Shown here: piece after piece, positions 1 through 64,000 of the stretch
Numbering within the stretch: position 1 is the stretch's first letter
How the letters are laid out: every line of letters begins with the position of its first letter
DNA from: Clostridiales bacterium
Lineage (GTDB): Bacteria; Bacillota; Clostridia; Christensenellales; CAG-138
Length of the DNA stretch: 64,000 bases
NCBI GenBank assembly: GCA_004556165.1
Contig: SFIR01000001.1
Location: forward strand, 66,336 to 130,335
Direction of reading: 5' to 3'
The notes under the pieces: generated by a model
Database searches by the model: none
Told to the model about the DNA's origin: nothing
Seen by the model: the letters and a program-made list of their open reading frames with translations, nothing else
Translations under genes and position numbers: made by a program

Positions 1-2
1 CG

Positions 3-329
3 ACTTATACGGCAAAGGATGAGGACGGCTTTGACTATACGGTAAAATATCCGGACTATTTGTCGCTGACAGGAAATCTGGCGGTGGGCTTTCCGGGAAC
101 CGATGATAACCCTTTCACCGATGGGCTTATCATATGGCCCAAATTCATGGGCGGCTATGAATATGGTGTTATGCTCAATTTCAAGGAAGAAGGCGGCAGC
201 GGATATATGTTCTATATTGACGCCCAAGGCAATGCGGTTGAAGAGGAATATCAGTCAATCGCGGATGAATACCGGGAGGTTATAAGCGAACTGATGGAGC
301 TGGCACGGAATACATGGAATCTTGATTGA
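3..329 (+). CDS. hypothetical protein, 3' part (frame open to left window edge)
   Basis: Frame 3 has no stop from nt 3 to the TGA at 327-329. The track ORF 60..329 starts at an internal TTG. No family recognised. Confidence 0.4.
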   Translation, partial: TYTAKDEDGFDYTVKYPDYLSLTGNLAVGFPGTDDNPFTDGLIIWPKFMGGYEYGVMLNFKEEGGSGYMFYIDAQGNAVEEEYQSIADEYREVISELMELARNTWNLD

Positions 330-365
330 CTGGATGTGCAGTACAGATGATTTTAGGAGGATGAA

Positions 366-1472
366 ATGAGAGTATTCGATATATACTGGTTCAATATTGC
401 GGACAAGGTGAAGTTTAAGGACACACAACCTTATCTGAAAAATATGCTCGCGGAGTTTGGATTTACCTGGTCTGACCTTGCTTTTTCAGCGCAAAATGCA
501 TCAGATGATTCTGTGATAGCAAGAATACCGGAAAAATTCCCGAAGCTGGAAAAGTATTTTCGCTCAACGAAATACGGCTCGATGTTATGCAGCTATACCG
601 ATAACCGGTTCAACGGGGAGCTTTTTGCCGAAAAGTCGGATTATGACGATATTTTTACGCTGTTCTCAAAGGTACCGCGACCGTTCAAGATATCGTCCGG
701 GCATATTCTGCTGAACGGAGTAAACTGGTTTGGAGAAGAGCCCGCTGCGCCTGTTCCGGATTGTACTTGTGAAGAAAAAGATTTATTTTATATCACAGAC
801 GCGGATTACTTTTCCAACCATATTGCCCAGCACCGCAACTATGACGATGGTCTGAAATATAACCGTGTGTCCGTTTGCATTGAGACCACAGCAGTCCCCG
901 AGCCGCGTGATTCCTCCACGGTAATCGAAAAGCTGATACCATATCTTGGCAAGCCTTACTGGTCAAGAACTCACTGTGTTTTTTCAAAGGAAGAATCCCT
1001 AAGGAACAAAGAGCTTTCGGCAAAGCATTCCGAATATATAAAAAACCTTATTAAGAATACCTTGCCGAACCCCGAAAAATACCCGTACACTATGAACGAT
1101 ACCGCTCCCATACCGCACCTTGCGGATATCCCGACTATGAAAAAAGCGTTCGCAGGAACCGGCTTCACGCACAAAAAGGGTAATCCCGGCTGGTTAGGCG
1201 AGTACGACTGCCGCGACAGCCACGGATACTTATATAAGGCGTTTGTTCAGAAGCTTTCCGCCGGGTGTTCATTCCGTGTTTGGCTTGAGATAAGCGGCTG
1301 CAACTTTAATACCGGGTATCTTGACGCACCGGATTACTGTATGAAAGAGGAAGGGGAGTCATTTCCGATAATTCGGGAATTTGCGCTGCTCTGCGCTAAA
1401 ATCCGCGACGAATACGGAGACAAGCTTGCAGCAGATTTCGGAGATACCCCCAAATGGTACTATAAATCATAA
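366..1472 (+). CDS. hypothetical protein (368 aa, soluble, no recognised family)
   Basis: Long ORF with AGGAGG at 355-360, 5 nt upstream of the ATG. No motif recognised. Confidence 0.6.
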   Translation: MRVFDIYWFNIADKVKFKDTQPYLKNMLAEFGFTWSDLAFSAQNASDDSVIARIPEKFPKLEKYFRSTKYGSMLCSYTDNRFNGELFAEKSDYDDIFTLFSKVPRPFKISSGHILLNGVNWFGEEPAAPVPDCTCEEKDLFYITDADYFSNHIAQHRNYDDGLKYNRVSVCIETTAVPEPRDSSTVIEKLIPYLGKPYWSRTHCVFSKEESLRNKELSAKHSEYIKNLIKNTLPNPEKYPYTMNDTAPIPHLADIPTMKKAFAGTGFTHKKGNPGWLGEYDCRDSHGYLYKAFVQKLSAGCSFRVWLEISGCNFNTGYLDAPDYCMKEEGESFPIIREFALLCAKIRDEYGDKLAADFGDTPKWYYKS

Positions 1473-2006
1473 AGCAAAACGGTGGAACATATCGAGCTTC
1501 AACCGTTGGAATCATTGAATTCCGGTATTGTGTAATTGGGTTATTCAAAAAATTGAATTATCTATTTCAGTAGGTGATTTGAATAATTGGGTCATTGGGA
1601 GTTATTCGATTTGCAGTTTGCGGTTATGCAGGCGAAATTGATATTTTGGAAGAAAGAAGTAGTGATGGTAATTCTATTTTCTTTTTTGTATAATGAATGT
1701 AGATGATAGCTTCCATTAAGCCGATTAGCTGCGCCGATCGAAAGGACATTTTTTTCGCTATGTGTTGTTCGTAAAAGCAATCGGCTCGGAAGCTATAAAT
1801 TGAACACATTCTTCTGCAAAACACGCCTATCCGTCAAGCAGGTTTTTTGCAAGATATTAGCGTAGATTGAAAAACTTGCTTGAAGCCCGGTACATACAAT
1901 TTACGCAGAATACCTTATTTTGACTGCGTTGATACTTACAGACTGCATCCTGAGCTTTCTGCTGCGGATGCCGATTACTTGCTGATTCTTACGGAGGAAT
2001 AGGAAA

Positions 2007-2192
2007 ATGAATAAGAGATTGTATAAATCCAATGAAAACAAGATGGTTTGCGGAGTCTGCGGCGGCATTGCCGAGTACTTCGACATCGACCCCACACTGG
2101 TGCGTCTTGGCTGGGTGCTGTTCTGTGCTCTGGGCGGCAGCGGAATTCTGGCTTACATCATAGCCGCCATTGTCATTCCCGGCAGGCCGTAA
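2007..2192 (+). CDS. PspC-domain small membrane protein
   Basis: The sequence KMVCGVCGGIAEYFDIDPTLVRLGWVLF followed by a TM segment is the PspC N-terminal domain pattern. GGAGGA RBS upstream. Confidence 0.75.
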   Translation: MNKRLYKSNENKMVCGVCGGIAEYFDIDPTLVRLGWVLFCALGGSGILAYIIAAIVIPGRP

Positions 2193-2217
2193 TACTGATG
2201 AATAGGAGGGACGATTC

Positions 2218-3132
2218 TTGAGCAACATCATTGAAATATCAAGCCTGAGCAAACGCTTCGGCGAAGTGCAGGCGGTAAACGATTTGAGCTTTCGTGTAAA
2301 AGAAGGTGAGCTGTTCGCCTTCCTTGGCATAAACGGAGCAGGCAAATCCACCACCATCAACATAATGTGCGGGCAGCTTTCCAAGGATTCGGGAACCGTT
2401 CAGCTAAGTGGCGTTGACCTGGACAGCGACCCGGACAGCATCAAAAGGAACCTGGGAGTGGTTTTTCAGAACTCCGTGCTGGATAAGGAACTGTCCGTGC
2501 AGGATAATCTCCAAAGCCGCGCAGCACTGTACGGTATTCGGGGAAAGGCTTTCCGGGAGCGTCTGGCCGAACTGGCAGGATTGCTGGAATTTGATGATTT
2601 GCTGAAGCGCACCGTGGGGAAGCTCTCAGGCGGTCAGCGGCGCAGGATTGACATTGCCCGAGCGCTGATACACAGACCCAAAATCCTGATTCTCGATGAG
2701 CCGACGACCGGCCTTGATCCCCAGACCAGAAGCACACTGTGGCAGGTTATCGGCGACCTGCGGAAAAACGAGGGCATGACGGTGTTCCTCACCACCCACT
2801 ACATGGAGGAGGCGGCAGACGCTGACTATGTAGTGATTCTGGACAGCGGTATGATTGCCGCCGAGGGAACACCCTTGGAACTGAAAAACACCTATACCGG
2901 CGATTTTATCACCGTTTATGGTGCTGAAGAATCGCAGATTAAGCAGCTCGGCGCGCCTTATGAGACGATTAGGGACGCATACAGGGTATCGGTTCCCAAC
3001 ACTGCCGCGGCAACAGAGCTGATTTTGAAATACCCGGATATCTTTCGGGATTACGAGATTACCAAGGGAAAGATGGATGATGTGTTCCTTGCGGTGACAG
3101 GCAAAAAGCTGATTGGAGGTGTGGGAAGATGA
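2218..3132 (+). CDS. ABC transporter ATP-binding protein (ABC-2/DrrA-like subfamily)
   Basis: Walker A GINGAGKST, signature LSGGQRRR, Walker B ILILDEPTTGLD. TTG start 7 nt after AGGAGGG. Confidence 0.9.
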   Translation: MSNIIEISSLSKRFGEVQAVNDLSFRVKEGELFAFLGINGAGKSTTINIMCGQLSKDSGTVQLSGVDLDSDPDSIKRNLGVVFQNSVLDKELSVQDNLQSRAALYGIRGKAFRERLAELAGLLEFDDLLKRTVGKLSGGQRRRIDIARALIHRPKILILDEPTTGLDPQTRSTLWQVIGDLRKNEGMTVFLTTHYMEEAADADYVVILDSGMIAAEGTPLELKNTYTGDFITVYGAEESQIKQLGAPYETIRDAYRVSVPNTAAATELILKYPDIFRDYEITKGKMDDVFLAVTGKKLIGGVGR

Positions 3133-4031
3133 CAGGACTTGGCGCGCTGATACGGCGCAACACGAAGCTCTACTTCAAGGACAAGGGGATGTTCTTCACC
3201 TCACTCATCACTCCTTTAATCCTGCTGGTGCTGTACGGTACCTTTTTAAGCAACGTATATGAGGAAACCTTCCGAGGCGCTCTTGAAGCGGCGGGAGCCA
3301 CGGTATCCGACAAGCTGATCGGCGGCTGCGTGGGCGGAGAGTTGGTATCCTCTCTGCTGGCGGTGAGCTGTGTAACGGTTGCCTTCTGTTCAAATCTGCT
3401 GATGGTGCAGGATAAGATTACCGGAGCTCGGCAAGATCTGACAATCGCACCGGTTCGCCCCGGTACGCTGGCGCTTGGCTACTATCTGTCCACGCTTCTA
3501 TCCACCCTGCTGATCTGCTTTGCGGCAACGGGTGTCTGCCTGGGGTATCTGGCTTATGTCGGTTGGTATCTGACCGCCGGGGATGCGGCAGCACTGCTGC
3601 TGGATGTGGTGCTGCTTGTGCTTTTCGGCACAGCGCTTTCCTCCTGCGTCAATTTCTTCCTGTCAACCAACGGGCAGGCCTCCGCAGTCGGCACCATTGT
3701 CAGCGCCGGGTACGGCTTTATCTGCGGAGCCTATATGCCGATCTCCCAATTCTCGGAGGGGCTGCAGAAGGTTATCTCCTTCCTGCCCGGTACCTACGGT
3801 ACTTCTCTGCTGCGCAACCATGCGCTGCGCGGAGTGTTTGAAGAAATGGGCGCGCAGGGCTTCCCGAGCGAGGCAGTAGAGGCGATCAAAGATAGTGTGG
3901 ACTGCAATTTGTATTTCTTTGGCAGCAAGGTGGAACTCCCCACCATGTACCTGGTGCTGATTGCGGGTATCGTGACCTTTGCCGGTCTGTATGTGCTGAT
4001 GAATATACTGTCCGGAAGGAAACGGGCATGA
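3129..4031 (+). CDS. ABC-2 type transporter permease
   Basis: ATGA overlap with the upstream ATPase gene. About 6 hydrophobic segments, ABC-2 permease-like layout. Confidence 0.8.
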   Translation: MTGLGALIRRNTKLYFKDKGMFFTSLITPLILLVLYGTFLSNVYEETFRGALEAAGATVSDKLIGGCVGGELVSSLLAVSCVTVAFCSNLLMVQDKITGARQDLTIAPVRPGTLALGYYLSTLLSTLLICFAATGVCLGYLAYVGWYLTAGDAAALLLDVVLLVLFGTALSSCVNFFLSTNGQASAVGTIVSAGYGFICGAYMPISQFSEGLQKVISFLPGTYGTSLLRNHALRGVFEEMGAQGFPSEAVEAIKDSVDCNLYFFGSKVELPTMYLVLIAGIVTFAGLYVLMNILSGRKRA

Positions 4032-4433
4032 AGAGAAAGTGGACGATCATTGGGCTTTGCGCCGCTGCATTGGTATTGCTTCTTGCTGTGGTATTCCTGC
4101 CAAGGATTTTGCCGTCCAACGGATCCCCGGTACAGCCGAAAAGTGGAAGAGGACTTTTTCTCTCTGGATATGGAGAGGCTGAACTGCACCATTGAGGAAC
4201 CCTTTTCTCTGAAAAAGGGTGATTCCGTTGATGTCAGTATAGTCCGTGTTTTGGGTGAGCTGACCATTTCCATCGGCCAGAAAGGATTTGAACCCATCTA
4301 TGAGGGCAGGAATCCGGAACTGAGCTCTTTTCGGGTTACAATTTCGGAGAACGGAGACTATTATCTTTCTGTATCCAGAAAGCAGGCAGAAGGAAGTATC
4401 TCCTTTCAAATCGACCGTTCGGAGAATAAATGA
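4028..4433 (+). pseudogene. small N-terminally anchored/exported protein, split by a frameshift at an A4 run
   Basis: The ATG at 4028 overlaps the permease stop (ATGA) and encodes MKRKWTIIGLCAAALVLLLAVVFLP..., stopping at 4193-4195 (55 aa). The rest of the protein (..KVEEDFFSLDMERLN.. to 4433) continues in the +1 frame from about 4139-4142 (AAAA). Confidence 0.55.
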
Positions 4434-4576
4434 TGCATCCGCCGTGTGAGGGAACGCCCTTATACGGTGGATTTTCACACCTATAAAACGGACACAATCA
4501 ACTTAATAATCCACCTATAGGAAAAATGGATTATCATGTCGAATTAAGTATATAAGCTGAAGAGGAGGCTGAGAGA

Positions 4577-5260
4577 ATGAAAATACTTGTTTTTAACGGA
4601 AGCCCTAAGAAGGAAGAGAGCGATACGCTCCACATCACCCGCGCATTTCTGGAGGGAATGGAGCAAACGGAGCCGCAGGAGGTCAGTATGATCCATGTCA
4701 TAGATCAGCATATTGAGTTCTGCTCCGGCTGCCTTTCCTGTATGCGAAACGGCGGTGTGTGCCGCCATAATGACGATATGCGCTTTATTCTGGAGCAGAT
4801 TCTTGCCGGCGATCTTCTGCTGTTCAGCTTTCCGCTTTACTGCTATGGAATGCCTGCCATGCTGAAAAACCTGATTGACAGAACTCTTCCATTGTCAAGC
4901 ATGGCGATGCAGAAGGTCGGTGACCGCTACGAGCATGTAGGTCAGGCGGATTTCTCCCACCTGAAATATCTGATGATCTGCGGCTGCGGATTTCCCAACA
5001 GCACGCATAATTTTGAACCCGCTGTGGCGCAGTTTAAGCTGATGTTCCCAAGCAGCCACACCATCATTACCGTTCCGGAAAGCCCCATGTTCAATGCGCC
5101 GGAGGCGGCAGCCGTTACCGTACCGAGACTGGAGCTTGTCAAAACCGCAGGAAAACAATATGCCGAATGCGGTGAGATCAACGCGGAATTACTGGCTGAG
5201 ATTTGCTCGCCGATGATTCCGGAGGAAGTCTATGCGCAGATAGTCAACGGCGAAGCATGA
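4577..5260 (+). CDS. flavodoxin-like fold NAD(P)H-dependent FMN reductase family protein
   Basis: MKILVFNGSPKKEESDT..CSGCLSCMRNGGVC..DDM..LLLFSFPLYCYGMPAMLKNLIDR is the typical pattern of this family. GAGGAGG RBS. Confidence 0.75.
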   Translation: MKILVFNGSPKKEESDTLHITRAFLEGMEQTEPQEVSMIHVIDQHIEFCSGCLSCMRNGGVCRHNDDMRFILEQILAGDLLLFSFPLYCYGMPAMLKNLIDRTLPLSSMAMQKVGDRYEHVGQADFSHLKYLMICGCGFPNSTHNFEPAVAQFKLMFPSSHTIITVPESPMFNAPEAAAVTVPRLELVKTAGKQYAECGEINAELLAEICSPMIPEEVYAQIVNGEA

Positions 5261-5301
5261 CAACGGAGCAAGAATGAGGCATCGCTGTACAGGTTGACGC
5301 A

Positions 5302-5820
5302 ATGAAAAAGATTCTTATCTCCAATCACAAACTGAATACCGCAGATGTCATTACAATGTTTCGCATTGCAGGAACAATACTGCTTGCGTTTTTGCGTCCG
5401 CTTTCGGCAGGTTTCCTCTCGGTCTATACTCTTACAGGGCTGACCGACGTGTTGGACGGATGGGTTGCGCGGAGGACAAAAACTGCCGGCGATTTCGGCG
5501 CAAAGCTGGACAGTATTGCAGATTTGTTGTTTTTCGCGGTGATGCTGATTCGGCTTTTTCCCGTCTTGCTGAAAGTGCTATCGGTACAGATTTGGTATGC
5601 GGTGGCTGGGATTCTCATTCTTCGCCTGATTGCGTATTGCGTGGCAGCAATCAAGTACCGCCGATTCGCTCCTCTGCACACATGGCTGAATAAGCTGACC
5701 GGTGGGGCAGTTTTTCTCCTGCCGTACATGATTCATCTTTCACGGGAAAGCTATGATGGAAATACAAAGTCAATCCTTCAGAATAGAATTGAACGAAGGA
5801 GTTTAAGGAGGATAAAATGA
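5302..5820 (+). CDS. CDP-alcohol phosphatidyltransferase family protein
   Basis: The motif DVLDGWVARRTKTAGDFGAKLDSIADLL matches D-x2-DG-x2-AR-x8-G-x3-D-x3-D. Multiple TM segments. Confidence 0.8.
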   Translation: MKKILISNHKLNTADVITMFRIAGTILLAFLRPLSAGFLSVYTLTGLTDVLDGWVARRTKTAGDFGAKLDSIADLLFFAVMLIRLFPVLLKVLSVQIWYAVAGILILRLIAYCVAAIKYRRFAPLHTWLNKLTGGAVFLLPYMIHLSRESYDGNTKSILQNRIERRSLRRIK

Positions 5821-6452
5821 TCTGTACATTCAACGAATCCATCCAAATCGAGGGCAGCCGTGCGTTTATCCGTATTCCGTTCAACGTATGGGAGGAAACC
5901 GGCTTAAAAGGGAATATCCCATGCCGTGTGACCATCGAAATCTACACCTTTGAATGCAAGCTCATACCCAAAGGAAACGGGAACTATCTGATTCCAATTC
6001 CGAAAAAAATCATGTCCCACCTTTCTGCGGAGGAATCATACAATGTTTTATTCGAACCCATTAGAACACTATCGCGGATCAATCATGACAGCCCCTATTC
6101 CGTGGAACATCCTATTCGAAGAATAGACGGGATCGAGGCAATACCCATACAGGCCGGCCTCTGTGGCCACTGCTGTGTTGCTATGCTGGCTGGGGTTCCT
6201 CTGGACGATGTGGTAGCTCTGATGGGAAAAGCCCATGCCTCTTGGTCTAAAGTATTGGAGGCATTGGATTATTTCGGGATTTCCTATTCAGCGAAAGCAG
6301 TTTATCCCAAAGGCAGTTCGTACCGATTGCCGACCTGCTGCATTGTTAATAACGATAACCGTTTTCTGCTTTGGTATCAGAGTTCCTTCTGCGGTGCAGC
6401 AGATGTGGATCCGAAGAAGACCATCAGCTATATTGAAGTCTACGTCGGCTGA
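5817..6452 (+). CDS. DUF1905-like N-terminal domain fused to a C39/papain-like Cys-peptidase-like domain
   Basis: The N-terminus (AFIRIPFNVWEETGLKGNIPCRVTIEIYTFECKLIPKGNGNYLIPIPKKI) resembles DUF1905. The C-terminal half (IQAGLCGHCCVAMLAGVPLDDV) resembles the Q..CG..C..M active-site stretch of C39-like peptidases. Confidence 0.45.
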   Translation: MICTFNESIQIEGSRAFIRIPFNVWEETGLKGNIPCRVTIEIYTFECKLIPKGNGNYLIPIPKKIMSHLSAEESYNVLFEPIRTLSRINHDSPYSVEHPIRRIDGIEAIPIQAGLCGHCCVAMLAGVPLDDVVALMGKAHASWSKVLEALDYFGISYSAKAVYPKGSSYRLPTCCIVNNDNRFLLWYQSSFCGAADVDPKKTISYIEVYVG

Positions 6453-6543
6453 AAACGTGAATTATCGGGCAGTCACGATAAAATGACTCTCTTGCAAAAA
6501 CGGACAGCGTAACCAACACAAAGGAGAAAGACTAACCGAGATC

Positions 6544-6882
6544 ATGGAATTCATCAAGCTGACACACGAGAATTTAGAGCGTGAGCATATCTGCTGCGCC
6601 ATCTCCAACAGCAAAGATGTGCAGGTCGTGTCAAAAAAGGCATGGCTGTCGGCTCGTCTGGATGAAGGACTTGTATTTCTCAAAGGGGACGTCCGAGGGA
6701 AATGCTTTATCGAATATATCACGGCGGAGTACGCCTGGGCACCCATTGACGCAGAAGGCTGCATGTTCATCGACTGTTTATGAGTCTCGGGGCAGTTCAT
6801 TTGGTTATTACAGTTGTCAGCAGATCGCCGCATTGTGAACCCGCAAATTAGTATTCCACAACGGGAGTTTCGAGATGATTAG
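6544..6882 (+). pseudogene. GNAT/YoaP-like N-acetyltransferase remnant (in-frame TGA, 3' truncated)
   Basis: The N-terminus (EHICCAISNSKD..KKAWLSARLDEGLVFLKGDVRGKCFIEYITAEYAWAPIDAEGCMFIDC) looks like that of the YoaP-like GNAT family. A TGA at 6781-6783 sits where the family has Trp, and VSGQF follows in frame. Similarity is then lost, with a second stop at 6880-6882. Confidence 0.5.
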
Positions 6883-7059
6883 CAACCGAACCGGTTGTGT
6901 AGGAATAGCGGTGTTTCCAGATGATGTTTCCTTAGGAAAGCAGGTGCAGAGAACCGTTCAACCAAGCTCAAAGCTGACTGAGCGAGCCTCTCAAGCTCAG
7001 ATTGCAGCATTCGGCTGTGCGTTGTGCAATACTTTTTTCGTTTGCATTACAATATTTAT

Positions 7060-7482
7060 TTAATGTCTTATTGTCGGAAAAGCATTTAATCCATTTTTAT
7101 ATACTGCACTCCGTAGCCATATGATGATTGCAGTATTGGGAACAGATGCAAACACTGCATAGAATAATGATAGATTTACATCGAAGAAAGCAACTATAAT
7201 GTACCCAATAAGTATTGAAATACAAAACAGCAGATAGAACATATATATCATTCTGTATCTGCGAAATAGCTTCCGATTCTTTTCTTTAACGCGTGAAATC
7301 AAATATGACATATTTGCAATTTCAATCAAATTTCCCTTATGCTTCAGTTCTTTGTGCCTTGCTTTGAATTCAGCGCGCCTCAATTTACCGAATGCAATGT
7401 ACCTAAGAACCCTACGCAGGCTTTCGATTATAATCACATCACCCGTCAAAAGCAATAGAATGCCTATCAGCAATTCTTTCAT
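7060..7482 (-). CDS. hypothetical membrane protein (140 aa)
   Basis: ORF with a GAGGT RBS. Three hydrophobic segments separated by a Lys/Arg-rich loop. AT-rich composition. Confidence 0.55.
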   Translation of the reverse strand: MKELLIGILLLLTGDVIIIESLRRVLRYIAFGKLRRAEFKARHKELKHKGNLIEIANMSYLISRVKEKNRKLFRRYRMIYMFYLLFCISILIGYIIVAFFDVNLSLFYAVFASVPNTAIIIWLRSAVYKNGLNAFPTIRH

Positions 7483-7678
7483 GGGTTGACCTCAAACAAC
7501 ATTGCTTTCACTCACTAAAAATTCGATTTGATAACGGAAACAGCAGATCCATATACGGAGAACATATTAAATTCTCCGGGGTGCTCACTGTTCTTTCCTA
7601 CTCATCGTAGGTGGAATAATACGCCGTGATGCCGCAGGATATGCTGTTGAGCATGCCGCTGAAATCGCGGCCATATGC

Positions 7679-8284
7679 TCAATGCTGGGGTTCATTTGTA
7701 GAACAGGGGAGTATATATGTGTAAGCATACCATCCGTCCGATAAATCCTCATAACCGTACTTGCTGACCATATCGGTCATATCGCCTTTAGTAAAAAACA
7801 ACTCCAATCGGTCAAACTCGCCCTTATCAATCTCGCTTGGGTATATCCCGGAGAAGAACACTCCCATACTACCGGTATGCTCTTCCGTGATCCCATGCAT
7901 CCAAATAACCATTTCAGGGAACTTATTGCGCAGAAGGTCTATTGCCTCTTTTGCCGAATCGCTAATTGCGAATTGTTCTCCGTCAGTTTGCCCCTCCTCG
8001 CTAAACCCCAAAAAAGTGTTGCTGCCATCACCATAGTAATCGTAATAATAAAACTTGAACGGCTTTTCCTCAGTAATGCTAAGACTTTCCTCTGCAATAA
8101 CATTGAATAATTCCCGGATGCCATCGTCGGACTTGAAAACATCCACAAATAATTCGTGTTCATAAGTGGGTGATGGTGTTTCCGCACTGTTAGAGTTTAA
8201 GTTTTCACTGTTACCGTTTCCGGCCGTACATGCAGACAACAGCATCGTAAAGATAAGCAAGAAAAACAATATTAGTTTTTTCAT
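7679..8284 (-). CDS. hypothetical lipoprotein
   Basis: The internal ATG at 8284 is preceded by GGGAGA. Signal peptide with lipobox MKKLILFFLLIFTMLLSAC. The track ORF extends to 8362 only because the upstream frame is open. Confidence 0.6.
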   Translation of the reverse strand: MKKLILFFLLIFTMLLSACTAGNGNSENLNSNSAETPSPTYEHELFVDVFKSDDGIRELFNVIAEESLSITEEKPFKFYYYDYYGDGSNTFLGFSEEGQTDGEQFAISDSAKEAIDLLRNKFPEMVIWMHGITEEHTGSMGVFFSGIYPSEIDKGEFDRLELFFTKGDMTDMVSKYGYEDLSDGWYAYTYILPCSTNEPQH

Positions 8285-8365
8285 AAATCGTTTCTCCCTT
8301 CGCATTTTGATTATGGATATACTTGCTACCGCCGCCCTCAACGCAGGCGATAACCCCTGCAATAA

Positions 8366-8775
8366 CGCATAAGCGTTATGCCCAAGAACACCCTGACCGG
8401 TGGAAAGAGTGACGTCTGCGGAGATGAAGCGGCCAACCTCTGGGTTGCAGTAGCCGCTTTGCAGATATTACCGGCCCGTTTCTTCGTCCGCAAATCCGGA
8501 GATTGGCGGTGCAGACAATATCGCGATAGCGAAAGGGCTGCTCCGCGCCGAAGGTAACGGCGAGCGAGCCGGTTGTTGACAGCAGCCAGCCTCAAGCAAT
8601 CGAACCTCAACATCAAGCACAGTCAAGTTTTGCTTGATGCTGAACTATGTATATTCTACAACGGCAGATCCCGTTTTGTCAATCTGCTTTACTGTATTCG
8701 GTTCAGCTCCAAGTATCACAACGGATTCGCAAAGGCAGGTTTGAGATTACCGGCAACAGATAGATAATAGAAGAA
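8366..8775 (-). pseudogene. degenerate RHS/YD-repeat core C-terminal fragment
   Basis: The minus-strand frames give ..KTGSAVVEYT(stop), TGSLAVTFGAEQPFRYR and ADEETGR(stop)YLQSGYCNPEVGRFISADVTLSTGQGVLGHNAYA. This is the RHS core tip wording, broken by stops and frame changes. Confidence 0.55.
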
Positions 8776-9049
8776 TATCCTTCAAAGGTATGATAGCCTC
8801 TTGCCTTGCGCTTTGCGGCTTGCATACAGAAGGTCTAATGACTGCCACATGCGATACACTCTTGCCTTCTTTGGAAACTGTTTTGCAGCTTAAGATGTCT
8901 TTTCGGCATGTGCCTCGGTCCGGCGAGCCTTTGGAATCATCAACAGCTTTTGATTGACAGCGTTTTTCTTGCTCTTCGATGCGGAACATGCAATCTGATG
9001 AGTATCGGATTTTGACGAAACTCTTTCTCAAAATATAATGAAAAACCGC

Positions 9050-9081
9050 TTGACTCTCCCCTTAAGGGGAGATGATACAAT
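9050..9081 (+). promoter_or_regulatory. MerR-type promoter: TTGACT, 19-20 bp spacer containing the perfect palindrome CTCCCCTTAAGGGGAG, then TACAAT
   Basis: -35 at 9050-9055, palindrome at 9056-9071, -10 at 9076-9081. A MerR regulator is encoded downstream in the same operon. Confidence 0.6.
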
Positions 9082-9116
9082 CCAACTTGTTAAGAAAAGC
9101 AAGGAGGATTTTTACT

Positions 9117-9842
9117 ATGAACGAACCGGCTGTCAGCGTGAGAAACCTGACAAAATCGTTTTCAGGCCGCAGGGTTGTGGATGATTTGTCCTTCGATGTA
9201 CAAAAGGGCGAGGTCTTTGCCATGCTTGGGCACAACGGGACAGGCAAAAGCACCACAATAGATTTGATTCTGGGCTTGAAGGCACCTGAAAGAGGCTCCG
9301 CGAAGATTTTGGGAATGGACGCAGCAAAAAACAGAAAACAGGTGTTTGAGCGGGTTGGAGTTCAGCTTCAGAATACCCGGTATCAGCTCAACATCACCGT
9401 GGAGGAAGCATGCATAGAGTACGCCTCTTTATATGCCGACCCGGCAAACTATCCGAAGCTTCTGGAGCGATTCGGACTTGGTACACTAAGAAAGAGCTTC
9501 GTATCAAAGCTATCGGGAGGTGAAAGGCAGAAGCTTTCCGTTGTTCTGGCACTTATCGGCAGCCCTGAGATAGTCTTTCTGGACGAGCTGACAACAGGAT
9601 TGGATGTGGCGGCAAGGCGTGAGGTATGGAGAACCCTGAAGCAGCTTAAGGATCGGGGGCTTACAATCTTCCTGACCACCCATTACATGGAAGAGGCGGA
9701 AGCCCTCTGCGATCGGGTGTGTATCATCAAGTCAGGAAAGAAGGCTGCGGAAGGAACCATAGATGAGGTCATCTCGGCTTCGGGTCAAAAGAATCTGGAG
9801 GACGCATATCTGTTCTTTATGGGAGAGGAGGAATTGTTATGA
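9117..9842 (+). CDS. ABC transporter ATP-binding protein (ABC-2/DrrA-like)
   Basis: Walker A GHNGTGKST, signature LSGGERQKL, Walker B IVFLDELTTGLD. The ATG at 9117 lies 9 nt after AAGGAGG. The track start at 9072 lies inside the promoter. Confidence 0.9.
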   Translation: MNEPAVSVRNLTKSFSGRRVVDDLSFDVQKGEVFAMLGHNGTGKSTTIDLILGLKAPERGSAKILGMDAAKNRKQVFERVGVQLQNTRYQLNITVEEACIEYASLYADPANYPKLLERFGLGTLRKSFVSKLSGGERQKLSVVLALIGSPEIVFLDELTTGLDVAARREVWRTLKQLKDRGLTIFLTTHYMEEAEALCDRVCIIKSGKKAAEGTIDEVISASGQKNLEDAYLFFMGEEELL

Positions 9843-10576
9843 AGAGATTTTGGAAAATGTATCGGGTGGAGCAGAAGATATTCTTCAGAACCCCGGATGT
9901 GATTCTGTTTTGTCTGGCAATGCCGCTGGTGGTATTTGTTGTTATTACGATGATTACAGGAGGGAAAAATGCCGCTGATTCGGGTCTAACCTATCTGCAA
10001 AGCTCGTATGTGTCGCTGTCAACCGTGGGAATCTGCTGCAGCGCGTTCATGAGCATCCCCATCACCGTAGTTGAGCTGCGATCTCAGGGAATCCTGCGGC
10101 GGATGTACTGCAGTCCCTGTTCTCCGGCAAGGCTTCTTGCCTGCGATACCATATGCAGTGGTGTGGTCGCAGCTCTTTCAACACTGATTCTGACTATTGC
10201 AGCGGTGGTCTTCTTCGGCTACCGGATGCAGGGCAATGTGTTTGCGTACATAGCCGTGTGGCTGCTGACCATGATTTCCATGTTCTCCATCGGCCTCATG
10301 GCGGCGAGTTTATGCCGAACCACAAAATCAATGAATGTGGTCACGAGCCTGCTCTATTTTCCTATGCTGCTGTTCTCAGGGGCAACAATTCCTGCGGAAG
10401 TATTTCCGGGTGCTCTCCGTACATTTGCCGGGTGGATGCCCCTTGGAGTGGGAATCAGGCTGTTGAAATCGGTGTCCATTGGGTGTTATGATAATATCGT
10501 CATACCGATGGTCACACTGATCGCGATTACGGTCATTTGCGGCACCGTCGCCGTCAAAACATTCAGATGGGAGTAA
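9839..10576 (+). CDS. ABC-2 type transporter permease (DrrB-like)
   Basis: ATGA overlap with the ATPase gene. Six hydrophobic segments. Confidence 0.8.
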   Translation: MKRFWKMYRVEQKIFFRTPDVILFCLAMPLVVFVVITMITGGKNAADSGLTYLQSSYVSLSTVGICCSAFMSIPITVVELRSQGILRRMYCSPCSPARLLACDTICSGVVAALSTLILTIAAVVFFGYRMQGNVFAYIAVWLLTMISMFSIGLMAASLCRTTKSMNVVTSLLYFPMLLFSGATIPAEVFPGALRTFAGWMPLGVGIRLLKSVSIGCYDNIVIPMVTLIAITVICGTVAVKTFRWE

Positions 10577-10580
10577 GACT

Positions 10581-11435
10581 ATGGAAATGAAGCAAGAACA
10601 CAAGCCCTGCGAAGTCAAGACAAGCGATACACTCTATAAGATCGGCATGTTCGCGGCGATGAATCATGTTACCGTCAAAACCCTGCGCTTCTATGAGGAG
10701 CAGGGACTGCTGATACCGGCACTGATTCATCCTGATACCGGGTATCGGTATTATACACTCTCCCAGATGGCGGTGCTTCACCAGATCACCGCCTTGAAGC
10801 TGGCAGGATTCAAATTGGAGGAGATTGCCAACATCAATTCCGGGGCAGATGAGATAGCGGTACTGCTGAAGAAAAAGGCGGAGCTGCTTGAAAAGATCGC
10901 AGATATTACAAGACAGATTGCCGTTGTGGACGGTTATCTGGCCAAAAAGAAAACCGGGCTTTCTTCGCCCGTTCTGATAAAAACCATTCCCGAAACCACC
11001 GTGGCATTTATGCGTATCAGGCTTGAATCCTATGACTGCCTGTTTGACCGGATGCCGGAGATGGGCGCGCTGATGGAGAAAGCGGGCTGTGAATGCGCCC
11101 TTCCGGAATATTGCTTTACCGCCTATCCGGAACCGGGATACAAGGACGGGGATATCCCGGTTGAGATTTGTGAGTCCGTTGTGGAGGCAAAAAAGGAGAT
11201 CGGAGATCTGAAGTTCAAAACCATGCCCGAGATTCAGGCGGCCTGCGTTTTTCACAAGGGCTCCTACCGTACATTTTCGGAATCCTACGAAACCGTGCTG
11301 CGGTATATCGAGGAAAACGGGTGTGAGATCGCCGGAGAGATCCGTGAAAGCTATATCGACGGGGTTTGGAACAAGGATGATGAGAGCAGGTGGCTGTCGG
11401 AAATACAGGTGCCTGTCAGGAGAAAGACGGAATAA
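10581..11435 (+). CDS. MerR family transcriptional regulator with C-terminal GyrI-like effector-binding domain (BmrR-like)
   Basis: The N-terminal HTH is YKIGMFAAMNHVTVKTLRFYEEQGLL..GYRYY, followed by a coiled-coil linker. The C-terminal ~150 aa resemble the GyrI-like/AraC_E_bind fold (..AACVFHKGSYRTFSESYETVLRYIEENG..). Confidence 0.85.
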   Translation: MEMKQEHKPCEVKTSDTLYKIGMFAAMNHVTVKTLRFYEEQGLLIPALIHPDTGYRYYTLSQMAVLHQITALKLAGFKLEEIANINSGADEIAVLLKKKAELLEKIADITRQIAVVDGYLAKKKTGLSSPVLIKTIPETTVAFMRIRLESYDCLFDRMPEMGALMEKAGCECALPEYCFTAYPEPGYKDGDIPVEICESVVEAKKEIGDLKFKTMPEIQAACVFHKGSYRTFSESYETVLRYIEENGCEIAGEIRESYIDGVWNKDDESRWLSEIQVPVRRKTE

Positions 11436-11471
11436 TTTATCCGGTAAAGAAGAAAGCGAGGCGGTTTTGTG

Positions 11472-13718
11472 ATGAACCAAGATAAAATTGTAATTCGTGG
11501 GCTTAGGCAAAACAATCTGAAAAATGTCTCTTTGGATATTCCAAAAGGTAAAATAGTGGTCTTTACCGGCGTCTCCGGCTCCGGGAAGTCCAGCATCGTC
11601 TTTGATACCATCGCCGCAGAAAGCCAACGGCAGATGAACGAGACCTATACAGCGTTCATGCGTGGGCGGCTGCCCAAGTACGAAAAGCCAAAGGTGGAGC
11701 TCATTGACAACCTCTCCGCTTCGGTCATTGTTGACCAGTCACGGCTGGGCGGAAACGCTCGCTCCACCGTGGGCACCATCAGCGATATGTACGCCGCCCT
11801 GCGGCTTCTCTATGCTCGCATCGGAACGCCCTATGTGGGGACGGCATCATATTTTTCATTCAACGACCCCAACGGCATGTGCAAGACCTGCTCCGGTATC
11901 GGAAAAATTCTGGATTTGGATATAGAAAGGGCCATAGACCCGGATAAATCATGGAACGAAGGTATGCTTGGTCTGCCTGCGTTCGGCGTGGGAAACTACT
12001 ACTGGAAGCAGTACACAGGCTCGGGTCTGTTCGACTTGGATAAAAAGTATCGGGACTACACTCCGGAAGAGCGGAATCTTCTGCTATTCGGCAGCAGGGA
12101 ACCGGGCGGACCCCGGGCGCATAAGAGGGTCGAGGGCATCAAAACACAGTTTCAGCGTCTGTGCCTCATGAAAGGTCCCGAGGAGCAGAACGATTACACG
12201 CTGCGCAAGCTCAATCAGTTTATGGAGGAGAAGACCTGTCCGGTTTGCAACGGGCGGAGGCTGAATGATAAGAGCCTTTCCTGCAAGGTGGCAGGATACG
12301 GCATCGACGAGATGTGCGCCATGGAATTTACCGAGCTGGTTAAGGTTTTGCGCACCATTGACGACCCCAGAGCCATAACCATAGTGGATGCCCTGACCGC
12401 TTCGCTGAACCGAATGATAGAAATCGGACTTCCGTATCTTTCCATGGATAGGGAATCAAGCACACTCTCCGGCGGCGAAGCCCAGCGGTTAAAACTTGTG
12501 CGGTACATGGGAAGCTCCCTCACCGGCATGACATACATCTTCGATGAGCCCAGCACAGGCATGCACCCACGGGATGTGTACCGCATGACAAGGCTTTTGC
12601 GGAGCCTGCGGGATAAGGGGAATACGGTGCTTGTGGTGGAGCACGACAAGGACGTGATTTCAATCGCCGACGAGGTCATAGACGTCGGCCCTCTGGCTGG
12701 AAAGAACGGCGGCGAGATTTTGTTTCAGGGTAGCTATGGAGACCTGCTGCGCTCCGGTACCCGTACCGGAAATGCGCTGAAGAATAATACCCCACTGAAA
12801 GCCGCGCCCCGCACGCCGCAGGACTTTTTACCGGTGCGAAACGCCTGCGTCCACAATCTGAAAAACGTGTCTGCGGACATACCGCTGAATGTACTGACGG
12901 TGGTCACCGGCGTGGCAGGCTCAGGAAAAAGCTCTCTCATCCGTGACGTATTCGCCAAGCAGTATGCCGACCGTGTAGTGCTGGTCGATCAGTCCCCGGT
13001 GACAGCCACAGGCAGGTCAACTCCAGCAACCTTTTTGGGCTTCTTTGATGAGATCCGCAAGGTCATGGCAGCGGAGAACGGTGTGGATGCCTCTTTGTTT
13101 TCCTTCAACAGCAAGGGGGCTTGTCCTGTCTGCTCGGGCAGGGGACAGATTGTAACGGAGCTGGTTTTCATGGATCCGGTTACAACCGTCTGCGAAGCCT
13201 GCGAGGGCAAGCGGTACAGCGAAGAGGCTCTGTCCTACCGTTATCACGGAAAGAATATCGTGGAGATTCTGGATATGTCCGCCGGGGAAGCCTACGAGTT
13301 TTTCAAGGAGAACAAAAAACTTCGCAAGGCTCTGGGAGCAATGCTGGAGGTGGGCTTGCCTTATCTTTCACTGGGACAGCCCCTGTCTACCCTGTCCGGA
13401 GGCGAGCGCCAAAGGGTGAAACTGGCGAAGTATCTGGACAAGAAGGGTAATATCTATGTGCTGGATGAGCCCACCACGGGCCTGCACGCTTCCGATGTTC
13501 AGAAGGTCATGGAGCTGCTGGACGGTCTGGTGGCTAGCTGCAACACGGTCATTGTCATCGAGCACAATCTGGATGTGATGAAACAGGCGGACTGGCTCAT
13601 TGATGTTGGCCCCGATGGCGGCACCGCCGGAGGAGAAATCGTATTTGCCGGTACCCCGAAGGAAATGGCAGATCGCGGCAGCACAATCACATCGGAATAT
13701 CTCAGAAAATCGCTGTGA
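11472..13718 (+). CDS. UvrA-like ABC ATPase, short paralogue lacking the UvrB-binding domain (DrrC/UvrA2-like)
   Basis: Two Walker A motifs (GVSGSGKSS, GVAGSGKSS) and two signatures (LSGGEAQRLKL, LSGGERQRVKL). Zn modules CKTCSGIG, CPVCNGRR, CPVCSGRG and CEACEGKR. ARIGTPYVG runs directly into FSFNDPNGMC. 748-749 aa (GTG at 11469 is an alternative start). Confidence 0.85.
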   Translation: MNQDKIVIRGLRQNNLKNVSLDIPKGKIVVFTGVSGSGKSSIVFDTIAAESQRQMNETYTAFMRGRLPKYEKPKVELIDNLSASVIVDQSRLGGNARSTVGTISDMYAALRLLYARIGTPYVGTASYFSFNDPNGMCKTCSGIGKILDLDIERAIDPDKSWNEGMLGLPAFGVGNYYWKQYTGSGLFDLDKKYRDYTPEERNLLLFGSREPGGPRAHKRVEGIKTQFQRLCLMKGPEEQNDYTLRKLNQFMEEKTCPVCNGRRLNDKSLSCKVAGYGIDEMCAMEFTELVKVLRTIDDPRAITIVDALTASLNRMIEIGLPYLSMDRESSTLSGGEAQRLKLVRYMGSSLTGMTYIFDEPSTGMHPRDVYRMTRLLRSLRDKGNTVLVVEHDKDVISIADEVIDVGPLAGKNGGEILFQGSYGDLLRSGTRTGNALKNNTPLKAAPRTPQDFLPVRNACVHNLKNVSADIPLNVLTVVTGVAGSGKSSLIRDVFAKQYADRVVLVDQSPVTATGRSTPATFLGFFDEIRKVMAAENGVDASLFSFNSKGACPVCSGRGQIVTELVFMDPVTTVCEACEGKRYSEEALSYRYHGKNIVEILDMSAGEAYEFFKENKKLRKALGAMLEVGLPYLSLGQPLSTLSGGERQRVKLAKYLDKKGNIYVLDEPTTGLHASDVQKVMELLDGLVASCNTVIVIEHNLDVMKQADWLIDVGPDGGTAGGEIVFAGTPKEMADRGSTITSEYLRKSL

Positions 13719-13750
13719 GAAATGCGATAGAAGCAAACGGAGGAAATCTA

Positions 13751-13999
13751 ATGCGTGAAATTCAATTGAAAAGGGTTTATCGTCATTTCAAGGGCGATTA
13801 TTATCTGGTTGAGGATCTTGCTCATGATTCGGAAACAGGAGAATTGTATGTTGTTTACAGAAAGCTGTATGGTGACGGCGGCCTATGGATTCGACCGCTG
13901 TCCATGTTCATGAGCAAAGTTGACAAAGAAAAATATCCGAATTCGCCGCAGGAATACCGCTTTGAATTGCAGGAAATTTCAAGCAAGGCAGGCCATTGA
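13751..13999 (+). CDS. DUF1653 domain protein
   Basis: YRHFKGDYYLVEDLAHDSETGELYVVYRKLYGDGGLWIRPLSMF is the DUF1653 pattern. GGAGGA RBS before the ATG at 13751. Confidence 0.7.
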   Translation: MREIQLKRVYRHFKGDYYLVEDLAHDSETGELYVVYRKLYGDGGLWIRPLSMFMSKVDKEKYPNSPQEYRFELQEISSKAGH

Positions 14000-14060
14000 A
14001 CGGCTTCCAAGGACAGGGAAACAGCATAATAGCATTCATTGCTTTTGAAGGCAAAAACAT

Positions 14061-14092
14061 AAATCCGAGGTCTCGCATTAGACCCCGGATTT
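14061..14092 (+). terminator. hairpin downstream of the DUF1653 gene
   Basis: AAATCCGAGGTC / GACCCCGGATTT forms a 12-bp stem with 1 mismatch. The U-tract is weak. Confidence 0.4.
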
Positions 14093-14140
14093 GCTTGTTC
14101 ATAAATAAACATAACCGCATCGCTTTGTGCCGCGGATACA

Positions 14141-14171
14141 AAAATAAGCCCCTGAAGAACAGAGGCTTTTT
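14141..14171. terminator. bidirectional rho-independent terminator (rpsI side and + side)
   Basis: Stem AGCCCCTG/CAGAGGCT flanked by AAAA on the 5' side and TTTTT on the 3' side. Confidence 0.6.
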
Positions 14172-14184
14172 GATGTTCCTGAAA

Positions 14185-14580
14185 TTATCTCTTTGAGAAC
14201 TGAGGGGCGCGGCGAGCTGCCTTGAGACCGTACTTTTTCCTCTCCTTCATCCTGGGGTCGCGAGTGAGGAAACCGGCCTTCTTGAGGATAGCGCGGTATT
14301 CGCCGTCAACATCAAGCAGTGCACGGGAGATTCCGTGACGAATGGCACCGGCCTGGCCGGTATAGCCGCCGCCGTAAACATTGACGAGTACGTCGAACTT
14401 GCCAATGGTATCGGTGAGCTCGAGGGGAGAACGGACGATCATCTTCAGGGTTTCATAGCCGAAGTATTCGTCGAGATCCCTCTTGTTTACAAGGATCTTG
14501 CCTGTGCCGGGAATGAGACGTACACGGGCAACGGAGCTTTTACGCCTGCCGGTTCCAAGATACTGAATAGTTGCTGCCAT
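14185..14580 (-). CDS. rpsI: 30S ribosomal protein S9
   Basis: [14 protein letters not shown]...RRAPQFSKR is canonical S9. Confidence 0.97.
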
Positions 14581-14600
14581 GATAATTATCTCCTTCCCAA

Positions 14601-15032
14601 TTATTTGAGCACGAGGACTTCGGGCTTCTGGGCTTCATGCTTATGATCCGGGCCTGCGTAAACGCGAAGCTTGGTGAGCATCTGCCTGCCGAGAGGTCCC
14701 TTAGGCATCATGCGGCGGATTGCCTCATAAACGGCGAATTCGGGCTTCTTTTCGAGAAGATCGCGATACTTCGTCATCTTGAGTCCTCCGGGATATCCGG
14801 TGTGATGGTAGTAGATCTTCTGATCCAGCTTGCGGCCGGTCATAACGACCTTGTCAGCGTTGATGATGATAACGTGATCACCGCAGTCAACGTGGGGGGT
14901 AAAGATGGGTTTGTTCTTGCCGCGGAGTATAGCAGCAACCTGAGATGCGAGACGGCCGAGCACCATGCCTTCTGCATCGACGATATACCACTTACGCTCC
15001 ATGGTCTCTGCTTTTGCCATATAGCTTTTCAT
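14601..15032 (-). CDS. rplM: 50S ribosomal protein L13
   Basis: [48 protein letters not shown] is canonical L13. GGAGG RBS. Confidence 0.97.
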
Positions 15033-15169
15033 GCCATGTCCTCCAAAGGTATGTTGAATTTCTTATTTGTTCGCTAAGATTTCCGACAACGGACGGGGCT
15101 GGTGACCGCAATCCTCCACCATAAGCAAAGCACGGCGATTATTTTATTCCAAATAAAATCGTTTGTCAA
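15033..15169 (-). promoter_or_regulatory. rplM promoter (TTGACA-17-TAAAAT) plus ~100-nt leader (possible L13-type ribosomal leader)
   Basis: On the minus strand, the -35 is at 15169-15164 and the -10 at 15146-15141. The leader identity is not verifiable by eye. Confidence 0.45.
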
Positions 15170-15248
15170 GCATTTATCGGAGCAATTTGAATGATATTGC
15201 GAATATATTTAACAGAAACGGCAAGGGCGGTGATATTTGTATGAATGT

Positions 15249-15277
15249 TTGACAAATTCGGACACTTGTGTTAAAAT
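15249..15277 (+). promoter_or_regulatory. sigma-A type promoter TTGACA-17-TAAAAT with TG extension
   Basis: -35 at 15249-15254, TGt plus TAAAAT at 15272-15277, about 55 nt upstream of the ATG at 15335. Confidence 0.6.
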
Positions 15278-15334
15278 GAGTAGGTACGGCGCGGAAAAAG
15301 ATAAGATCCTGCCGCAACAGGGGGAAAACAGAAT

Positions 15335-16228
15335 ATGGAAAAAAAACAAAAAGGCGAGAAAAGACGCCGCGGAGACCGCAGGGATGCGTATCTTATTCGC
15401 GAGCTTGATTCCATGCACAAATTCATGCCGTTTCTTCTGCCGAACAGATGCGATAACGAAGCGTGCATGAGCGAGCTTGTAGAGCTGTCCGCGATCAATG
15501 AGTATGTAAAAAAGCTCAATGCGGATAACCCGGAATTCAGATACACGCTATTCCATGTGATTTGCGCAGCTATCGTCAAGACCATCGCTCTCAGACCGAA
15601 GCTCAACTGGTTCATCTCCGGTTACAGATACTATGAGCGCAAAGAGATAAGCATCTCATTTGTCGTTAAGAAGACCTTTGAGGACGAAGCAAGGGAAGCC
15701 CTTGCGATCCTAAAGATCGACAGGGACGGAGAGAATCCCATCAAGCAGATCCACGATAAGACCGAAAAGTTTGTGACGGCTGTTCGAAAGCATGACGAGC
15801 AGGACAGCACGACCGATATCATGGATATCCTCGTTAAACTCCCAAGATGGCTGCTTAAGCTCGTTACGGGCATCATCAATAAGCTCGATAACCGCGGTAA
15901 GCTCCCAAAGAGCATGACCGAAAGCGATCCATACTGTTCGAGCGTCTTTGTATCAAACCTTGGCAGCATCAAAATGCATGCGAGCTATCATCATCTGACG
16001 AATTACGGAAACAATTCTTTATTTGCCATTATTGATGAAAAACATTTACATCCGTTCTTCGATGAAAATGGTAACTGCGAAATGCGTGAAGCGCTGCGCC
16101 TCGGCTTGACTGTTGACGAGCGAATTGCGGACGGAACGTATTTTGCCAAGAGCGTAAGGCTCATGAAGAAACTGCTTGAGAATCCCGAACTTCTCGAGCA
16201 GCCTATCAACACACCCGTAGAGCTTTGA
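15335..16228 (+). CDS. 2-oxoacid dehydrogenase E2-type (CAT-fold) acyltransferase catalytic domain protein, no lipoyl domain
   Basis: The C-terminal ..LRLGLTVDERIADGTYFAKSVRLMKKLLENPELL aligns to the E2 catalytic ..DHRxxDG..F....LE.P motif. Only 297 aa, with a basic N-terminus. Confidence 0.65.
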   Translation: MEKKQKGEKRRRGDRRDAYLIRELDSMHKFMPFLLPNRCDNEACMSELVELSAINEYVKKLNADNPEFRYTLFHVICAAIVKTIALRPKLNWFISGYRYYERKEISISFVVKKTFEDEAREALAILKIDRDGENPIKQIHDKTEKFVTAVRKHDEQDSTTDIMDILVKLPRWLLKLVTGIINKLDNRGKLPKSMTESDPYCSSVFVSNLGSIKMHASYHHLTNYGNNSLFAIIDEKHLHPFFDENGNCEMREALRLGLTVDERIADGTYFAKSVRLMKKLLENPELLEQPINTPVEL

Positions 16229-16272
16229 TTTTTATCGAAAGGACGTCTTATCAGAAGACGAAATCATCAATT

Positions 16273-18003
16273 ATGGAAACGAATTTTATTAACAAGCCCG
16301 AGAAGGAAGCTCCCTGGCTCGGTCATTACGGCAATGTGCCGTTCCATCTCGATTACCCTGATTGCAGCATCGCGGATATGGTATTATCTACTGCTGAACG
16401 CGAGGGGAAATTCCCTGCATTATCCTATATGGGAAAGCTTTTCAGCTATAATACCCTAAGGGAAAAGATAGATGCCGCAGCTGCGGGCTTTGTCGCCCTC
16501 GGCATCAAAAAAGGTGATGCAGTCACCATCTGCCTGCCGAATGTGCCTCAGGCGGTCTATCTTCTGTATGCGCTTGACCGCATCGGCGCGGTCGCCAGCA
16601 TGATACATCCGCTTTCGGCGGTCACTGAGATCATATATTACCTCAAAGAGGTAGATAGCCATACGATAGTTACCCTCGACCAGTTCTATGATAAAATAGC
16701 GGAGGTCGAAAAGGAATATGAGCTTACTAATGTCCTGATCACCACGGCTGCCGAGGAGCTCGGATTTATCAAAAGCACTGCATTCAAGCTCATAAACAAA
16801 AATCATGTCGATAAGAAGGATCCTCGCCTTGTGACATGGCGTAAGTTCCTGGCAAACGGCAAAAACGTGAATCTAAACGAGCATATCGTGCATATGTCTC
16901 CGGATGAAACCGCGGTAATTCTTTTTTCCGGCGGTACAACCGGCGTCACTAAGGCGATACAGCTCAGCAGCATGAATTTCAATGCACTCGGCTTGCAGAC
17001 CGCTAATATGTGCCATGACGAGATACGTCATAAACGCATGCTTGCGGCAATGCCCGTATTCCATGGCTTCGGTCTCGGCGTCTGCATCCATACGATGCTT
17101 GAGCTCGGAGGCACGAGCATACTTGTTCCGAGGTTCAATCCGAAGTCCTATGCGGAGCTTATCAAGACCGAAAAGCCGAATTTCATCGCAGGCGTTCCGA
17201 CTCTGTTCGAGGCCATTACGAGAAATCCTTATCTTGACGGCGAAAAGCTCGATTTTCTTCGCGGCGTATTCTCAGGCGGCGATTCGCTCTCAATCGAGCT
17301 CAAGAAACGCTTTGATGCTTTCCTTGAGGAACACGGGGCTCCCGTCCATGTCCGCGAGGGCTACGGCACCACCGAATGCGTTACTGCAAGCTGCCTGACC
17401 CCGTATACAACCGAGCGCGAGGGCAGCATCGGTCTTCCTTATCCGGATACCTATTATACCATTTGCGCTGTTGGGACTAATAACCCCGTTCCGTTCGGAG
17501 AACTCGGCGAGATCTGCCTGAGGGGCCCTTCCGTTATGATAGGTTACCTCAACAGACCCGAGGAGAATGCGAATACTCTCCGCGTACATGCCGACGGCTA
17601 CACTTGGCTCCATACCGGAGATCTCGGCTATATGGATTCCGACGGCTTCATCTATTTCAAACAGCGCATCAAGAGGATGATCGTGACCAGCGGCTACAAT
17701 GTCTATCCCTCCCAGCTTGAAAATATCATTGATGCTCATGAGGCTGTACAGATGAGCTGCGTTATCGGCGTTAAGGATCCTTACAAGATTCAGAAGGTCA
17801 AAGCCTATGTCGTCTTGAAAAAGGGCTATACCTATTCGGATGAACTGAAAGAATCGATATTTGAGCATTGCAGGAAGAATATCGCAAAGTACGCAATGCC
17901 GTATGATATCGAATTCAGGGAGGAGCTTCCCAAGACCCTTGTCGGTAAGGTTGCATATACCGCCCTTGAAAAGGAAGCAAATTCCGAGCAGGGCGCAGCA
18001 TAA
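16273..18003 (+). CDS. AMP-dependent synthetase/ligase (acyl-CoA ligase family)
   Basis: AMP-binding motifs ILFSGGTTGVTKA, EGYGTTE and TGDLGYMDSDGFIYFKQRIKRMI, plus the C-terminal GKV. An alternative TTG start at 16225 overlaps the upstream stop. Confidence 0.9.
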   Translation: METNFINKPEKEAPWLGHYGNVPFHLDYPDCSIADMVLSTAEREGKFPALSYMGKLFSYNTLREKIDAAAAGFVALGIKKGDAVTICLPNVPQAVYLLYALDRIGAVASMIHPLSAVTEIIYYLKEVDSHTIVTLDQFYDKIAEVEKEYELTNVLITTAAEELGFIKSTAFKLINKNHVDKKDPRLVTWRKFLANGKNVNLNEHIVHMSPDETAVILFSGGTTGVTKAIQLSSMNFNALGLQTANMCHDEIRHKRMLAAMPVFHGFGLGVCIHTMLELGGTSILVPRFNPKSYAELIKTEKPNFIAGVPTLFEAITRNPYLDGEKLDFLRGVFSGGDSLSIELKKRFDAFLEEHGAPVHVREGYGTTECVTASCLTPYTTEREGSIGLPYPDTYYTICAVGTNNPVPFGELGEICLRGPSVMIGYLNRPEENANTLRVHADGYTWLHTGDLGYMDSDGFIYFKQRIKRMIVTSGYNVYPSQLENIIDAHEAVQMSCVIGVKDPYKIQKVKAYVVLKKGYTYSDELKESIFEHCRKNIAKYAMPYDIEFREELPKTLVGKVAYTALEKEANSEQGAA

Positions 18004-18022
18004 AAGAAATATCTTCAAACTG

Positions 18023-18046
18023 GCTGTCGTTTTCGGCAGCTTTTTT
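18023..18046 (+). terminator. rho-independent terminator after the ligase gene
   Basis: GCTGTCG-TTTT-CGGCAGC followed by TTTTTT. Confidence 0.65.
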
Positions 18047-18135
18047 GCATATCGGGATAATAATTTCCGCCAAAAGCAGCCTTTTTTTGCAGGTATGAGC
18101 ATATATTTCATTATAGAAAGCTTTTTGGAGGGAAT

Positions 18136-18390
18136 ATGGCAGGTACAACATTCAATGAACTTCGCGAAAAGGAGATAATAAATATCTGCGACGGCGCAAG
18201 GCTCGGAAGGATATGCGATCTTGAGCTCGATGACTGTACGGGGCTCATATGCTCCATCGTCGTCCCCGGGCCGACGCGCCTTTTAGGGCTGATCAAGAAT
18301 TCCGAAGAACTGGTGATACCGTTCTGCAAGATACAGAAGATAGGCGATGATGTTATCCTCGTAAATATCGAAGGACTTGCTGCGAAATAG
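18136..18390 (+). CDS. YlmC/YmxH family sporulation protein (PRC-barrel)
   Basis: LREKEIINICDGARLGRICDLELD..G.I.SIVVPG is the typical YlmC/YmxH pattern. Confidence 0.85.
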   Translation: MAGTTFNELREKEIINICDGARLGRICDLELDDCTGLICSIVVPGPTRLLGLIKNSEELVIPFCKIQKIGDDVILVNIEGLAAK

Positions 18391-18400
18391 ATTTTTACGG

Positions 18401-18429
18401 TTGAAAAAACGAAAGAAGTTGTGTATACT
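18401..18429 (+). promoter_or_regulatory. candidate promoter TTGAAA-17-TATACT upstream of nrdR
   Basis: -35 at 18401-18406, -10 at 18424-18429. Confidence 0.4.
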
Positions 18430-18495
18430 AAGGATAATATGACGCATAGGCGTTCAGGAAAGGAAGCTCCGAAAGCATGGGGCGGCTAACAGAAA

Positions 18496-18963
18496 ATGAA
18501 ATGTAGGTATTGCCTTTCAACCGAGAGCAAGGTGATCGACTCACGTCCAACGGAGGACGGAACTGCAATCCGCCGCAGAAGGGAATGCATAAGCTGCGGA
18601 AAGCGGTTTACGACCTATGAGAAAATAGAGGAGATTCCGATAACAGTAGTAAAGCGTGACGGCACCCGGCAGGCGTTTGACAGCACCAAGATTCTTGCGG
18701 GCGTTAAGAAGGCATGCGAAAAGCGTCCCGTTTCGGTTGCTGCACAGAATGAGCTTGTTGACGATGTGACGAGGGAGATATTTAATTCCTTCGAGGAGGA
18801 AATCACCACCATCCGCATCGGTGAACTCGTTATGAAGCATCTCAAAGCGCTCGATGAGGTCGCCTACGTTCGCTTCGCATCGGTCTATCGTTCGTTTAAG
18901 GACATCAATACCTTTATGGAGGAGCTCAAAACCCTTCTCGGTGAAGCGGAATCAGGCAAATGA
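18496..18963 (+). CDS. nrdR: transcriptional repressor NrdR
   Basis: Zn ribbon MKCRYC..SKVIDSRP...RRRRECISCGKRFTTYE followed by an ATP-cone. Confidence 0.95.
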   Translation: MKCRYCLSTESKVIDSRPTEDGTAIRRRRECISCGKRFTTYEKIEEIPITVVKRDGTRQAFDSTKILAGVKKACEKRPVSVAAQNELVDDVTREIFNSFEEEITTIRIGELVMKHLKALDEVAYVRFASVYRSFKDINTFMEELKTLLGEAESGK

Positions 18964-19805
18964 TTAAGGAATTTGAAAAAATTTGTTCCAAGGCGGAATG
19001 CGGTGCGGTCGAGGATAATAGCGGCGGCATAATTACACTGAATGCCCCCGGTCTTTTGCGTACCGGCGGAATAAAGCATGGTTTCACCTCACGCATCGGA
19101 GGCATCAGCCCCAAACCCTTTGACTCGCTCAATTTCAGCTTCAACCGTGCCGATGATCCGGTAAATGTCAGAAAAAACTATCGTATCCTTGCCGAAAAAC
19201 GCGGTCTTGATTATGATAAATTGGTGCTTGTGAATCACGAACACGGCTGCAAGGTGCTCAGGGTGAGTAAAAAGGAAGCAGGCAGAGGACTTACCCGTGA
19301 AAAGCTCCCGTTCAGCGACGGACTTATCACCGATGATCCCGAGATTACGCTCGTGACCGGGCATGCCGATTGCGGCAGTATCTACCTTTACGACCCCAAA
19401 AAGCATGCGATAGGCCTTGCTCACGCAGGCTGGAAGGGGGCTCTCCTGCGCATGGCGCAGAGACTTGCAGAAAGCATGATGAAGGAATTTTCATCAGATC
19501 CTTCAGATATGGTTGCCGCACTCGGTCCATGTATTTGCTTTGACTGCTTCGAGGTGGACAGCAGTCTCGGCGAGAAATTCAAAGCCGAGTTTGGGCAAAG
19601 CAGTATCGTTAAGGAAGGAAGACCGGGCAAAGCCTATGTCGATATCGAAAGCGTACTTCTTTTGCAGCTTTTGGAAGCAGGCATCAGGCCGGAAAACATC
19701 TCGCTGATGCACCGCTGCACCTATGAGGAAAAGGAGCTTTTCTATTCATACCGCCGCGACGGCGCAGGCACGGGCGCAATGAGTGCGTATATGAAGCTAA
19801 TATAG
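18960..19805 (+). CDS. pgeF: peptidoglycan editing factor PgeF / YfiH (DUF152, laccase-domain) family
   Basis: HGFTSRIGG..FDSLNFS, HADC and GWKG motifs. ATGA overlap with nrdR. Confidence 0.85.
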   Translation: MIKEFEKICSKAECGAVEDNSGGIITLNAPGLLRTGGIKHGFTSRIGGISPKPFDSLNFSFNRADDPVNVRKNYRILAEKRGLDYDKLVLVNHEHGCKVLRVSKKEAGRGLTREKLPFSDGLITDDPEITLVTGHADCGSIYLYDPKKHAIGLAHAGWKGALLRMAQRLAESMMKEFSSDPSDMVAALGPCICFDCFEVDSSLGEKFKAEFGQSSIVKEGRPGKAYVDIESVLLLQLLEAGIRPENISLMHRCTYEEKELFYSYRRDGAGTGAMSAYMKLI

Positions 19806-19836
19806 GATTGTTTATTTTAAATAAATCAAAATACAA

Positions 19837-19868
19837 AATAGCCCGAAAAGAATCGGGTTATTTTGTTT
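19837..19868. terminator. bidirectional terminator between pgeF and the NERD gene
   Basis: AATAGCCCGA-AAAGAA-TCGGGTTATT with T-runs on both strands. Confidence 0.6.
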
Positions 19869-19917
19869 CAATGCAGATGAGATATACTCAGCACATCAAA
19901 TCTTTATATTGACTGAC

Positions 19918-20841
19918 CTATGCTTGGTTTTGGTCTTTCACTCCGACACTGCACGGGACATTCTCTGTATACCTGCAATGGGGATATTTGGAGCATCCCC
20001 AGAATTGCTGGCCTTGCCGTGCGCCTTTTGAAACAGTGCGCAGAACCAGTACGGAGCCGCAACTCGGGCAAATCTTGCCGGTGATATCGGGAGAGACGTT
20101 GACTGCGGAAACATTTGAAGACTGCTGCTTTTGTTTGACATCTTCAATATGTGCTATTTTTATTGCCTCATTAACCTGTGTAAGGGGATACAGCTTATTA
20201 TACAGCTCGTCAATCTGCTCCGGGGATAATGTTTTTCCGACTTTAGCGGCATTGGCTTGAACAGCAGGAAGAATATTATACCGATTGATAACAAAGTGCT
20301 CTCCGCTGGTCAGCCTTATATCTTTTAATGTGCAACGATCACTGAATATAATATATGAGTAGTACGCAAGTCCTTCATTGTCTGCAAGATAGTTTTTTAG
20401 CCACTTCAGATGTACTTTGTTCTGAATTATAGGATTCAAAAAATGGTTTTTCTGACTTCTGCCATTTCCTGTCGGCAATGTTTGCGTCCATTCTTTCTGG
20501 GCTTCACTTCCGAATATCCATCCGCTGTAGTTCTTGGACTCAAACACATAGAGCCCGGACTCATGCAATAAAACTACGTCTAACTCTGTGGTCTCTTCAT
20601 TGCTTTTCGGGATGTAGATATTAAAAAGGAATTTCTTGTAGCCGTCAAGTGATTTCAGATATTTATAAATGTAAAATTCGCCGATGCGACCTTTGTCAAA
20701 TATGACACTTAAATAAGAATTCTTTGTTTGCAGATAATAATCTGTCTGTTTATACTTTTTTTGATTTATTAAATAGTTAACGACAAAAAAGACAACAAAC
20801 AGAACAATAACCGAAAAAGAAAAAAGAATCAATGTACGCAT
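19918..20841 (-). CDS. membrane-anchored NERD-domain nuclease-like protein with C-terminal topoisomerase-type C4 zinc ribbon
   Basis: N-terminal TM segment (LILFSFSVIVLFVVFFVV). NERD core GEFYIYKYL..ELDVVLLHESGLYVFESKNYSGWIFG...W. C-terminal CPSCGSVLVLR...FWGCSKYPHCRYT. The ATG at 20841 lies 7 nt after GGAGGG. Confidence 0.8.
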   Translation of the reverse strand: MRTLILFSFSVIVLFVVFFVVNYLINQKKYKQTDYYLQTKNSYLSVIFDKGRIGEFYIYKYLKSLDGYKKFLFNIYIPKSNEETTELDVVLLHESGLYVFESKNYSGWIFGSEAQKEWTQTLPTGNGRSQKNHFLNPIIQNKVHLKWLKNYLADNEGLAYYSYIIFSDRCTLKDIRLTSGEHFVINRYNILPAVQANAAKVGKTLSPEQIDELYNKLYPLTQVNEAIKIAHIEDVKQKQQSSNVSAVNVSPDITGKICPSCGSVLVLRTVSKGARQGQQFWGCSKYPHCRYTENVPCSVGVKDQNQA

Positions 20842-21027
20842 TTTCAATCCCTCCTGATGCTATCCAGTATACTATGTTTTGATGACTTTGTAAAGACATA
20901 AATATGAATAATGACAGTTTAGATTTGAGGAAAGTAGTTCTTCAGGAAAATAAAAACACCCTGTTCAGAACAGACTAATAGACGGAAGAAATCTGCTTTC
21001 AAATGTCTGCCGAAACGAGGTGTTTTT

Positions 21028-21609
21028 TTGTCACTGTTTTTAATGTCAATCCTCATGCTCGCCGTGCTTACTCTGTTCGGCACGATCTCGGGTTTGCTGG
21101 ATATTTTGCACGAAAAGAAATTTCATGTGCTGTACCTTCTGCTCAGTCTGCTGCTGCTTCATTCGTTCAAAATATCTCCGATGCCGGAGATAGAAATAAA
21201 TGCTGCCGTAATCGCATTATTCATTGTTTCCTGCATTATTCTTTATAGGTATAAACGGACTGTCACGGGTATAGGACTCATACTGACGGGCTGCTTCTGC
21301 ATTGTATCAGCTGCTGTAACTGTGATTGCGGAGAGTACGGAACTGACTGCGCTTTTGCTCGGCATCCTCCCGGCGCTGATAGTGCTGATAAAAAGGGATC
21401 ATGCGTCTGCAATAGCCGCAGCAGGGCTGATACCTGTAGTGTCGGAAATGCTGAGAGCCCTGTTTGAAATGCTCAATCTCGGTTACGGTACTGTCCGGCT
21501 CGGGTCGTTCACTTCGGATGTTCAGCTTTTAGGAGTCCTGATAACCGCTGCCACTGCCCAAACTCTTTTGATCCTTTCACCGAACGGATACGGAGAGGAA
21601 AAGATTTAG
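21028..21609 (+). CDS. hypothetical polytopic membrane protein
   Basis: ORF with about 6 hydrophobic segments. The start is uncertain (TTG at 21028 or ATG at 21043). Confidence 0.5.
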   Translation: MSLFLMSILMLAVLTLFGTISGLLDILHEKKFHVLYLLLSLLLLHSFKISPMPEIEINAAVIALFIVSCIILYRYKRTVTGIGLILTGCFCIVSAAVTVIAESTELTALLLGILPALIVLIKRDHASAIAAAGLIPVVSEMLRALFEMLNLGYGTVRLGSFTSDVQLLGVLITAATAQTLLILSPNGYGEEKI

Positions 21610-21631
21610 CCTGTATTGTTCTTAATACTCA

Positions 21632-21667
21632 CCTCGCGCATATCTTTTTGTGCGAGGGTTTTATTTT
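21632..21667 (+). terminator. rho-independent terminator-like hairpin immediately upstream of spoIIIAA
   Basis: CCTCGCGC / GTGCGAGG (8 bp, one G-U pair), 10-nt loop, then GTTTTATTTT. Confidence 0.55.
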
Positions 21668-21683
21668 ACAAAGGAGAACCGAA

Positions 21684-22589
21684 ATGGATGCTAATACAGT
21701 TTTAGCGGAAAGAAATGAACTGATTTTGAATCTGATCCCCAAACGCTACAGGGAGATAACAAACAGGTATTTCTTGCTCGGAGGCGTTGAGGAGCTGAGA
21801 TTCCGTGTGAACAGACCTGCTCAACTGATCTTTTCGGACAAGGATGTACTTCTTTCGCAGTACGGAATGCTGTCAAAGCAGGAGGCCGACGATATGCTGA
21901 AGGCCTGCTGCATGGGCTCGGTTTATGCCTGTGAAAACGAACTGAGGCAGGGCTTTATTACTCTTTCGGGCGGTATACGCGTCGGACTCAGCGGAAATCC
22001 GGTGATGACGGGCGGAAGGATCACGAACTTTACCTCCGTAGGCGGATTCAATATCCGTATTCCGAATGAGGTACATGGCTGTGCGGATGATTTGACGGAT
22101 ATGTTTATCGAGGATGGCTTGCCGGTTTCCGCACTCGTTGCATCGCCTCCGGGCGTCGGAAAAACAACGCTTCTCCGCGATCTTGCACGCAGCCTCTCAA
22201 ACAGGGGCTATCGGGTCGGTATTGCGGATGAAAGGAACGAACTCTCGGGCAGCATGAATTCCGTCCCGATGTTCGATGTCGGATTGCGTACTGATATTAT
22301 CTCATTTGTTCCGAAAACGATTTGTATTCCTATGCTCATAAGAAGCATGTCGCCGCAGGTGATAATCACGGATGAACTTTCGGGCGAGGATGAAATGAAC
22401 GGCGTGTCGGAAGCTCTCAAACACGGCGTAGCGATAATCGCAAGCATACATGCTTCTTCATTCCGACAGCTCAGAACGATTGCATATGTCGGCAAAGCCC
22501 TTTCGGGGGGGCTTATCAGTAGAGCTTTTATTCTGAGACGCAGCGGCAGCCGCTTCAGCCTAATAGGAGAGGGGGAGAAATGTGACTAA
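21684..22589 (+). CDS. spoIIIAA: stage III sporulation protein AA (ATPase)
   Basis: Walker A SPPGVGKTTLLRD and Walker B VIITDE. First gene of the spoIIIA order. AAGGAG RBS before the ATG at 21684. Confidence 0.9.
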   Translation: MDANTVLAERNELILNLIPKRYREITNRYFLLGGVEELRFRVNRPAQLIFSDKDVLLSQYGMLSKQEADDMLKACCMGSVYACENELRQGFITLSGGIRVGLSGNPVMTGGRITNFTSVGGFNIRIPNEVHGCADDLTDMFIEDGLPVSALVASPPGVGKTTLLRDLARSLSNRGYRVGIADERNELSGSMNSVPMFDVGLRTDIISFVPKTICIPMLIRSMSPQVIITDELSGEDEMNGVSEALKHGVAIIASIHASSFRQLRTIAYVGKALSGGLISRAFILRRSGSRFSLIGEGEKCD

Positions 22590-23079
22590 AATGCTTTCGG
22601 CCATATGTCTGCTTCTTGTTACGGCAGTACTCGGGAGCTTTGCTTCCGGTAGAGTGAATGCGAAATTGAAAACGATTTCGGGCCTCGTCGCCGATTTCCA
22701 AAGGATGGATTCCATCCTCAGATACGAACGCGGAGGCGTTATGAAAATACTGCTTGCGCTGATATCTTCAAGCGATAATGCGGAATTCTGGATGGAGATG
22801 GCAGGGGATTACAGGAAAAATCCGGATCTTTTGTCCGCATGGAAGAATGCATCATCAAAACTCACGCTAAATGACGAGAGCATCGAAAAAAGCCTTACCG
22901 CCTTCTTTTCGGATTTCGGCTCCGGAGGCACGGAGGAAGAGACCGTAAGGCTGAAAGGAATAATATCTGAGCTTGCCGGCGCTGAGGAAAAGCTCAAACA
23001 GGATTGCCCGAAAAGGGTCAAGCTCATAAAAACGCTGTCGGTACTCGGCGGTGCTGCGCTCGCATTGATTGTGCTTTGA
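22582..23079 (+). CDS. spoIIIAB: stage III sporulation protein AB
   Basis: Position in the operon, N- and C-terminal TM segments, size about 165 aa. Confidence 0.8.
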   Translation: MTKMLSAICLLLVTAVLGSFASGRVNAKLKTISGLVADFQRMDSILRYERGGVMKILLALISSSDNAEFWMEMAGDYRKNPDLLSAWKNASSKLTLNDESIEKSLTAFFSDFGSGGTEEETVRLKGIISELAGAEEKLKQDCPKRVKLIKTLSVLGGAALALIVL

Positions 23080-23095
23080 GCGGAAAGGACAGGGA

Positions 23096-23293
23096 ATGGG
23101 GATAGATATTGTACTCAAGATAGCAGGAATAGGTATTCTTGTGGCGGCTGCGTGTCAGCTTCTTAAACAGGCAGGAAGGGATGATATAGCAATGCTTACC
23201 GCTATTGCAGGCATTATCATAGTGCTGACAATGGTTGCCGGGCTCGTGTCCAACCTGTTCAGCAACATTCAGAGCGTGTTTGAATTGTATTGA
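23096..23293 (+). CDS. spoIIIAC: stage III sporulation protein AC
   Basis: MGIDIVLKIAGIGILVAAACQLLKQAGRDD..., 65 aa with two TM segments, canonical SpoIIIAC. Confidence 0.9.
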   Translation: MGIDIVLKIAGIGILVAAACQLLKQAGRDDIAMLTAIAGIIIVLTMVAGLVSNLFSNIQSVFELY

Positions 23294-23688
23294 TGGACAT
23301 CTATACTTCGATAGGGCTTATTATGCTCACTGCCATGGCAGCATTCACCCTCAGGGACATCAACAGAAACGCTGCGGTCAATATCGCCATTGCCGGCGGT
23401 GCAGTGGTAATGCTTAATGTGATAGCGGCGTTCAGCGGTATTACCGATGAGGTGAAGCTGATTGCTGTAAGCGGTGATCTCGATATCGACCTCATAGGCA
23501 TCATATTGAAAGCGATCGGCATCTCATATATGGCACATGTCGCATCGGAGCTATGCCGGGATATGGACGAGAATGCGCTTGCGGCAAAGGCGGAGATAGT
23601 CGGAAGGGTAATGCTGCTTTCGCTTGCCCTGCCGATAGTACGATCAATAGCGGAATCGCTGATTGAGCTCGTTAAGCTGAGCACCTGA
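23290..23688 (+). CDS. spoIIIAD: stage III sporulation protein AD
   Basis: ATGA overlap with spoIIIAC. Four TM segments. ..LAAKAEIVGRVMLL.. is SpoIIIAD-like. Confidence 0.9.
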   Translation: MMDIYTSIGLIMLTAMAAFTLRDINRNAAVNIAIAGGAVVMLNVIAAFSGITDEVKLIAVSGDLDIDLIGIILKAIGISYMAHVASELCRDMDENALAAKAEIVGRVMLLSLALPIVRSIAESLIELVKLST

Positions 23689-23705
23689 TCCGGAGGACAA
23701 CACGA

Positions 23706-24905
23706 ATGAAAAAAAGAAAGCTGCTCTTTTGTTTTTGCATATTGCTTGCAATGCTTATGATGCTGCTGCCTGCCGATTGCCTGGCAGAACCCGAAAACGA
23801 AGATAATAATGACAGCTCCGCGGAGCTTGAGGAGGAACTGAAAAGATTGGCGAGCGAAACCGATTTTTCTTCGTGGCAGGCATATTTTGACGAGCTCAAG
23901 GCATCCGATACAGCAATGAGCGAATATGCTTCGGTGGGGGAGTTCATTGAATACCTTGCGCTCGGGGAAGCTTCAATAGATACGGGCGACGGTATAGGCT
24001 TTATAAAAAACCTTTTTCTTCCTAAGCTGAGGGCAGCGCTTGCGGAGCTTGTAACGGTTATTGCGCTTTCACTGTTATCGGGGCTTTGCGGTATTGCGCT
24101 CGGCGATGACAGCGGAACAAAGCAGGTGCTTATGCTGATAATTTCCGGAGTGTCAATACTTGCCCTTGTCGCGTACTTCACGAGTATTGCGGCTGAAGCA
24201 GTGAATACCGTAAGCCGTATAGGAAATTTCTGCTCGCTTGCCGCTCCGGTGCTTTTAGGTCTGATGACAGCGCTCGGCTGCGCAGGAACGGTCAAGGTGA
24301 TGAGCCCGATGCTTGTATTGCTGTCCAACTCCATTCTCGTTGTGCTTGGAAAAATAGTGCTTCCGCTTCTAATCGCAGGCGGTGTGGTCGTTGCAGTCAA
24401 TGCCCTCTCGGATAAGCTGAAGCTCAGCCGCACGGTGAAGCTCATACAGAATACCGTCAAATGGCTGCTCGGACTGGTAACGACGGTCTATATTGCTGCC
24501 ACGTCGATTGGCGGTATCGCGGCAGGCGCAGCGGACGGAGTCTCGATAAGGACTGCGAAATATGCAATAGATAAACTCATTCCTGCGGTCGGAGGCATGG
24601 TCGGGAGTGCGGTCGATGCCGTTATCGGCGGAGGTATAGTGCTCAAAAATGCAGCGGGTGTGACGGCAATCCTGGTACTTGCGGGCATTTCGCTCGGCCC
24701 CGTACTGAAGCTGTTTGCAGGAATGACCGCCCTCAGGATATCGGCTGCGATCGCCGAACCGTTTTCCGATAATCGCATAACCCAGCTCCTCGACGGAACA
24801 GCGGATATAGTTTCTTATCTGTTTGCGGCAGTATGCGCTGCATGCAGCCTGCTGTTGATCAGCATTATGATAATAATCGCCACGGGCAATACCCTTATAG
24901 GCTGA
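23706..24905 (+). CDS. spoIIIAE: stage III sporulation protein AE
   Basis: Signal peptide followed by a polytopic membrane domain. Size and operon position fit SpoIIIAE. Confidence 0.9.
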   Translation: MKKRKLLFCFCILLAMLMMLLPADCLAEPENEDNNDSSAELEEELKRLASETDFSSWQAYFDELKASDTAMSEYASVGEFIEYLALGEASIDTGDGIGFIKNLFLPKLRAALAELVTVIALSLLSGLCGIALGDDSGTKQVLMLIISGVSILALVAYFTSIAAEAVNTVSRIGNFCSLAAPVLLGLMTALGCAGTVKVMSPMLVLLSNSILVVLGKIVLPLLIAGGVVVAVNALSDKLKLSRTVKLIQNTVKWLLGLVTTVYIAATSIGGIAAGAADGVSIRTAKYAIDKLIPAVGGMVGSAVDAVIGGGIVLKNAAGVTAILVLAGISLGPVLKLFAGMTALRISAAIAEPFSDNRITQLLDGTADIVSYLFAAVCAACSLLLISIMIIIATGNTLIG

Positions 24906-24906
24906 T

Positions 24907-25083
24907 ATGAAGGCTCTTCTTATTAAACTCATCGTAATAGGCGTTATTTCGGCGCTCGGCGAAGCCATGCTGCCGCCGGGTAGGCTGAAAAACGGGGCGG
25001 AAAGGCTCATCTCCCTTGCCGCTGCTGCTGCGATTATCTCATCGGTGATAGGGATGCTGACAGGCTACCTTGCTTCACCGTGA
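24907..25083 (+). CDS. spoIIIAF: stage III sporulation protein AF, 58-aa membrane-only form (below the ORF-track cutoff)
   Basis: The ATG lies 1 nt after the spoIIIAE stop. MKALLIKLIVIGVISALGEAMLPPGRLKNGAERLISLAAAAAIISSVIGMLTGYLASP resembles the SpoIIIAF N-terminus (..mLlP.s..kyvk.v.gl..). It sits in the AF slot between AE and AG. Confidence 0.6.
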   Translation: MKALLIKLIVIGVISALGEAMLPPGRLKNGAERLISLAAAAAIISSVIGMLTGYLASP

Positions 25084-25099
25084 CCGAAAGGATGGCTCA

Positions 25100-25642
25100 A
25101 TGAAAAAAGAATCTCCGCTTTCGCTTCTTTCAAAGAAGATGGAACAAAATAAAATTGTAAAATACTGCGTGTACGGTGCTTTATTCTTATGCGTGATAAT
25201 AATATTTATCAGCAGCCTGTCATCAAAAGCCCCTGCAAAAAGCAACGGGTCTGCGGAAAACGCGCAGCAGAACAGCGCAGCGAAAAGCGATACAGAGAAA
25301 CTCGAAGCAAGGCTCGAAGAGATACTTTCGGGCATGCGCGGAGTGGGAAAGGTCAGGGTGATGGTCGTGTTTGAGGGTACGGAGGAGGTCGTCATCGCAT
25401 CGGATGAAAGCGAAAGCAAGACAGAATCCGGCTCGAGCAAAACCTCACGCCCTGCGACTGTCACAAATTCAGGCTCGGAAGCACCGATAGTTGTGGCCGA
25501 AAAGAATCCGAAGGTCGTTGGCGTCATTGTTGTTGCAGAGGGCGCAGGGGATATCGGGGTCAACTACAATATCGTTTCGGCGGTCAGTACTGTGCTGGGG
25601 ATAAACAAAAACAAGGTGCAGGTCTTTGAAATGAATAATTGA
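25100..25642 (+). CDS. spoIIIAG: stage III sporulation protein AG
   Basis: N-terminal TM segment, then LEARLEEILSGMRGVGKVRVMV...GVIVVAEGAGD, the canonical SpoIIIAG pattern. Confidence 0.9.
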   Translation: MKKESPLSLLSKKMEQNKIVKYCVYGALFLCVIIIFISSLSSKAPAKSNGSAENAQQNSAAKSDTEKLEARLEEILSGMRGVGKVRVMVVFEGTEEVVIASDESESKTESGSSKTSRPATVTNSGSEAPIVVAEKNPKVVGVIVVAEGAGDIGVNYNIVSAVSTVLGINKNKVQVFEMNN

Positions 25643-25674
25643 TCCGAAAGGGATCTTATAGGAGGCAATAATCT

Positions 25675-26211
25675 ATGAAGAAACTCAAAATCAAATTCAC
25701 AAAAAAGGGCATTATCGCATTATCCGTACTTCTGCTACTGCTCGCTGCGGCGATCTATCTCAATATCAGATACAATACAGATGATCCCGGCAATCTGGAT
25801 GTTATGGGCAACGCCGATGAACAGGACGGAGATCTTCAGCCGGTGGATGCTAAAGTCTACAACGATTATTTCGTAGCGTTCAGAAACGAAAGAAACAACA
25901 TACGGGCGCAGGAAATAGAGTACCTTCGCGCGATTATTTCGCAGGGTACGGCGGATGCCGATACCATTGCGGATGCCAACGCAAGGCTCATGGAGCTTGT
26001 GAATAATATGGAGAAGGAATTTACCATTGAAAACAGGATAAAGGCTAAGGGCTTTCTTGATGCTGCCGTGACGTTTCAAAACGGTACAATCAGCGTTATC
26101 ATCGACGGCACATCGCTCACCGATGAAGAGGTAGCAAGAATACTCGATATAGTCAGAAGTGAATCCGATCTAACTGCGGATAAGATAACGATTTCGCTTA
26201 ACCGCGGCTGA
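25675..26211 (+). CDS. spoIIIAH: stage III sporulation protein AH
   Basis: N-terminal TM segment, YF...R.ER...R..E...L pattern, last gene of the operon. Confidence 0.85.
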   Translation: MKKLKIKFTKKGIIALSVLLLLLAAAIYLNIRYNTDDPGNLDVMGNADEQDGDLQPVDAKVYNDYFVAFRNERNNIRAQEIEYLRAIISQGTADADTIADANARLMELVNNMEKEFTIENRIKAKGFLDAAVTFQNGTISVIIDGTSLTDEEVARILDIVRSESDLTADKITISLNRG

Positions 26212-26269
26212 TCACTTCTCCCGAAAACACGGAAATAATAAATATAATCTCAAAAATTTCGAATAACCG

Positions 26270-26298
26270 TTGACAAAACCTCCGACGGGTGTTAGAAT
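26270..26298 (+). promoter_or_regulatory. rplU operon promoter TTGACA-17-TAGAAT
   Basis: -35 at 26270-26275, -10 at 26293-26298. Confidence 0.65.
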
Positions 26299-26304
26299 AA
26301 CTAC

Positions 26305-26385
26305 TTGAGCCGCACCGAAACGGTTTAAAGTGATGCCCGGAATCAGGACATCCACCCTAAGGGCGAGACTGGTAAGAGGAGGAAT
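26305..26385 (+). promoter_or_regulatory. possible L21 ribosomal-protein leader
   Basis: An ~85-nt 5' UTR between the promoter and the rplU RBS, in the position where Firmicutes carry the L21 leader. The structure is not verified. Confidence 0.3.
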
Positions 26386-26392
26386 TCTATAA

Positions 26393-26698
26393 ATGTACGC
26401 AATCATAGTAACCGGCGGTAAGCAGTACAAGGTCGAGGTCGGCACCGAGATCGAGGTCGAGAAGCTCGACAGCGAGATCGGCACCAACGTTGATTTCGAT
26501 GTACTCATGATGGCGGATGGTGATACCGTTAAGATCGGTACCCCCGTTCTTGCAGGCGTCAAGGCTCAGGCAGAAGTTCTTGAGCATGGCAAGGGCAAGA
26601 AGGTAATCGTCTTCAAGTATAAGCCCAAGAAAGATTACCGTAAAAAGCAGGGTCATCGTCAGCCCTATACCAAGGTCAAGATCCTTTCCATCGGCTGA
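26393..26698 (+). CDS. rplU: 50S ribosomal protein L21
   Basis: [17 protein letters not shown]...HRQPYTKV is canonical L21. Confidence 0.97.
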
Positions 26699-26709
26699 GG
26701 GAAAATTGT

Positions 26710-27039
26710 ATGACCGTGATAACCGTTCTGAAAAAGCATGGCAGGCTCGTGGGCTTTGAAGCAAAAGGGCATTCGGGCTATGCGGAAGCAGGTGAGGATA
26801 TCGTCTGTGCCGCAGTTTCCGCGGTGATGCAGACTGCGGTGATCGGGATAACCGATCTCGTGAAATGTCCGGCGGCTTTTGAAATGAAGGACGGAGAGCT
26901 CTATCTGATGCTCGATAGATCCGTTGAGGATCCGGAGTGGCAGCAGGCGGAGCTGATACTCGGGACGATGAGATTAGGTCTTCGTTCCATACAGCAAGAA
27001 TATAGTGATTATCTCAAACTGATAGAGAGGGAGGTTTAA
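26710..27039 (+). CDS. prp: ribosomal-processing cysteine protease Prp (YsxB)
   Basis: [20 protein letters not shown], located between rplU and rpmA. Confidence 0.9.
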
Positions 27040-27040
27040 T

Positions 27041-27331
27041 ATGTTCAGGATTAATCTGCAGCTTTTCGCACATAAGAAGGGCGTAGGTAGCTCCCGTAAC
27101 GGTCGTGAAAGCGAGTCCAAGAGGCTCGGACCGAAGCGTGCGGACGGTCAGTTCGTGCTCGCGGGCAATATCCTCGTCAGGCAGCGCGGCACTCATTTCC
27201 ATCCCGGCACCAACGTTGGCATCGGTAAGGATGATACCCTGTTCGCAAAGGTTGACGGCATTCTGCGCTTCGAGACGAAGCACGGCGGCCGCAAGTGCGT
27301 CAGCGTTTACCCCGAGGAAATCGCAGGCTAA
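27041..27331 (+). CDS. rpmA: 50S ribosomal protein L27 with N-terminal pro-peptide
   Basis: The [10 protein letters not shown] extension precedes [20 protein letters not shown]. This is a Prp cleavage-type N-terminal extension. Confidence 0.97.
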
Positions 27332-27470
27332 GTAAGTCTTAAAGGGGCTTTCATTAGCTCCGCTAAAATACAACCGGGCAGCCTTATATGGGTGCAGGTA
27401 AGGCAGTTTTCATAAGGATTACTGCTTTACGGCATCTCTCCGGTACGGTTGAAAAAATAATGATGATAAC

Positions 27471-27505
27471 GATGTCGGGTCGTGTGCTCGGCATCGTTCT
27501 TTTTA
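27471..27505 (+). terminator. rho-independent terminator after rpmA
   Basis: GATGTCGGG / CTCGGCATC (9 bp including 2 G-U pairs) followed by GTTCTTTTTAT. Confidence 0.5.
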
Positions 27506-27622
27506 TCATAAAGCACTGTAATTGCTGTGGTATTCCCATGAAGCTCATTTATCATTCGGAATTAGCCGCTATACTGCCCGTGAGCGGTAAAAGTGAAAAT
27601 TGCAGCTTTATGCGCCGGCATG

Positions 27623-27651
27623 TTGACGGCAGGAGCTCTTGAAAGTATAAT
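27623..27651 (+). promoter_or_regulatory. strong sigma-A type promoter TTGACG-17-TATAAT
   Basis: -35 at 27623-27628, -10 at 27646-27651. The next CDS starts about 170 nt downstream. Confidence 0.6.
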
Positions 27652-27825
27652 TAGCTCAAGGATAACATGATTATTATTTCTGCTATTATGCCGGAATTCG
27701 GATTCTGCGTGTAATTACCGCTGCTATATTGTTTCGTTTAATTCATACCGTCGCTATTGCAGGGAAGACAGCTTAGCGTAAATGCTCCGGCGGCTTGTTT
27801 GAAAAAAGGTTTAGGAGGAGTTTTG

Positions 27826-28149
27826 ATGTTTGAAATCATTTGTGCAATTATTTGCGGAGCTCTTTCGCTTATTTCTTTGATTATTAGCGTTATGTCATTT
27901 ATGGAAAGAGGATTTCTTTTTAATAATGCTTATATCTGGGCGTCAAAGCAAGAAAGAGAAAGCATGAATAAGAAACCGTATTATCGTCAGTCGGCAATCG
28001 TTTTTGCGTTATTCGCCGCAGTATTTCTTTTTATGGCGCTTGATTGCTATTTTCTGACCGATTGGCTGTGGATACTCAGCGGAACATTTTCCGTTGCAGC
28101 GATTATATACGCAGTTGTTTCTTCGCGGAATGAAACGGATAAAGAATAA
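27826..28149 (+). CDS. small membrane protein (DUF3784-like)
   Basis: The ATG at 27826 follows AGGAGGAG. There are 3 TM segments, and a loop ..FLFNNAYIWASKQERESMNKKPYYRQ.. Confidence 0.55.
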   Translation: MFEIICAIICGALSLISLIISVMSFMERGFLFNNAYIWASKQERESMNKKPYYRQSAIVFALFAAVFLFMALDCYFLTDWLWILSGTFSVAAIIYAVVSSRNETDKE

Positions 28150-28180
28150 ATCGGGATTTGATGCCGGGGGAGGATTTGCT

Positions 28181-28939
28181 ATGTGGTGTTTACCTAATGA
28201 TGACTCAAAAGCGGTTATTACGGCTGCTGAGCAGATACATAGTGGGCATCGTGAGTGCCATTTGCATCTGCCGGAAACAGCGATTGTATTCTTTATGAGT
28301 AAGGGGGCGGATTACCTTGTGGAGCATTATAATGCAAAAGAAATGTCAGAGCCGTTCCCACGATTTCTTAATCGCTGTCCGATATGGGGAATAAATGAAT
28401 TAAGAATATGCTTTTTGGACGGAGGACGTGGTGCGCCTCAAGCAGCAGATACTGTAGAAACCCTTGCTGCTTTGGGGGCTAAAAACATAATTGCAGTCGG
28501 GATGTGCGGAGCCTTTGATGAAAATGTTCATGTTGGAGAGATAATTGCTCCGCGAAAAGCGTTCGTTGAAGAAGGTACATCCCTTCACTACTACGAATCC
28601 ATTGATGCTTCATTCCCGGATGGCGATTTGCTTAATATAGCCGCATCCTTGTTTGAAATCAACACCTATCCTATTGTATCAACTGATGCAGTTTATCGTC
28701 AGACATTCCGTAAAGAACAGCTGTGGCGGGGAAATGGTGCCGTTGGTGTAGACATGGAAACATCTGCTGTTTTTAGTGTTGCACATCATCTCGGATTAAG
28801 GGCAGTAGCACTGCTGATGGTTTCCGATATACACCCCATAAAACAAGACGCACCAAAATGGGAATGGCATATGACAAAAGAAATGAAATATCATCTTGCT
28901 GAACAGGGGCTTTCATTAGCCAAACAACTGATTAAATAA
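28181..28939 (+). CDS. nucleoside phosphorylase family protein (PNP_UDP_1)
   Basis: ..GGRGAPQAADTVETLAALGAKNIIAVGMCGAF.. and ..AVGVDMETSAVFSVA.. The ATG at 28181 follows GGGGGAGGA. Confidence 0.7.
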   Translation: MWCLPNDDSKAVITAAEQIHSGHRECHLHLPETAIVFFMSKGADYLVEHYNAKEMSEPFPRFLNRCPIWGINELRICFLDGGRGAPQAADTVETLAALGAKNIIAVGMCGAFDENVHVGEIIAPRKAFVEEGTSLHYYESIDASFPDGDLLNIAASLFEINTYPIVSTDAVYRQTFRKEQLWRGNGAVGVDMETSAVFSVAHHLGLRAVALLMVSDIHPIKQDAPKWEWHMTKEMKYHLAEQGLSLAKQLIK

Positions 28940-29035
28940 TCACACGCTCTAAGAATGCAGTCTGAATCAGCACAAGAGACAGCCAACCGCTGCACCTCGC
29001 AGCGGTTGGATTTGTATATTCAGATAGCTTCCGGC

Positions 29036-29497
29036 TTATTCCCTGTGTATGTACATACGGCTCATATAATCATCGCCGTCGCACTGCACGGCGCAGTAGT
29101 ATTCCCAGCCGTATCTTTCGTAAAAGCCGGTATGTCCGGTGGCAAGATACAGGGTATGTATGCCTTCTTCCGCCATATCGCTGCAAACGTAATTCAGCAG
29201 CGCACCTGCAATACCCTCCCTGCGGCGGTCGGGTTCGGTAAACACGGCACAAACATTAGGTGTAAGCTCCGTCAGCGGATGAAAATCGTTTTCGATGACA
29301 CCCATTCCGCCGACTATCCTCTCGCCCGTCACGGCAATGTACCAACGGGGGACAACTGCTCCCGGTTTAAGGCTGTCCGTCATGCTTTCATAGTAGGCTT
29401 CATACGGTATGCCCCATTTTTCGTGAAACCATTCCGCGGCAGCGTTTTTGAGCTCGGGTTTTTCATTAAGCTTGATTATCGTATAATCCATTTTCAT
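29036..29497 (-). CDS. GNAT family N-acetyltransferase
   Basis: The acetyl-CoA binding stretch is ..VFTEPDRRREGIAGALLNYVCSDMAEEG.. 153 aa. Confidence 0.85.
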   Translation of the reverse strand: MKMDYTIIKLNEKPELKNAAAEWFHEKWGIPYEAYYESMTDSLKPGAVVPRWYIAVTGERIVGGMGVIENDFHPLTELTPNVCAVFTEPDRRREGIAGALLNYVCSDMAEEGIHTLYLATGHTGFYERYGWEYYCAVQCDGDDYMSRMYIHRE

Positions 29498-29598
29498 AAC
29501 CGTCCATTCAAGCGATATTCCGCATATCAGCTTCTTTTATTATACCGCGTAAAGCCCATCCGCTCAATAGCTTTTTCAGTATATCCGGATAACCGGTT

Positions 29599-29661
29599 GA
29601 TACCGATATGTAACCTGTGGATACCGACAAATGACCCGTGGCCGATATATGCTGATGAAAT
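29599..29661 (+). repeat. 2-3 tandem ~21-bp imperfect direct repeats (GATACCGAnAnATG.ACC.GTG) abutting a -35 box
   Basis: R1 at 29599-29619 is GATACCGATATGTAACCTGTG. R2 at 29620-29640 is GATACCGACAAATGACCCGTG. A partial R3 at 29641-29661 is GCCGATATATGCTGATG. Confidence 0.6.
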
Positions 29662-29662
29662 A

Positions 29663-29691
29663 TTGACATGAAAAACAATACGATATAGAAT
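29663..29691 (+). promoter_or_regulatory. promoter TTGACA-17-TAGAAT for the M16 peptidase gene
   Basis: -35 at 29663-29668, -10 at 29686-29691. Confidence 0.6.
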
Positions 29692-29722
29692 ATGCTAAAT
29701 AATTCCAATGCGAGGTGATAAA

Positions 29723-32605
29723 ATGAAAATAGGCGAATCAATTCATGGCTTTACAGTGAAAAAAGAGAGCTATGTAAAGGAATATGACGGCACTCTCTAT
29801 GAGCTGAAACACATCAAGAGCGGCGCGCAGCTCTTCATAATGCAGCGTGAAGACGAGAATATGACCTTTACCATCGGCTTCAAGACCGTTCCGACGGATG
29901 ATACCGGCGTATTCCATATTCTGGAGCATTCCGTGCTCTGCGGTTCTGCTCGATATAAGGTCAAGGATCCCTTTGTCGAGATGATAAAGACCTCACTTCA
30001 AACCTTCATAAATGCATTTACTTTCCCCGATAAGACGCTGTATCCCGTTTCCAGCCGCAATAAGCAGGATTTTGAGAACCTTATGAGGATATACATGGAC
30101 GCTGTTTTCCATCCTGCGATTTATGAGCAGCCGGAGATATTCATGCAGGAGGGCTGGCATTTCGAGAAGCAGGAGGACGGCAGCTATGTCCGTTCGGGTG
30201 TCGTTCTCAACGAGATGAGAGGCGCCTATTCCTCCGTCAACACGCTGATAGAGAATGAGATGAACAAGCTCCTGTTCCCGGATAACAGCTATCGCTTCGA
30301 GTCCGGCGGACATCCCGACCATGTCGAAGAGCTTACATATGAGCACTTCATCTCCGAGCATAAAAAATACTATCATCCAGGCAACAGTGTGATATTCCTT
30401 GACGGCAATATCGATCATGATGCCGCACTCAAAATACTCGATGAGGAGTTCCTTTCGGCATACGATGTTCAGAATATCTCATTCGATATTCCCATGCAGG
30501 GACCGACGGGGCATAATACGGTGCACAGCGCTTACCCCGTCAGCAAGGATAACGACATAAGCCATGCGACCCATTATGCTTACGGCTATATGATAGGCAG
30601 CTTTGATGAGGTTACGAAGATAACGGCATGCAGCCTGCTTGACAAATATCTTGCAGGAGATCATGATGCGCCTCTAATGAAGGCGATAATCGAAAAAGGG
30701 CTCGGCACGGACGTAGAGGTAAACACCGTGGACGGCATACAGCAGCCGTACACCACGGTATGTATCCGCAATGCCGAAGAGGGTAAAGAACCCGAGATAA
30801 GCTCCGTATGCCGCGAGGTCTTTGAGAGCCTGTCTGAGAACGGTATAGACCGCGAACGCATGAACGGCCTTATCAATAATGCCGAATTCCGTCTGCGTGA
30901 GCAGCAGTTCTGGGGGCTTCCCAAGGGTATATGCATCTTTATAAATATGATGTCCACCCTGAATTTCGGCGGAGATCCCGTTATCGGCCTTGCATACGAA
31001 AAGGCGATAGGCGAGATTCGTTCCAAGCTTGACGAGGGATATTTTGAAAACCTTATTCGTGGGGTGTTCCTTGAGAATAGCAACACCGCCTGCGTTATCA
31101 TGTCCCCGGATACCGAAAAGGCGGAGCGCAGTGCGGAAGCTGAGCGCAAGCGTATTGAGAATTGCATTGCGGCAATGTCCGAGGAAGAGCTCAAGGAGCT
31201 TGACAAAAAATACGAGCGTCTCTGCACATATCAGAAGACGAGCGATACTCCCGAAGGACTTGCGACCCTCCCGAGGCTCGATCTCAAGGATGTGGACCGC
31301 AAGCCAACAAAGATCAATCAGACCGTTAAGGGAAATACCCTGCTAAATGACGTTAAGACGAACGGCATCACCTATGCTTCGCTCTATTTCCCAATCTCCG
31401 ATCTCAAGAGGGAAGAACTCAGCAAGGCGGCACTCATCGGTAATCTCCTTACCAATCTTGCCACTGAATTCCATACAGCTAAGGAGCTGAAGGACGGCAT
31501 TGTTTCCGACCTCGGAAAGCTGAAATGCGAATTTGCCGCATTCCAGAATAAGGACGATGCCGAAAAATGCAAGGCGTTCCTTGTTGTTCGTTCAAGTGCG
31601 CTCGATCAAAAGCGCGGAGCGATGGCGGAATACATAAAAGAGGTGCTGCTGCATACCCGCTTCGATGATACAAACCGTATACATGAGCTCGTCGAGCAGA
31701 TGATTGAAAATCAGAAGCAGGATTTTGTTGCCGCAGGGCATATGCTCGCCATCAATGTCGCCGCTTCGGGCGTTTCTGCAAGCGGAGTAGTTAAAAATGC
31801 TTCAGACGGTATCGGGTTCTATAAGTATCTGCAATCCGTTAAATCCGACATGCCCGAAAGCTTCAGCAGCGATCTTGAAGAGCTTTGTAAAAAGATCTTT
31901 GTCAATAACGGCTTAGTAGTCAGCATTGCAGGCGAGAGCGCGGAAGCATTCGCGGACGAACTGCATGGGCTCTTCCCCTGCGGAAACGATAAGCCCGAGT
32001 TCGGAATATTTGCTCCGGACGGCATCGGAAGGCGCTGCATAGGCATCTCTGCGGATGTTGCTTATGCTGTTAAGGCTGTCAATATGACCGAAATAGGGCA
32101 TAAACCCGACGGAAGCTATAACGTCCTCGGTCAGCTTCTTTCTCTTGATTACCTCTGGCAAAAGGTCAGGGTACAGGGAGGAGCGTACGGAACGGGCATT
32201 GCATACGACAAATCCACCAACGGAGTTTTCTTCTATTCCTACCGCGACCCGAAGCCCGCAAATTCGCTCAATGTCTACAATGAGAGCGCAAGCTTTATTC
32301 GTGATTTCGTAAAGCCTGATATGGATCTCAGCGGAATAACCATAGGTGCAATTGCGGAGAGCGATCCGCTGCGCACAGCAGAGCAAGCGTCGATATATGC
32401 CGATAAGCTCTATTTCCTCGGCATAAGCTATAATGATCTCTGCCGCGAACGCGAGCAGATGTGCGAAGTAACGCCGGAGAAGATACTTGCCCTTACGGAT
32501 ATGCTCGATAGGATTGCGGAATGTGAGAATACCTGCACCGTCGGCGGAGAGAAGCTCATCGAAAGCGAGCTTGCAAAGGGCGCTTCCTTCGAAAGGGTTT
32601 CCTGA
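29723..32605 (+). CDS. insulinase family (M16C, PreP-like) zinc metallopeptidase
   Basis: HxxEH motif in FHILEHSVLCGS. About 960 aa. The ATG at 29723 follows GAGGTGA. Confidence 0.9.
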   Translation: MKIGESIHGFTVKKESYVKEYDGTLYELKHIKSGAQLFIMQREDENMTFTIGFKTVPTDDTGVFHILEHSVLCGSARYKVKDPFVEMIKTSLQTFINAFTFPDKTLYPVSSRNKQDFENLMRIYMDAVFHPAIYEQPEIFMQEGWHFEKQEDGSYVRSGVVLNEMRGAYSSVNTLIENEMNKLLFPDNSYRFESGGHPDHVEELTYEHFISEHKKYYHPGNSVIFLDGNIDHDAALKILDEEFLSAYDVQNISFDIPMQGPTGHNTVHSAYPVSKDNDISHATHYAYGYMIGSFDEVTKITACSLLDKYLAGDHDAPLMKAIIEKGLGTDVEVNTVDGIQQPYTTVCIRNAEEGKEPEISSVCREVFESLSENGIDRERMNGLINNAEFRLREQQFWGLPKGICIFINMMSTLNFGGDPVIGLAYEKAIGEIRSKLDEGYFENLIRGVFLENSNTACVIMSPDTEKAERSAEAERKRIENCIAAMSEEELKELDKKYERLCTYQKTSDTPEGLATLPRLDLKDVDRKPTKINQTVKGNTLLNDVKTNGITYASLYFPISDLKREELSKAALIGNLLTNLATEFHTAKELKDGIVSDLGKLKCEFAAFQNKDDAEKCKAFLVVRSSALDQKRGAMAEYIKEVLLHTRFDDTNRIHELVEQMIENQKQDFVAAGHMLAINVAASGVSASGVVKNASDGIGFYKYLQSVKSDMPESFSSDLEELCKKIFVNNGLVVSIAGESAEAFADELHGLFPCGNDKPEFGIFAPDGIGRRCIGISADVAYAVKAVNMTEIGHKPDGSYNVLGQLLSLDYLWQKVRVQGGAYGTGIAYDKSTNGVFFYSYRDPKPANSLNVYNESASFIRDFVKPDMDLSGITIGAIAESDPLRTAEQASIYADKLYFLGISYNDLCREREQMCEVTPEKILALTDMLDRIAECENTCTVGGEKLIESELAKGASFERVS

Positions 32606-32635
32606 CGGACTGAAAAAATCGCTTATAGATATGAC

Positions 32636-32663
32636 AAAACCATCCGATTACGGGTGGTTTTTC
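32636..32663 (+). terminator. rho-independent terminator after the peptidase gene
   Basis: AACCATCCG-ATTA-CGGGTGGTT followed by TTT. Confidence 0.65.
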
Positions 32664-32788
32664 TGCGCTGTGAAAAAAGAATCATTATTTGATTTTTGGC
32701 GTGATGCTGTCCGGCGTATACGCACTGCTGAAAAGCCTGCATTGTAGCGGATATATAAGTAACAGGTGAGCGCGAACCGCCGGGCAGA

Positions 32789-33532
32789 CTACTCTTTATT
32801 TATAGTAAGCTGTACCCATGCAGGGCTGAAGCCGCTCCGAAGCGCATTCTTAGCCGATTTGATATTTGCCCATGCACAGCAATAGAATGGTATTTTTCCT
32901 CGGTTCATTGTCTCGCGGGCGAGAAGATTTGTAATTGCCGATGCAATGCCCTGACGCCTGTATTCGGGCAGCACGTCAATGCCGATCTGCCACATGGCAT
33001 CACAGTCTGCAGAACAGCCTGCAAGCGCGATAAGTTTACCGTTATCATATGCGCCGACTGCAAGCATATCAAGCTGCCTGCGATTTTTACATAGGGCATG
33101 GCTCCATTCCGGAAGGTAGAGACTTTCAAAATCAGTAGGAGTCAAAAGCTTTGTTTCATATTTGCAGCTCAAAACGGGAAAGCTATCAACGACGGGCAAA
33201 AAGTATTCGGACATGTAGCATCTATTTGCTCCGAAAGGCTTTAATGCTGCCATAAGCTCATCAAGAGCAGGCGGAGCAAAGCATTGCTCGATCGGGTATT
33301 TGCCGATGTATTCCGAAACGATATCAAAAACCTCAGCCGAAACGGAAGCCACGATATTGCTGCCGTATGATGTCAGGTCGCATAGAAACGGAAGCTCAAG
33401 GTACTTCCTTGCTCCGTCATTCGGCTTTGAGATAACGACTATATTGGTGACGGAATTGAAATCAGCCGCAGAACAATTGCTGTCAACTGCCGACTGCTCA
33501 AGTGCTGCCGTAAGAATCTCCTCGCTGCGCAT
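32789..33532 (-). CDS. GNAT family N-acetyltransferase (two-domain, 247 aa)
   Basis: ..IGIDVLPEYRRQGIASAITNLLARETMNRGKIPFY...N..S...A...GF is a GNAT pattern. Confidence 0.8.
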   Translation of the reverse strand: MRSEEILTAALEQSAVDSNCSAADFNSVTNIVVISKPNDGARKYLELPFLCDLTSYGSNIVASVSAEVFDIVSEYIGKYPIEQCFAPPALDELMAALKPFGANRCYMSEYFLPVVDSFPVLSCKYETKLLTPTDFESLYLPEWSHALCKNRRQLDMLAVGAYDNGKLIALAGCSADCDAMWQIGIDVLPEYRRQGIASAITNLLARETMNRGKIPFYCCAWANIKSAKNALRSGFSPAWVQLTINKE

Positions 33533-33700
33533 AGCTTCCTCCGATTATTGCATACGCGAATTCTATCATACTTCGATATTTTATTCAAGAATGATGCAAA
33601 ATGGCAGTAAGGACGATTACTTATTTTTAACTAAATACAGAAAAGGGAGGAATATTATTTTTTGTGAGTAAAATGTGGCAAAATAACAGCAAAATAATGG

Positions 33701-33757
33701 TTGACAAATCTCGTTAAAACTGCTAAAATATTAAGCAGATGAATGGAAACGATTCCA
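33701..33757 (+). promoter_or_regulatory. promoter TTGACA-17-TAAAAT followed by a LacI/CcpA-type operator TGGAAACGATTCCA
   Basis: -35 at 33701-33706, -10 at 33724-33729. The 14-bp imperfect palindrome at 33744-33757 fits TGnAAnCGnTnnCA. Confidence 0.55.
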
Positions 33758-33789
33758 AATTATATTATACTCGCCGAGCGGAGGCAAAA

Positions 33790-34797
33790 ATGACTATTAA
33801 GGATATTGCGAAGCTCAGCGGTGTAGGCGTCAGTACGGTATCAAGGGTGCTGAACAACAATCCTGCCGTCAGCGCAGCGAGCCGTAAAAGGGTGCTCGAT
33901 GTAATTAAAAAGTATAATTATATTCCCAATAATTCCGCTCGCGATCTTGTAAGAGTAAAGATTGATGCGGTAGGGCTCGTTGTAAGGGGTATCCAGAATC
34001 CGTTTTTTACCGGTATTATTCGTGCTATCGAGCGCGATTTGGACGCATCGGGCTACGCTATGGTAATGCGTCAGATCGATTCAAATGCGGACGAGATAAA
34101 GACCGGCGCCTTGATGGAACGTGAAAAGCGGCTCAGAGGGCTGATTTTCCTCGGAGGCCGCTCTGATTATACAAAGGAAGAGATTGCGCTTATCGGCGTT
34201 CCGTTTGTCTGCTGTACTTACACGAATGTATTCGGCTCCCTCGATGAAAGTGACTATTCATCCGTTTCGATTTTGGATGAGTTTGAAGCGCATAAGGCTG
34301 TCGAATACCTTATAAGGCATGGGCATAGAAGGATTGCGGCGCTGACAGCCGGCGTGGATGATTCCTCGGTATCGCAGCTTCGCAGCACCGGATATGCGAA
34401 TGCTCTTTCCGAATTCGGCATAGAGGGCTTGGATATAATCTGTGCGGATGATTACAGCGTAGAGAATGGGTATCATGCAATGAAAGAGAGGCTGAAAGAG
34501 CCTTTCGACTGCACTGCGCTTTTTGTAATTGCCGATGATATGGCGCTCGGAGCTATGAGGGCGCTGCGCGAAAGCGGGCGCAGAATCCCGGAGGATTGCT
34601 CCGTTATAGCCATCGACGGAATTCCGTTTACCGAATATATTGAGCCGATGCTGACGACCTTGTGCCAGCCCGTGGACGAGCTTGGCTCGCGAAGCGTTCG
34701 GATACTGCTTGACCTGATAAACGGAGGAGAGCAGCAGCATGTTACGCTAAACACAAAACTGCGCATCGGCGGATCGGTACGCAGCATCAATGAATGA
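33790..34797 (+). CDS. LacI family transcriptional regulator
   Basis: HTH MTIKDIAKLSGVGVSTVSRVLNN plus a periplasmic-binding-like sugar domain. GGAGG RBS. Confidence 0.92.
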   Translation: MTIKDIAKLSGVGVSTVSRVLNNNPAVSAASRKRVLDVIKKYNYIPNNSARDLVRVKIDAVGLVVRGIQNPFFTGIIRAIERDLDASGYAMVMRQIDSNADEIKTGALMEREKRLRGLIFLGGRSDYTKEEIALIGVPFVCCTYTNVFGSLDESDYSSVSILDEFEAHKAVEYLIRHGHRRIAALTAGVDDSSVSQLRSTGYANALSEFGIEGLDIICADDYSVENGYHAMKERLKEPFDCTALFVIADDMALGAMRALRESGRRIPEDCSVIAIDGIPFTEYIEPMLTTLCQPVDELGSRSVRILLDLINGGEQQHVTLNTKLRIGGSVRSINE

Positions 34798-34845
34798 TTT
34801 TCCCGCGTTATGCGTGAAAATAAATAAAAATAAGGAGATATAACA

Positions 34846-36132
34846 ATGAAAAAGTATCTTGCACTTGTTCTGGCAATCATGCTTGTCCTCCCCATGGCAA
34901 TCTGTTTTGCCGGCTGTGGCAAGTCCGAAGGCAGCGTATATTACCTGAACTTCAAGCCCGAAGCAGATGCAGCATGGCAGCAGCTTGCAAAGACCTATAC
35001 CGAGAAGACCGGTGTCGAGGTTAAGGTTGTCACCGCAGCATCCGGAACCTACAACGAAGTCCTTACCGCAGAGATGGATAAGGAAAATCCCCCCACCCTC
35101 TTCCAGTGCGGAAACCAGGGCGCAATCAAGACCTGGGGTGAATTCTGCTATGATCTTTCCGGTACCGATTTCTATAAGGAAATGACCACCGATGATTTCA
35201 ACCTCTACGGCGAAAACGGTGAGCTGCTCGCAGCAGGTTATTGCTATGAAGCATTCGGCATCATCGTAAATAAGGCTCTCCTTAAGACCGCAGGTTACGA
35301 GATCACCGATATCAAGGATTTCGCTTCTCTTAAGGCGATTGCCGATGATATCCATGCTCGTGCAGAAGAGCTCGGCTTCGATGCTTTCTCCGCAGCAGGT
35401 CTTGATGGCTCTTCCTCCTGGAGGTTCAGCGGACATCTTGCCAATATGCCTCTGTTCTATCAGTTCCGTGATGACAAAGTGACCGCACAGCCCGCAACCA
35501 TCACCGACAAGTATCTTGATAACTTCAAGAATATTTGGGATCTCTATATTACCGATTCCGCTACCACCGGCGCTGCTCTTATCACCTCCACCGGTGATGA
35601 GTCCGAAGCACAGTTCGGCAACGGTAAGGCAGTATTCTATCAGAACGGCACTTGGGAATATTCCAATCTCACCGAAACCTTCGGCATGAATGCAGAGGAC
35701 CTCGCCATGATCCCCATCTATTGCGGCGTTGAGGGCGAAGAGAATTCCGCTCTGTGCTGCGGCACCGAGAATTGCTGGAGCGTTAACAAGAATGCTTCCA
35801 AGGAAGATATCGAAGCAACCCTTGATTTCATGAAGTGGGTTGTAACCTCCGAAGAAGGCACCACTATGCTGGCTCAGGAATTCGGTCCCTGCCCCTTCAA
35901 GAATGCTAAGGAACCGGCGAACGTATTCTTCGCAGATGCCAACAAGTATATTGCAAACGGCAATTATGTTGTTACCTGGGCATTCAACTACACCCCCAGT
36001 GTTGACAATTGGCGCGCAGGCGTTGTTGACGCTCTCTCCAAGTATGTTTCCGGTACCGGCGAATGGCAGGGCGTTGTTGATGCATTCGTAAAGGGCTGGG
36101 AAACCCAGTATCAGGCAGAGAATGCCGGCTAA
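34846..36132 (+). CDS. sugar (maltodextrin-type) ABC transporter substrate-binding lipoprotein
   Basis: Lipobox ICFAGCGKS. SBP_bac_1-like sequence. Operon context with malQ. Confidence 0.88.
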   Translation: MKKYLALVLAIMLVLPMAICFAGCGKSEGSVYYLNFKPEADAAWQQLAKTYTEKTGVEVKVVTAASGTYNEVLTAEMDKENPPTLFQCGNQGAIKTWGEFCYDLSGTDFYKEMTTDDFNLYGENGELLAAGYCYEAFGIIVNKALLKTAGYEITDIKDFASLKAIADDIHARAEELGFDAFSAAGLDGSSSWRFSGHLANMPLFYQFRDDKVTAQPATITDKYLDNFKNIWDLYITDSATTGAALITSTGDESEAQFGNGKAVFYQNGTWEYSNLTETFGMNAEDLAMIPIYCGVEGEENSALCCGTENCWSVNKNASKEDIEATLDFMKWVVTSEEGTTMLAQEFGPCPFKNAKEPANVFFADANKYIANGNYVVTWAFNYTPSVDNWRAGVVDALSKYVSGTGEWQGVVDAFVKGWETQYQAENAG

Positions 36133-36199
36133 TATTCCGTAAATGCATTGAATACGGCTCGGCAAGCGTATGAGCCGTGAGTTATGCGAAAGAATAATT

Positions 36200-36236
36200 G
36201 AGGGGCGGGCAGAATACGCCCACCCCTCTTTGTTTT
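36200..36236 (+). terminator. intra-operon terminator/attenuator hairpin after the binding-protein gene
   Basis: GAGGGGCGGGC / GCCCACCCCTC (10 of 11 bp) followed by TTTGTTTT. Confidence 0.55.
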
Positions 36237-36306
36237 GAAAAATATACTGAAACAGCTCATATTGAAGCGTATTTTTCAAAGCAAAACCTGCGGGAGGTAT
36301 TAGGAA

Positions 36307-37227
36307 ATGAAGTTATTTGCAAGAAAACCATCGGACGGCTCTCATAATTCAAAGCTGATAAGGCGTCCGATGCAGCGATGGTGTTGGCTGTTCCTGTTGC
36401 CGACCTTTGCAGCATTCTGCATAGGATTCTTATGGCCGTTTTTCCAGGGTCTGTTCCTGTCGTTCTGTAAATTCAAGGTTACCAAGATTTGGACTTGGGT
36501 GGGATTCAGCAACTATGTTCAGGCATTCAGCGACCCGTCTTTCCTGCATGCTTTTTGGTACACGGCGGTTTTTGCGGTCGTGTCGCTTGTGTTAATAAAT
36601 GTTTTGGCATTTGCCGTTGCATACGCACTGACTCAGAATATCAAGGGATCGAACCTTTTCCGCACGGTTTTCTTCATGCCGAACCTCATCGGCGGTATCG
36701 TGCTTGCTTTTATTTGGTCAATGATCTTTGACGGCATTCTTGTTGCATACGGTACGAGCATACTGCTCAAAACCGAATTCGGATTCTGGGGATTGGTTAT
36801 TCTGATGTGTTGGCAGCAGATAGGTTATATGATGATAATCTATATTGCAGGCCTTCAGGCGGTGCCGGAGGATCTTATCGAAGCTGCCAAGATTGACGGA
36901 GCAAGCAAATGGCAGACTCTCATCAAAGTTACCATTCCGAATGTTATGCCGTCCATAACGATATGCACATTCCTGACTCTTACCAATTCATTTAAGCTCT
37001 TTGACCAGAACTTTGCGTTGACAGGAGGCAGGCCGTTCGTGATGCTTGCCGACGGTACGACGGTCAAGACGACCGAGATGCTTGCACTCAATATTTACAA
37101 TTCCTTCTATACAAATCTCACTAACCGAGGAGTCGGTCAGGCGAAAGCTGTTATTTTCTTCATCTTAGTTGTAGCCCTCGGACTCATCCAGCTCAAAGCG
37201 ACACGCTCAAAGGAGGTACAGCAGTAA
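36307..37227 (+). CDS. sugar ABC transporter permease (MalF/BPD family)
   Basis: The EAA-loop region is ..LIEAAKIDGASKWQTLIKVTIP.. Six TM segments. Confidence 0.9.
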   Translation: MKLFARKPSDGSHNSKLIRRPMQRWCWLFLLPTFAAFCIGFLWPFFQGLFLSFCKFKVTKIWTWVGFSNYVQAFSDPSFLHAFWYTAVFAVVSLVLINVLAFAVAYALTQNIKGSNLFRTVFFMPNLIGGIVLAFIWSMIFDGILVAYGTSILLKTEFGFWGLVILMCWQQIGYMMIIYIAGLQAVPEDLIEAAKIDGASKWQTLIKVTIPNVMPSITICTFLTLTNSFKLFDQNFALTGGRPFVMLADGTTVKTTEMLALNIYNSFYTNLTNRGVGQAKAVIFFILVVALGLIQLKATRSKEVQQ

Positions 37228-38090
37228 TGCGGCATCGTGAATCTACACTTAAAAGCGAAAAAGCAAGAAAGACAATACTTTCAGTGGTTTTGGCTGTGAT
37301 ATGCTTCATCTATATCCTGCCTATATTCGTCGTGCTGATGAATTCATTCAAAACCAATGCCGCTGTCAACACCGATACTTTCGCATTTCCGAATAAAGAT
37401 ACCTTTGTCGGACTGAAAAACTATATCAAAGGTATGACCTTCGGCAATTACCCGTTCTATAAGTCCGTGTTTTTCAGCTTCTTTATCACCATAGTTTCAA
37501 CCATACTCATTCTCGTATGTACTTCGATGGCAGCATGGTACATTGCAAGAGTCGGCAGTCCTATATGTAAGATAGTGTACTATCTGTGCATTTTTTCAAT
37601 GGTCGTGCCGTTCCAGATGGTCATGTTCACCCTTTCAAGGACTGCTGATACGCTTCATCTGAACTCTCCTTGGACGATACCGATAATCTATCTCGGATTC
37701 GGCGCAGGCCTTGCCGTATTCATGTTTACTGGATTCATTAAGTCAATACCGATAGAAATTGAAGAAGCAGCTGCCATAGACGGCTGCAGCCCTGTACGCA
37801 CCTTCTTCAAGGTAGTACTTCCGATGATGAAGCCGACCCTGATCTCGGTCGGAATTCTCGAAATAATGTGGGTTTGGAATGACTTCCTGCTTCCGTACCT
37901 GGTACTCGACCGCAATCTGTATATGACGATTCCTATCCATATTCAGTACCTGAAAGGAAGCTACGGAACGGTTGACCTCGGTGCGACAATGGCTTTGATC
38001 GTGCTCGGCATACTCCCTGTGATAATCTTCTATCTGTTCTGCCAGAAGTACATCATCAAGGGTGTTGCTGCCGGCGCAGTGAAAGGATAA
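37227..38090 (+). CDS. carbohydrate ABC transporter permease (MalG-like)
   Basis: ..IEEAAAIDGCSPVRTFFKVVLPMMKP.. Six TM segments. Confidence 0.9.
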   Translation: MRHRESTLKSEKARKTILSVVLAVICFIYILPIFVVLMNSFKTNAAVNTDTFAFPNKDTFVGLKNYIKGMTFGNYPFYKSVFFSFFITIVSTILILVCTSMAAWYIARVGSPICKIVYYLCIFSMVVPFQMVMFTLSRTADTLHLNSPWTIPIIYLGFGAGLAVFMFTGFIKSIPIEIEEAAAIDGCSPVRTFFKVVLPMMKPTLISVGILEIMWVWNDFLLPYLVLDRNLYMTIPIHIQYLKGSYGTVDLGATMALIVLGILPVIIFYLFCQKYIIKGVAAGAVKG

Positions 38091-38093
38091 AAA

Positions 38094-39605
38094 ATGGAAC
38101 GCTCTTCTGCGATACTCTTGGCAGTATCCTCGCTGCCTTCGCCATACGGCATAGGCACTCTCGGCAAAGCGGCATATGAGTTTGTCGATTTCCTTAAAGC
38201 AGCAGGGCAGAGTTATTGGCAGCTTCTGCCCATGGGTCCTACAAGCTACGGTGATTCCCCGTATCAGAGCTTTTCGACCTTTGCCGGGAATCCATATTAT
38301 ATTGATCTCGATATGCTGATCGGGGAAGGTCTCCTTTCGGAAGATGAGGTATGCTCCGTCGATTGGGGTGATGACCCTCGCCATGTCGATTACGGCAGGA
38401 TCTATTCCCACCGCTTCGATTTGCTGAAAAAAGCAAAGGAACGCGGCTGGAACCGCGATAAGGCGGAGATCGGGCAATTTGTTGCTGAAAATAAAAACTG
38501 GCTCCCGGATTATGCGCTTTTCATGGCATTAAAACGCCATTTCTGCATGCGTTCATGGACTGAATGGGAGGATGAGGATATCAGGCTTCATAAGGAAGAG
38601 GCAGTACGGAAATACAGCGCTCTTCTCGGTGATGAAATCGACTTATTTATCTATATCCAGTTCCTTTTCTTCAAGCAATGGAATCATCTTAAAGTCTACG
38701 CTCACGAAAACGGAGTGAAGTTCATCGGAGATGTGCCAATCTATGTTGCGCTCGATTCTTCGGATGTCTGGGCCGGATCGGAGAATTTTCAGCTTAATAG
38801 AGAGAGAATACCTATAGAGGTAGCCGGCGTACCGCCCGATTATTTCAGCGAGGATGGGCAGCTCTGGGGCAATCCTCTGTATGATTACGAGCATATGGAA
38901 AAGGATGGCTTCCGCTGGTGGGTTAACCGCATCGCAGGCTATACAAAGCTCTATGACGTAATAAGGATTGACCATTTCCGCGGACTCGAGAGCTATTGGG
39001 CAGTACCCTTTGGCGATACAACTGCAAAGCACGGCCGTTGGGTCAAAGGTCCGGATATGAAACTGATCGGGAAGCTCAAAGAAGCGTTTAAGGACATCGA
39101 ATTTATCGCCGAGGACCTCGGATATCCGACTCCTGAGGTTGAAAAAATGCTCAAGGATTCAGGCTTCCCGGGAATGAAGGTGCTGGAGTTTGCATTCGAT
39201 GCACATAATCCGAGCGATTACCTTCCGCATAGGTATATCGTTAACTGCATCTGCTATACCGGGACGCATGACAATCCGCCTCTTGCCCTTTGGCGGGAGG
39301 AAACCGGCTCCGATGACCTTGAGTTTGCGAAGAAATACCTCGGTCTGAGCGATGAAGAGGGTCTGGATTTCGGAATAATCCGCGGAGGCATGAGCTCAGT
39401 AGCGAAGCTGTTTGTAGCGCAGATGCAGGATTATCTCGGGCTCGGCAAAGGACATCGCATGAACTGCCCCGGTACGCAGACCGGTAATTGGACTTGGCGA
39501 TTGCTTCCCGGGGAATTGACCCCAGCTCTTGCGGAAAAAATACATGAAATGACGCGTATATACGGTCGTATGAATATTCAGGAGGAAACATTATGTCAGA
39601 AGTAA
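38094..39605 (+). CDS. malQ: 4-alpha-glucanotransferase (amylomaltase, GH77)
   Basis: ..GIGTLGKAAYEFVDFL..WQLLP.GPT..GDSPYQS.. and IRIDHFRG. Confidence 0.93.
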   Translation: MERSSAILLAVSSLPSPYGIGTLGKAAYEFVDFLKAAGQSYWQLLPMGPTSYGDSPYQSFSTFAGNPYYIDLDMLIGEGLLSEDEVCSVDWGDDPRHVDYGRIYSHRFDLLKKAKERGWNRDKAEIGQFVAENKNWLPDYALFMALKRHFCMRSWTEWEDEDIRLHKEEAVRKYSALLGDEIDLFIYIQFLFFKQWNHLKVYAHENGVKFIGDVPIYVALDSSDVWAGSENFQLNRERIPIEVAGVPPDYFSEDGQLWGNPLYDYEHMEKDGFRWWVNRIAGYTKLYDVIRIDHFRGLESYWAVPFGDTTAKHGRWVKGPDMKLIGKLKEAFKDIEFIAEDLGYPTPEVEKMLKDSGFPGMKVLEFAFDAHNPSDYLPHRYIVNCICYTGTHDNPPLALWREETGSDDLEFAKKYLGLSDEEGLDFGIIRGGMSSVAKLFVAQMQDYLGLGKGHRMNCPGTQTGNWTWRLLPGELTPALAEKIHEMTRIYGRMNIQEETLCQK

Positions 39606-40777
39606 CCTTGAGGAACGTAAAAAAGATCTATCCCTTCGTATCCGGTGAGGGCAAAAAGAAAAGGAAGAAGAAAAAGGATGCGGAGCCTGAGAAAAAATCA
39701 AATCTTCAAATAACCGATAAGGGTGTTGTGGCAGTACAGGATTTCAATCTTGATATTAGAGATAAGGAATTCATCGTTCTTGTCGGGCCGTCCGGCTGCG
39801 GAAAATCCACGACCCTCAGAATGATAGCGGGTCTCGAAGATATATCCGAAGGCGAACTCTACATTGACGGCAAGATAATGAATGATGTTGCTCCCAAGGA
39901 CAGGGATATTGCGATGGTTTTCCAGAACTATGCACTCTATCCCCATATGACAGTGTATGAGAATATGGCCTTTTCTCTCAAGCTCAAAAAGTATCCTAAA
40001 GCAGAGATAGATCGTATCGTTCGGGAATCCGCGGAGATACTCGATATCACGGAGTACCTCGACAGAAAGCCCAAGGCACTTTCCGGCGGTCAGCGTCAGC
40101 GCGTCGCTATAGGACGTGCCATTGTACGCAAACCCAAGGTTTTCCTGATGGATGAACCCCTTTCAAACCTTGATGCAAAGCTCCGCAACCAGATGCGTGC
40201 AGAGCTCATTAAGCTCCGCGAGAAGATTGATACCACCTTCATATATGTCACCCACGATCAGGTCGAAGCAATGACCCTCGGCGACAGGATTGTAATCATG
40301 AAGGATGGCTTTATTCAGCAGATCGGTACGCCGCAGGAGGTATTCAATCATCCTGCAAACCTGTTCGTCGCGAGCTTTATCGGCACTCCGCAGATGAATT
40401 TCTTCGAAAATTGCAGTCTTATGCACCATGGTAACGGATACAGCATAGATGTCATGGGTCACAGGCTCAATCTTACCGCCGAACAAAACGCAGCCCTTTC
40501 TGCCGCAGGCATCGAAGATAGGAGAGTTACTATCGGCGTTCGCCCCGTCCATATGAACCTCGGGCACAGCGGCATAGCTGCGGAGATAGATGTTTCCGAG
40601 CTAATGGGCAGTGAAATGCATTTGCATCTCAATGCCGGCGGCAAGGATATCGTAGCGGTAGTACCCACTGCGAATGCGGATTTCAATACCTTTGCAAGGC
40701 ATACGGTAGTTAACCTGACCTTTGATCCGAGGCTCGTCCATATCTTTGATCCCGAAAGCGAAAAGAATCTTATCTGA
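39593..40777 (+). CDS. sugar ABC transporter ATP-binding protein (MsmK/MalK/UgpC type) with a Lys-rich N-terminal insertion
   Basis: GPSGCGKST, LSGGQRQRVAIGRA and VFLMDEPLSNLD, plus a C-terminal TOBE-like domain. Confidence 0.92.
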   Translation: MSEVTLRNVKKIYPFVSGEGKKKRKKKKDAEPEKKSNLQITDKGVVAVQDFNLDIRDKEFIVLVGPSGCGKSTTLRMIAGLEDISEGELYIDGKIMNDVAPKDRDIAMVFQNYALYPHMTVYENMAFSLKLKKYPKAEIDRIVRESAEILDITEYLDRKPKALSGGQRQRVAIGRAIVRKPKVFLMDEPLSNLDAKLRNQMRAELIKLREKIDTTFIYVTHDQVEAMTLGDRIVIMKDGFIQQIGTPQEVFNHPANLFVASFIGTPQMNFFENCSLMHHGNGYSIDVMGHRLNLTAEQNAALSAAGIEDRRVTIGVRPVHMNLGHSGIAAEIDVSELMGSEMHLHLNAGGKDIVAVVPTANADFNTFARHTVVNLTFDPRLVHIFDPESEKNLI

Positions 40778-40802
40778 AACTCGAATGTGATTTGAATAAT
40801 CT

Positions 40803-40832
40803 AAAAGCATGCCGAAATACAGGCATGCTTTT
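40803..40832 (+). terminator. rho-independent terminator of the maltodextrin operon
   Basis: AAAAGCATGCC-GAAATACA-GGCATGCTTTT, a perfect stem. Confidence 0.8.
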
Positions 40833-41176
40833 ATGTATTCTCATATAAACAAATCGGACTGTTTGAGCACTTCTGCGCTCAAGGACAGTATTCTTGAACA
40901 CGAAAAAAGCTGCCGAAGTAATTCAATGGCAGGATTTATGCAAATACTGATAAAGGTTCCTAAGTATTCATTCCACCCGTATTTTGCGTAGAAAACAAAC
41001 TTAAATGGCAGCTTTGCGCTCATAAAACGGAGTCATTATTCAAATGCATGAAATATGTTCCCCTTGAGATTCATGTTGGTTCATATGGCCGAAACGGTAC
41101 ATTTTAAGTAAAAAACAGGAATACAGGGCTTTTTATTGAATCCTCCATAAAATATGGCAAAAAATCACATCAACTC

Positions 41177-41205
41177 TTGACAAAATATGTCGAAATATGT
41201 ATTAT
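41177..41205 (+). promoter_or_regulatory. promoter TTGACA-17-TATTAT
   Basis: -35 at 41177-41182, -10 at 41200-41205. The spacer holds a tandem AAATATGT-CG-AAATATGT. Confidence 0.55.
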
Positions 41206-41239
41206 TGTGCCATAAACCTATTCGCAGGAGATTAACAAT

Positions 41240-42103
41240 ATGTCCCTGAATGAAATTCTTAAAAAATTCTTTGATATGATCTGCATAAAAATGGACCCCA
41301 AGCCCCAACCTTGGGGAGTTTGGCATCTGTCATTCCTTATTATCGGAATCGGGCTTGCTATCTTCATAAGCTATAAGCTGCGTCATGCAAGCCTAAAAAC
41401 CTTTAACCGTGTGCTTAGAATCGTCGGCTTCTCGCTTATCGGACTTGAAGTTTTCAAGCTCATGTACAATTATTACGCGCTTTATGATATGGACTATAAC
41501 CAAATCATGTTCATATTCCCGTTCCAGCTTTGCAGCATGCCTCTGTACATGTCGGTTATTGCGTCATATCTTAGGGAGGACAGCAAGGTTCGGAAAGCCA
41601 TGCTCACGTTTATGATGACATTTTCGCTGATGAGCGGAGTTGCAGCATATATCGAACCGTCCGGAATACTCAATAGCACTCTCGTTTCAACGATCCATTC
41701 CTGCGTCTGGCATCTCGTGCTTGTATTCTTCGGATTCTTCATTGGATTCTCAGGCAGGGTCGGTAAGGAATTCGGAGATTTCCTATACGCCGAGGTACTC
41801 TTTATTGTTTGCTGCATGATTGCGCTTTGTCTGAATGTCACGCTGCCGCTATTTATGACTCATGACCTCGATTCGGTAAATATGTTCTTTATCGGACCGC
41901 AGAGATCATCCCTCATCGTATTCTGCGATATCTATGATAAGTTCGGTTGGGTCGTTCAGGCAATCAGCTATGTTGTTCTGCTCTCGATTGGCGGTTTCAT
42001 CGTCTTTCTGCCGTTTGTGCTCACTTGGCGAGCTAAGCAAAGAAAGAAAGTACCTGCTGCTTCGGTTCCGGATATGGAGCTGAACCTTGCAGCGCAGAAA
42101 TAA
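41240..42103 (+). CDS. polytopic membrane protein (YwaF/TIGR02206-like)
   Basis: About 7 TM segments. The motif FPFQLCSMPLY resembles the P-L-H/Q-L-C motif of the YwaF family. Confidence 0.5.
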   Translation: MSLNEILKKFFDMICIKMDPKPQPWGVWHLSFLIIGIGLAIFISYKLRHASLKTFNRVLRIVGFSLIGLEVFKLMYNYYALYDMDYNQIMFIFPFQLCSMPLYMSVIASYLREDSKVRKAMLTFMMTFSLMSGVAAYIEPSGILNSTLVSTIHSCVWHLVLVFFGFFIGFSGRVGKEFGDFLYAEVLFIVCCMIALCLNVTLPLFMTHDLDSVNMFFIGPQRSSLIVFCDIYDKFGWVVQAISYVVLLSIGGFIVFLPFVLTWRAKQRKKVPAASVPDMELNLAAQK

Positions 42104-42294
42104 TATCATCCTGTTGCAGATATGTATAAACATCTGCCTTCATATGGTTTGACCGAGCAACCGGCCACATTATCTGAACCAGACGGCGAATTACTGTGCT
42201 TACGGATTCTCCCACAGCACCCCAGAATGGAATACCGCTGCAAGCGGTGGCCGTCGAAGCAAGGGGAATAATGGTATTTTACCGCTGAAGCAAT

Positions 42295-42334
42295 AAGAAA
42301 CGGGTATTCCGCCTATCTGCGGAGTGCCCGTTTT
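42295..42334. terminator. bidirectional terminator hairpin
   Basis: AAACGGGTATTCCGC / GCGGAGTGCCCGTTT with T-rich flanks on both strands. Confidence 0.6.
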
Positions 42335-42347
42335 CCATAGAAAAATA

Positions 42348-42755
42348 TTACACCTCTCTGTTGTAGATTAAAGAGACATGCTTTCGGTTGCCGCCGATTA
42401 AGAAGACAGCAGCCACAACGCAGAGCCCCATATAGCAGGTGAGAAGCAAACGCAGCGGAACGACCTCGGAAAGTAGACCTGCGGTCAGTTCACCGATGAG
42501 CATGCCGATGGTGTTGAGCATGAGGAATGCTCCGTTGAACCTGCCCTTGCGCTCATCGGGTACATATGACTGCGTGGAGGAAATGCGGATGTTGTAGGAG
42601 GTAGCGCTGAGTATGCCGATAAGGAAACACATGATCTGCATTATTGTTATCGGTGTGTACAGATAAGCTCCCTCAAGCGATGATGATACGATGTAAACAA
42701 TCAGAGCAATGCTGAATTTCTTTACACTAACGGAATCCGGTGGCAGACGCTTCAA
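42348..42755 (-). pseudogene. MFS transporter C-terminal fragment (5'-truncated remnant)
   Basis: 135 aa with 4 TM segments and ..SYVPDERKGRFNGAF.. (MFS loop motif). This is only about one third of a normal MFS protein. The upstream sequence is the hutH promoter. Confidence 0.5.
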
Positions 42756-42781
42756 CGATTTAGTATAATCGTTTGCACCGC

Positions 42782-42810
42782 TTGACTATATGCTCCATCT
42801 CTTATATAAT
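42782..42810 (+). promoter_or_regulatory. hut operon promoter TTGACT-17-TATAAT
   Basis: -35 at 42782-42787, -10 at 42805-42810. Confidence 0.6.
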
Positions 42811-42866
42811 TACGCTTGGATAAATGTGTCCATACCGCGCATTATTTCAGATTAAGGAGAATCAAA

Positions 42867-44393
42867 ATGATAACAATCAACGGGATGAGCTTGACGGTTG
42901 AGCAGGTTGCCGCCGTTGCTCGTAATTACGAACAGGTAGTTATAAGCGAAGAAGCTAAACAGAAGGTCAATAAGGCCCGCGCTTATGTCGAAAAAAAGCT
43001 TGATGAAAAAGCCGTTGTATACGGCCTTACCACTGGCTTCGGTAAGTTTTCGGATAAATACATCTCCATTGAAGATACCGCTCGGCTCCAGCGCAATCTA
43101 ATAATCTCCCATTCCTGCGGAATGGGCAATCCCTTGCCGACCGAGGCTGTACGCGCTGCAATGCTTCTGCGCTGCAATGCCCTTTGCCGCGGCAACTCAG
43201 GCATCAGGCTTTCCACAATTGAGACCCTGCTTGCAATGCTCAATAACCGTGTTCATCCCATAGTCCCCGAAAAGGGCTCCCTTGGTGCGAGCGGAGATTT
43301 GGCGCCGCTTGCACACATGGTTCTTGTGCTAATCGGCGAGGGCAAAGCCGAATACATGGGCGAGATCATGAGCGGCAGGGAAGCGATGGACAGGGCAGGT
43401 ATCCCCGTTGTTGAGCTTGCTGCCAAGGAAGGCCTTGCGCTCATAAACGGCACTCAGATCATGACGGCTGTCGGCTGCCTTGCCGTTTACGATGCAAAGC
43501 GGCTTGCCAAGACCGCAGATATCGCATGTGCGCTGACCGCAGAAGCTCTAAATGGAATAAAGAAAGCATACGACCCGAAAATCCATGAGCTCCGCGGCCA
43601 TCAGGGTCAGATAGATTCTGCTAAAAATCTGCTTACCCTTCTGAACGGCAGTGAACTTGCACATGATACCGTACCGGGTAAGGTTCAGGATGCATATGCA
43701 CTCCGCTGTACTCCGCAGGTACACGGCGCAAGCAGGGATGCTATCGACTATGTCTATAATGCTGTTTCCAGAGAGATAAACGCGGTTACCGATAACCCGA
43801 TTATCTTCCCTGATGATGATGAAGCTATCTCCGGCGGCAACTTCCATGGCCAGCCCATGGCACTTGCTTTCGATTTCCTCGGCATCGCACTTGCAGAGTA
43901 TGCCAATATCTCCGAACGCCGTATCGAAAGGCTTGTAAATCCTGCTCTGAGCGAAGGCCTCCCTGCATTCCTAAGCGAAAACGGAGGGCTCAATTCAGGC
44001 TTCATGATTACTCAGTATTCCGCTGCGAGCATGGTTTCAGAGAACAAGGTCTGGGCTCATCCTGCAAGCGTTGACTCGATCCCATCCTCCGCTAATCAGG
44101 AGGATCATGTCAGCATGGGTACGATAGCAGCACGCAAGGCAAGAATGATACTTGATAATGCTCAGAAGGTATTGGGCATTGAATTGTTCGCAGCAAGTCA
44201 GGCAATTTTTCTCCGTAATGGAGAGGAGAAGATGGCTCCTGCAACCAAGGCGGTCTATGACCGCATACGTGCGGTAGTCGCACCGATCCATAACGACATA
44301 GTCATGTATGAGCAGATGAATAAATTTGATGCCATGATAAAGTCCGAAGCGATCGTCAATGCTGCCGAAAAGGTCACCGGTGAACTTGAATAA
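42867..44393 (+). CDS. hutH: histidine ammonia-lyase
   Basis: MIO-forming GASGDLAPLAH. The ATG at 42867 follows AAGGAG. Confidence 0.95.
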   Translation: MITINGMSLTVEQVAAVARNYEQVVISEEAKQKVNKARAYVEKKLDEKAVVYGLTTGFGKFSDKYISIEDTARLQRNLIISHSCGMGNPLPTEAVRAAMLLRCNALCRGNSGIRLSTIETLLAMLNNRVHPIVPEKGSLGASGDLAPLAHMVLVLIGEGKAEYMGEIMSGREAMDRAGIPVVELAAKEGLALINGTQIMTAVGCLAVYDAKRLAKTADIACALTAEALNGIKKAYDPKIHELRGHQGQIDSAKNLLTLLNGSELAHDTVPGKVQDAYALRCTPQVHGASRDAIDYVYNAVSREINAVTDNPIIFPDDDEAISGGNFHGQPMALAFDFLGIALAEYANISERRIERLVNPALSEGLPAFLSENGGLNSGFMITQYSAASMVSENKVWAHPASVDSIPSSANQEDHVSMGTIAARKARMILDNAQKVLGIELFAASQAIFLRNGEEKMAPATKAVYDRIRAVVAPIHNDIVMYEQMNKFDAMIKSEAIVNAAEKVTGELE

Positions 44394-44424
44394 TTTTGCT
44401 GCCCGTAAAAAGGAGGTACTATAA

Positions 44425-46446
44425 ATGAAGAATGAACTCGTTGCAAAGGCAATGACAATTAAGCTGGACAATGTTCTGCCTGAGTATCCCAAGATTGAGG
44501 AAGGCTACCGTCGCGCTCCCGACAGGGGATTCCGCCTCACCAAGGCACAGGCGGAGCTTGCGCTCAGAAATGCTCTCCGCTATGTGCCGGAGGAGCTTCA
44601 CGAAACGCTTGCTCCCGAATTCATGGAAGAGCTTGTAACCCGAGGCAGGATATATGCCTATCGTTACCGTCCCGAAGGCCGTATCTACGGTAAGCCCATA
44701 GATGAATACAAGGGCAAATGCATTGAGGGCAAGGCTTTTCAGGTTATGATAGATAATAACCTTGATTTTGAGATTGCACTCTACCCCTATGAGCTCGTCA
44801 CCTACGGTGAGACAGGTCAGCCCTGCCAGAACTGGCTCCAGTATCGCCTGATTAAGAAATATCTTGAGGAGCTTACCGAGAATCAGACTCTTGTTGTGGA
44901 GTCCGGTCATCCTCTCGGACTCTTCCCGAGCAAACCCACCGCTCCCCGTGTTATTATTACCAATTCCCTTATGGTCGGTATGTTTGATAATATAGATGAT
45001 TGGGAAATCGCAGAGGAAATGGGTGTTGCAAATTACGGCCAGATGACCGCAGGCGGTTGGATGTATATCGGGCCTCAGGGCATCGTTCACGGCACTTTCA
45101 ATACCATACTCGGCGCAGGCCGCAAGGAACTCGGCATTCCCGAGGACGGCGATCTTACGGGCAGGCTATTCGTATCCTCGGGCCTCGGCGGAATGAGCGG
45201 CGCACAGCCCAAGGCTGCCAATATAGCAAACGCCGTCGGCGTTTTTGCTGAAGTAGATTTGTCCAGGATCATGACCCGTTATAATCAGGGCTGGGTCAAC
45301 AAGATCTCGGATAATCTCGATGAGATTTTCAGCGATGTCAAAAAGCATATAGAGAATAGGGAATCCGTTTCCATCGCCTACCACGGCAACATCGTTGATC
45401 TGCTTGAATATGCTGTAAAGCATGATGTGCATATCGATCTGCTTTCAGATCAGACCTCCTGCCATAATGTCTACAACGGCGGTTACTGCCCCGTAGGTCT
45501 GACCTTCGAAGAACGTACCGAAATGCTCCATACCAATCGTGATGAATTTGTTAAGCGTGTCAATATGTCGCTCCGCCGTCATTTTGACGCCATTATGGCA
45601 CTTCACGCAAAGGGAACCTATTTCTTCGATTACGGCAACTCCTTCCTCAAGGCAGTCTATGACAGCGGTATAAAGGAAATCTCCAAGAACGGCGTAGATG
45701 ATAAGGACGGCTTCATTTTCCCGAGCTATGTCGAGGATATTATGGGTCCCGTTCTCTTCGATTACGGCTACGGTCCGTTCCGCTGGGTCTGCCTCTCCGG
45801 CAAACCTTCCGATCTCGACAAGACCGATGCTGCGGCTATGAGCTGCATCGACCCGACTCGCTGCGCTCAGGACAGGGACAATTATATCTGGATCCGTGAT
45901 GCTAAGGCAAATAAGCTAGTCGTCGGCACACAGGCAAGGATACTCTATCAGGATGCCGAGGGCAGGACGAGGATAGCTCTCAAATTCAACGAAATGGTAC
46001 GCAATGGTGAGATAGGCCCCGTCATGATCGGGCGTGACCATCATGATGTCAGCGGTACCGATTCACCCTTCCGCGAGACCGCTAATATCAAGGACGGCAG
46101 CAATGTAATGGCGGATATGGCTGTTCAGTGCTTTGCGGGCAATGCGGCAAGGGGTATGAGTCTCTGCGCTCTGCATAACGGCGGCGGCGTAGGCATAGGC
46201 AAGGCCATTAACGGCGGCTTCGGCTTGGTGCTTGACGGCAGCGAGCGCGTTGACGAGATCATCCGTTCCGCAATGATGTGGGATGTCATGGGCGGCGTTG
46301 CAAGACGCAACTGGGCAAGGAACGAGCATTCCGTTGAGACCTCTGTTAAGTATAATGAGAAGTGGGCAGGCAAAGCCCATATAACCATTCCCTATACCGT
46401 CAACGATGAGCTTATTGAGAAGACCGTTGCGGCTAAGGTGAAATAA
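44425..46446 (+). CDS. hutU: urocanate hydratase (long form)
   Basis: ..YGQMTAGGWMYIGPQGIVHGT.. and ..SSGLGGMSGAQPKA.. Confidence 0.95.
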   Translation: MKNELVAKAMTIKLDNVLPEYPKIEEGYRRAPDRGFRLTKAQAELALRNALRYVPEELHETLAPEFMEELVTRGRIYAYRYRPEGRIYGKPIDEYKGKCIEGKAFQVMIDNNLDFEIALYPYELVTYGETGQPCQNWLQYRLIKKYLEELTENQTLVVESGHPLGLFPSKPTAPRVIITNSLMVGMFDNIDDWEIAEEMGVANYGQMTAGGWMYIGPQGIVHGTFNTILGAGRKELGIPEDGDLTGRLFVSSGLGGMSGAQPKAANIANAVGVFAEVDLSRIMTRYNQGWVNKISDNLDEIFSDVKKHIENRESVSIAYHGNIVDLLEYAVKHDVHIDLLSDQTSCHNVYNGGYCPVGLTFEERTEMLHTNRDEFVKRVNMSLRRHFDAIMALHAKGTYFFDYGNSFLKAVYDSGIKEISKNGVDDKDGFIFPSYVEDIMGPVLFDYGYGPFRWVCLSGKPSDLDKTDAAAMSCIDPTRCAQDRDNYIWIRDAKANKLVVGTQARILYQDAEGRTRIALKFNEMVRNGEIGPVMIGRDHHDVSGTDSPFRETANIKDGSNVMADMAVQCFAGNAARGMSLCALHNGGGVGIGKAINGGFGLVLDGSERVDEIIRSAMMWDVMGGVARRNWARNEHSVETSVKYNEKWAGKAHITIPYTVNDELIEKTVAAKVK

Positions 46447-46481
46447 ATCTTGATTTCAACAGAACATGAAAGGAAAAAACA

Positions 46482-47378
46482 ATGGCAAAGATTATTGAAT
46501 GTGTCCCCAATATCAGTGAGGGCAGGAACCACGAAGTCATCGAAGCATGCGTTGATACGATACGCAATACCCCCGGCGTCACCCTTCTCGATTACAGCAG
46601 CGATGCAAGCCATAACCGCAGCGTAATTACCTTTATGGGCAGCCCCGAGGGCGTCATGGATGCCGCGACCGCACTTGCAAAGAAGGCAGTTGAGCTTATC
46701 GACCTCAACCATCATCAGGGAGAACATCCCCGTATGGGTGCTGTTGATGTCATTCCTCTTATTCCCATGAAGGATGTTACCAAGGAGGAGACTGTCGAGT
46801 ATTCCAAGATACTTGCAGAGCGCATCTATAAAGAGGCAGGTATTCCCATATTCCTTTATGAGGATTCCGCTTCCGCGCCGCACCGTGTCAACCTCGCTGC
46901 TATCCGCAAGGGTCAGTTCGAAGGCATGGCAGAGAAGGTCAAGGATCCCATGTGGACGCCCGATTTCGGCGGCGCAACGATTCACCCCACCGCCGGTACG
47001 ACCGCAGTCGGCTGCCGCATGCCCCTTATTGCATTCAATATCAATCTCTCGACCAGCGATGTTACCATTGCAAGCAAGATTGCGAAGATAATTCGCCGTT
47101 CCAGCGGCGGCTTCGATTGCGTAAAGGCACTCGGCGTTATGCTCGAGGAGAGGAATGTGGCTCAGGTTTCAATCAATATGACCGACTTCCACAGGACTCC
47201 GCTTTACAGGGTTCTGGAGCTTACCAAGGCAGAAGCCTCACGTTGGGGCGTTCATGTTATAGGTACCGAGATCATCGGTCTTACTCCGATGCGTGCTCTT
47301 GTCGATTCCGCCGAGTACTATCTCCAGATTGAGGATTTCAATGCGGATAAGCAGATCCTCGAAAATTATCTTCTCTAA
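46482..47378 (+). CDS. glutamate formimidoyltransferase
   Basis: MAKIIECVPNISEGRN... is the canonical FTCD N-terminal transferase domain start. Confidence 0.9.
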   Translation: MAKIIECVPNISEGRNHEVIEACVDTIRNTPGVTLLDYSSDASHNRSVITFMGSPEGVMDAATALAKKAVELIDLNHHQGEHPRMGAVDVIPLIPMKDVTKEETVEYSKILAERIYKEAGIPIFLYEDSASAPHRVNLAAIRKGQFEGMAEKVKDPMWTPDFGGATIHPTAGTTAVGCRMPLIAFNINLSTSDVTIASKIAKIIRRSSGGFDCVKALGVMLEERNVAQVSINMTDFHRTPLYRVLELTKAEASRWGVHVIGTEIIGLTPMRALVDSAEYYLQIEDFNADKQILENYLL

Positions 47379-47386
47379 ATAAAACA

Positions 47387-47421
47387 AATGAACGGAGGAA
47401 TAGTCTGCCCCTCCGTTCATT
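47387..47421 (+). promoter_or_regulatory. perfect 12-bp hairpin between the transferase gene and hutI (attenuator or RNA-stability element)
   Basis: AATGAACGGAGG, 11-nt loop, CCTCCGTTCATT, then GTTGTTTACATTTT. Confidence 0.5.
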
Positions 47422-47450
47422 GTTGTTTACATTTTCCGAAAGGTTTTATC

Positions 47451-48689
47451 ATGCTTCTAATAAAAAACATAGGAAAACTTGCGACTCCGCTGGGCAATAC
47501 CGTGCATTGCGGCGAAAAGCAAAGGGAGATAAAGGTATTTACCGATGCATCCGTGCTTATTTCGGATGACGGTAAAATACTCGAGATCACCGAAAAGGGA
47601 AATATGCCTTCATGCCCGTCCGATATTGAAACGATTGACGCTGAAGGTATGCTTGTCACCCCGGGTCTTGTCGATGCGCATACCCACCTCGTATTCGGCG
47701 GCTGGCGAGATCATGAGGTACCGCTTAAAATCTCAGGCGCATCCTATCTTGAAATACTGAATGCCGGCGGAGGAATTCTCAATACCCTTCGTGCGACTCG
47801 TGAAGCGAGCGCGGATGAGCTCTTTGACAGAAGCGCCGAATTCCTCAGTGAAATGATGAATTTGGGTGTCACGACTGTTGAAGCCAAATCCGGTTACGGC
47901 TTGGATTTCGAGAATGAGATCAAGCAGCTTGAGGTCATAAGACGTCTTGACAGGGAAACTCCGCTCGATGTAGTATCCACCTTTCTCGGCGCACATGCAA
48001 TCCCTTCGGAATTCGCAGGAAACCCGGATGGTTATATAGACTATCTGATCGACAAGGTACTTCCCGTTGTCGCCGAAAGAAAGCTTGCCGATTTCTGCGA
48101 TGTGTTCGTTGAGGATACTATTTTCACGGCCGAGCATGCCCGTAAGCTCCTTCTCGCCGCACAGAGGCTCGGTATGCCTTCCAAGATACACGCTGATGAG
48201 ATTAACGCCATCGGAGGCTCGGAGCTGGCAGGGGAGATAGGCGCAGTATCCGCCGAGCATCTGCTTTCGACCGTGGACAGCGGAATTGAATCGCTTGCAA
48301 AGGCCAAGACGGTTGCATGCCTGCTTCCCTGTACCTCGCTGTACCTTGATAAACCCTTCGCAAGAGCAAGGGATATGATAAATGCAGGAGTCCCCGTCGC
48401 TATCGCAACGGACTTTAACCCGGGTTCATGCCCTTCGCTCAATATCCAGCTTGCCATGAATATGGGCTATATCCGTTACAGAATGTATCCGGAAGAAATA
48501 CTGACCGCAGTTACCCTTAATGCTGCCTGTGCTCTCGGCATGGGTGATAGGATCGGAACCGCCGAAAAGGGAAAACAGGCAGATTTCGTAATCTGGAATG
48601 CAAAAGACCTCTCAATGCTCTGCTACCGCATGGGCAGTAACCAAGCAAAAACCGTTATAAAGAAAGGAAAAATTTATGAAACTCGTTGA
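47451..48689 (+). CDS. hutI: imidazolonepropionase
   Basis: ..GLVDAHTHLVFGGWR.. metal site. Amidohydrolase fold. Confidence 0.93.
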   Translation: MLLIKNIGKLATPLGNTVHCGEKQREIKVFTDASVLISDDGKILEITEKGNMPSCPSDIETIDAEGMLVTPGLVDAHTHLVFGGWRDHEVPLKISGASYLEILNAGGGILNTLRATREASADELFDRSAEFLSEMMNLGVTTVEAKSGYGLDFENEIKQLEVIRRLDRETPLDVVSTFLGAHAIPSEFAGNPDGYIDYLIDKVLPVVAERKLADFCDVFVEDTIFTAEHARKLLLAAQRLGMPSKIHADEINAIGGSELAGEIGAVSAEHLLSTVDSGIESLAKAKTVACLLPCTSLYLDKPFARARDMINAGVPVAIATDFNPGSCPSLNIQLAMNMGYIRYRMYPEEILTAVTLNAACALGMGDRIGTAEKGKQADFVIWNAKDLSMLCYRMGSNQAKTVIKKGKIYETR

Positions 48690-49308
48690 TATGCAGGTAA
48701 CCGGTTACCTCGATATTCTCGCATCCGATGCGCCCGCACCCGGCGGCGGAAGCGCAGCTGCACTCTGCGGCGCACAGGGTATTGGCCTTGTCGCCATGGT
48801 CGCAGGGCAGACCGCGATTAAAAAGGCATATGAAGCCGATTGGCCGCTCTGCCATGAGATAGCAGATGAAGGCAAAAAGCTATTTGAAGCACTGACTGCT
48901 CAGGTCGATAAGGACACTGATGCTTATAACATCATCGCCGCTGCCTTCAAAATGCCCAAGGAGACCGAAGAACAGAAGGCTGTCCGCCGTCAGGAGATCG
49001 CAAGGGGCACTCTTATTTCCACTGAAGTTCCCTTTGAAACTCTGAATCTTGCAGTTCGCGCGCTTGAGCTTGCCGAAAGGCTCCTCGGACACTATAATAC
49101 CAACTGCGCAAGCGATCTCGGTGTCGGAGGACTGAACCTCCATACCTGCGTCCACGGTGCATGGATGAATGTTCTTATCAACCTCGGCGGTATCAAGGAT
49201 GAGGAAAAGAAGAATTATTTCGAAACCGAAGGCAAAAAGCTCGTTGCGCGTGCAGATGAGCTTGCAGCAAAGGTCAATGAAACAGTAATGAAGGATATAA
49301 TCGGCTAA
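48676..49308 (+). CDS. formiminotetrahydrofolate cyclodeaminase family protein
   Basis: ..LASDAPAPGGGSAAALCGAQGIGLVAMV.. is the canonical cyclodeaminase/cyclohydrolase family pattern. Confidence 0.88.
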   Translation: MKLVDMQVTGYLDILASDAPAPGGGSAAALCGAQGIGLVAMVAGQTAIKKAYEADWPLCHEIADEGKKLFEALTAQVDKDTDAYNIIAAAFKMPKETEEQKAVRRQEIARGTLISTEVPFETLNLAVRALELAERLLGHYNTNCASDLGVGGLNLHTCVHGAWMNVLINLGGIKDEEKKNYFETEGKKLVARADELAAKVNETVMKDIIG

Positions 49309-49326
49309 CGAATAAAGGCATTATGA

Positions 49327-49371
49327 AAACTGCTGTTCCCTTAGGATTACCGGGAGCAGCAGTTCTTTTTC
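49327..49371. terminator. bidirectional terminator between the hut operon and rqcH
   Basis: AACTGCTGTTCCC / GGGAGCAGCAGTT (13 bp, one G-U pair) followed by CTTTTT. Confidence 0.7.
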
Positions 49372-49377
49372 TGATAA

Positions 49378-51087
49378 TCAGTTTTTCTTATTCAGCTTAT
49401 CAATTTTTTCCGCGGACGGCGTAACATAGAGCGTGCGCTGATTGGTATAGATGACAATTCCGGGCTTCGCTCCGGAGGGCTTTTTAACGAATCTTCGCTG
49501 CGTATAGTCAACGGGAACAAGCCCCGAATCCCTCGCTTTGGAGTAGTACGCTGCAAGCTCGGCGGCTTCCAAAAGGGTCGTATCGGGTGCTTCACCGCCG
49601 GAAAGAATTATGACATGTGAGCCGTGAAAATCCTTGGTATGCAGCCAAATATCATCGGGTGAGGATTCCTTAAAGGTCAGTCGGTCATTCTGAATGTTGT
49701 TTTTGCCGACGAGAATATCAATACCGTCGGAGGAAACATAACGGTAAGGCTTGGACTTGGGCAGCTTGGTGCGGCTGTTTCTGCTGAGCTTTATGTAACC
49801 AGCTGAGCTGAGCTCGGATTTAACCTCGTCAAAATCCGAATCGGTAACGCATTCGGAAAGGTCGGAAAGGATACCGGAAAGGTATTCGAGCTCGCGCATG
49901 GCTTCGGCCTGCTGAACTATGGCACTCTCCCGAGCAGACTTGGCTTTACGATACTTTTTGTAGTATGCCTGTGCATTTGCGGATGCCGATATACTGCCGT
50001 CAAGCTCAACGGAGATAATCTCGGGAGGGTCAGCGTAATAGTCTTCAAGCAAAGCCTCATTGGCTCTCGGAGGAATGCGATAGAGGTTGGCGGTAATGAG
50101 CTCACCGCATTTTCTGAGCTTCTCTATCTCGGCCTCATCGCCGATGGAGAGCGAAAATTTCTCGATCTTCCTTTCAAGCCTTTGAATGTTATTCATAATA
50201 ACACGTTCGATGGAAGCCGTGCGCCGCCTGACGCTTTCAGCCTGCGAACGCCTGCGGTAAAATTCATCGGCTGCTTCGGCAAGACTGCTAAACCTGACAA
50301 AGTCATCGCTCGCCGGAATGAAAGGCAGAAGCGTACTGCTTCCCCCCCAATTAGCTATACAAGCACTGATACTACCCATCGACAGGCTGCGATAGAATCC
50401 GTACAAGCCTTCGCTTAGCTTATCGGTATCGCTCGGGTCAATACGGCTATAATCGCATACAGCGTCAATCAAAAGAGCTGCGACAGAGGGCGATAGACCG
50501 TAGAAATTATTTGACAATGCCTTATCGAGCCTTGCTCCGGATTCCAGTGCAGCTTTGAAATCCGAAACGGAAGCAGCGGAAGGATCATGCTTGTCCTGCG
50601 AAGGGGGAAACTCATATTTGAGATGGGGAAGTATCAATCTGACGCTGCTCATGGAAGCGGAAACTCTCCTTGCAGCATCAATTATCATTCCGCTTCCGTC
50701 TACGAGAATGATGTTTGAATGCTTGCCCATGATCTCGCATACAAGCGAATATTCCGCCTCATCATGCAGCTCATCCAAAGCAGAAAAGCGTATGATGACT
50801 ATGCGGTCGAGGTTTGGCTGTTCAATCGAAACCACCTTCGCGCCGAGAAGATGTTTCCTTAAAAGCATAAGGAAGTTCGGAGCATCTATGGGTGAAGTAC
50901 GCTTTTCATTTGTAAGCTGTATGCGGCAGTTATCGGGAGAGGATGAGATGAATAACCTCTTGGTTTCGCCGCCAACATGTACAACGAAAAGCAGCTCGTA
51001 GCGTTCGGGCTGCTGAATCTTTTCAATTCTGCCGCCGATCAGTGCTTTAATCTCGCTGACGGAGGCAGTAAGTGTTAATCCGTCCAT
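49378..51087 (-). CDS. rqcH: Rqc2/RqcH (NFACT, FbpA-like) ribosome quality control protein
   Basis: N-terminus MDGLTLTASVSEIKALIGGRIEKIQQP. C-terminal DUF814 region ..WLHTKDFHGSHVII.. The start is set at ATG 51087, after the clpX terminator. Confidence 0.88.
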   Translation of the reverse strand: MDGLTLTASVSEIKALIGGRIEKIQQPERYELLFVVHVGGETKRLFISSSPDNCRIQLTNEKRTSPIDAPNFLMLLRKHLLGAKVVSIEQPNLDRIVIIRFSALDELHDEAEYSLVCEIMGKHSNIILVDGSGMIIDAARRVSASMSSVRLILPHLKYEFPPSQDKHDPSAASVSDFKAALESGARLDKALSNNFYGLSPSVAALLIDAVCDYSRIDPSDTDKLSEGLYGFYRSLSMGSISACIANWGGSSTLLPFIPASDDFVRFSSLAEAADEFYRRRSQAESVRRRTASIERVIMNNIQRLERKIEKFSLSIGDEAEIEKLRKCGELITANLYRIPPRANEALLEDYYADPPEIISVELDGSISASANAQAYYKKYRKAKSARESAIVQQAEAMRELEYLSGILSDLSECVTDSDFDEVKSELSSAGYIKLSRNSRTKLPKSKPYRYVSSDGIDILVGKNNIQNDRLTFKESSPDDIWLHTKDFHGSHVIILSGGEAPDTTLLEAAELAAYYSKARDSGLVPVDYTQRRFVKKPSGAKPGIVIYTNQRTLYVTPSAEKIDKLNKKN

Positions 51088-51119
51088 AAAACTAAAAGAG
51101 GGGACTGAAATCAGTCCCC
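51088..51119 (-). terminator. clpX rho-independent terminator
   Basis: The minus strand reads GGGGACTGA-tt-TCAGTCCCC followed by TCTTTTAGTTTT. Confidence 0.7.
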
Positions 51120-51128
51120 ATTGCTGCA

Positions 51129-52394
51129 TTATGCCGATCTGCCTTCGGGGAGAACTCCGGGTTTGAATACATAGGTGGGAGCCGCTTCCTTAAGGACGGA
51201 CTGACGGGTAATGATTACCCTTTCAACATCGTCTCGAGAGGGAAGCTCATACATGATGGGAAGCATGATATCCTCAAGGATAGCACGAAGCCCCCTCGCA
51301 CCGGTGTTGCGCTTGATGGTGAGGCTTGCGACCTCTCTAAGTGCGTCGGGTTCGAAATCAAGATGAACATTATCCATTTCGAACAGACGCTTATACTGCT
51401 TTACAAGCGCATTTTTAGGTTCTGTCAGAATGCTCACCATTGCTTCCTCGGTGAGCTGATCGAGCGTTACGATTATGGGTACACGCCCGATGAATTCCGG
51501 GATAAGACCGAATTTCAAAAGATCCTCGGGAAGAATATCCTTCAGCGTTTCGCCAATATCCTTTTTGATGTTGGACTGAATGTCGGCGCCGAAGCCCATG
51601 CTCTTCTTACCGGTACGCTTTGCAATGATATCCTCAATGCCTGCAAATGCGCCGCCGCAGATGAAGAGAATATTTGTGGTGTCGATCTGAATGAATTCCT
51701 GATGCGGATGCTTCCGTCCGCCCTGCGGGGGAACCGATGCAACGGTACCTTCAAGTATCTTGAGCAGTGCCTGCTGCACGCCTTCACCGGAAACATCACG
51801 GGTGATCGAAGGATTTTCACTCTTTCTTGCAATCTTGTCGATCTCGTCGATATAGATAATGCCCTTTTCCGCACGTTCAACATCATAGTTGGCTGCCTGA
51901 ACGAGCTTTAACAGGATATTCTCAACGTCTTCACCGACATAACCTGCCTCGGTGAGAGAGGTAGCATCGGCAACCGCAAAGGGAACGTTTAATATTCTCG
52001 CAAGGGTTTCCGCAAGAAGGGTCTTGCCGCAGCCGGTCGGCCCAAGCATAACTATGTTGCTCTTTCCAAGTTCGGCTTCGGTATCGGTCTTAGGTGCATA
52101 AATCCGCTTATAATGATTGTAAACGGCAACAGCAAGCGCCATTTTGGCATGCTCCTGCCCGATTACATAGTCGTTAAGTACGCTAACGATGTCCTTCGGC
52201 TTGGGAAGCTCCGCAGGTGCAGTATCAATATCGGTATTCCTGAATTCATCGCCGAGAATGTCGTCGCAAAGCGCAACGCATTCATCACAGATAAATACGT
52301 CACCGGTGGGGCCTGCAAGCAGCCTTCCGACCTTATCCTGGGATCTGCCGCAGAACGAACAGACCTTTAAATCATCGTCTTTATAATTTGCCAT
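51129..52394 (-). CDS. clpX: ATP-dependent Clp protease ATP-binding subunit ClpX
   Basis: Zn finger [12 protein letters not shown]. Walker A GPTGCGKT. Confidence 0.97.
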
Positions 52395-52415
52395 AGATGG
52401 AAATTAACCTCCTCC

Positions 52416-53003
52416 TTACCTTCTGGGCTTGACGATCTCGTCAATAATCCCGTATTCGAGTGCTGCATCGGGTGACATAAAATTATCGCGTTCGGTGTCC
52501 ACAGCAATCCTTTCAACGCTCTGACCGGTGCGTGAAGCTAAGATCTCATTCAGCCTGCGCCTGGTCTCGATAATATGCTCGGCGTGGATCTTCACATCGC
52601 TCGCCTGACCGCTTGCGCCGCCGGAGGGCTGATGAATCATGATCTCGCTGTTCGGAAGTGCCTTGCGCTTGCCCTTTGCGCCTGCCGCCAGCAGAAATGC
52701 CCCCATGGAAGCAGCCATGCCGATACAGATCGTCGAAACCTCGCAGCGGATGTACTGCATGGTATCGTAGATCGCCATGCCGGCAGAAATGCTGCCGCCG
52801 GGGCTGTTGATATAGAGGAAGATATCCTTATCAGGATCATCGGCCTCCAAAAACAGCATCTGAGCGACAATAAGGTTGGCCTCGTCATCGTTTATTTCCG
52901 AACCCAGGAAAATGATGCGATCCTTCAATAGCCTTGAATAGATATCATAGGAACGCTCGCCCTTGTTGGTTTGTTCAATTACCATAGGTATTAAGCTGCT
53001 CAT
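52416..53003 (-). CDS. clpP: ATP-dependent Clp protease proteolytic subunit
   Basis: ..[14 protein letters not shown].. and ..IMIHQP.. Confidence 0.97.
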
Positions 53004-53051
53004 GTTGACCTCCTGATTCTTCGGGATTCAGTGTAAATATAATTTGTAACG

Positions 53052-54392
53052 TCACTTATTCTCGTCATGCTCGCAGCCGCAATCGCAGTGCTCGTCGTGC
53101 TCATCATGCTTGGGCTCTACCGCAACGGAATTGGAAACGATAAGCTCAACGACAGCTTCAAAGATAGCGGAGGAAACATACCTGCTGCGGTTCTTTTCAA
53201 GCTCTGCCTTGACCTTTTCATCGTCCCAGTCGGGGCCGGGATTGCTGCGGCGGACTGCTTCAATATAGTTCGCCTCGGTGGGCTCAATCTTTTCTTCGTC
53301 CACAATAGCGCCGATGACATACTGTGCTTTCAGGTTTGCTTCGGCGCCCTTGCGGTAGTCATTGCGGATATCTTCCATGGTGATACCGGCATAGTCAATA
53401 TAATCCTTGAGGGATGTGCCGTACATGCTAAGCTGCTGTTCAAAACGCTTAATCTGCATATCGACCTCTTCTTCGACTATATCCTTATGGATTTCGACCT
53501 TGGCATTATCGACAGCCTTCTGCACGGCGGCATTCTCGTATGCAAACTTTGAATTTTCCTTTGCCCTTTTCTCAAGCTCCTCACGGATATTTGCTTCAAA
53601 CTCGGCTACGGTATTGAATTCCGAGGTGTCCTGAACGAAATCGTCATCAAGCTCGGGAATCTCTTCAAAATTGATCTCATGAACGGTGACCTTGAAGATG
53701 ACTTCCTTGCCGGCAAGATGCTCTGCCTGATAGTCGGTGGGAAAGGTAACTTTGATGTCGCGCTGTTCACCCTTGTTCATACCTACCATCTGCTCTTCAA
53801 AGCCGGGGATAAAGGTGTGGGAACCGATCTTAAGGGTGTAGTTCTCGGCGGTACCGCCTTCAAACTGCTCGTCGCCGAGGAAGCCTGCAAAATCGATAAC
53901 GGTGCTGTCGCCCTCCTGAACGGGACGATCAACGCTTACAGTGCGAGCCTGAGCTTCAAGCCTGTTATTGATTTCCTTTTTGACGTCTTCATCCGTAACA
54001 GTATACTCAACTCTTTCAACTTCTATACCCTTGTACTGACCGAGTTCGACGGTGGGGCGGGTAACGACTTCGGCGGTGAAATCAACGCCGTCCTGCTCGG
54101 AAATGGCGGTGAAATGGATCTCGGGCTGGAGCTCAGGAATGATGTTATGCTCGGCAAGAGCATCGGAATATGCATGCTGAACGAGTGCATCGAATTCATT
54201 ATCCCAAAATACGTTCTCGCCGTAGGACTTTTCGATGACCTTACGCGGAGCCTTCCCCTTACGGAAGCCGGGAATCTGATAACGGGCTGCAAGACGGCGA
54301 TATGCGCTCTCAAGAGCACGAACATAATCTTCACCGCTGATGTGAAGTTCAAAGCGTACCTTACCGTTTTCGGGATGAGTTAATTCTGACAT
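53052..54392 (-). CDS. tig: trigger factor with a His/Cys/Asp/Glu-rich C-terminal tail
   Basis: ..FRKGKAPRKVIE.., an FKBP domain, and position upstream of clpP-clpX. The ATG at 54392 follows GGAGG. Confidence 0.93.
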   Translation of the reverse strand: MSELTHPENGKVRFELHISGEDYVRALESAYRRLAARYQIPGFRKGKAPRKVIEKSYGENVFWDNEFDALVQHAYSDALAEHNIIPELQPEIHFTAISEQDGVDFTAEVVTRPTVELGQYKGIEVERVEYTVTDEDVKKEINNRLEAQARTVSVDRPVQEGDSTVIDFAGFLGDEQFEGGTAENYTLKIGSHTFIPGFEEQMVGMNKGEQRDIKVTFPTDYQAEHLAGKEVIFKVTVHEINFEEIPELDDDFVQDTSEFNTVAEFEANIREELEKRAKENSKFAYENAAVQKAVDNAKVEIHKDIVEEEVDMQIKRFEQQLSMYGTSLKDYIDYAGITMEDIRNDYRKGAEANLKAQYVIGAIVDEEKIEPTEANYIEAVRRSNPGPDWDDEKVKAELEKNRSRYVSSAIFEAVVELIVSNSVAVEPKHDEHDEHCDCGCEHDENK

Positions 54393-54596
54393 TGTAATCC
54401 TCCAAATTATGCTGTTCGGTGGGAGCATCCGCAGTCAGCAGAAAAACCATACCGCACCGATAATAATCAATGGAATAAATCCATATCAAGTTATTATAGC
54501 ATAGTAATTTATTTAAGTAAATGATTGACGTAAAATATATGCACAAATGCGGAGAAATATTGCACAGACGGCTGATTTTGCCGAAATCATGACCGG

Positions 54597-55316
54597 TTAT
54601 ATCAAACAAAAATACCTCTCAATAACCGCAGCAAGCCCATCGGCTTCCTTAGGAGCATACCTCGGAGATAGCGCAAGCGAAACAAAATCATAGGGGGCGT
54701 CGGCATGAAACTCCCGATAGTCCGAATACACCCTGAAGGGTACAGTGGGTTCGGGACCGTTCGTTTTTTCAAACAGCTTTGATACAAAGCTCTCAAGGTG
54801 AATGTAAGCATATTCTCCGTTCGGGCTTTTGAATGCAAACGAGGGAATATCGGGCCGTGACTTCGGATTTCGGATATTTTCAAGCGAACCGACCAAACGA
54901 AGAGCAATGGCAAAAAGAAGATAGTTGGCTTCATCAAGCTGCTGCATTTCATAGAATCTTCCGATATTCACGCGAAGCTCGGGAGGCATGGCAAGAACGG
55001 TGTTCAGGACAAAGCCGGGGCCCGGCTTTCCTATGCCGAGGTCGCTGTGCGCGTCAACATGGGTGACGTGGAAAGGGAAACTGAGTTTGCCGCCTGCTAT
55101 CAGCTCAAGCCAAAATCGAAGCGCGGAATCATGCGTCTCAAAAATACGCCCGGGGATGGGAGAAAATTGACTGAGTCCCAAGTTATCCTCAAGAAACCTA
55201 ACTACTTGCTCCTCACTCCATGGCTCGTGCCCAGCCGGCTCGGGCCGCTTGCCGATTTCCGCCAAAGGGCAGCAGTCTTTAAGAAAAAAGTCGAGATCGA
55301 TATCGAGAATACGCAT
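54597..55316 (-). CDS. UPF0489 family protein
   Basis: MRILDIDLDFF...HVDAHSDLG is the UPF0489 pattern. The ATG at 55316 follows GAGGT. Confidence 0.7.
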   Translation of the reverse strand: MRILDIDLDFFLKDCCPLAEIGKRPEPAGHEPWSEEQVVRFLEDNLGLSQFSPIPGRIFETHDSALRFWLELIAGGKLSFPFHVTHVDAHSDLGIGKPGPGFVLNTVLAMPPELRVNIGRFYEMQQLDEANYLLFAIALRLVGSLENIRNPKSRPDIPSFAFKSPNGEYAYIHLESFVSKLFEKTNGPEPTVPFRVYSDYREFHADAPYDFVSLALSPRYAPKEADGLAAVIERYFCLI

Positions 55317-55480
55317 TTGATACCTCATTGAATGGGAGAGTAAGGATGATTATAGCATTTTTCAAAAAAATGTAAAGATTTCTGTATAAATACATGATTT
55401 TTCCAACATTTACCTATTGAAAATGTGTCAAAACTGTGTTACCATATATTCCACCGCACTTAAAAGGAGGCAGAACAACC

Positions 55481-56683
55481 ATGAAAAAACGATTTATTGC
55501 TGTAATAGTAATGATAGCAGTAGTTGCATCCCTGATTATATCTGCCCAGGGCGCTGTTGCAGCCAACTATCCCGCTCCGCTTGAGACAAGCTTCGAGAAT
55601 ACCGGTGACATGCGCTATGATATCGTGCAGCGCGCATTATCGCAGGTAGGCTATGTCGAAGGTACAGGCAGCTGGAATGCTTTCGGCAACTATTTTGGCA
55701 ATCCGACAGGCTCTTGGTGCGCATACTTTGTCCAGTGGTGCGCTGTACAGGCAGGGGTACCGACATCTATTTTGCCGGAGAGCCGGGTCGGAAGGGTATC
55801 CGATTATTGGGAGACTGCTTCGGTCGAGCTCGAATTCCATCCCGTGAACGACTATGCTAACCCATATACGCCGCAGGCAGGGGATCTTGTGATTTACCGC
55901 GCAAATCGGACCTATTACGATACCGTCAACGGTACTATTCTGACATATCCGACGGCGAATACTATCGCATGCCGCTTCGGCAGGTCACAGAAGAACGGTG
56001 TTTACACTAACATCAGTCATATAGGCATTGTGGCGAGGGATGCGGCTTACCCTACGAATAACGGCAGTCAGATCAACTATGCCGGATTCAGCATGGTGGA
56101 CGGAAATTGGCACAAGTCCGTTGTGTCGAGATTCGAACTGTATGAGAATATCACCGGGTTTGTTGCAATCAAATATACTGAACCTGAAGACCAGCCCACA
56201 CCCACGCCTGCGCCCGAACCGTATGACCCGACAATACCGGGGAATCCTGAGATTTATGTCGGTCAGTGGCCGGTGCTCTCAAAGGGCAGCAGGGGGGAAA
56301 ATGTCGCGCTTCTCCAAACCATGCTGAATTATTATTTCGGAGCAGGTCTGGCAGTTGACGGCGAATTCGGAAGCGCAACGCAAAGAGCCGTAATCCGGTA
56401 TCAGCAGCAGAACCTGCTGAAGATGGACGGCATAGTGGGCCCTGCGACATGGAAAAAGCTGACAAGACTTGTCCAAACCACTGCAAACTATGATATCCGC
56501 ATCACCCGTCAGATCCAAAGCCTGCTCAATAATCGCTTTGGCATCGCAACTTCGGTTGACGGTATATACGGCCCGAGAACGGCAAATTCCGTCATGACGC
56601 TGCAGGCGATTACAGGCATAGCTAAGGATGGCAAGGTCGGGCCCGAAACCTGGCGGATACTTGTCTGTGCTTCAATGCAGTGA
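55481..56683 (+). CDS. secreted CHAP-domain peptidoglycan hydrolase with two PG_binding_1 repeats
   Basis: Signal peptide. CHAP active-site residues in GSWCAYFVQWCAVQAG ... SHIGIV. Two repeats of ..LAVDGEFGSATQRAV..DGIVGPATW.. type. Confidence 0.8.
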   Translation: MKKRFIAVIVMIAVVASLIISAQGAVAANYPAPLETSFENTGDMRYDIVQRALSQVGYVEGTGSWNAFGNYFGNPTGSWCAYFVQWCAVQAGVPTSILPESRVGRVSDYWETASVELEFHPVNDYANPYTPQAGDLVIYRANRTYYDTVNGTILTYPTANTIACRFGRSQKNGVYTNISHIGIVARDAAYPTNNGSQINYAGFSMVDGNWHKSVVSRFELYENITGFVAIKYTEPEDQPTPTPAPEPYDPTIPGNPEIYVGQWPVLSKGSRGENVALLQTMLNYYFGAGLAVDGEFGSATQRAVIRYQQQNLLKMDGIVGPATWKKLTRLVQTTANYDIRITRQIQSLLNNRFGIATSVDGIYGPRTANSVMTLQAITGIAKDGKVGPETWRILVCASMQ

Positions 56684-56866
56684 CCCTAAATATAACCGAA
56701 TATTTATATATTTATACGCAAGCTGATGCTTGCCGAAAAGTCCACAAATTCGTGGGCTTTTTCTGTGAAAAAGCGTATGCAGAATATGATTCCGTCATTG
56801 AATTAAAACGGCAAATGAACTATAATGATTACATAACTTTCCTATCCCCATTGCAAGGAGGCAAAA

Positions 56867-59077
56867 ATGAAGACGCTTTTGAAACTTAAACAACTGACAT
56901 GTTTTCTTCTCTCAGCTATGTTCATATTCATGATAGCGGGACCGATGGCTGAGGCGGAGCTCATCACAGCCGAAACAATGACGCTTGAACCCCTCGAAGC
57001 GGACGGAGTGACGATTACTCCCATCGAGATGGACGTGCTTGCCGATATTGAGTACGGCATAATAACCTTCCGTGAAACGAAGCAGCTTAGCTTTACTGCC
57101 TCTTTTGATGAGGGCTGGACCTATAATTCCACATATTCAACCTTTTTTCCGAATAATTCAGACAGGACGAGCATTTCGGATAACGCTGACGGAAGCAAGA
57201 CCTTTGTCTTTACTGCTGTGACGGGTGAAACCGTAACAGCGGATGATTTTAATTCCGTTGGCATCTATGCATCCGCTTCACAGCTTCCTAAGCTTGAGAT
57301 AAATATCGGTATTCCGTTTTCTCAGGTGACAAAGGAAACATGGGTTGATGCCGAATTCACTTTGACCATGGGAACAAAAAAGTTTTCAAGCGGTGATTAT
57401 TCCGGCACAGGCAGCATCAAGGGCAGAGGAAACACATCATGGGATCAGCCCAAGAAACCGTATTCGATCAAGCTATCGGAGAAAAAATCCCTTCTTGATA
57501 TACCCAAAACAAAAAAATATGCCATTGTTCCGGGATACTCCGATCAGTCACTGATGCGCAACTTTATCACATACAAGGCAGGACTGATGTTTAACGGCAT
57601 TGAGTATACTCCCAAATGCGAATTCGTTGAAGTGTATCTAAACGGTGTGTATAACGGTATCTATATTCTTGTTGAGCGTGTCGAAATAGAGGGCAGCAAA
57701 ATAGATATAGAAGAAGCCGGCCCGGAGGACCTGACCGGAGGTTATCTCATCGAAAAGGATATCGACGGAAAGATCGATTATGATGCGGATCAGTGGTTCA
57801 ATTGTCCCTATTGGGCAAATCAGTCGCAGGACTTTTTCGTTTTGAAGACACCGGAGCCCGATGATTCTGCTTTGCTTGAGCAGATGCTGGCTTACCTCGA
57901 AGATCATATGCAGAAGGTACATGATTCCATTATGGGTACGAGCGGAGAAAGCTATACCGATTATGTTGATGTGGATTCGTGGATAGACTTCATCCTTATG
58001 CAGGAGATTACCAAGAATATCGACGGCAATCTGAAAACGAGCTGCTATATGTATAAGCAGAGCGGAGACGATCATATTTATATGACCGCAATATGGGATT
58101 TCGACCTTGCATACGGTATTGCGAATTGGGATAATGCAAGCTACCAGCATAACGATTATTACGACTGCCCAAACGGTACGGGCGTTACGGGCTTTATGAC
58201 TATCAACAGCTCCTGCCCGTGGTTCGATCATCTCTATGATGATTACGAAGAGTTCAGAGAAGCGCTTATAGCAAAGTATAACGAGTACCGCGAAACAATG
58301 ATTCCTGCCATGCGCAATAATATCAACGCTCAGGCGGCATATCTCTCGGAGAATACTTCGAGAAACGATCAGAAGTGGGGCACGGACTTCGCTTACGGCG
58401 TCTCCGATCTTAAATCGTGGTTCAACGGACGCATAGATTGGCTTGACAGGCAATGGTATGAAGGCTATGAGGCTATCGACCTTGACCTTGCTATGAATGC
58501 CGACGGCGGAAATCTGCATTTTGAAACCGAAGGGAGCTATCCTTTCATCGGCACCGCTGTTGACGGAAGGCTTGCAGGCATGAGCGGAAATGCAGGAGCA
58601 GACAGCACCGGCTCGAGCGTTTCACTGACGCTTAATATGTATGCAGGTGAGACCCTGAGCTTTGAGTATAGGGTTAGCAGTGAACAAAACTACGATAAAT
58701 TCAAATTCTCAGTCAACGGCACAAAGAAATTCGAGTATTCCGGCGAGATAGCTTGGACGGATTATACCTTCACAGCTTCGGCGGACGGAAGCTATACCTT
58801 TATTTGGGAATTCACAAAGGATTATTCCGTGGCGAGCGGAAGCGACTGTGCATGGATTGATAATGTCAGCTATTCAGGTCAACATATAAGCTACCAACCG
58901 GGAGATGTCGATATGGACGGGCAGATCACGCTTCGTGATTCGATTCTTGTGACGAGATATGCGCTGGGGCTTATCGACCTGAGCGCCGAACAGCAATTGA
59001 TCGCCGATGTGAACGGCAGCGGTTCAGTTGATTCCGCTGATGCAATAATGATTGCAAGATGGGCATTGGATCTGTAA
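56867..59077 (+). CDS. CotH kinase-family protein with a C-terminal beta-sandwich module and a type-I dockerin
   Basis: Signal peptide. CotH-like core (..RGNTSWDQPKKPYSIKL..LMRNFITYK..). Dockerin at 58901-59074 with two Ca-loop repeats, DVDMDGQITLRDS and DVNGSGSVDSADA. Confidence 0.8.
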   Translation: MKTLLKLKQLTCFLLSAMFIFMIAGPMAEAELITAETMTLEPLEADGVTITPIEMDVLADIEYGIITFRETKQLSFTASFDEGWTYNSTYSTFFPNNSDRTSISDNADGSKTFVFTAVTGETVTADDFNSVGIYASASQLPKLEINIGIPFSQVTKETWVDAEFTLTMGTKKFSSGDYSGTGSIKGRGNTSWDQPKKPYSIKLSEKKSLLDIPKTKKYAIVPGYSDQSLMRNFITYKAGLMFNGIEYTPKCEFVEVYLNGVYNGIYILVERVEIEGSKIDIEEAGPEDLTGGYLIEKDIDGKIDYDADQWFNCPYWANQSQDFFVLKTPEPDDSALLEQMLAYLEDHMQKVHDSIMGTSGESYTDYVDVDSWIDFILMQEITKNIDGNLKTSCYMYKQSGDDHIYMTAIWDFDLAYGIANWDNASYQHNDYYDCPNGTGVTGFMTINSSCPWFDHLYDDYEEFREALIAKYNEYRETMIPAMRNNINAQAAYLSENTSRNDQKWGTDFAYGVSDLKSWFNGRIDWLDRQWYEGYEAIDLDLAMNADGGNLHFETEGSYPFIGTAVDGRLAGMSGNAGADSTGSSVSLTLNMYAGETLSFEYRVSSEQNYDKFKFSVNGTKKFEYSGEIAWTDYTFTASADGSYTFIWEFTKDYSVASGSDCAWIDNVSYSGQHISYQPGDVDMDGQITLRDSILVTRYALGLIDLSAEQQLIADVNGSGSVDSADAIMIARWALDL

Positions 59078-59098
59078 GCGAATCCGGTTTTTGAGCGA

Positions 59099-59129
59099 AA
59101 AGTGCCTCCGGGGAAACCGGGGGCACTTT
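59099..59129. terminator. bidirectional terminator
   Basis: AAAGTGCCTCCGG-GGAAA-CCGGGGGCACTTT. Confidence 0.65.
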
Positions 59130-59142
59130 GTGCGCTGCTGCT

Positions 59143-60144
59143 TTATTTCAGCTCTTTGAGCAATTCGAGGGCAAAGGAATTATCCACAAGCCTTGCAAAA
59201 TCAACTCTTGCCGCTAATTCCCCGTTGATCTCCATAATATCCTGAAGCCTTGTAAACGCATCCTCCGTCATCACCGGAGTTGTCATCCAAGAATCGGTTT
59301 CTCTGTAACTCTTTGCAACTATCTCCAGAGTCGTCTGATCTGCATCGGGAAAGAACGGAGCCATTGCAATTGCGATCTCCGTATCGGTGGCGTTCTGTAC
59401 CCAAGCCTGGGCTTTGATTATCGCCTTCAGGAATGATTTAACAAGCTCGGGATCGCTTTTTATCGTATCGGGCATTACCATGAAGGTCGTGTAAGGAACT
59501 TCGCCGGACTCAAGCCCGATATTTGCAACAACATATCCACTGCCGTTATTCTCAAACAGCGTTGCTGTGGGTTCAAACAGTGTAACATAATCACCGGTTC
59601 CGCCCTCAAAGGCTCCGCCCATCAGATTGAACTGAATATTATTGATGACTTCGACATCCACGCCGGGATTGAGACCATTTTTCATCAGCACATACATCAG
59701 CGTCATATACGGCATGCCGCCGACCCTGCCTCCGATAACGGATTTTCCGCGCAGATCCTCCCAAGAGAAATTATCCGTATCCTCTCTTGCGATAAGGAAA
59801 GAACCATCACGCTTTGTGAGCTGACCGATTATAACAGGATGATCACTTGCTCCTTCGTTGATTACATACACGCCGGTTTCGGGTCCCATAAGCGCAAATT
59901 CAGCGTCGCCTGCAATCAATGCGGTCATACTCTTGTCACTTCCGCCTCCGGTAACAATCTCAAGATCGATCCCCTCGGCTTCAAAGAAGCCGAGACTTAC
60001 AGCGGCATAGAGCGGTGCATAGAATACGGAGCGGGTGACCTCGTTTAACACCACGCGCCGGAGCTTGGTTTCATTGTTTTTGCAGCCTGAAAGCGGAATG
60101 ACGAACAATAAAACCGCAAGGAATATTGCCAGTATTCTCTTCAT
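59143..60144 (-). CDS. ABC transporter substrate-binding lipoprotein (NMT1/THI5, nitrate/sulfonate/bicarbonate-like)
   Basis: Lipobox IPLSGC. NMT1-like sequence. The ATG at 60144 follows AAGGAGG. Confidence 0.75.
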   Translation of the reverse strand: MKRILAIFLAVLLFVIPLSGCKNNETKLRRVVLNEVTRSVFYAPLYAAVSLGFFEAEGIDLEIVTGGGSDKSMTALIAGDAEFALMGPETGVYVINEGASDHPVIIGQLTKRDGSFLIAREDTDNFSWEDLRGKSVIGGRVGGMPYMTLMYVLMKNGLNPGVDVEVINNIQFNLMGGAFEGGTGDYVTLFEPTATLFENNGSGYVVANIGLESGEVPYTTFMVMPDTIKSDPELVKSFLKAIIKAQAWVQNATDTEIAIAMAPFFPDADQTTLEIVAKSYRETDSWMTTPVMTEDAFTRLQDIMEINGELAARVDFARLVDNSFALELLKELK

Positions 60145-60202
60145 AGTTAACCTCCTTTTTGTTATATTCAAATTACTATGCAGCAGCGTGCTTTTTTGCT
60201 AC

Positions 60203-60226
60203 AAAAAAAGCCGTCTGTTTGACGGC
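60203..60226 (-). terminator. rho-independent terminator after the zinc-ribbon gene
   Basis: The minus strand reads GCCGTC-AAACA-GACGGC followed by TTTTTTT. Confidence 0.7.
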
Positions 60227-60247
60227 AGGGGGGATAAACCTTTTGTG

Positions 60248-60703
60248 TCAACGCTTTAGACCGCATATCGGACAGAAGTTCTGATAATCCTCAAGCTCGC
60301 TTCCGCAGCCCTTGCATTGCTTGCTTTGTTCGGACTCAACGGTGACCGCGCATAGCTTTGCGCCGCAGTGAGGGCAGAAATTTGCTTCGCAGGTAACATT
60401 GGAGCCGCATTCGCAGCAGGTGAAGCATTCGCATTCGGAGGTGTGCTTCTCGGGTTTTGAGCTGCTCTTTTTTGAACAGCGCAGCTCTTCTATTTTGTCG
60501 TAAGCCGTTTTTATCTTCTCGCACAATGATGAGATGGTACCTTCAGGAGACAGACTTTCTCCGCAGTAGCTTTTCCACATAGCCTCGCCGAGTTCTTCTT
60601 TATACTCGACGATATCTCGTTCAATACTGTTGATCTTGAGCCCGATCTTCGCATTGTCGGCGAAGCCCTTTGCTTTATTCCCGACAGAATCAAAAATAGT
60701 CAT
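60248..60703 (-). CDS. zinc-ribbon domain protein (N-terminal helical region plus two C4 ribbons)
   Basis: CCECGSNV...FCPHCGAKL and CKGCGSEL...FCPICG. Confidence 0.7.
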   Translation of the reverse strand: MTIFDSVGNKAKGFADNAKIGLKINSIERDIVEYKEELGEAMWKSYCGESLSPEGTISSLCEKIKTAYDKIEELRCSKKSSSKPEKHTSECECFTCCECGSNVTCEANFCPHCGAKLCAVTVESEQSKQCKGCGSELEDYQNFCPICGLKR

Positions 60704-60803
60704 TTTATGCTCCTTTCAAAAAAATGCGCAGACAAGCTGCGCATCAAATCTGCATGGGGGCTGCCCATGGCTTCTCTATTCATATTTTATTACACCTATA
60801 ACA

Positions 60804-61214
60804 TTAATATACGCCGAGAACCTTACAAAAACCACTGACAACGGGCTCCAGTAAAGGAATCTTGAAGCGCTTGCCGCCGAGTGCAACCAATCCGCTGATT
60901 ATCGAGGCCAAGCAGAGGATTGCGCGAATTACCCAGTCAACCACACGGAAGAATCCGATGCTTCCGAGTATTGCGCAGAACAGCAGCCATGATACGAATG
61001 ATGCAGCCCAGAGAATAAATATCTGAACCATGCATTCCCTTACCAGCGTGTTTGAATCAAAGAAGAAGAGAAGAATGACAAGAACCAACATAATAGGCAG
61101 GAACCAGGCCCATAATGAGTTCAGTATGCCTGAAACAGCATTCAGAAAGAAGAAAACAGCGGCAAGCACGCCGGCACTGACGCCGTTCAGCAAATGTGAA
61201 TTCTTGTTGCTCAT
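60804..61214 (-). CDS. hypothetical membrane protein (4 TM)
   Basis: An ORF with four hydrophobic segments. No family recognised. Confidence 0.55.
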   Translation of the reverse strand: MSNKNSHLLNGVSAGVLAAVFFFLNAVSGILNSLWAWFLPIMLVLVILLFFFDSNTLVRECMVQIFILWAASFVSWLLFCAILGSIGFFRVVDWVIRAILCLASIISGLVALGGKRFKIPLLEPVVSGFCKVLGVY

Positions 61215-61451
61215 AATAAACCTCCGAAAGTTTTTATCGAATATTGTTCAGACCTTCGATATTGTAATTATATTTTATTCTAAAATGAATTGCAAGTGCA
61301 TATCATGTTATTTTTGTTAAATTTTGGGAGATTTGCCATAATTCAGACATAATATATACATACAATTTCATGTTTTAATGCCGCGCCCGTTGTGGTATAA
61401 TAATTTATCTTTTAGACTCATATCGGCTGAAGCTGATAGAAACCTCTTTGG

Positions 61452-62249
61452 ATGGTACCGAATTTGAGCAAGAATAAGAACACTATCATAAGGACCCTTA
61501 TCACCATTGCTTTAGCCGCACTGGTCTGTTTGCTCATCTATATTTCTCTGAAAAGCGTGCTTCCGGGATTTATCGAAGTGCTCGTTAACGGCGATAACCA
61601 AGAGCTGCAGCTTTACCTTGAGAGCTATGAGACATTTACGGCGTACCTGATCGCATTTTTACTGCAATTTATTCAAATAATCACAATCTTTCTTCCGAGC
61701 GTGCCGATTCAGCTTGCAGTCGGATTCATGTTCGGAACGTGGAAGGGCTTTTTAATCTGTTATCTCGGCTATGTGAGCGCAAATGCCGTGGTATTCCTTT
61801 CCGGGAGATTGCTGTCGGGAAGCCTTGATAAAGTGCTTCCGTCGTCAAGCAGCACAAAGAATACAAAGAAAGCAAATAAACTCATAAATTCCAAGTATCC
61901 TGCTTTCATGGTTTTCATTGCTTCGATCCTTCCGATAATTCCGAACGGCTTGATACCGCATGCAGCGTCTAAGACGAAAACAAAATTTGCTTCCTTCATG
62001 CTTGCTGTCGGCATCGGCTGTATTCCGACCGTGTTCACGCTTTGTGCAATCGGGGATCAGCTTAACAGCTATGATTTCCTGACGGCGGCTTTATTATGCC
62101 TGCCGCTGTTTGCGCTCGCAGCAATACTGTTTTGGCAGCAAAAGAATATTATCAGGCTTTATGAAAAGCTTCGTGATAAGCTGATTAAGAAAACTTCGCC
62201 TGATGAACATACCGCCGATAACGAAACGGAAAAAAGAGAAAACGACTGA
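61452..62249 (+). CDS. TVP38/TMEM64 (DedA-superfamily) membrane protein
   Basis: ..FLPSVPIQLAVGFMFGTWKGFLICYLGYVSANAVVFLSGR.. Confidence 0.75.
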   Translation: MVPNLSKNKNTIIRTLITIALAALVCLLIYISLKSVLPGFIEVLVNGDNQELQLYLESYETFTAYLIAFLLQFIQIITIFLPSVPIQLAVGFMFGTWKGFLICYLGYVSANAVVFLSGRLLSGSLDKVLPSSSSTKNTKKANKLINSKYPAFMVFIASILPIIPNGLIPHAASKTKTKFASFMLAVGIGCIPTVFTLCAIGDQLNSYDFLTAALLCLPLFALAAILFWQQKNIIRLYEKLRDKLIKKTSPDEHTADNETEKREND

Positions 62250-62306
62250 TACAGAATGAAAATGCCTCCGCTGATGCAATATCGGCGGAGGCTGTTGATC
62301 TTATAA

Positions 62307-63305
62307 TTATCGCATGAGACGGACATTCTCGGTCTGAATCCATTGAAGCTTCGAAGTGCGTGGCGCCATGAGCCGCGAAGCAAAACGCTCGCCGTAGCGG
62401 CTTGATATGGTCTCGGCTCTTATCTGCTGCTTATCGGCAGAATCGCTGCGATTTCCCATATCTGCAATGGCAAGATTGCTCGCAATGATAGTGGCCTTGT
62501 TCTGGTCCTGACGGCGGCAGAGTATTGAGAGCAGAGTTTCTATTGTTATATTGTTAATCATCGGTTCGGTGCCGAGATCGTCAATGATTAGAAGGTCGGG
62601 CAGAATGAAATCGGGCTTTTCGCTTTCATCGGCTCTTAGTGTCTGCATAGTAATATCTATGAGCCGCCCGGCACTTATTTTCAACACGGAATAACCTCTT
62701 GTTAAGAGTCTGCACCCGATGCAGTTGATAAGATAGGTTTTGCCGACACCGGTCATACCGTAATAAACAAGATCGCGTTTTTCATTATCGGGGAAATTGT
62801 CAGCATATGCGATGGCAGCATCACGGATACGAGCCATTGCGCTGCGGTTTGCAGGAGACCGCTGCAGGCTGAGATCGAAATTTTCAAAGCTTGCATTTGG
62901 GTCAATGCCTGAATCCTCGAATACCGTGTCGATAGCGAGCTGATATACGCAGCGGCAGAGCTCTCCGCCTATACGGCCGGTATCCCGGCATTCGCTGCAG
63001 ACGTATTGAGGCTCAAGATAATCCGCAGGGTAACCGTTCGACTCTAAAAGCTGAGTGCGCTCCGCTTCATGGGAGGCAATAAGGCTGCTTGCAGCATAAA
63101 GAATACCGTCTTGCTCCTCACCGCTGAGAATTCTTTTGCCGAAATCAAATGCAAGAGAACGGCTGTCACGGTCGAGCGATGCAATAACGGGTATTTTTGT
63201 ATAGATTTCTTCACGGCGCCGAGCTTCGAGCTGCTTCATTCTGCGATGCCTCGAAGCCATCTCATCACTCAGCACACGGCTGAAAACTGCGGACTTAATC
63301 TTCAT
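62307..63305 (-). CDS. DnaC/DnaI-family replicative helicase loader ATPase
   Basis: N-terminal Zn motif CSECRDTGRIGGELCRC. Walker A GMTGVGKTY, Walker B LLIIDDLG. The ATG at 63305 lies 6 nt after GGGGAGG. Confidence 0.85.
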   Translation of the reverse strand: MKIKSAVFSRVLSDEMASRHRRMKQLEARRREEIYTKIPVIASLDRDSRSLAFDFGKRILSGEEQDGILYAASSLIASHEAERTQLLESNGYPADYLEPQYVCSECRDTGRIGGELCRCVYQLAIDTVFEDSGIDPNASFENFDLSLQRSPANRSAMARIRDAAIAYADNFPDNEKRDLVYYGMTGVGKTYLINCIGCRLLTRGYSVLKISAGRLIDITMQTLRADESEKPDFILPDLLIIDDLGTEPMINNITIETLLSILCRRQDQNKATIIASNLAIADMGNRSDSADKQQIRAETISSRYGERFASRLMAPRTSKLQWIQTENVRLMR

Positions 63306-64000
63306 ATACATCCTCCCCGAAGTCGATTCCAAGCTTCTTTAATTCATCCATGGAATAGCTGCGCTGGTCGTATTTAAGCGCCTTGTTGACGGCCTTTTTT
63401 GCGGTACTCTTCCCTGTCGTTTCGGAATGATAATTCATTCTGACGATATAATCCTTAGCTGCGGAAACGCCGGATATCCCTTCGGAATGCCATTTGCCGA
63501 GGAGCTTTTTTGTTTCGGCAAACGGGTGCACGCTTGCCGAGGCAACCTCGGCAGCATAGAACATGAGCTCCGGCGACATTTTCCAGTCCTTATACCATAT
63601 TTCGACCTGCTGGCGCTGAGCACTGCCCGGATTGCGGTTTGAAAGCCCGGCAATCACATATATGCGTCGGGTAATCTCGGCAATAACATCCTGCTCATGG
63701 GAAATCTCGATCATCTTTTCTGCGGAAACAGTGCCGCTTTCATGGTAATTTGAAAGAACAGCATCCAGATATTTGAAGGTAGGGCGGTCGCTCCCCACAA
63801 CTTCTTTGCAGGCATATTCTATGCTCTCGTCGGTGAAGCCCCATTCGTTTATCCATTTAGAATACATCTCGAGCTCGTCCTCCGTGGGTCTGCGTGAAAG
63901 CCTCCATCTCTTGAGTATTGCGGCAGCACCGGTCATGGCGTCGGCTTCGATACGGAAGCATTCGCTTACATCTTCCAAACTCAGGAATCTTTCTGCGGCA
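63295..64000 (-). CDS. DnaD-domain replication protein (frame open to right window edge)
   Basis: ..RPTFKYLDAVLSNYHESG.. is a DnaD-like repeat. The minus-strand frame has no stop up to nt 64000, so the 5' end may lie outside the window. Confidence 0.7.
   Translation of the reverse strand, partial: AAERFLSLEDVSECFRIEADAMTGAAAILKRWRLSRRPTEDELEMYSKWINEWGFTDESIEYACKEVVGSDRPTFKYLDAVLSNYHESGTVSAEKMIEISHEQDVIAEITRRIYVIAGLSNRNPGSAQRQQVEIWYKDWKMSPELMFYAAEVASASVHPFAETKKLLGKWHSEGISGVSAAKDYIVRMNYHSETTGKSTAKKAVNKALKYDQRSYSMDELKKLGIDFGEDVYED

Follow-up and report, generated by a model that had tools for sequence, protein, structure and literature searches.

We find that an apparently ORF-free stretch of DNA, at positions 8707-8331 of the minus strand, is very probably the head of an RHS orphan cassette that has become a pseudogene: a one-copy recombinant derived from a toxin/immunity array, with functional genes downstream. 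(The window is the whole 64-kb stretch that was analysed; coordinates of the remnant are window positions, and it is read along the minus strand.) The host is uncultured, and its MAG records are labelled Eubacteriales, Clostridiales, or Christensenellales and come from pig and human gut samples. The remnant explains the apparent gap, and identifying it would by itself be routine pseudogene work. It also marks this place in the genome of an uncultured gut bacterium as one that once housed a toxin/immunity cassette. In the explanation that we propose, the remnant would be the last ~100 codons of an RHS core (..VKLIDKTGSxVVEYTY|DSWGKLLSTTGSLAxTFGAEQPFRYRGYVYDEETGxYYLQSRYYNPEVGRFISADVxLSTGQGVLGHNAYAYC..), and its source would be a toxin/immunity cassette array, of a kind that is common in gut Clostridia.

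We have several pieces of evidence for the RHS origin. First, a 154-amino-acid peptide that was stitched together from the remnant has 216 relatives in a database of 5.8 billion proteins (best E = 6e-30; 56-82% identity). These relatives are named RHS repeat-associated core proteins and carry PF25023/PF05593, and the intact ones score 75-86 bits across the whole of TIGR03696, whose curated cutoff is 32.5 bits. (Bacillus subtilis WapA, a Gram-positive RHS/YD toxin, would have the same core-tip domain, TIGR03696.) Second, when seven intact relatives were compared to the whole window with tblastn, they matched at 8707-8366 only (E = 1e-19 to 1e-23). Identity was 85-88% over 8488-8366 and 65-85% over 8591-8514, with the closest relatives at 81-85%, and these searches found no RHS-like sequence elsewhere in the 64 kb. 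Third, a profile of the tip region upstream of the core domain has a sole six-frame match in the window, 'TVKQIDKTGSAVVEY' at 8695-8651 (E = 2e-4). Between 8710 and 9060, neither a DNA search nor this kind of profile search gave any RHS signal.

A sequence-only reading of this DNA had described a degenerate RHS core tip as four peptide pieces in three frames, with a TAG (8647-8645), a TAA (8470-8468), and no RHS shell upstream. The pieces, the frames, and the stops are all present as listed, the tip is indeed a decayed RHS core tip, and nothing similar to RHS/YD sequences lies upstream of ~8707 or elsewhere in the window. For the outermost piece (FFYYLSVAGN, 8775-8746), there is no statistical support: it matches neither a profile nor RHS sequences at the DNA level. 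The RHS-core profile search that the same reading had suggested gives a weak but real signal for TIGR03696. The unedited frame-0 translation scores 19.4 bits (E = 0.0011, profile positions 24-62) and the stitched peptide scores 24.1 bits (E = 3.8e-5). Both scores are under the cutoff, which is expected for a pseudogene, and Pfam has no match to the three frames or to the stitched peptide, so the assignment to the RHS family rests on homology to bona fide TIGR03696 members, which is significant. (Rfam has no family in 8200-9150.) The order of the motifs in the family, PFRYxGxYxDxETGxYYxxxRYYxPxxGRFxxxD ... NxYAY, is also preserved, as PFRYR / DEETGR*YLQSGYCNPEVGRFISAD / HNAYA, broken by a net +22 nt and the TAA. 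We dismiss the idea that non-coding DNA resembles RHS by chance, even with a score below the curated cutoff and a silent Pfam: with the E-value obtained among 5.8 billion proteins, and with 41 residues that are as much as 88% identical to those of proteins above the TIGR03696 cutoff, the resemblance is, by sequence comparison, far beyond chance.

We mapped the lesions with a nucleotide alignment of the window to the intact tip of another locus (L012), read along the minus strand. The remnant runs to about 8331, or ~35 nt beyond 8366. It opens with tip part 1 at 8707-8648 ('AEPNTVKQIDKTGSAVVEYT', which corresponds to AQGDVVKLIDKTGSTVVEYT of intact tips), which was found by tblastn and contains the profile match at 8695-8651. 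Next, an in-frame TAG (8647-8645) takes the place of the Tyr codon TAC of ..VVEYTY|DSWG.., and a 43-nt insertion (8644-8602) breaks the frame exactly between the Y and D codons. The 5' half of tip part 2, also identified by tblastn (8601-8522; 'FDCL.(G)WLLSTTGSLAVTFGAEQPFRYR'), has an extra T at 8588 that shifts the frame and is private to the window and three other contigs (L002, L004, and L007). It is followed by 33 nt (8521-8489) where the intact tip has 11 nt for GYVY, a net gain of 22 nt and another frameshift. (We ruled out this second insertion as a structured element from its RNA fold, with z = -0.8.) The 3' half of tip part 2 (8488-8366; 'DEETGR*YLQSGYCNPEVGRFISADVTLSTGQGVLGHNAYA') is the part with 85-88% identity and the matches to TIGR03696 positions 24-62, and its stop is a TAC to TAA change at 8470-8468. 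Finally, the degenerate end of the tip (8365-8331), which reads ..YCRG.. and keeps a trace of ..DESG, has gained a T at 8365/8364 and lost 8 nt near 8343, in the region of ..NNPVNxxDESG... Before part 1, a putative extra fragment ('FFYYLSVAGNLKP', 8775-8737, minus strand) is possibly a second partial copy of ..YYYYLRNAQGDIVKL.., as judged by inspection only. The two stops had been recognised in the sequence-only reading; its count of at least two frame changes was an underestimate, as there are at least five indels as well as the 43-nt insertion, which forms a hairpin.

With two stops and several frameshifts, the remnant is not part of a single ORF that is continuous with an upstream YD-repeat shell. 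The autoproteolysis motif (..NNPVNxxDxxG..) is degraded by the +1 change and the 8-nt deletion, and the variable C-terminal toxin domain is wholly absent: just ~45 nt separate the last trace of the tip (8331) from the start of a lipoprotein gene (8284). Because the toxin domain is fully deleted, the remnant can neither encode nor donate a toxin. Two ORFs had been listed across this region, at 8338-8616 and 8747-9031, and both had been taken for wrong-frame readings of the remnant. This is mostly so for the first, which leaves the true frame at the extra T (8588), but its start (MLRFD, shared with intact orphans) is in the true frame. For the second, there is no support, except perhaps for its last few codons: it has no RHS signal, and no match outside its own species. 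Both ORFs are unlikely to be genes.

The closest relatives of the remnant are short orphan ORFs that combine a tip with a toxin, and they lie in arrays in MAGs of gut Clostridia/Christensenellales. The variable C-termini of some of these relatives belong to PF15607, PF15650, PF14220, or PF12385, and the small co-oriented genes in their arrays include the immunity/antitoxin families Barstar, DUF4304, and Imm-NTF2-2. Across 80 Clostridia genome loci, the classical layout is common: one tip after 1700-2400 in-frame codons, followed by several orphan tips at a spacing of 1.3-3 kb. A fragmented full-length RHS gene is present in the close clade (L015). This layout and this gene indicate that the family and its arrays are the well-known RHS main-plus-orphan system (PMC3150448, PMC3967940).

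A few of these arrays have features of their own. In L012 (4367-9259), a tip ORF that is cut off at ..QNAQGDIVKL.. adjoins a divergent large serine recombinase, and a ribonuclease/Barstar pair lies further along. In the array of L219-L222 (~5461-6507 and 12320-12507), the ATG of an orphan tip-plus-toxin ORF (P0017) overlaps the stop of the preceding immunity-like gene (TAAATG); this arrangement suggests translational coupling. The same array, which is made up of long RHS fragments, adjoins a relaxase gene and may thus be part of a conjugative element.

The comparison of strains shows how the window's allele relates to a longer one. Another genome of the same species (L001; GCA_034114545.1) shares the synteny of the window and is longer by 1444 bp. 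There, two tip remnants lie in tandem, at 8208-8417 and 9652-9862; they are direct repeats of ~210 bp that are 1444 bp apart. Between them are a decayed continuation (..ETGR*YLRSRYFYSDIGCFI..), a Cys-rich, immunity-like ORF of 85 amino acids (8549-8806), and a lipoprotein of 215 amino acids (8950-9597). In L040, a homologue of the 85-amino-acid ORF follows an RHS toxin ORF at a distance of ~200 nt, in the position of an immunity gene. The second tip of L001 has lost the -10 hexamer of the promoter discussed below and half of the hairpin, by a 45-nt deletion between CAAAAC repeats.

The alleles with one copy (in the window, L003, L010, and L108) are differing SNP mosaics of the two L001 copies, with at least three crossover patterns. 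This implies several crossover or gene-conversion events, and it argues that cassettes are gained or lost by recombination between tips, in line with the earlier suggestion of an orphan recombination module or a decayed polymorphic-toxin locus. The core sequences that these alleles share are where homologous recombination rearranges the locus. Whether read as deletion or as insertion, the difference between L001 and the window may reflect the gain or the loss of a cassette. We propose that cassettes in this species would still be gained or lost by homologous recombination between direct tip repeats, that the window would be a one-copy recombinant, and that L001, with an immunity-like gene and a lipoprotein gene between its two tips, would be its two-copy counterpart. 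The population data indicate that the gain or loss of cassettes via tip remnants continues even after the toxin is gone.

What would remain functional at this locus is a pair of co-oriented genes for a lipoprotein and a membrane protein. The lipoprotein (7679-8284, minus strand; 201 amino acids, with the lipobox LLSAC) is at the immunity-gene position of the cassette, which makes it a candidate orphan immunity gene. It has its own ribosome-binding site at its start (8284), and the identical sequence is found on many contigs that are syntenic with the window. The ratio dN/dS is 0.31 relative to an 85%-identical homologue in L093, and it is 0.23 for the second lipoprotein (of 215 amino acids), so both are under purifying selection. 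The lipoprotein of the window has no family match and just 7 clusters of homologues, and an AlphaFold model from 6 sequences was unusable (pLDDT 48.8); an immunity role is thus a positional inference. Its position is compatible with that role, and it has homologues in another orphan array; it is a candidate immunity protein with a putative neutralising activity. Downstream of it and in the same orientation is a predicted membrane protein (7060-7482, minus strand; 140 amino acids), which is possibly further cargo of the cassette and is absent from the strain L006. Overall, we consider an orphan immunity or cargo role probable for both the lipoprotein and the membrane protein. Among the 80 genome loci, no homologue of either was found beside an intact toxin; the 85-amino-acid ORF of L001 is the only one of these genes with such a homologue.

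The array of L093, which is from another species, has homologues of both lipoproteins side by side (5172-10353). It is a different orphan array, with a tip (7152-7319) that is even more decayed than the one in the window and precedes the two lipoprotein genes, an ORF for a tip end plus a toxin (9471-9968), and Imm-NTF2-2-like genes, and it is flanked by WYL and RadA-like genes.

We then considered how the lipoprotein gene might be transcribed. A consensus scan predicts a sigma-70-like promoter within the tip (8682-8653, minus strand; TTGACA-N18-TAGAAT), which matches the consensus at 11/12 positions, points at the lipoprotein gene, and is encoded by the codons of ..IDKTGSAVVEY... The whole window has 11 sites with at least 11/12 matches, counting both strands, as compared to 1.1 expected from shuffled sequences, and 9 of the 10 others are within ~135 nt upstream of an ORF on the same strand. 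This enrichment and this placement imply that such matches are mostly real promoters in this genome, and that a simple consensus scan is unusually informative here. Between 9100 and 8284, the tip promoter is the only candidate on the minus strand with at least 9/12 matches.

The promoter can also be followed in related tips. Nearly all tips with at least 72% identity have a promoter site at the homologous position, and most distant RHS tips lack a match. Fourteen orphan tips have the same two hexamers, and their spacers differ. In L024, the -10 match is kept despite residue changes (VVSY, encoded with TATCAT, and VVQY, encoded with TACAAT), and in its copies L024a and L024c the homology to RHS begins at the -35 hexamer, behind AT-rich DNA. 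Even the heavily decayed remnant in L093 has a surviving promoter-like site (TTGACT-N17-TGtTAGTAT). Not every copy of the tip carries the promoter, as the second copy in L001 has no -10 hexamer.

These data suggest that the dead tip may be reused to provide the lipoprotein and membrane-protein genes with a promoter and a ~360-nt leader, and we hold this to be about evenly balanced. The remnant would then persist as a near-consensus promoter (8682-8653) and a ~360-nt leader that starts with a hairpin. The strongest alternative is that the remnant is a purely neutral relic, in which the hexamers are by-products of IDK../VVEY and the lipoprotein operon is transcribed from elsewhere. We regard this as a real possibility, if short of an even chance. 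The hexamers do overlap conserved residues of the tip (I-D and V-E-Y), so their conservation could be a by-product of coding, coding constraint, or gene conversion, and a neutral relic would also fit the scarcity of promoter matches in distant tips. But no other minus-strand candidate with at least 9/12 matches lies upstream of the lipoprotein, from which a neutral relic would have the operon transcribed, and the ten-fold enrichment of 11/12 matches in the window, nearly all of them before genes, also argues against it. So do L024, where the -10 hexamer was kept when the amino acids changed, and L093, where the promoter-like site was kept when the coding sequence was destroyed.

Another alternative starts from what is known of orphan rhs-CT/rhsI modules. 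In Salmonella Typhimurium LT2, and in E. coli and Dickeya, such modules lie downstream of a main rhs gene (PMC3967940, PMC3150448). Like them, the remnant has the conserved end of the core only, without a start codon or a delivery part, and it belongs to tandem arrays in which homologous recombination between shared core sequences brings about rearrangements. Unlike them, the window has no toxin domain and no main rhs within 64 kb, its tip is multiply broken, and its host is an uncultured Gram-positive gut bacterium that resembles Clostridia/Christensenellales. An orphan rhs module comprises a partial core, a toxin, and an immunity gene, downstream of a main rhs; here we found a partial core and a lipoprotein at the putative immunity position, with no toxin, no main rhs, and a divergent ABC operon upstream. 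The arrays of Clostridium (L029, L035, L036, and L042) have one long RHS gene with the same core-tip domain (TIGR03696), followed by several cassettes of tip, toxin, and immunity gene, whereas the window keeps just the dead tip.

By analogy with these systems, the remnant might be a silent module that is still usable, so that grafting it onto a full-length rhs elsewhere would activate a toxin. Parts of its tip are still 80-88% identical to intact tips, the population shows recombination between tips, and the mechanism is known from Salmonella (PMC3967940). We nevertheless consider this very unlikely. There is no toxin domain to graft in the ~45 nt before the lipoprotein, the region of homology carries stops and frameshifts, and the 64 kb contain no rhs gene and no other tip. 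Insofar as the sequence-only reading's orphan module was meant as a usable toxin cassette, the complete loss of the toxin domain excludes it. Another parallel is with orphan immunity islands. In Firmicutes, recombination takes place between tandem immunity paralogues, for instance T7SS immunity genes (PMC9484751). As in those islands, genes at the immunity position are kept after the loss of the toxin and their copy number changes through recombination between repeats. The difference is that the repeats that recombine here are remnants of toxin tips, and the lipoprotein of the window is a putative immunity protein.

The 43-nt insertion in the tip, which like the embedded promoter had escaped the sequence-only reading, deserves a closer description. 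It contains a 14-bp hairpin, in which 8644-8631 pairs with 8619-8606, and its predicted RNA fold has -19.5 kcal/mol (z = -2.5). It is at position 1 of TIGR03696 and 6-8 nt after the -10 hexamer, which is where transcription is predicted to start. Orphan tips of several unrelated assemblies have a 31-nt version at this Y|D site, and the same arrays also have uninterrupted copies. (Among other examples, 31-nt insertions are at 3653 and 5562 in L011, 1841 in L048, 1985 and 5127 in L149, and 895, 3924, 5822, and 9625 in L155, and there are six in L196.) These insertions fold as stems of 12-14 bp, with -16 to -23 kcal/mol and z-scores of -2 to -3.9. In an alignment of the hairpin, 98% of cells are paired and there is one compensatory pair, which is not significant: 189 of 500 shuffles did equally well. 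A polymorphism in the loop (T or G) switches which frame carries the stop. Some copies have, in GAATATGCT, an ATG that starts an ORF reading MLTSTAIEPLLRFDSWGKLL.., and dozens of ORF clusters in the database start inside the insertion (MRFDSWGKLL.. or MLTSTAIEPLLRFDSWGKLL..). When metagenomes were scanned for a 20-nt pattern from the insertion's 3' arm, 10 of 120 loci had RHS tips, and most loci were unrelated and from soil and marine samples. We ruled out a dispersed, REP-like mobile element: in all of the loci that we fetched, the hairpin is at the tip site only. In L219, an orphan starts within the 3' arm, so the hairpin may simply mark the boundary of the cassette. More generally, the hairpin may stabilise the 5' end or act as an operator, or it may be a neutral scar of the junction.

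The placement of the hairpin raised one more alternative, that the pieces are read as a single protein, by programmed frameshifting or by ribosomal bypass of the hairpin. The insertion is exactly between two codons with a stop beside the hairpin, both of its lengths (31 and 43 nt) are 1 modulo 3, and a +1 shift at GTT-TGA would bring ..DSWGKLL.. back into frame in some of the 31-nt copies. However, the take-off and landing codons are mismatched, the open frame differs among copies, and the L219 orphan starts inside the 3' arm. In the window's copy, four more lesions break the frame, there is a second stop, and the toxin domain is missing, and these rule out bypass or a +1 frameshift for the window. 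We consider a read-through protein to be extremely improbable.

If we return to the tip as a promoter and leader, a broader form of this idea is that the tip, in one clade of RHS arrays from gut Clostridia, is not just a handle for recombination but a self-contained expression unit. Its embedded promoter and a 31- or 43-nt stem-loop that breaks the toxin's frame would let orphan immunity genes be expressed and leave the toxins untranslated, and the hairpin at the 5' end of the transcript could be a stabiliser or an operator. We offer this as speculation and think it rather unlikely. There is a precedent for promoters in tips: in Salmonella, the main and orphan rhs have internal promoters in the conserved region, which make toxin-antitoxin modules of rhs-CT/rhsI (PMC7043789). 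As there, the promoter here would be in the core coding sequence, upstream of the toxin/immunity part, in every copy of the tip. It differs from the Salmonella promoters in that the window's promoter is a prediction, in its location (~250-300 nt before the end of the tip, versus 89 nt before PxxxxDPxGL in Salmonella), and in the frame-breaking hairpin insertion that directly follows the promoter in many copies in this clade. Should the promoter and the hairpin both have a function, this would account for the expression of orphan immunity genes without their toxins in Gram-positive RHS arrays, and for the persistence of dead tips. The remnant would otherwise be a decayed member of a well-known system, and the combination of promoter and hairpin might be the only part of our explanation that is new.

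We also examined the neighbourhood of the remnant. A MerR promoter had been placed at 9050, and this looks right: TTGACT-N20-TACAAT is at 9050-9081 on the plus strand, and its long spacer contains a perfect 16-bp palindrome (CTCCCCTTAAGGGGAG). A second promoter-like site, TTGACG-N16-TATAAT, is at 9012-9039 on the same strand. The two sites (9012-9081) precede an ABC-transporter operon (9072-10576) and a gene for a MerR/GyrI-like regulator (10581-11435). On the other side of the remnant, the region 5300-7500 varies among strains (as seen from the window and L001-L010). The gene for a CDP-alcohol phosphatidyltransferase (5302-5820) is absent from L001, L003, L008, and L009, and L006 lacks the whole block from the 140-amino-acid membrane protein to a flavodoxin-like gene.

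Follow-up and report, generated by a model that had tools for sequence, protein, structure and literature searches.

A stand-alone E2-fold protein with glutamate in place of the catalytic histidine and its neighbouring acyl ligase: a putative acyl activation and transfer module in a Clostridiales bacterium

The gene pair and its expression signals

Two genes lie in tandem on the forward strand near the first quarter of the window (the whole stretch of Clostridiales bacterium DNA that was analysed, 64,000 nt). The first encodes an E2-like protein and the second an adenylate-forming ligase, and they are flanked by the following features.

15249–15277, + strand: sigma-70-type promoter-like site, TTGACA, 17-nt spacer and TG-extended TAAAAT; 11 of 12 consensus positions, a consensus match only
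15278–15334, + strand: short leader with a small hairpin (predicted fold -9.3 kcal/mol) and the Shine-Dalgarno sequence GGGGGA (15320–15325)
15335–16228, + strand: E2-like gene; 297-aa stand-alone E2-fold (CAT-like) protein, a member of the xHH / D-E-R-x-x-D-G family
16229–16272, + strand: intergenic spacer, if the ligase begins at ATG 16273; 6-bp hairpin at 16244–16260
16273–18003, + strand: ligase gene, ANL superfamily, acyl-CoA-synthetase type; 576 aa from ATG 16273, or 592 aa from TTG 16225
18022–18047, + strand: intrinsic-terminator-like hairpin (18022–18041; 8 bp, 5 G-C pairs), then a T-run

Both ORFs occur where the original prediction had placed them (15335–16228 and 16225/16273–18003, + strand), and neither is a chance ORF. 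The GGGGGA of the leader lies 9 nt 5' of the ATG of the E2-like gene (15335). For the ligase there are two candidate starts, TTG 16225, which overlaps the stop of the E2-like gene (TTGA), and ATG 16273, which lies 44 nt past it; both have been picked by gene callers on identical contigs, and the two are equally possible. The proposed overlap or abutment of the two genes holds with the mechanically assigned TTG and fails with the ATG. The pair had also been credited with a promoter and a terminator of its own, and in both cases a sequence of that kind is present, near-consensus and promoter-like at 15249–15277, and a terminator-like hairpin with its T-run at 18022 onwards. Neither the leader nor the intergenic spacer matched a known RNA element in Rfam.

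The E2-like protein

PF00198 is the sole Pfam domain of the protein (residues 194–287, E 9e-11, 42 bits against a cut-off of 23), and neither a lipoyl nor a subunit-binding (E3-binding) domain was detected by Pfam in its 297 residues. The AlphaFold model (pLDDT 83, pTM 0.85) matches E2 catalytic domains over the entire fold in Foldseek (E about 1e-13, 12–16% identity), and sequence-profile alignment to E2 likewise covers both halves. Domain search, structure model and Foldseek together support the description of a stand-alone E2/CAT-fold protein lacking lipoyl and binding domains. Two segments outside the active site are characteristic.

15335–15409, + strand: basic N-terminal arm, residues 1–25, net charge +4, with conserved R15 and D17
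15782–15925, + strand: family-specific helical insert relative to E2, approximately residues 150–197, with a conserved amphipathic helix between P170 and P191 (LPRWLLKLVTGIINKLD)

The basic N-terminus, which had been noted earlier, is borne out by the charge of the first 25 residues (+4, family median +3). The insert was recognised because profile positions 145–190 are skipped in the alignment to the E2p structure 1b5s, its helices being taken from the model. The hydrophobic moment of the helix is 0.60–0.63 in the query (family median 0.51), and the bordering prolines are conserved (P170 98%, P191 93%) among 116 representatives of 50%-identity clusters.

The fold is that of the inner-core domain of the E2 subunits of the PDH, OGDH and BCKDH complexes (PF00198; 1b5s, 1eaa, 3mae), with which the query also shares the T/S-N-x-G-S oxyanion motif, the D-x-R-x-x-D-G frame and the C-terminal NPExL tail. 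It differs from that domain in having no attached lipoyl or subunit-binding domain, no E1 or E3 neighbours, Glu for the catalytic His, a His-His pair (family-wide) where E2 has (F)TP(V/I), and an added amphipathic helical insert of about 40 residues, and the sequence identity is low, as given above.

A rearranged active site

A conserved catalytic His is a textbook feature of the E2/CAT/condensation superfamily. Three motifs of the query bear on it.

15953–15967, + strand: S207-N-L-G-S211, counterpart of the E2 oxyanion Ser/Thr motif T-N-x-G-S, by alignment to E2p 1b5s (T-N-I-G-S)
15989–15994, + strand: H219-H220, near-invariant His pair and candidate relocated catalytic base, from conservation and alignment
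16115–16135, + strand: D261-E-R-I-A-D-G267 in place of the catalytic DHRxxDG (GAC GAG CGA ATT GCG GAC GGA)

The DERIADG reading at nt 16115–16135, reported before in place of the His motif, is confirmed by the codons themselves and by alignment, since both phmmer and profile alignments to solved E2s set E262 onto the catalytic His of DH[KR]xxDG. Whether the Glu is conserved or peculiar to this copy was a question of the original prediction, and a census of relatives shows that it is a family trait. The motif could be recognised in 464 of the 475 relatives that were near full length; the residue at position 262 was E in 447, D in 12, N in 3, Q in 1 and S in 1, and in none of the 464 was it His. 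When redundancy is reduced to the 116 cluster representatives, E accounts for 81% and D for 11%, so that 92% carry one or the other. The surrounding frame is as strongly kept (D261 96%, R263 97%, G267 98%), as is the oxyanion motif (N208 89%, G210 87%, S211 94%).

In the same representatives H219 is conserved at 99% and H220 at 94%, H219 being invariant in alignment A3 and H220 being replaced by Asn in some family members. In E2p (1b5s) the residues opposite the two histidines are the 'TP' of FTPV, and the position of the pair 12–13 residues past the retained S/T-N-x-G-S motif makes relocation of the catalytic base to the H219/H220 loop plausible. The loop that carries it (residues 211–220) is modelled at pLDDT below 50. 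Inspection revealed no clear pattern of covariation between variants at 262 and variants at H220.

Extent of the family

More than 4000 homologues of the E2-like protein were found, with E-values down to 1e-197 and lengths of 280–320 aa, and the His-less clade comprises more than 1000 sequence clusters. The xHH / D-[ED]-R-x-x-D-G stand-alone E2-like family, as defined in this analysis, includes the query: it is of the right size (about 290 aa), has H219-H220, an acidic residue at 262, the P170...P191 helical insert and the R15/D17 arm, and possesses all conserved positions of alignments A1 and A3. Profiles of the separate clades align with each other at 100% probability over 299 columns (hhalign). 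Members are concentrated in gut and rumen anaerobes, and are also found in bioreactor and other non-gut metagenomes. In public databases they are annotated as '2-oxo acid dehydrogenase subunit E2', and our literature search returned no paper on the family or on the gene pair. Two members appeared to carry N-terminal OTCase or PRTase fusions (P0236, P0189), and these are probably chimeras produced by gene calling, since all they have of the E2-like domain is its C-terminal half.

Gene neighbourhoods

The co-conservation of the two genes, put forward earlier as a check, is evident within the query's clade (Clostridia and Bacteroidales), where 69 of 80 species-level loci have the ligase as the next gene downstream, in the same orientation. 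The projected gap in paired loci has a median of about -3 nt, the genes usually abutting or overlapping, and the same arrangement occurs in a Bacilli lineage that was fetched separately. In the remaining loci of the query's clade the downstream genes are mutually unrelated (HD domain, aminotransferase, SUKH, unknowns). The ligase is absent from all 80 loci of the distant group-6 clade and from all 5 group-2 loci, so the pairing is clade-specific and a family-wide association is ruled out. Of the two outcomes named in advance as refuting the original prediction, a uniform His in homologues and a lack of co-conservation, neither was obtained.

No conserved third partner was seen in the neighbourhoods of the 80 query-clade loci, where other neighbours are sporadic (MarR or TetR regulators, BirA, transporters and similar); a regulator lies directly upstream in several, MarR-type in 5 and TetR-type in 3. 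Over the 80 + 80 + 15 loci surveyed, conservation of a neighbour is confined to the ligase, GtrA or DUF5317, and there is no conserved E1 or E3 gene nearby.

The last two of these neighbours are membrane proteins. At least 26 clusters at the 90% identity level contain E2-like proteins with an N-terminally fused GtrA transmembrane domain (PF04138, as in GtrA / DPMS proteins). In sister genomes GtrA is encoded by a gene of its own, which overlaps the E2-like start, and in one locus (L036) a GtrA gene separates the E2-like gene from the ligase. Homology links these GtrA proteins with one another (E 7e-28), and the association is limited to two lineages (1 of 80 genome loci, plus the Bacilli lineage). 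The query operon has no GtrA gene, nor was a GtrA homologue found anywhere in the 64,000-nt window. In the group-2 clade a gene for a polytopic DUF5317 membrane protein is directly upstream of the E2-like gene. GtrA modules are also fused to or paired with polyprenyl-phosphate glycosyltransferases; we know of no description of one attached to a CAT-fold enzyme. The original prediction contained neither the H219-H220 pair nor the helical insert nor these membrane-protein links.

The ligase

The ligase has the two domains expected of a FadD-type acyl-CoA synthetase, PF00501 (240 bits) and PF13193 (69 bits), and the ANL core motifs A3, A5, A7, A8 and A10 (the last with its Lys) at residues 219, 364, 447, 463 and 553. 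The nearest solved structure is A. fulgidus FadD-1 (3g7s); in the alignment to it there is no FAAL-type insertion, the A5-A7 spacing being 83 residues. Its top NCBIfam matches are long-chain-fatty-acid-CoA ligases, but unlike typical FadD-type synthetases it falls under every equivalog cut-off (best match NF004114, 355 bits against 766), and the ligases of paired loci form an orthologous group of their own (50–68% identity).

Proposed function

We infer that the gene pair is a bicistronic module in which an acyl group is activated and then transferred to a membrane-associated acceptor, a reading to which we assign a probability of about 0.5. In the first step, judging from its family, the ANL ligase would adenylate a carboxylic acid and convert it to the acyl-CoA thioester, the likeliest substrate being a fatty acid of medium or long chain. 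In the second, the 297-aa E2-fold protein would move the acyl group from CoA to a nucleophile on the acceptor; acyl-AMP may alternatively be used directly as the donor. The site of transfer would be a rearranged E2/CAT active site that has kept the S/T-N-x-G-S oxyanion motif and the D-x-R-x-x-D-G scaffold, with His219 (together with His220) as putative base and Glu262, in place of the general-base His, orienting or polarising His219. Taken together, the amphipathic helix, the GtrA fusion or insertion in two lineages and the upstream DUF5317 gene make a membrane-bound acceptor probable, which might be a lipid, a glycolipid or a polyprenyl-phosphate-linked sugar. The dedicated ligase would then be an add-on of one clade, the rest of the transferase family presumably drawing on an existing acyl-thioester pool. 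Since two clades have no ligase at all, the donor could be acyl-ACP or another thioester.

The proposal has parallels in the same superfamily. CAT, NRPS condensation domains, PapA5 and WS/DGAT have a CAT-type fold and use acyl-thioester donors, and mycobacterial CAT-type transferases that act downstream of FadD-type adenylating enzymes follow the same logic of activation and then transfer. In CAT and the HHxxxDG acyltransferases, however, the base is the His of HHxxxDG, which the query motif lacks, and most HHxxxDG acyltransferases work with carrier-bound donors or within large PKS/NRPS clusters, whereas the query locus is a minimal two-gene module without a carrier protein.

A more specific form of this proposal is tentative, and on balance we think it unlikely to be correct in full. 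The family would be an unrecognised class of membrane-associated acyltransferases, widespread among gut, rumen and digester anaerobes, in which the catalytic His has moved to the H219 loop and a carboxylate occupies the old position; the ligase of the query's clade would activate fatty acids for O-acylation of a membrane glycolipid or of a polyprenyl-phosphate-linked sugar handled by GtrA.

Alternative explanations

The acceptor could instead be a soluble small molecule, as it is for CAT. The ligase would make an acyl-CoA, and the E2-fold enzyme would use it to esterify or amidate a xenobiotic, a bile acid, an amine or a toxic free fatty acid partner, with detoxification or signalling as the purpose. 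The CAT-superfamily fold suits such a role, as do the MarR-type (5 loci) and TetR-type (3 loci) regulators upstream and the concentration of the family in gut and rumen anaerobes. Christensenella is known to produce O-acylated bile acids for which a review names no enzyme (PMC13602198), a further point in its favour. Fused or inserted GtrA, the neighbouring DUF5317 gene and the amphipathic helix conserved in the family nevertheless point to the membrane, the bioreactor and non-gut members fit poorly with a host-specific acceptor such as a bile acid, and there is no direct tie to any metabolite, so that we consider this reading improbable. A narrower version, with the gene pair as the maker of the Christensenella 3-O-acyl bile acids, was given up for want of support, the family being present in bioreactor and other non-gut metagenomes as well.

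E2 enzymes catalyse thiol-to-thiol acyl transfer, and this native chemistry may have been retained with a different partner. The protein would then be an acyl-CoA:carrier-thiol transacylase, exchanging thioesters with the phosphopantetheine of ACP rather than with lipoyl-lysine, and would feed exogenous fatty acids activated by the ligase into acyl-ACP-dependent phospholipid synthesis. Such a transfer is exactly what E2 does, the conserved basic N-terminus could complement an acidic ACP, family members lie in housekeeping neighbourhoods, and loss of the His would be understandable, a thiol acceptor being less dependent on a strong general base. Against this, the need for a base seems to persist, to judge from the invariant His pair, about 170 loci show no conserved gene for ACP or for fatty-acid/phospholipid synthesis beside the E2-like gene, and the GtrA fusion is left unexplained; the odds of this reading appear somewhat poorer still.

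Two further possibilities are each very unlikely. The first is that the fold has been recruited for other chemistry, the His-His / Asp-Glu cluster serving as a metal or water-activating site in, for example, an acyl-CoA or acyl-ester hydrolase, or a lyase. H219, H220, D261 and E262, all invariant or nearly so, do resemble a 2-His/carboxylate site, and the canonical catalytic His is missing, but the oxyanion motif of a transferase and the D-x-R-x-x-D-G scaffold are retained, H220 is replaced by Asn in some members, and a hydrolase acting after a CoA ligase would set up a futile cycle.

The second, to which we give the same low standing, is that the protein is a catalytically dead E2 relic that acts as a scaffold or acyl-binding partner of the ligase. 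The residue that serves as base in every active E2/CAT enzyme is indeed absent, and there is a precedent in E3BP (protein X) of eukaryotic pyruvate dehydrogenase complexes, an E2 paralogue in which the catalytic His is replaced. E3BP, however, is a non-catalytic protein that keeps its lipoyl and binding domains and sits inside the E2 core, while the query protein is stand-alone, has no E1/E2/E3 partners and carries a new invariant His. Its former active site is strongly constrained, the residues that line it hardly varying among at least 116 clusters of 50% identity or less, and two large clades have no ligase to scaffold.

The automatic annotation as a genuine E2 subunit of a 2-oxoacid dehydrogenase complex, which rests on the public name and on a PF00198 match above the gathering score, is already contradicted by the missing lipoyl domain, subunit-binding domain and catalytic His, by a score of 25 bits against the NCBIfam E2 equivalog cut-off of 429, and by the neighbourhoods of about 170 loci, in which neither E1 nor E3 is a conserved gene.

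Implications

A His-less clade with a constrained active site would illustrate how a catalytic residue may change place while the fold stays the same. The database label '2-oxo acid dehydrogenase subunit E2', carried by thousands of family proteins, is wrong for organisms that have no such complexes. If the more specific proposal of O-acylation by a relocated His is correct, the module would yield an envelope lipid or glycan bearing an acyl group, for which there is no currently known biosynthetic enzyme. Members of the ligase-coupled clade are frequent in gut and rumen Clostridia, and as these organisms have no obvious need for long-chain acyl-CoA, the gene pair may mark an unknown fatty-acid route, one that may serve to exploit fatty acids from host and diet, to neutralise them, or to decorate the cell envelope.

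Organization of the operon and its surroundings

The gene for the E2-like protein (E2 being the dihydrolipoamide acyltransferase subunit of 2-oxoacid dehydrogenases) and the ligase gene that follows it are arranged in the window as listed below.

15249–15277, upstream of the E2-like gene: promoter-like site (11 of 12 consensus positions, TG-extended -10)
15335–16228, same strand as the ligase: E2-like gene (ORF of 297 aa)
16225–18003, same strand as the E2-like gene: ligase gene with TTG start (592 aa; TTGA overlap with the upstream stop)
18022–18041, 3' of the ligase: terminator-like hairpin (8 bp, G+C-rich, followed by a T-run)

A ribosome-binding site (GGGGGA) lies 9 nt 5' of the ATG at nt 15335. 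The ligase has two candidate starts, TTG at nt 16225 (592 aa) or ATG at nt 16273 (576 aa), and gene callers have picked both on identical metagenome contigs; a 6-bp hairpin (nt 16244–16260, -5.9 kcal/mol) lies between the two. Leader and intergenic spacer showed no match to any Rfam family. Upstream of the E2-like gene and divergent from it are rplM and rpsI, towards which a second promoter-like site points (nt 15141–15169, minus strand, 11 of 12 consensus positions), so that the 300-nt intergenic region looks like a divergent promoter pair.

The neighbours of the operon are housekeeping genes in separate transcription units. Downstream come a PRC-barrel gene, nrdR, a Cu-oxidase_4/YfiH-type gene and the spoIIIA operon. 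The nrdR gene (nt 18496–18963) begins about 0.5 kb after the pair, and nrdR also directly follows, on the opposite strand, distant E2-like genes of the DERICDG/YHHI group (nt 2271–2780 of locus L148, and three or four others). The region nt 9072–13999, for which domain assignments were taken from the matching contig L163, carries an ABC ATPase, an ABC-2 permease, a MerR/GyrI-like regulator, a UvrA-like double-ABC protein (749 aa, below canonical UvrA length) and then a small DUF1653 gene; it resembles a cluster of the drug-response or resistance type. The identical E2-like protein is present on other contigs, pig-gut metagenome assemblies among them, and the named relatives nearest to it come from Christensenellaceae and Clostridia MAGs.

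Fold of the E2-like protein

The sole Pfam match, PF00198 (2-oxoacid dehydrogenase acyltransferase catalytic domain), covers just residues 194–287, and the NCBIfam E2 equivalogs reach about 25 bits where their cut-offs exceed 400. An AlphaFold2 model based on 36 homologues has a mean pLDDT of 83 and a pTM of 0.85, and when it is compared with the PDB by Foldseek, every one of the best matches is an E2 catalytic core (3mae, 1b5s, 1eaa, 1c4t and others; E ~1e-13, 12–16% identity). The original prediction of a stand-alone E2-fold protein holds. The profile of 81 diverse members aligns to the Bacillus stearothermophilus E2p core in two blocks, skipping profile positions 145–190; the family therefore has roughly 40 additional residues here, modelled as helical. 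The 297-aa protein shares the fold of the E2/CAT acyltransferase superfamily and would work like a member of it, as a putative acyltransferase.

Replacement of the catalytic motif and a conserved His pair

In the alignments, S207-N-L-G-S211 falls on the E2 oxyanion motif T-N-I-G-S and D261-E-R-I-A-D-G267 on D-H-R-M-I-D-G, which places Glu exactly at the general-base His position, as had been predicted. It was conceivable that this Glu was peculiar to the copy in the window, and the family shows otherwise. DERI[A/G/S]DG is the reading in each of the 120 closest homologues (54% identity or more). Searched exhaustively with HMMER, 1.84 billion cluster representatives yielded 1707 clusters at E<=1e-3 and 912 at E<=1e-10. 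The motif is recognisable in 464 of the 475 near-full-length family proteins collected, with E in 447, D in 12, N in 3, Q and S in one each, and His in none. Among 116 near-full-length representatives with 27–51% identity to the query, 81% have E at position 262 and 11% have D; N, Q and S are rare.

The same representatives have a new His pair. H219 is the most conserved residue family-wide (99%), followed by G267, P170, R263, N91, D261, H220 (94%) and S211; in the 81-sequence alignment only H219, D261, R263 and G267 are invariant. The pair lies 12–13 residues past the oxyanion Ser, at the place of (F)TP(V/I) in E2, on a loop (residues 211–220) that is the one weak part of the model (pLDDT <50). 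As established for Azotobacter vinelandii E2p, the segment carrying the Ser in one subunit of an E2 trimer lies opposite the His motif of the adjacent subunit, so a His on the H219 loop could plausibly reach the old catalytic centre.

The ligase and its pairing with the E2-like gene

The ligase contains PF00501 and PF13193, and the core motifs of ANL (acyl-adenylate-forming) enzymes are complete: SGGTTGVTKA, YGTTE, HTGDL, the hinge KQRIKRMI, and PKTLVGK with the A10 Lys. Its closest solved relative is the Archaeoglobus fulgidus CoA ligase FadD-1 (E 7e-54), relative to which there is no FAAL-type insertion, and the top curated-family matches are long-chain-fatty-acid-CoA ligases, all well under cut-off. 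Together these features indicate an acyl-CoA-synthetase-type enzyme, for which a fatty acid would be the default guess as substrate.

With one genome scanned for each GTDB species, E2-like relatives turned up in at least 592 species, mostly Clostridia (Christensenellales, Oscillospiraceae, Lachnospiraceae), with some Bacteroidales and one Spirochaetia MAG. At the 80 best of these loci (E2-like identity 46–61%), the next gene downstream is in 69 cases a same-strand ligase orthologue (50–68% identity), mostly abutting or overlapping, so the two genes are co-conserved within the query's clade; a lack of co-conservation would have counted against the original prediction. Two of the 11 loci lacking the ligase, L051 and L077, extend too little downstream for a full judgement; downstream genes at ligase-less loci are mutually unrelated. 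No other neighbour is common to more than about six of the 80 loci (a MarR-type regulator gene stands ahead of the pair in five and a TetR-type one in three). The pair thus behaves as a self-contained, co-inherited module within the clade, and it is present in more than one phylum.

Clades without the ligase

The family divides into at least three large groups. In the DERICDG/YHHI group, where the gene is typically monocistronic amid varied housekeeping genes, all 80 metagenome loci fetched lack an ANL ligase within 6 kb. The ligase is likewise absent from all five FHHL-group loci (L171–L175, three species; 58–84% identity to the clade query P0178), which share the order TraX - leuS - DUF5317 - E2-like, with a DUF1858 gene next in three. 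TraX here is a TraX-family membrane acyltransferase, and DUF5317 is a polytopic membrane protein whose gene ends 13–95 nt 5' of the E2-like gene. The block occupies about nt 2900–8300 in L171, L172 and L174. With the ligase missing at all these loci of two groups, the transferase-like protein is the ancestral, autonomous unit, to which one clade added the ligase by recruitment.

Connection to membrane proteins

In family protein P0126 (46% identity to the query), a transmembrane domain of GtrA/DPMS type is fused to the N-terminus, and a search with this protein found at least 26 clusters (90% identity) of such fusion proteins of about 500 aa in Bacilli MAGs. Loci of this lineage are of two kinds.

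L165 7001–8503, L166 4606–6108, L169 7001–8503: GtrA-E2-like fusion genes
L167 6526–7912, L168 1796–3182: separate GtrA and E2-like genes

In the former the ligase starts 2 nt after the fusion gene; in the latter, from sister genomes, the GtrA gene overlaps the 5' end of the E2-like gene (303 aa). The ligase is next in all five. Past it are a formate/nitrite-transporter-family gene and an alpha/beta hydrolase gene, preceded in L167 by a SASA-type esterase gene; an esterase and a hydrolase at these loci might be a sign of O-acyl turnover. In the Christensenellaceae MAG locus L036, a GtrA gene homologous to that of the Bacilli lineage (E 7e-28) lies between E2-like gene and ligase, an insertion independent of the Bacilli fusion. 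The GtrA link is confined to these two lineages, and no GtrA homologue was found in the 64-kb window.

GtrA-family modules are partners or membrane anchors of enzymes acting on polyprenyl-phosphate sugars. The E2-like protein itself has a basic N-terminus and, in the family-specific insert, a conserved amphipathic helix flanked by P170 and P191 (hydrophobic moment 0.60–0.63 in the query, family median 0.51). The GtrA fusions and insertions, this helix, the basic N-terminus and the DUF5317 neighbour together give limited support to a membrane-resident acceptor, which is the most economical reading.

Two different clades also have, no more than about 2 kb from the E2-like gene, a gene of the TMEM164 family, to which a human lipid acyltransferase belongs (L167, nt 4369–5178; L172, nt 9272–10054); this could be coincidence. 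N-terminal OTCase and phosphoribosyltransferase fusions (P0236, P0189) were rejected; they contain the C-terminal half of the E2-like protein only and are probably assembly or gene-calling chimeras.

Proposed reaction and alternatives

The ligase would make an acyl-CoA, from which the E2-fold protein would pass the acyl group to a nucleophile, with H219, alone or with H220, as the base, E262 as its partner and a membrane-bound acceptor. The most plausible of five alternatives is acylation of a soluble small molecule, in detoxification or signalling. Next is an acyl-CoA:ACP-type thiol transacylase, and then a different chemistry at the His/His/Asp/Glu site. A dead scaffold resembling E3BP, the His-less E2 paralogue of eukaryotes, is less plausible again. 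Least plausible is the database label 'E2 subunit', since three features that define E2 are lacking: the lipoyl and binding domains, the catalytic His and an E1/E3 context. The protein is not an E2 subunit.

A full-text literature search and one review yielded nothing on the family or its ligase pairing. Within a well-known fold, the family forms a very widespread clade that is uncharacterised and has its catalytic motif rearranged; in the lineage of the window it is coupled to a dedicated acyl-activating enzyme. The transferase role is putative, as are donor and acceptor; both the altered motif and the wide spread of the family are real and can be tested.
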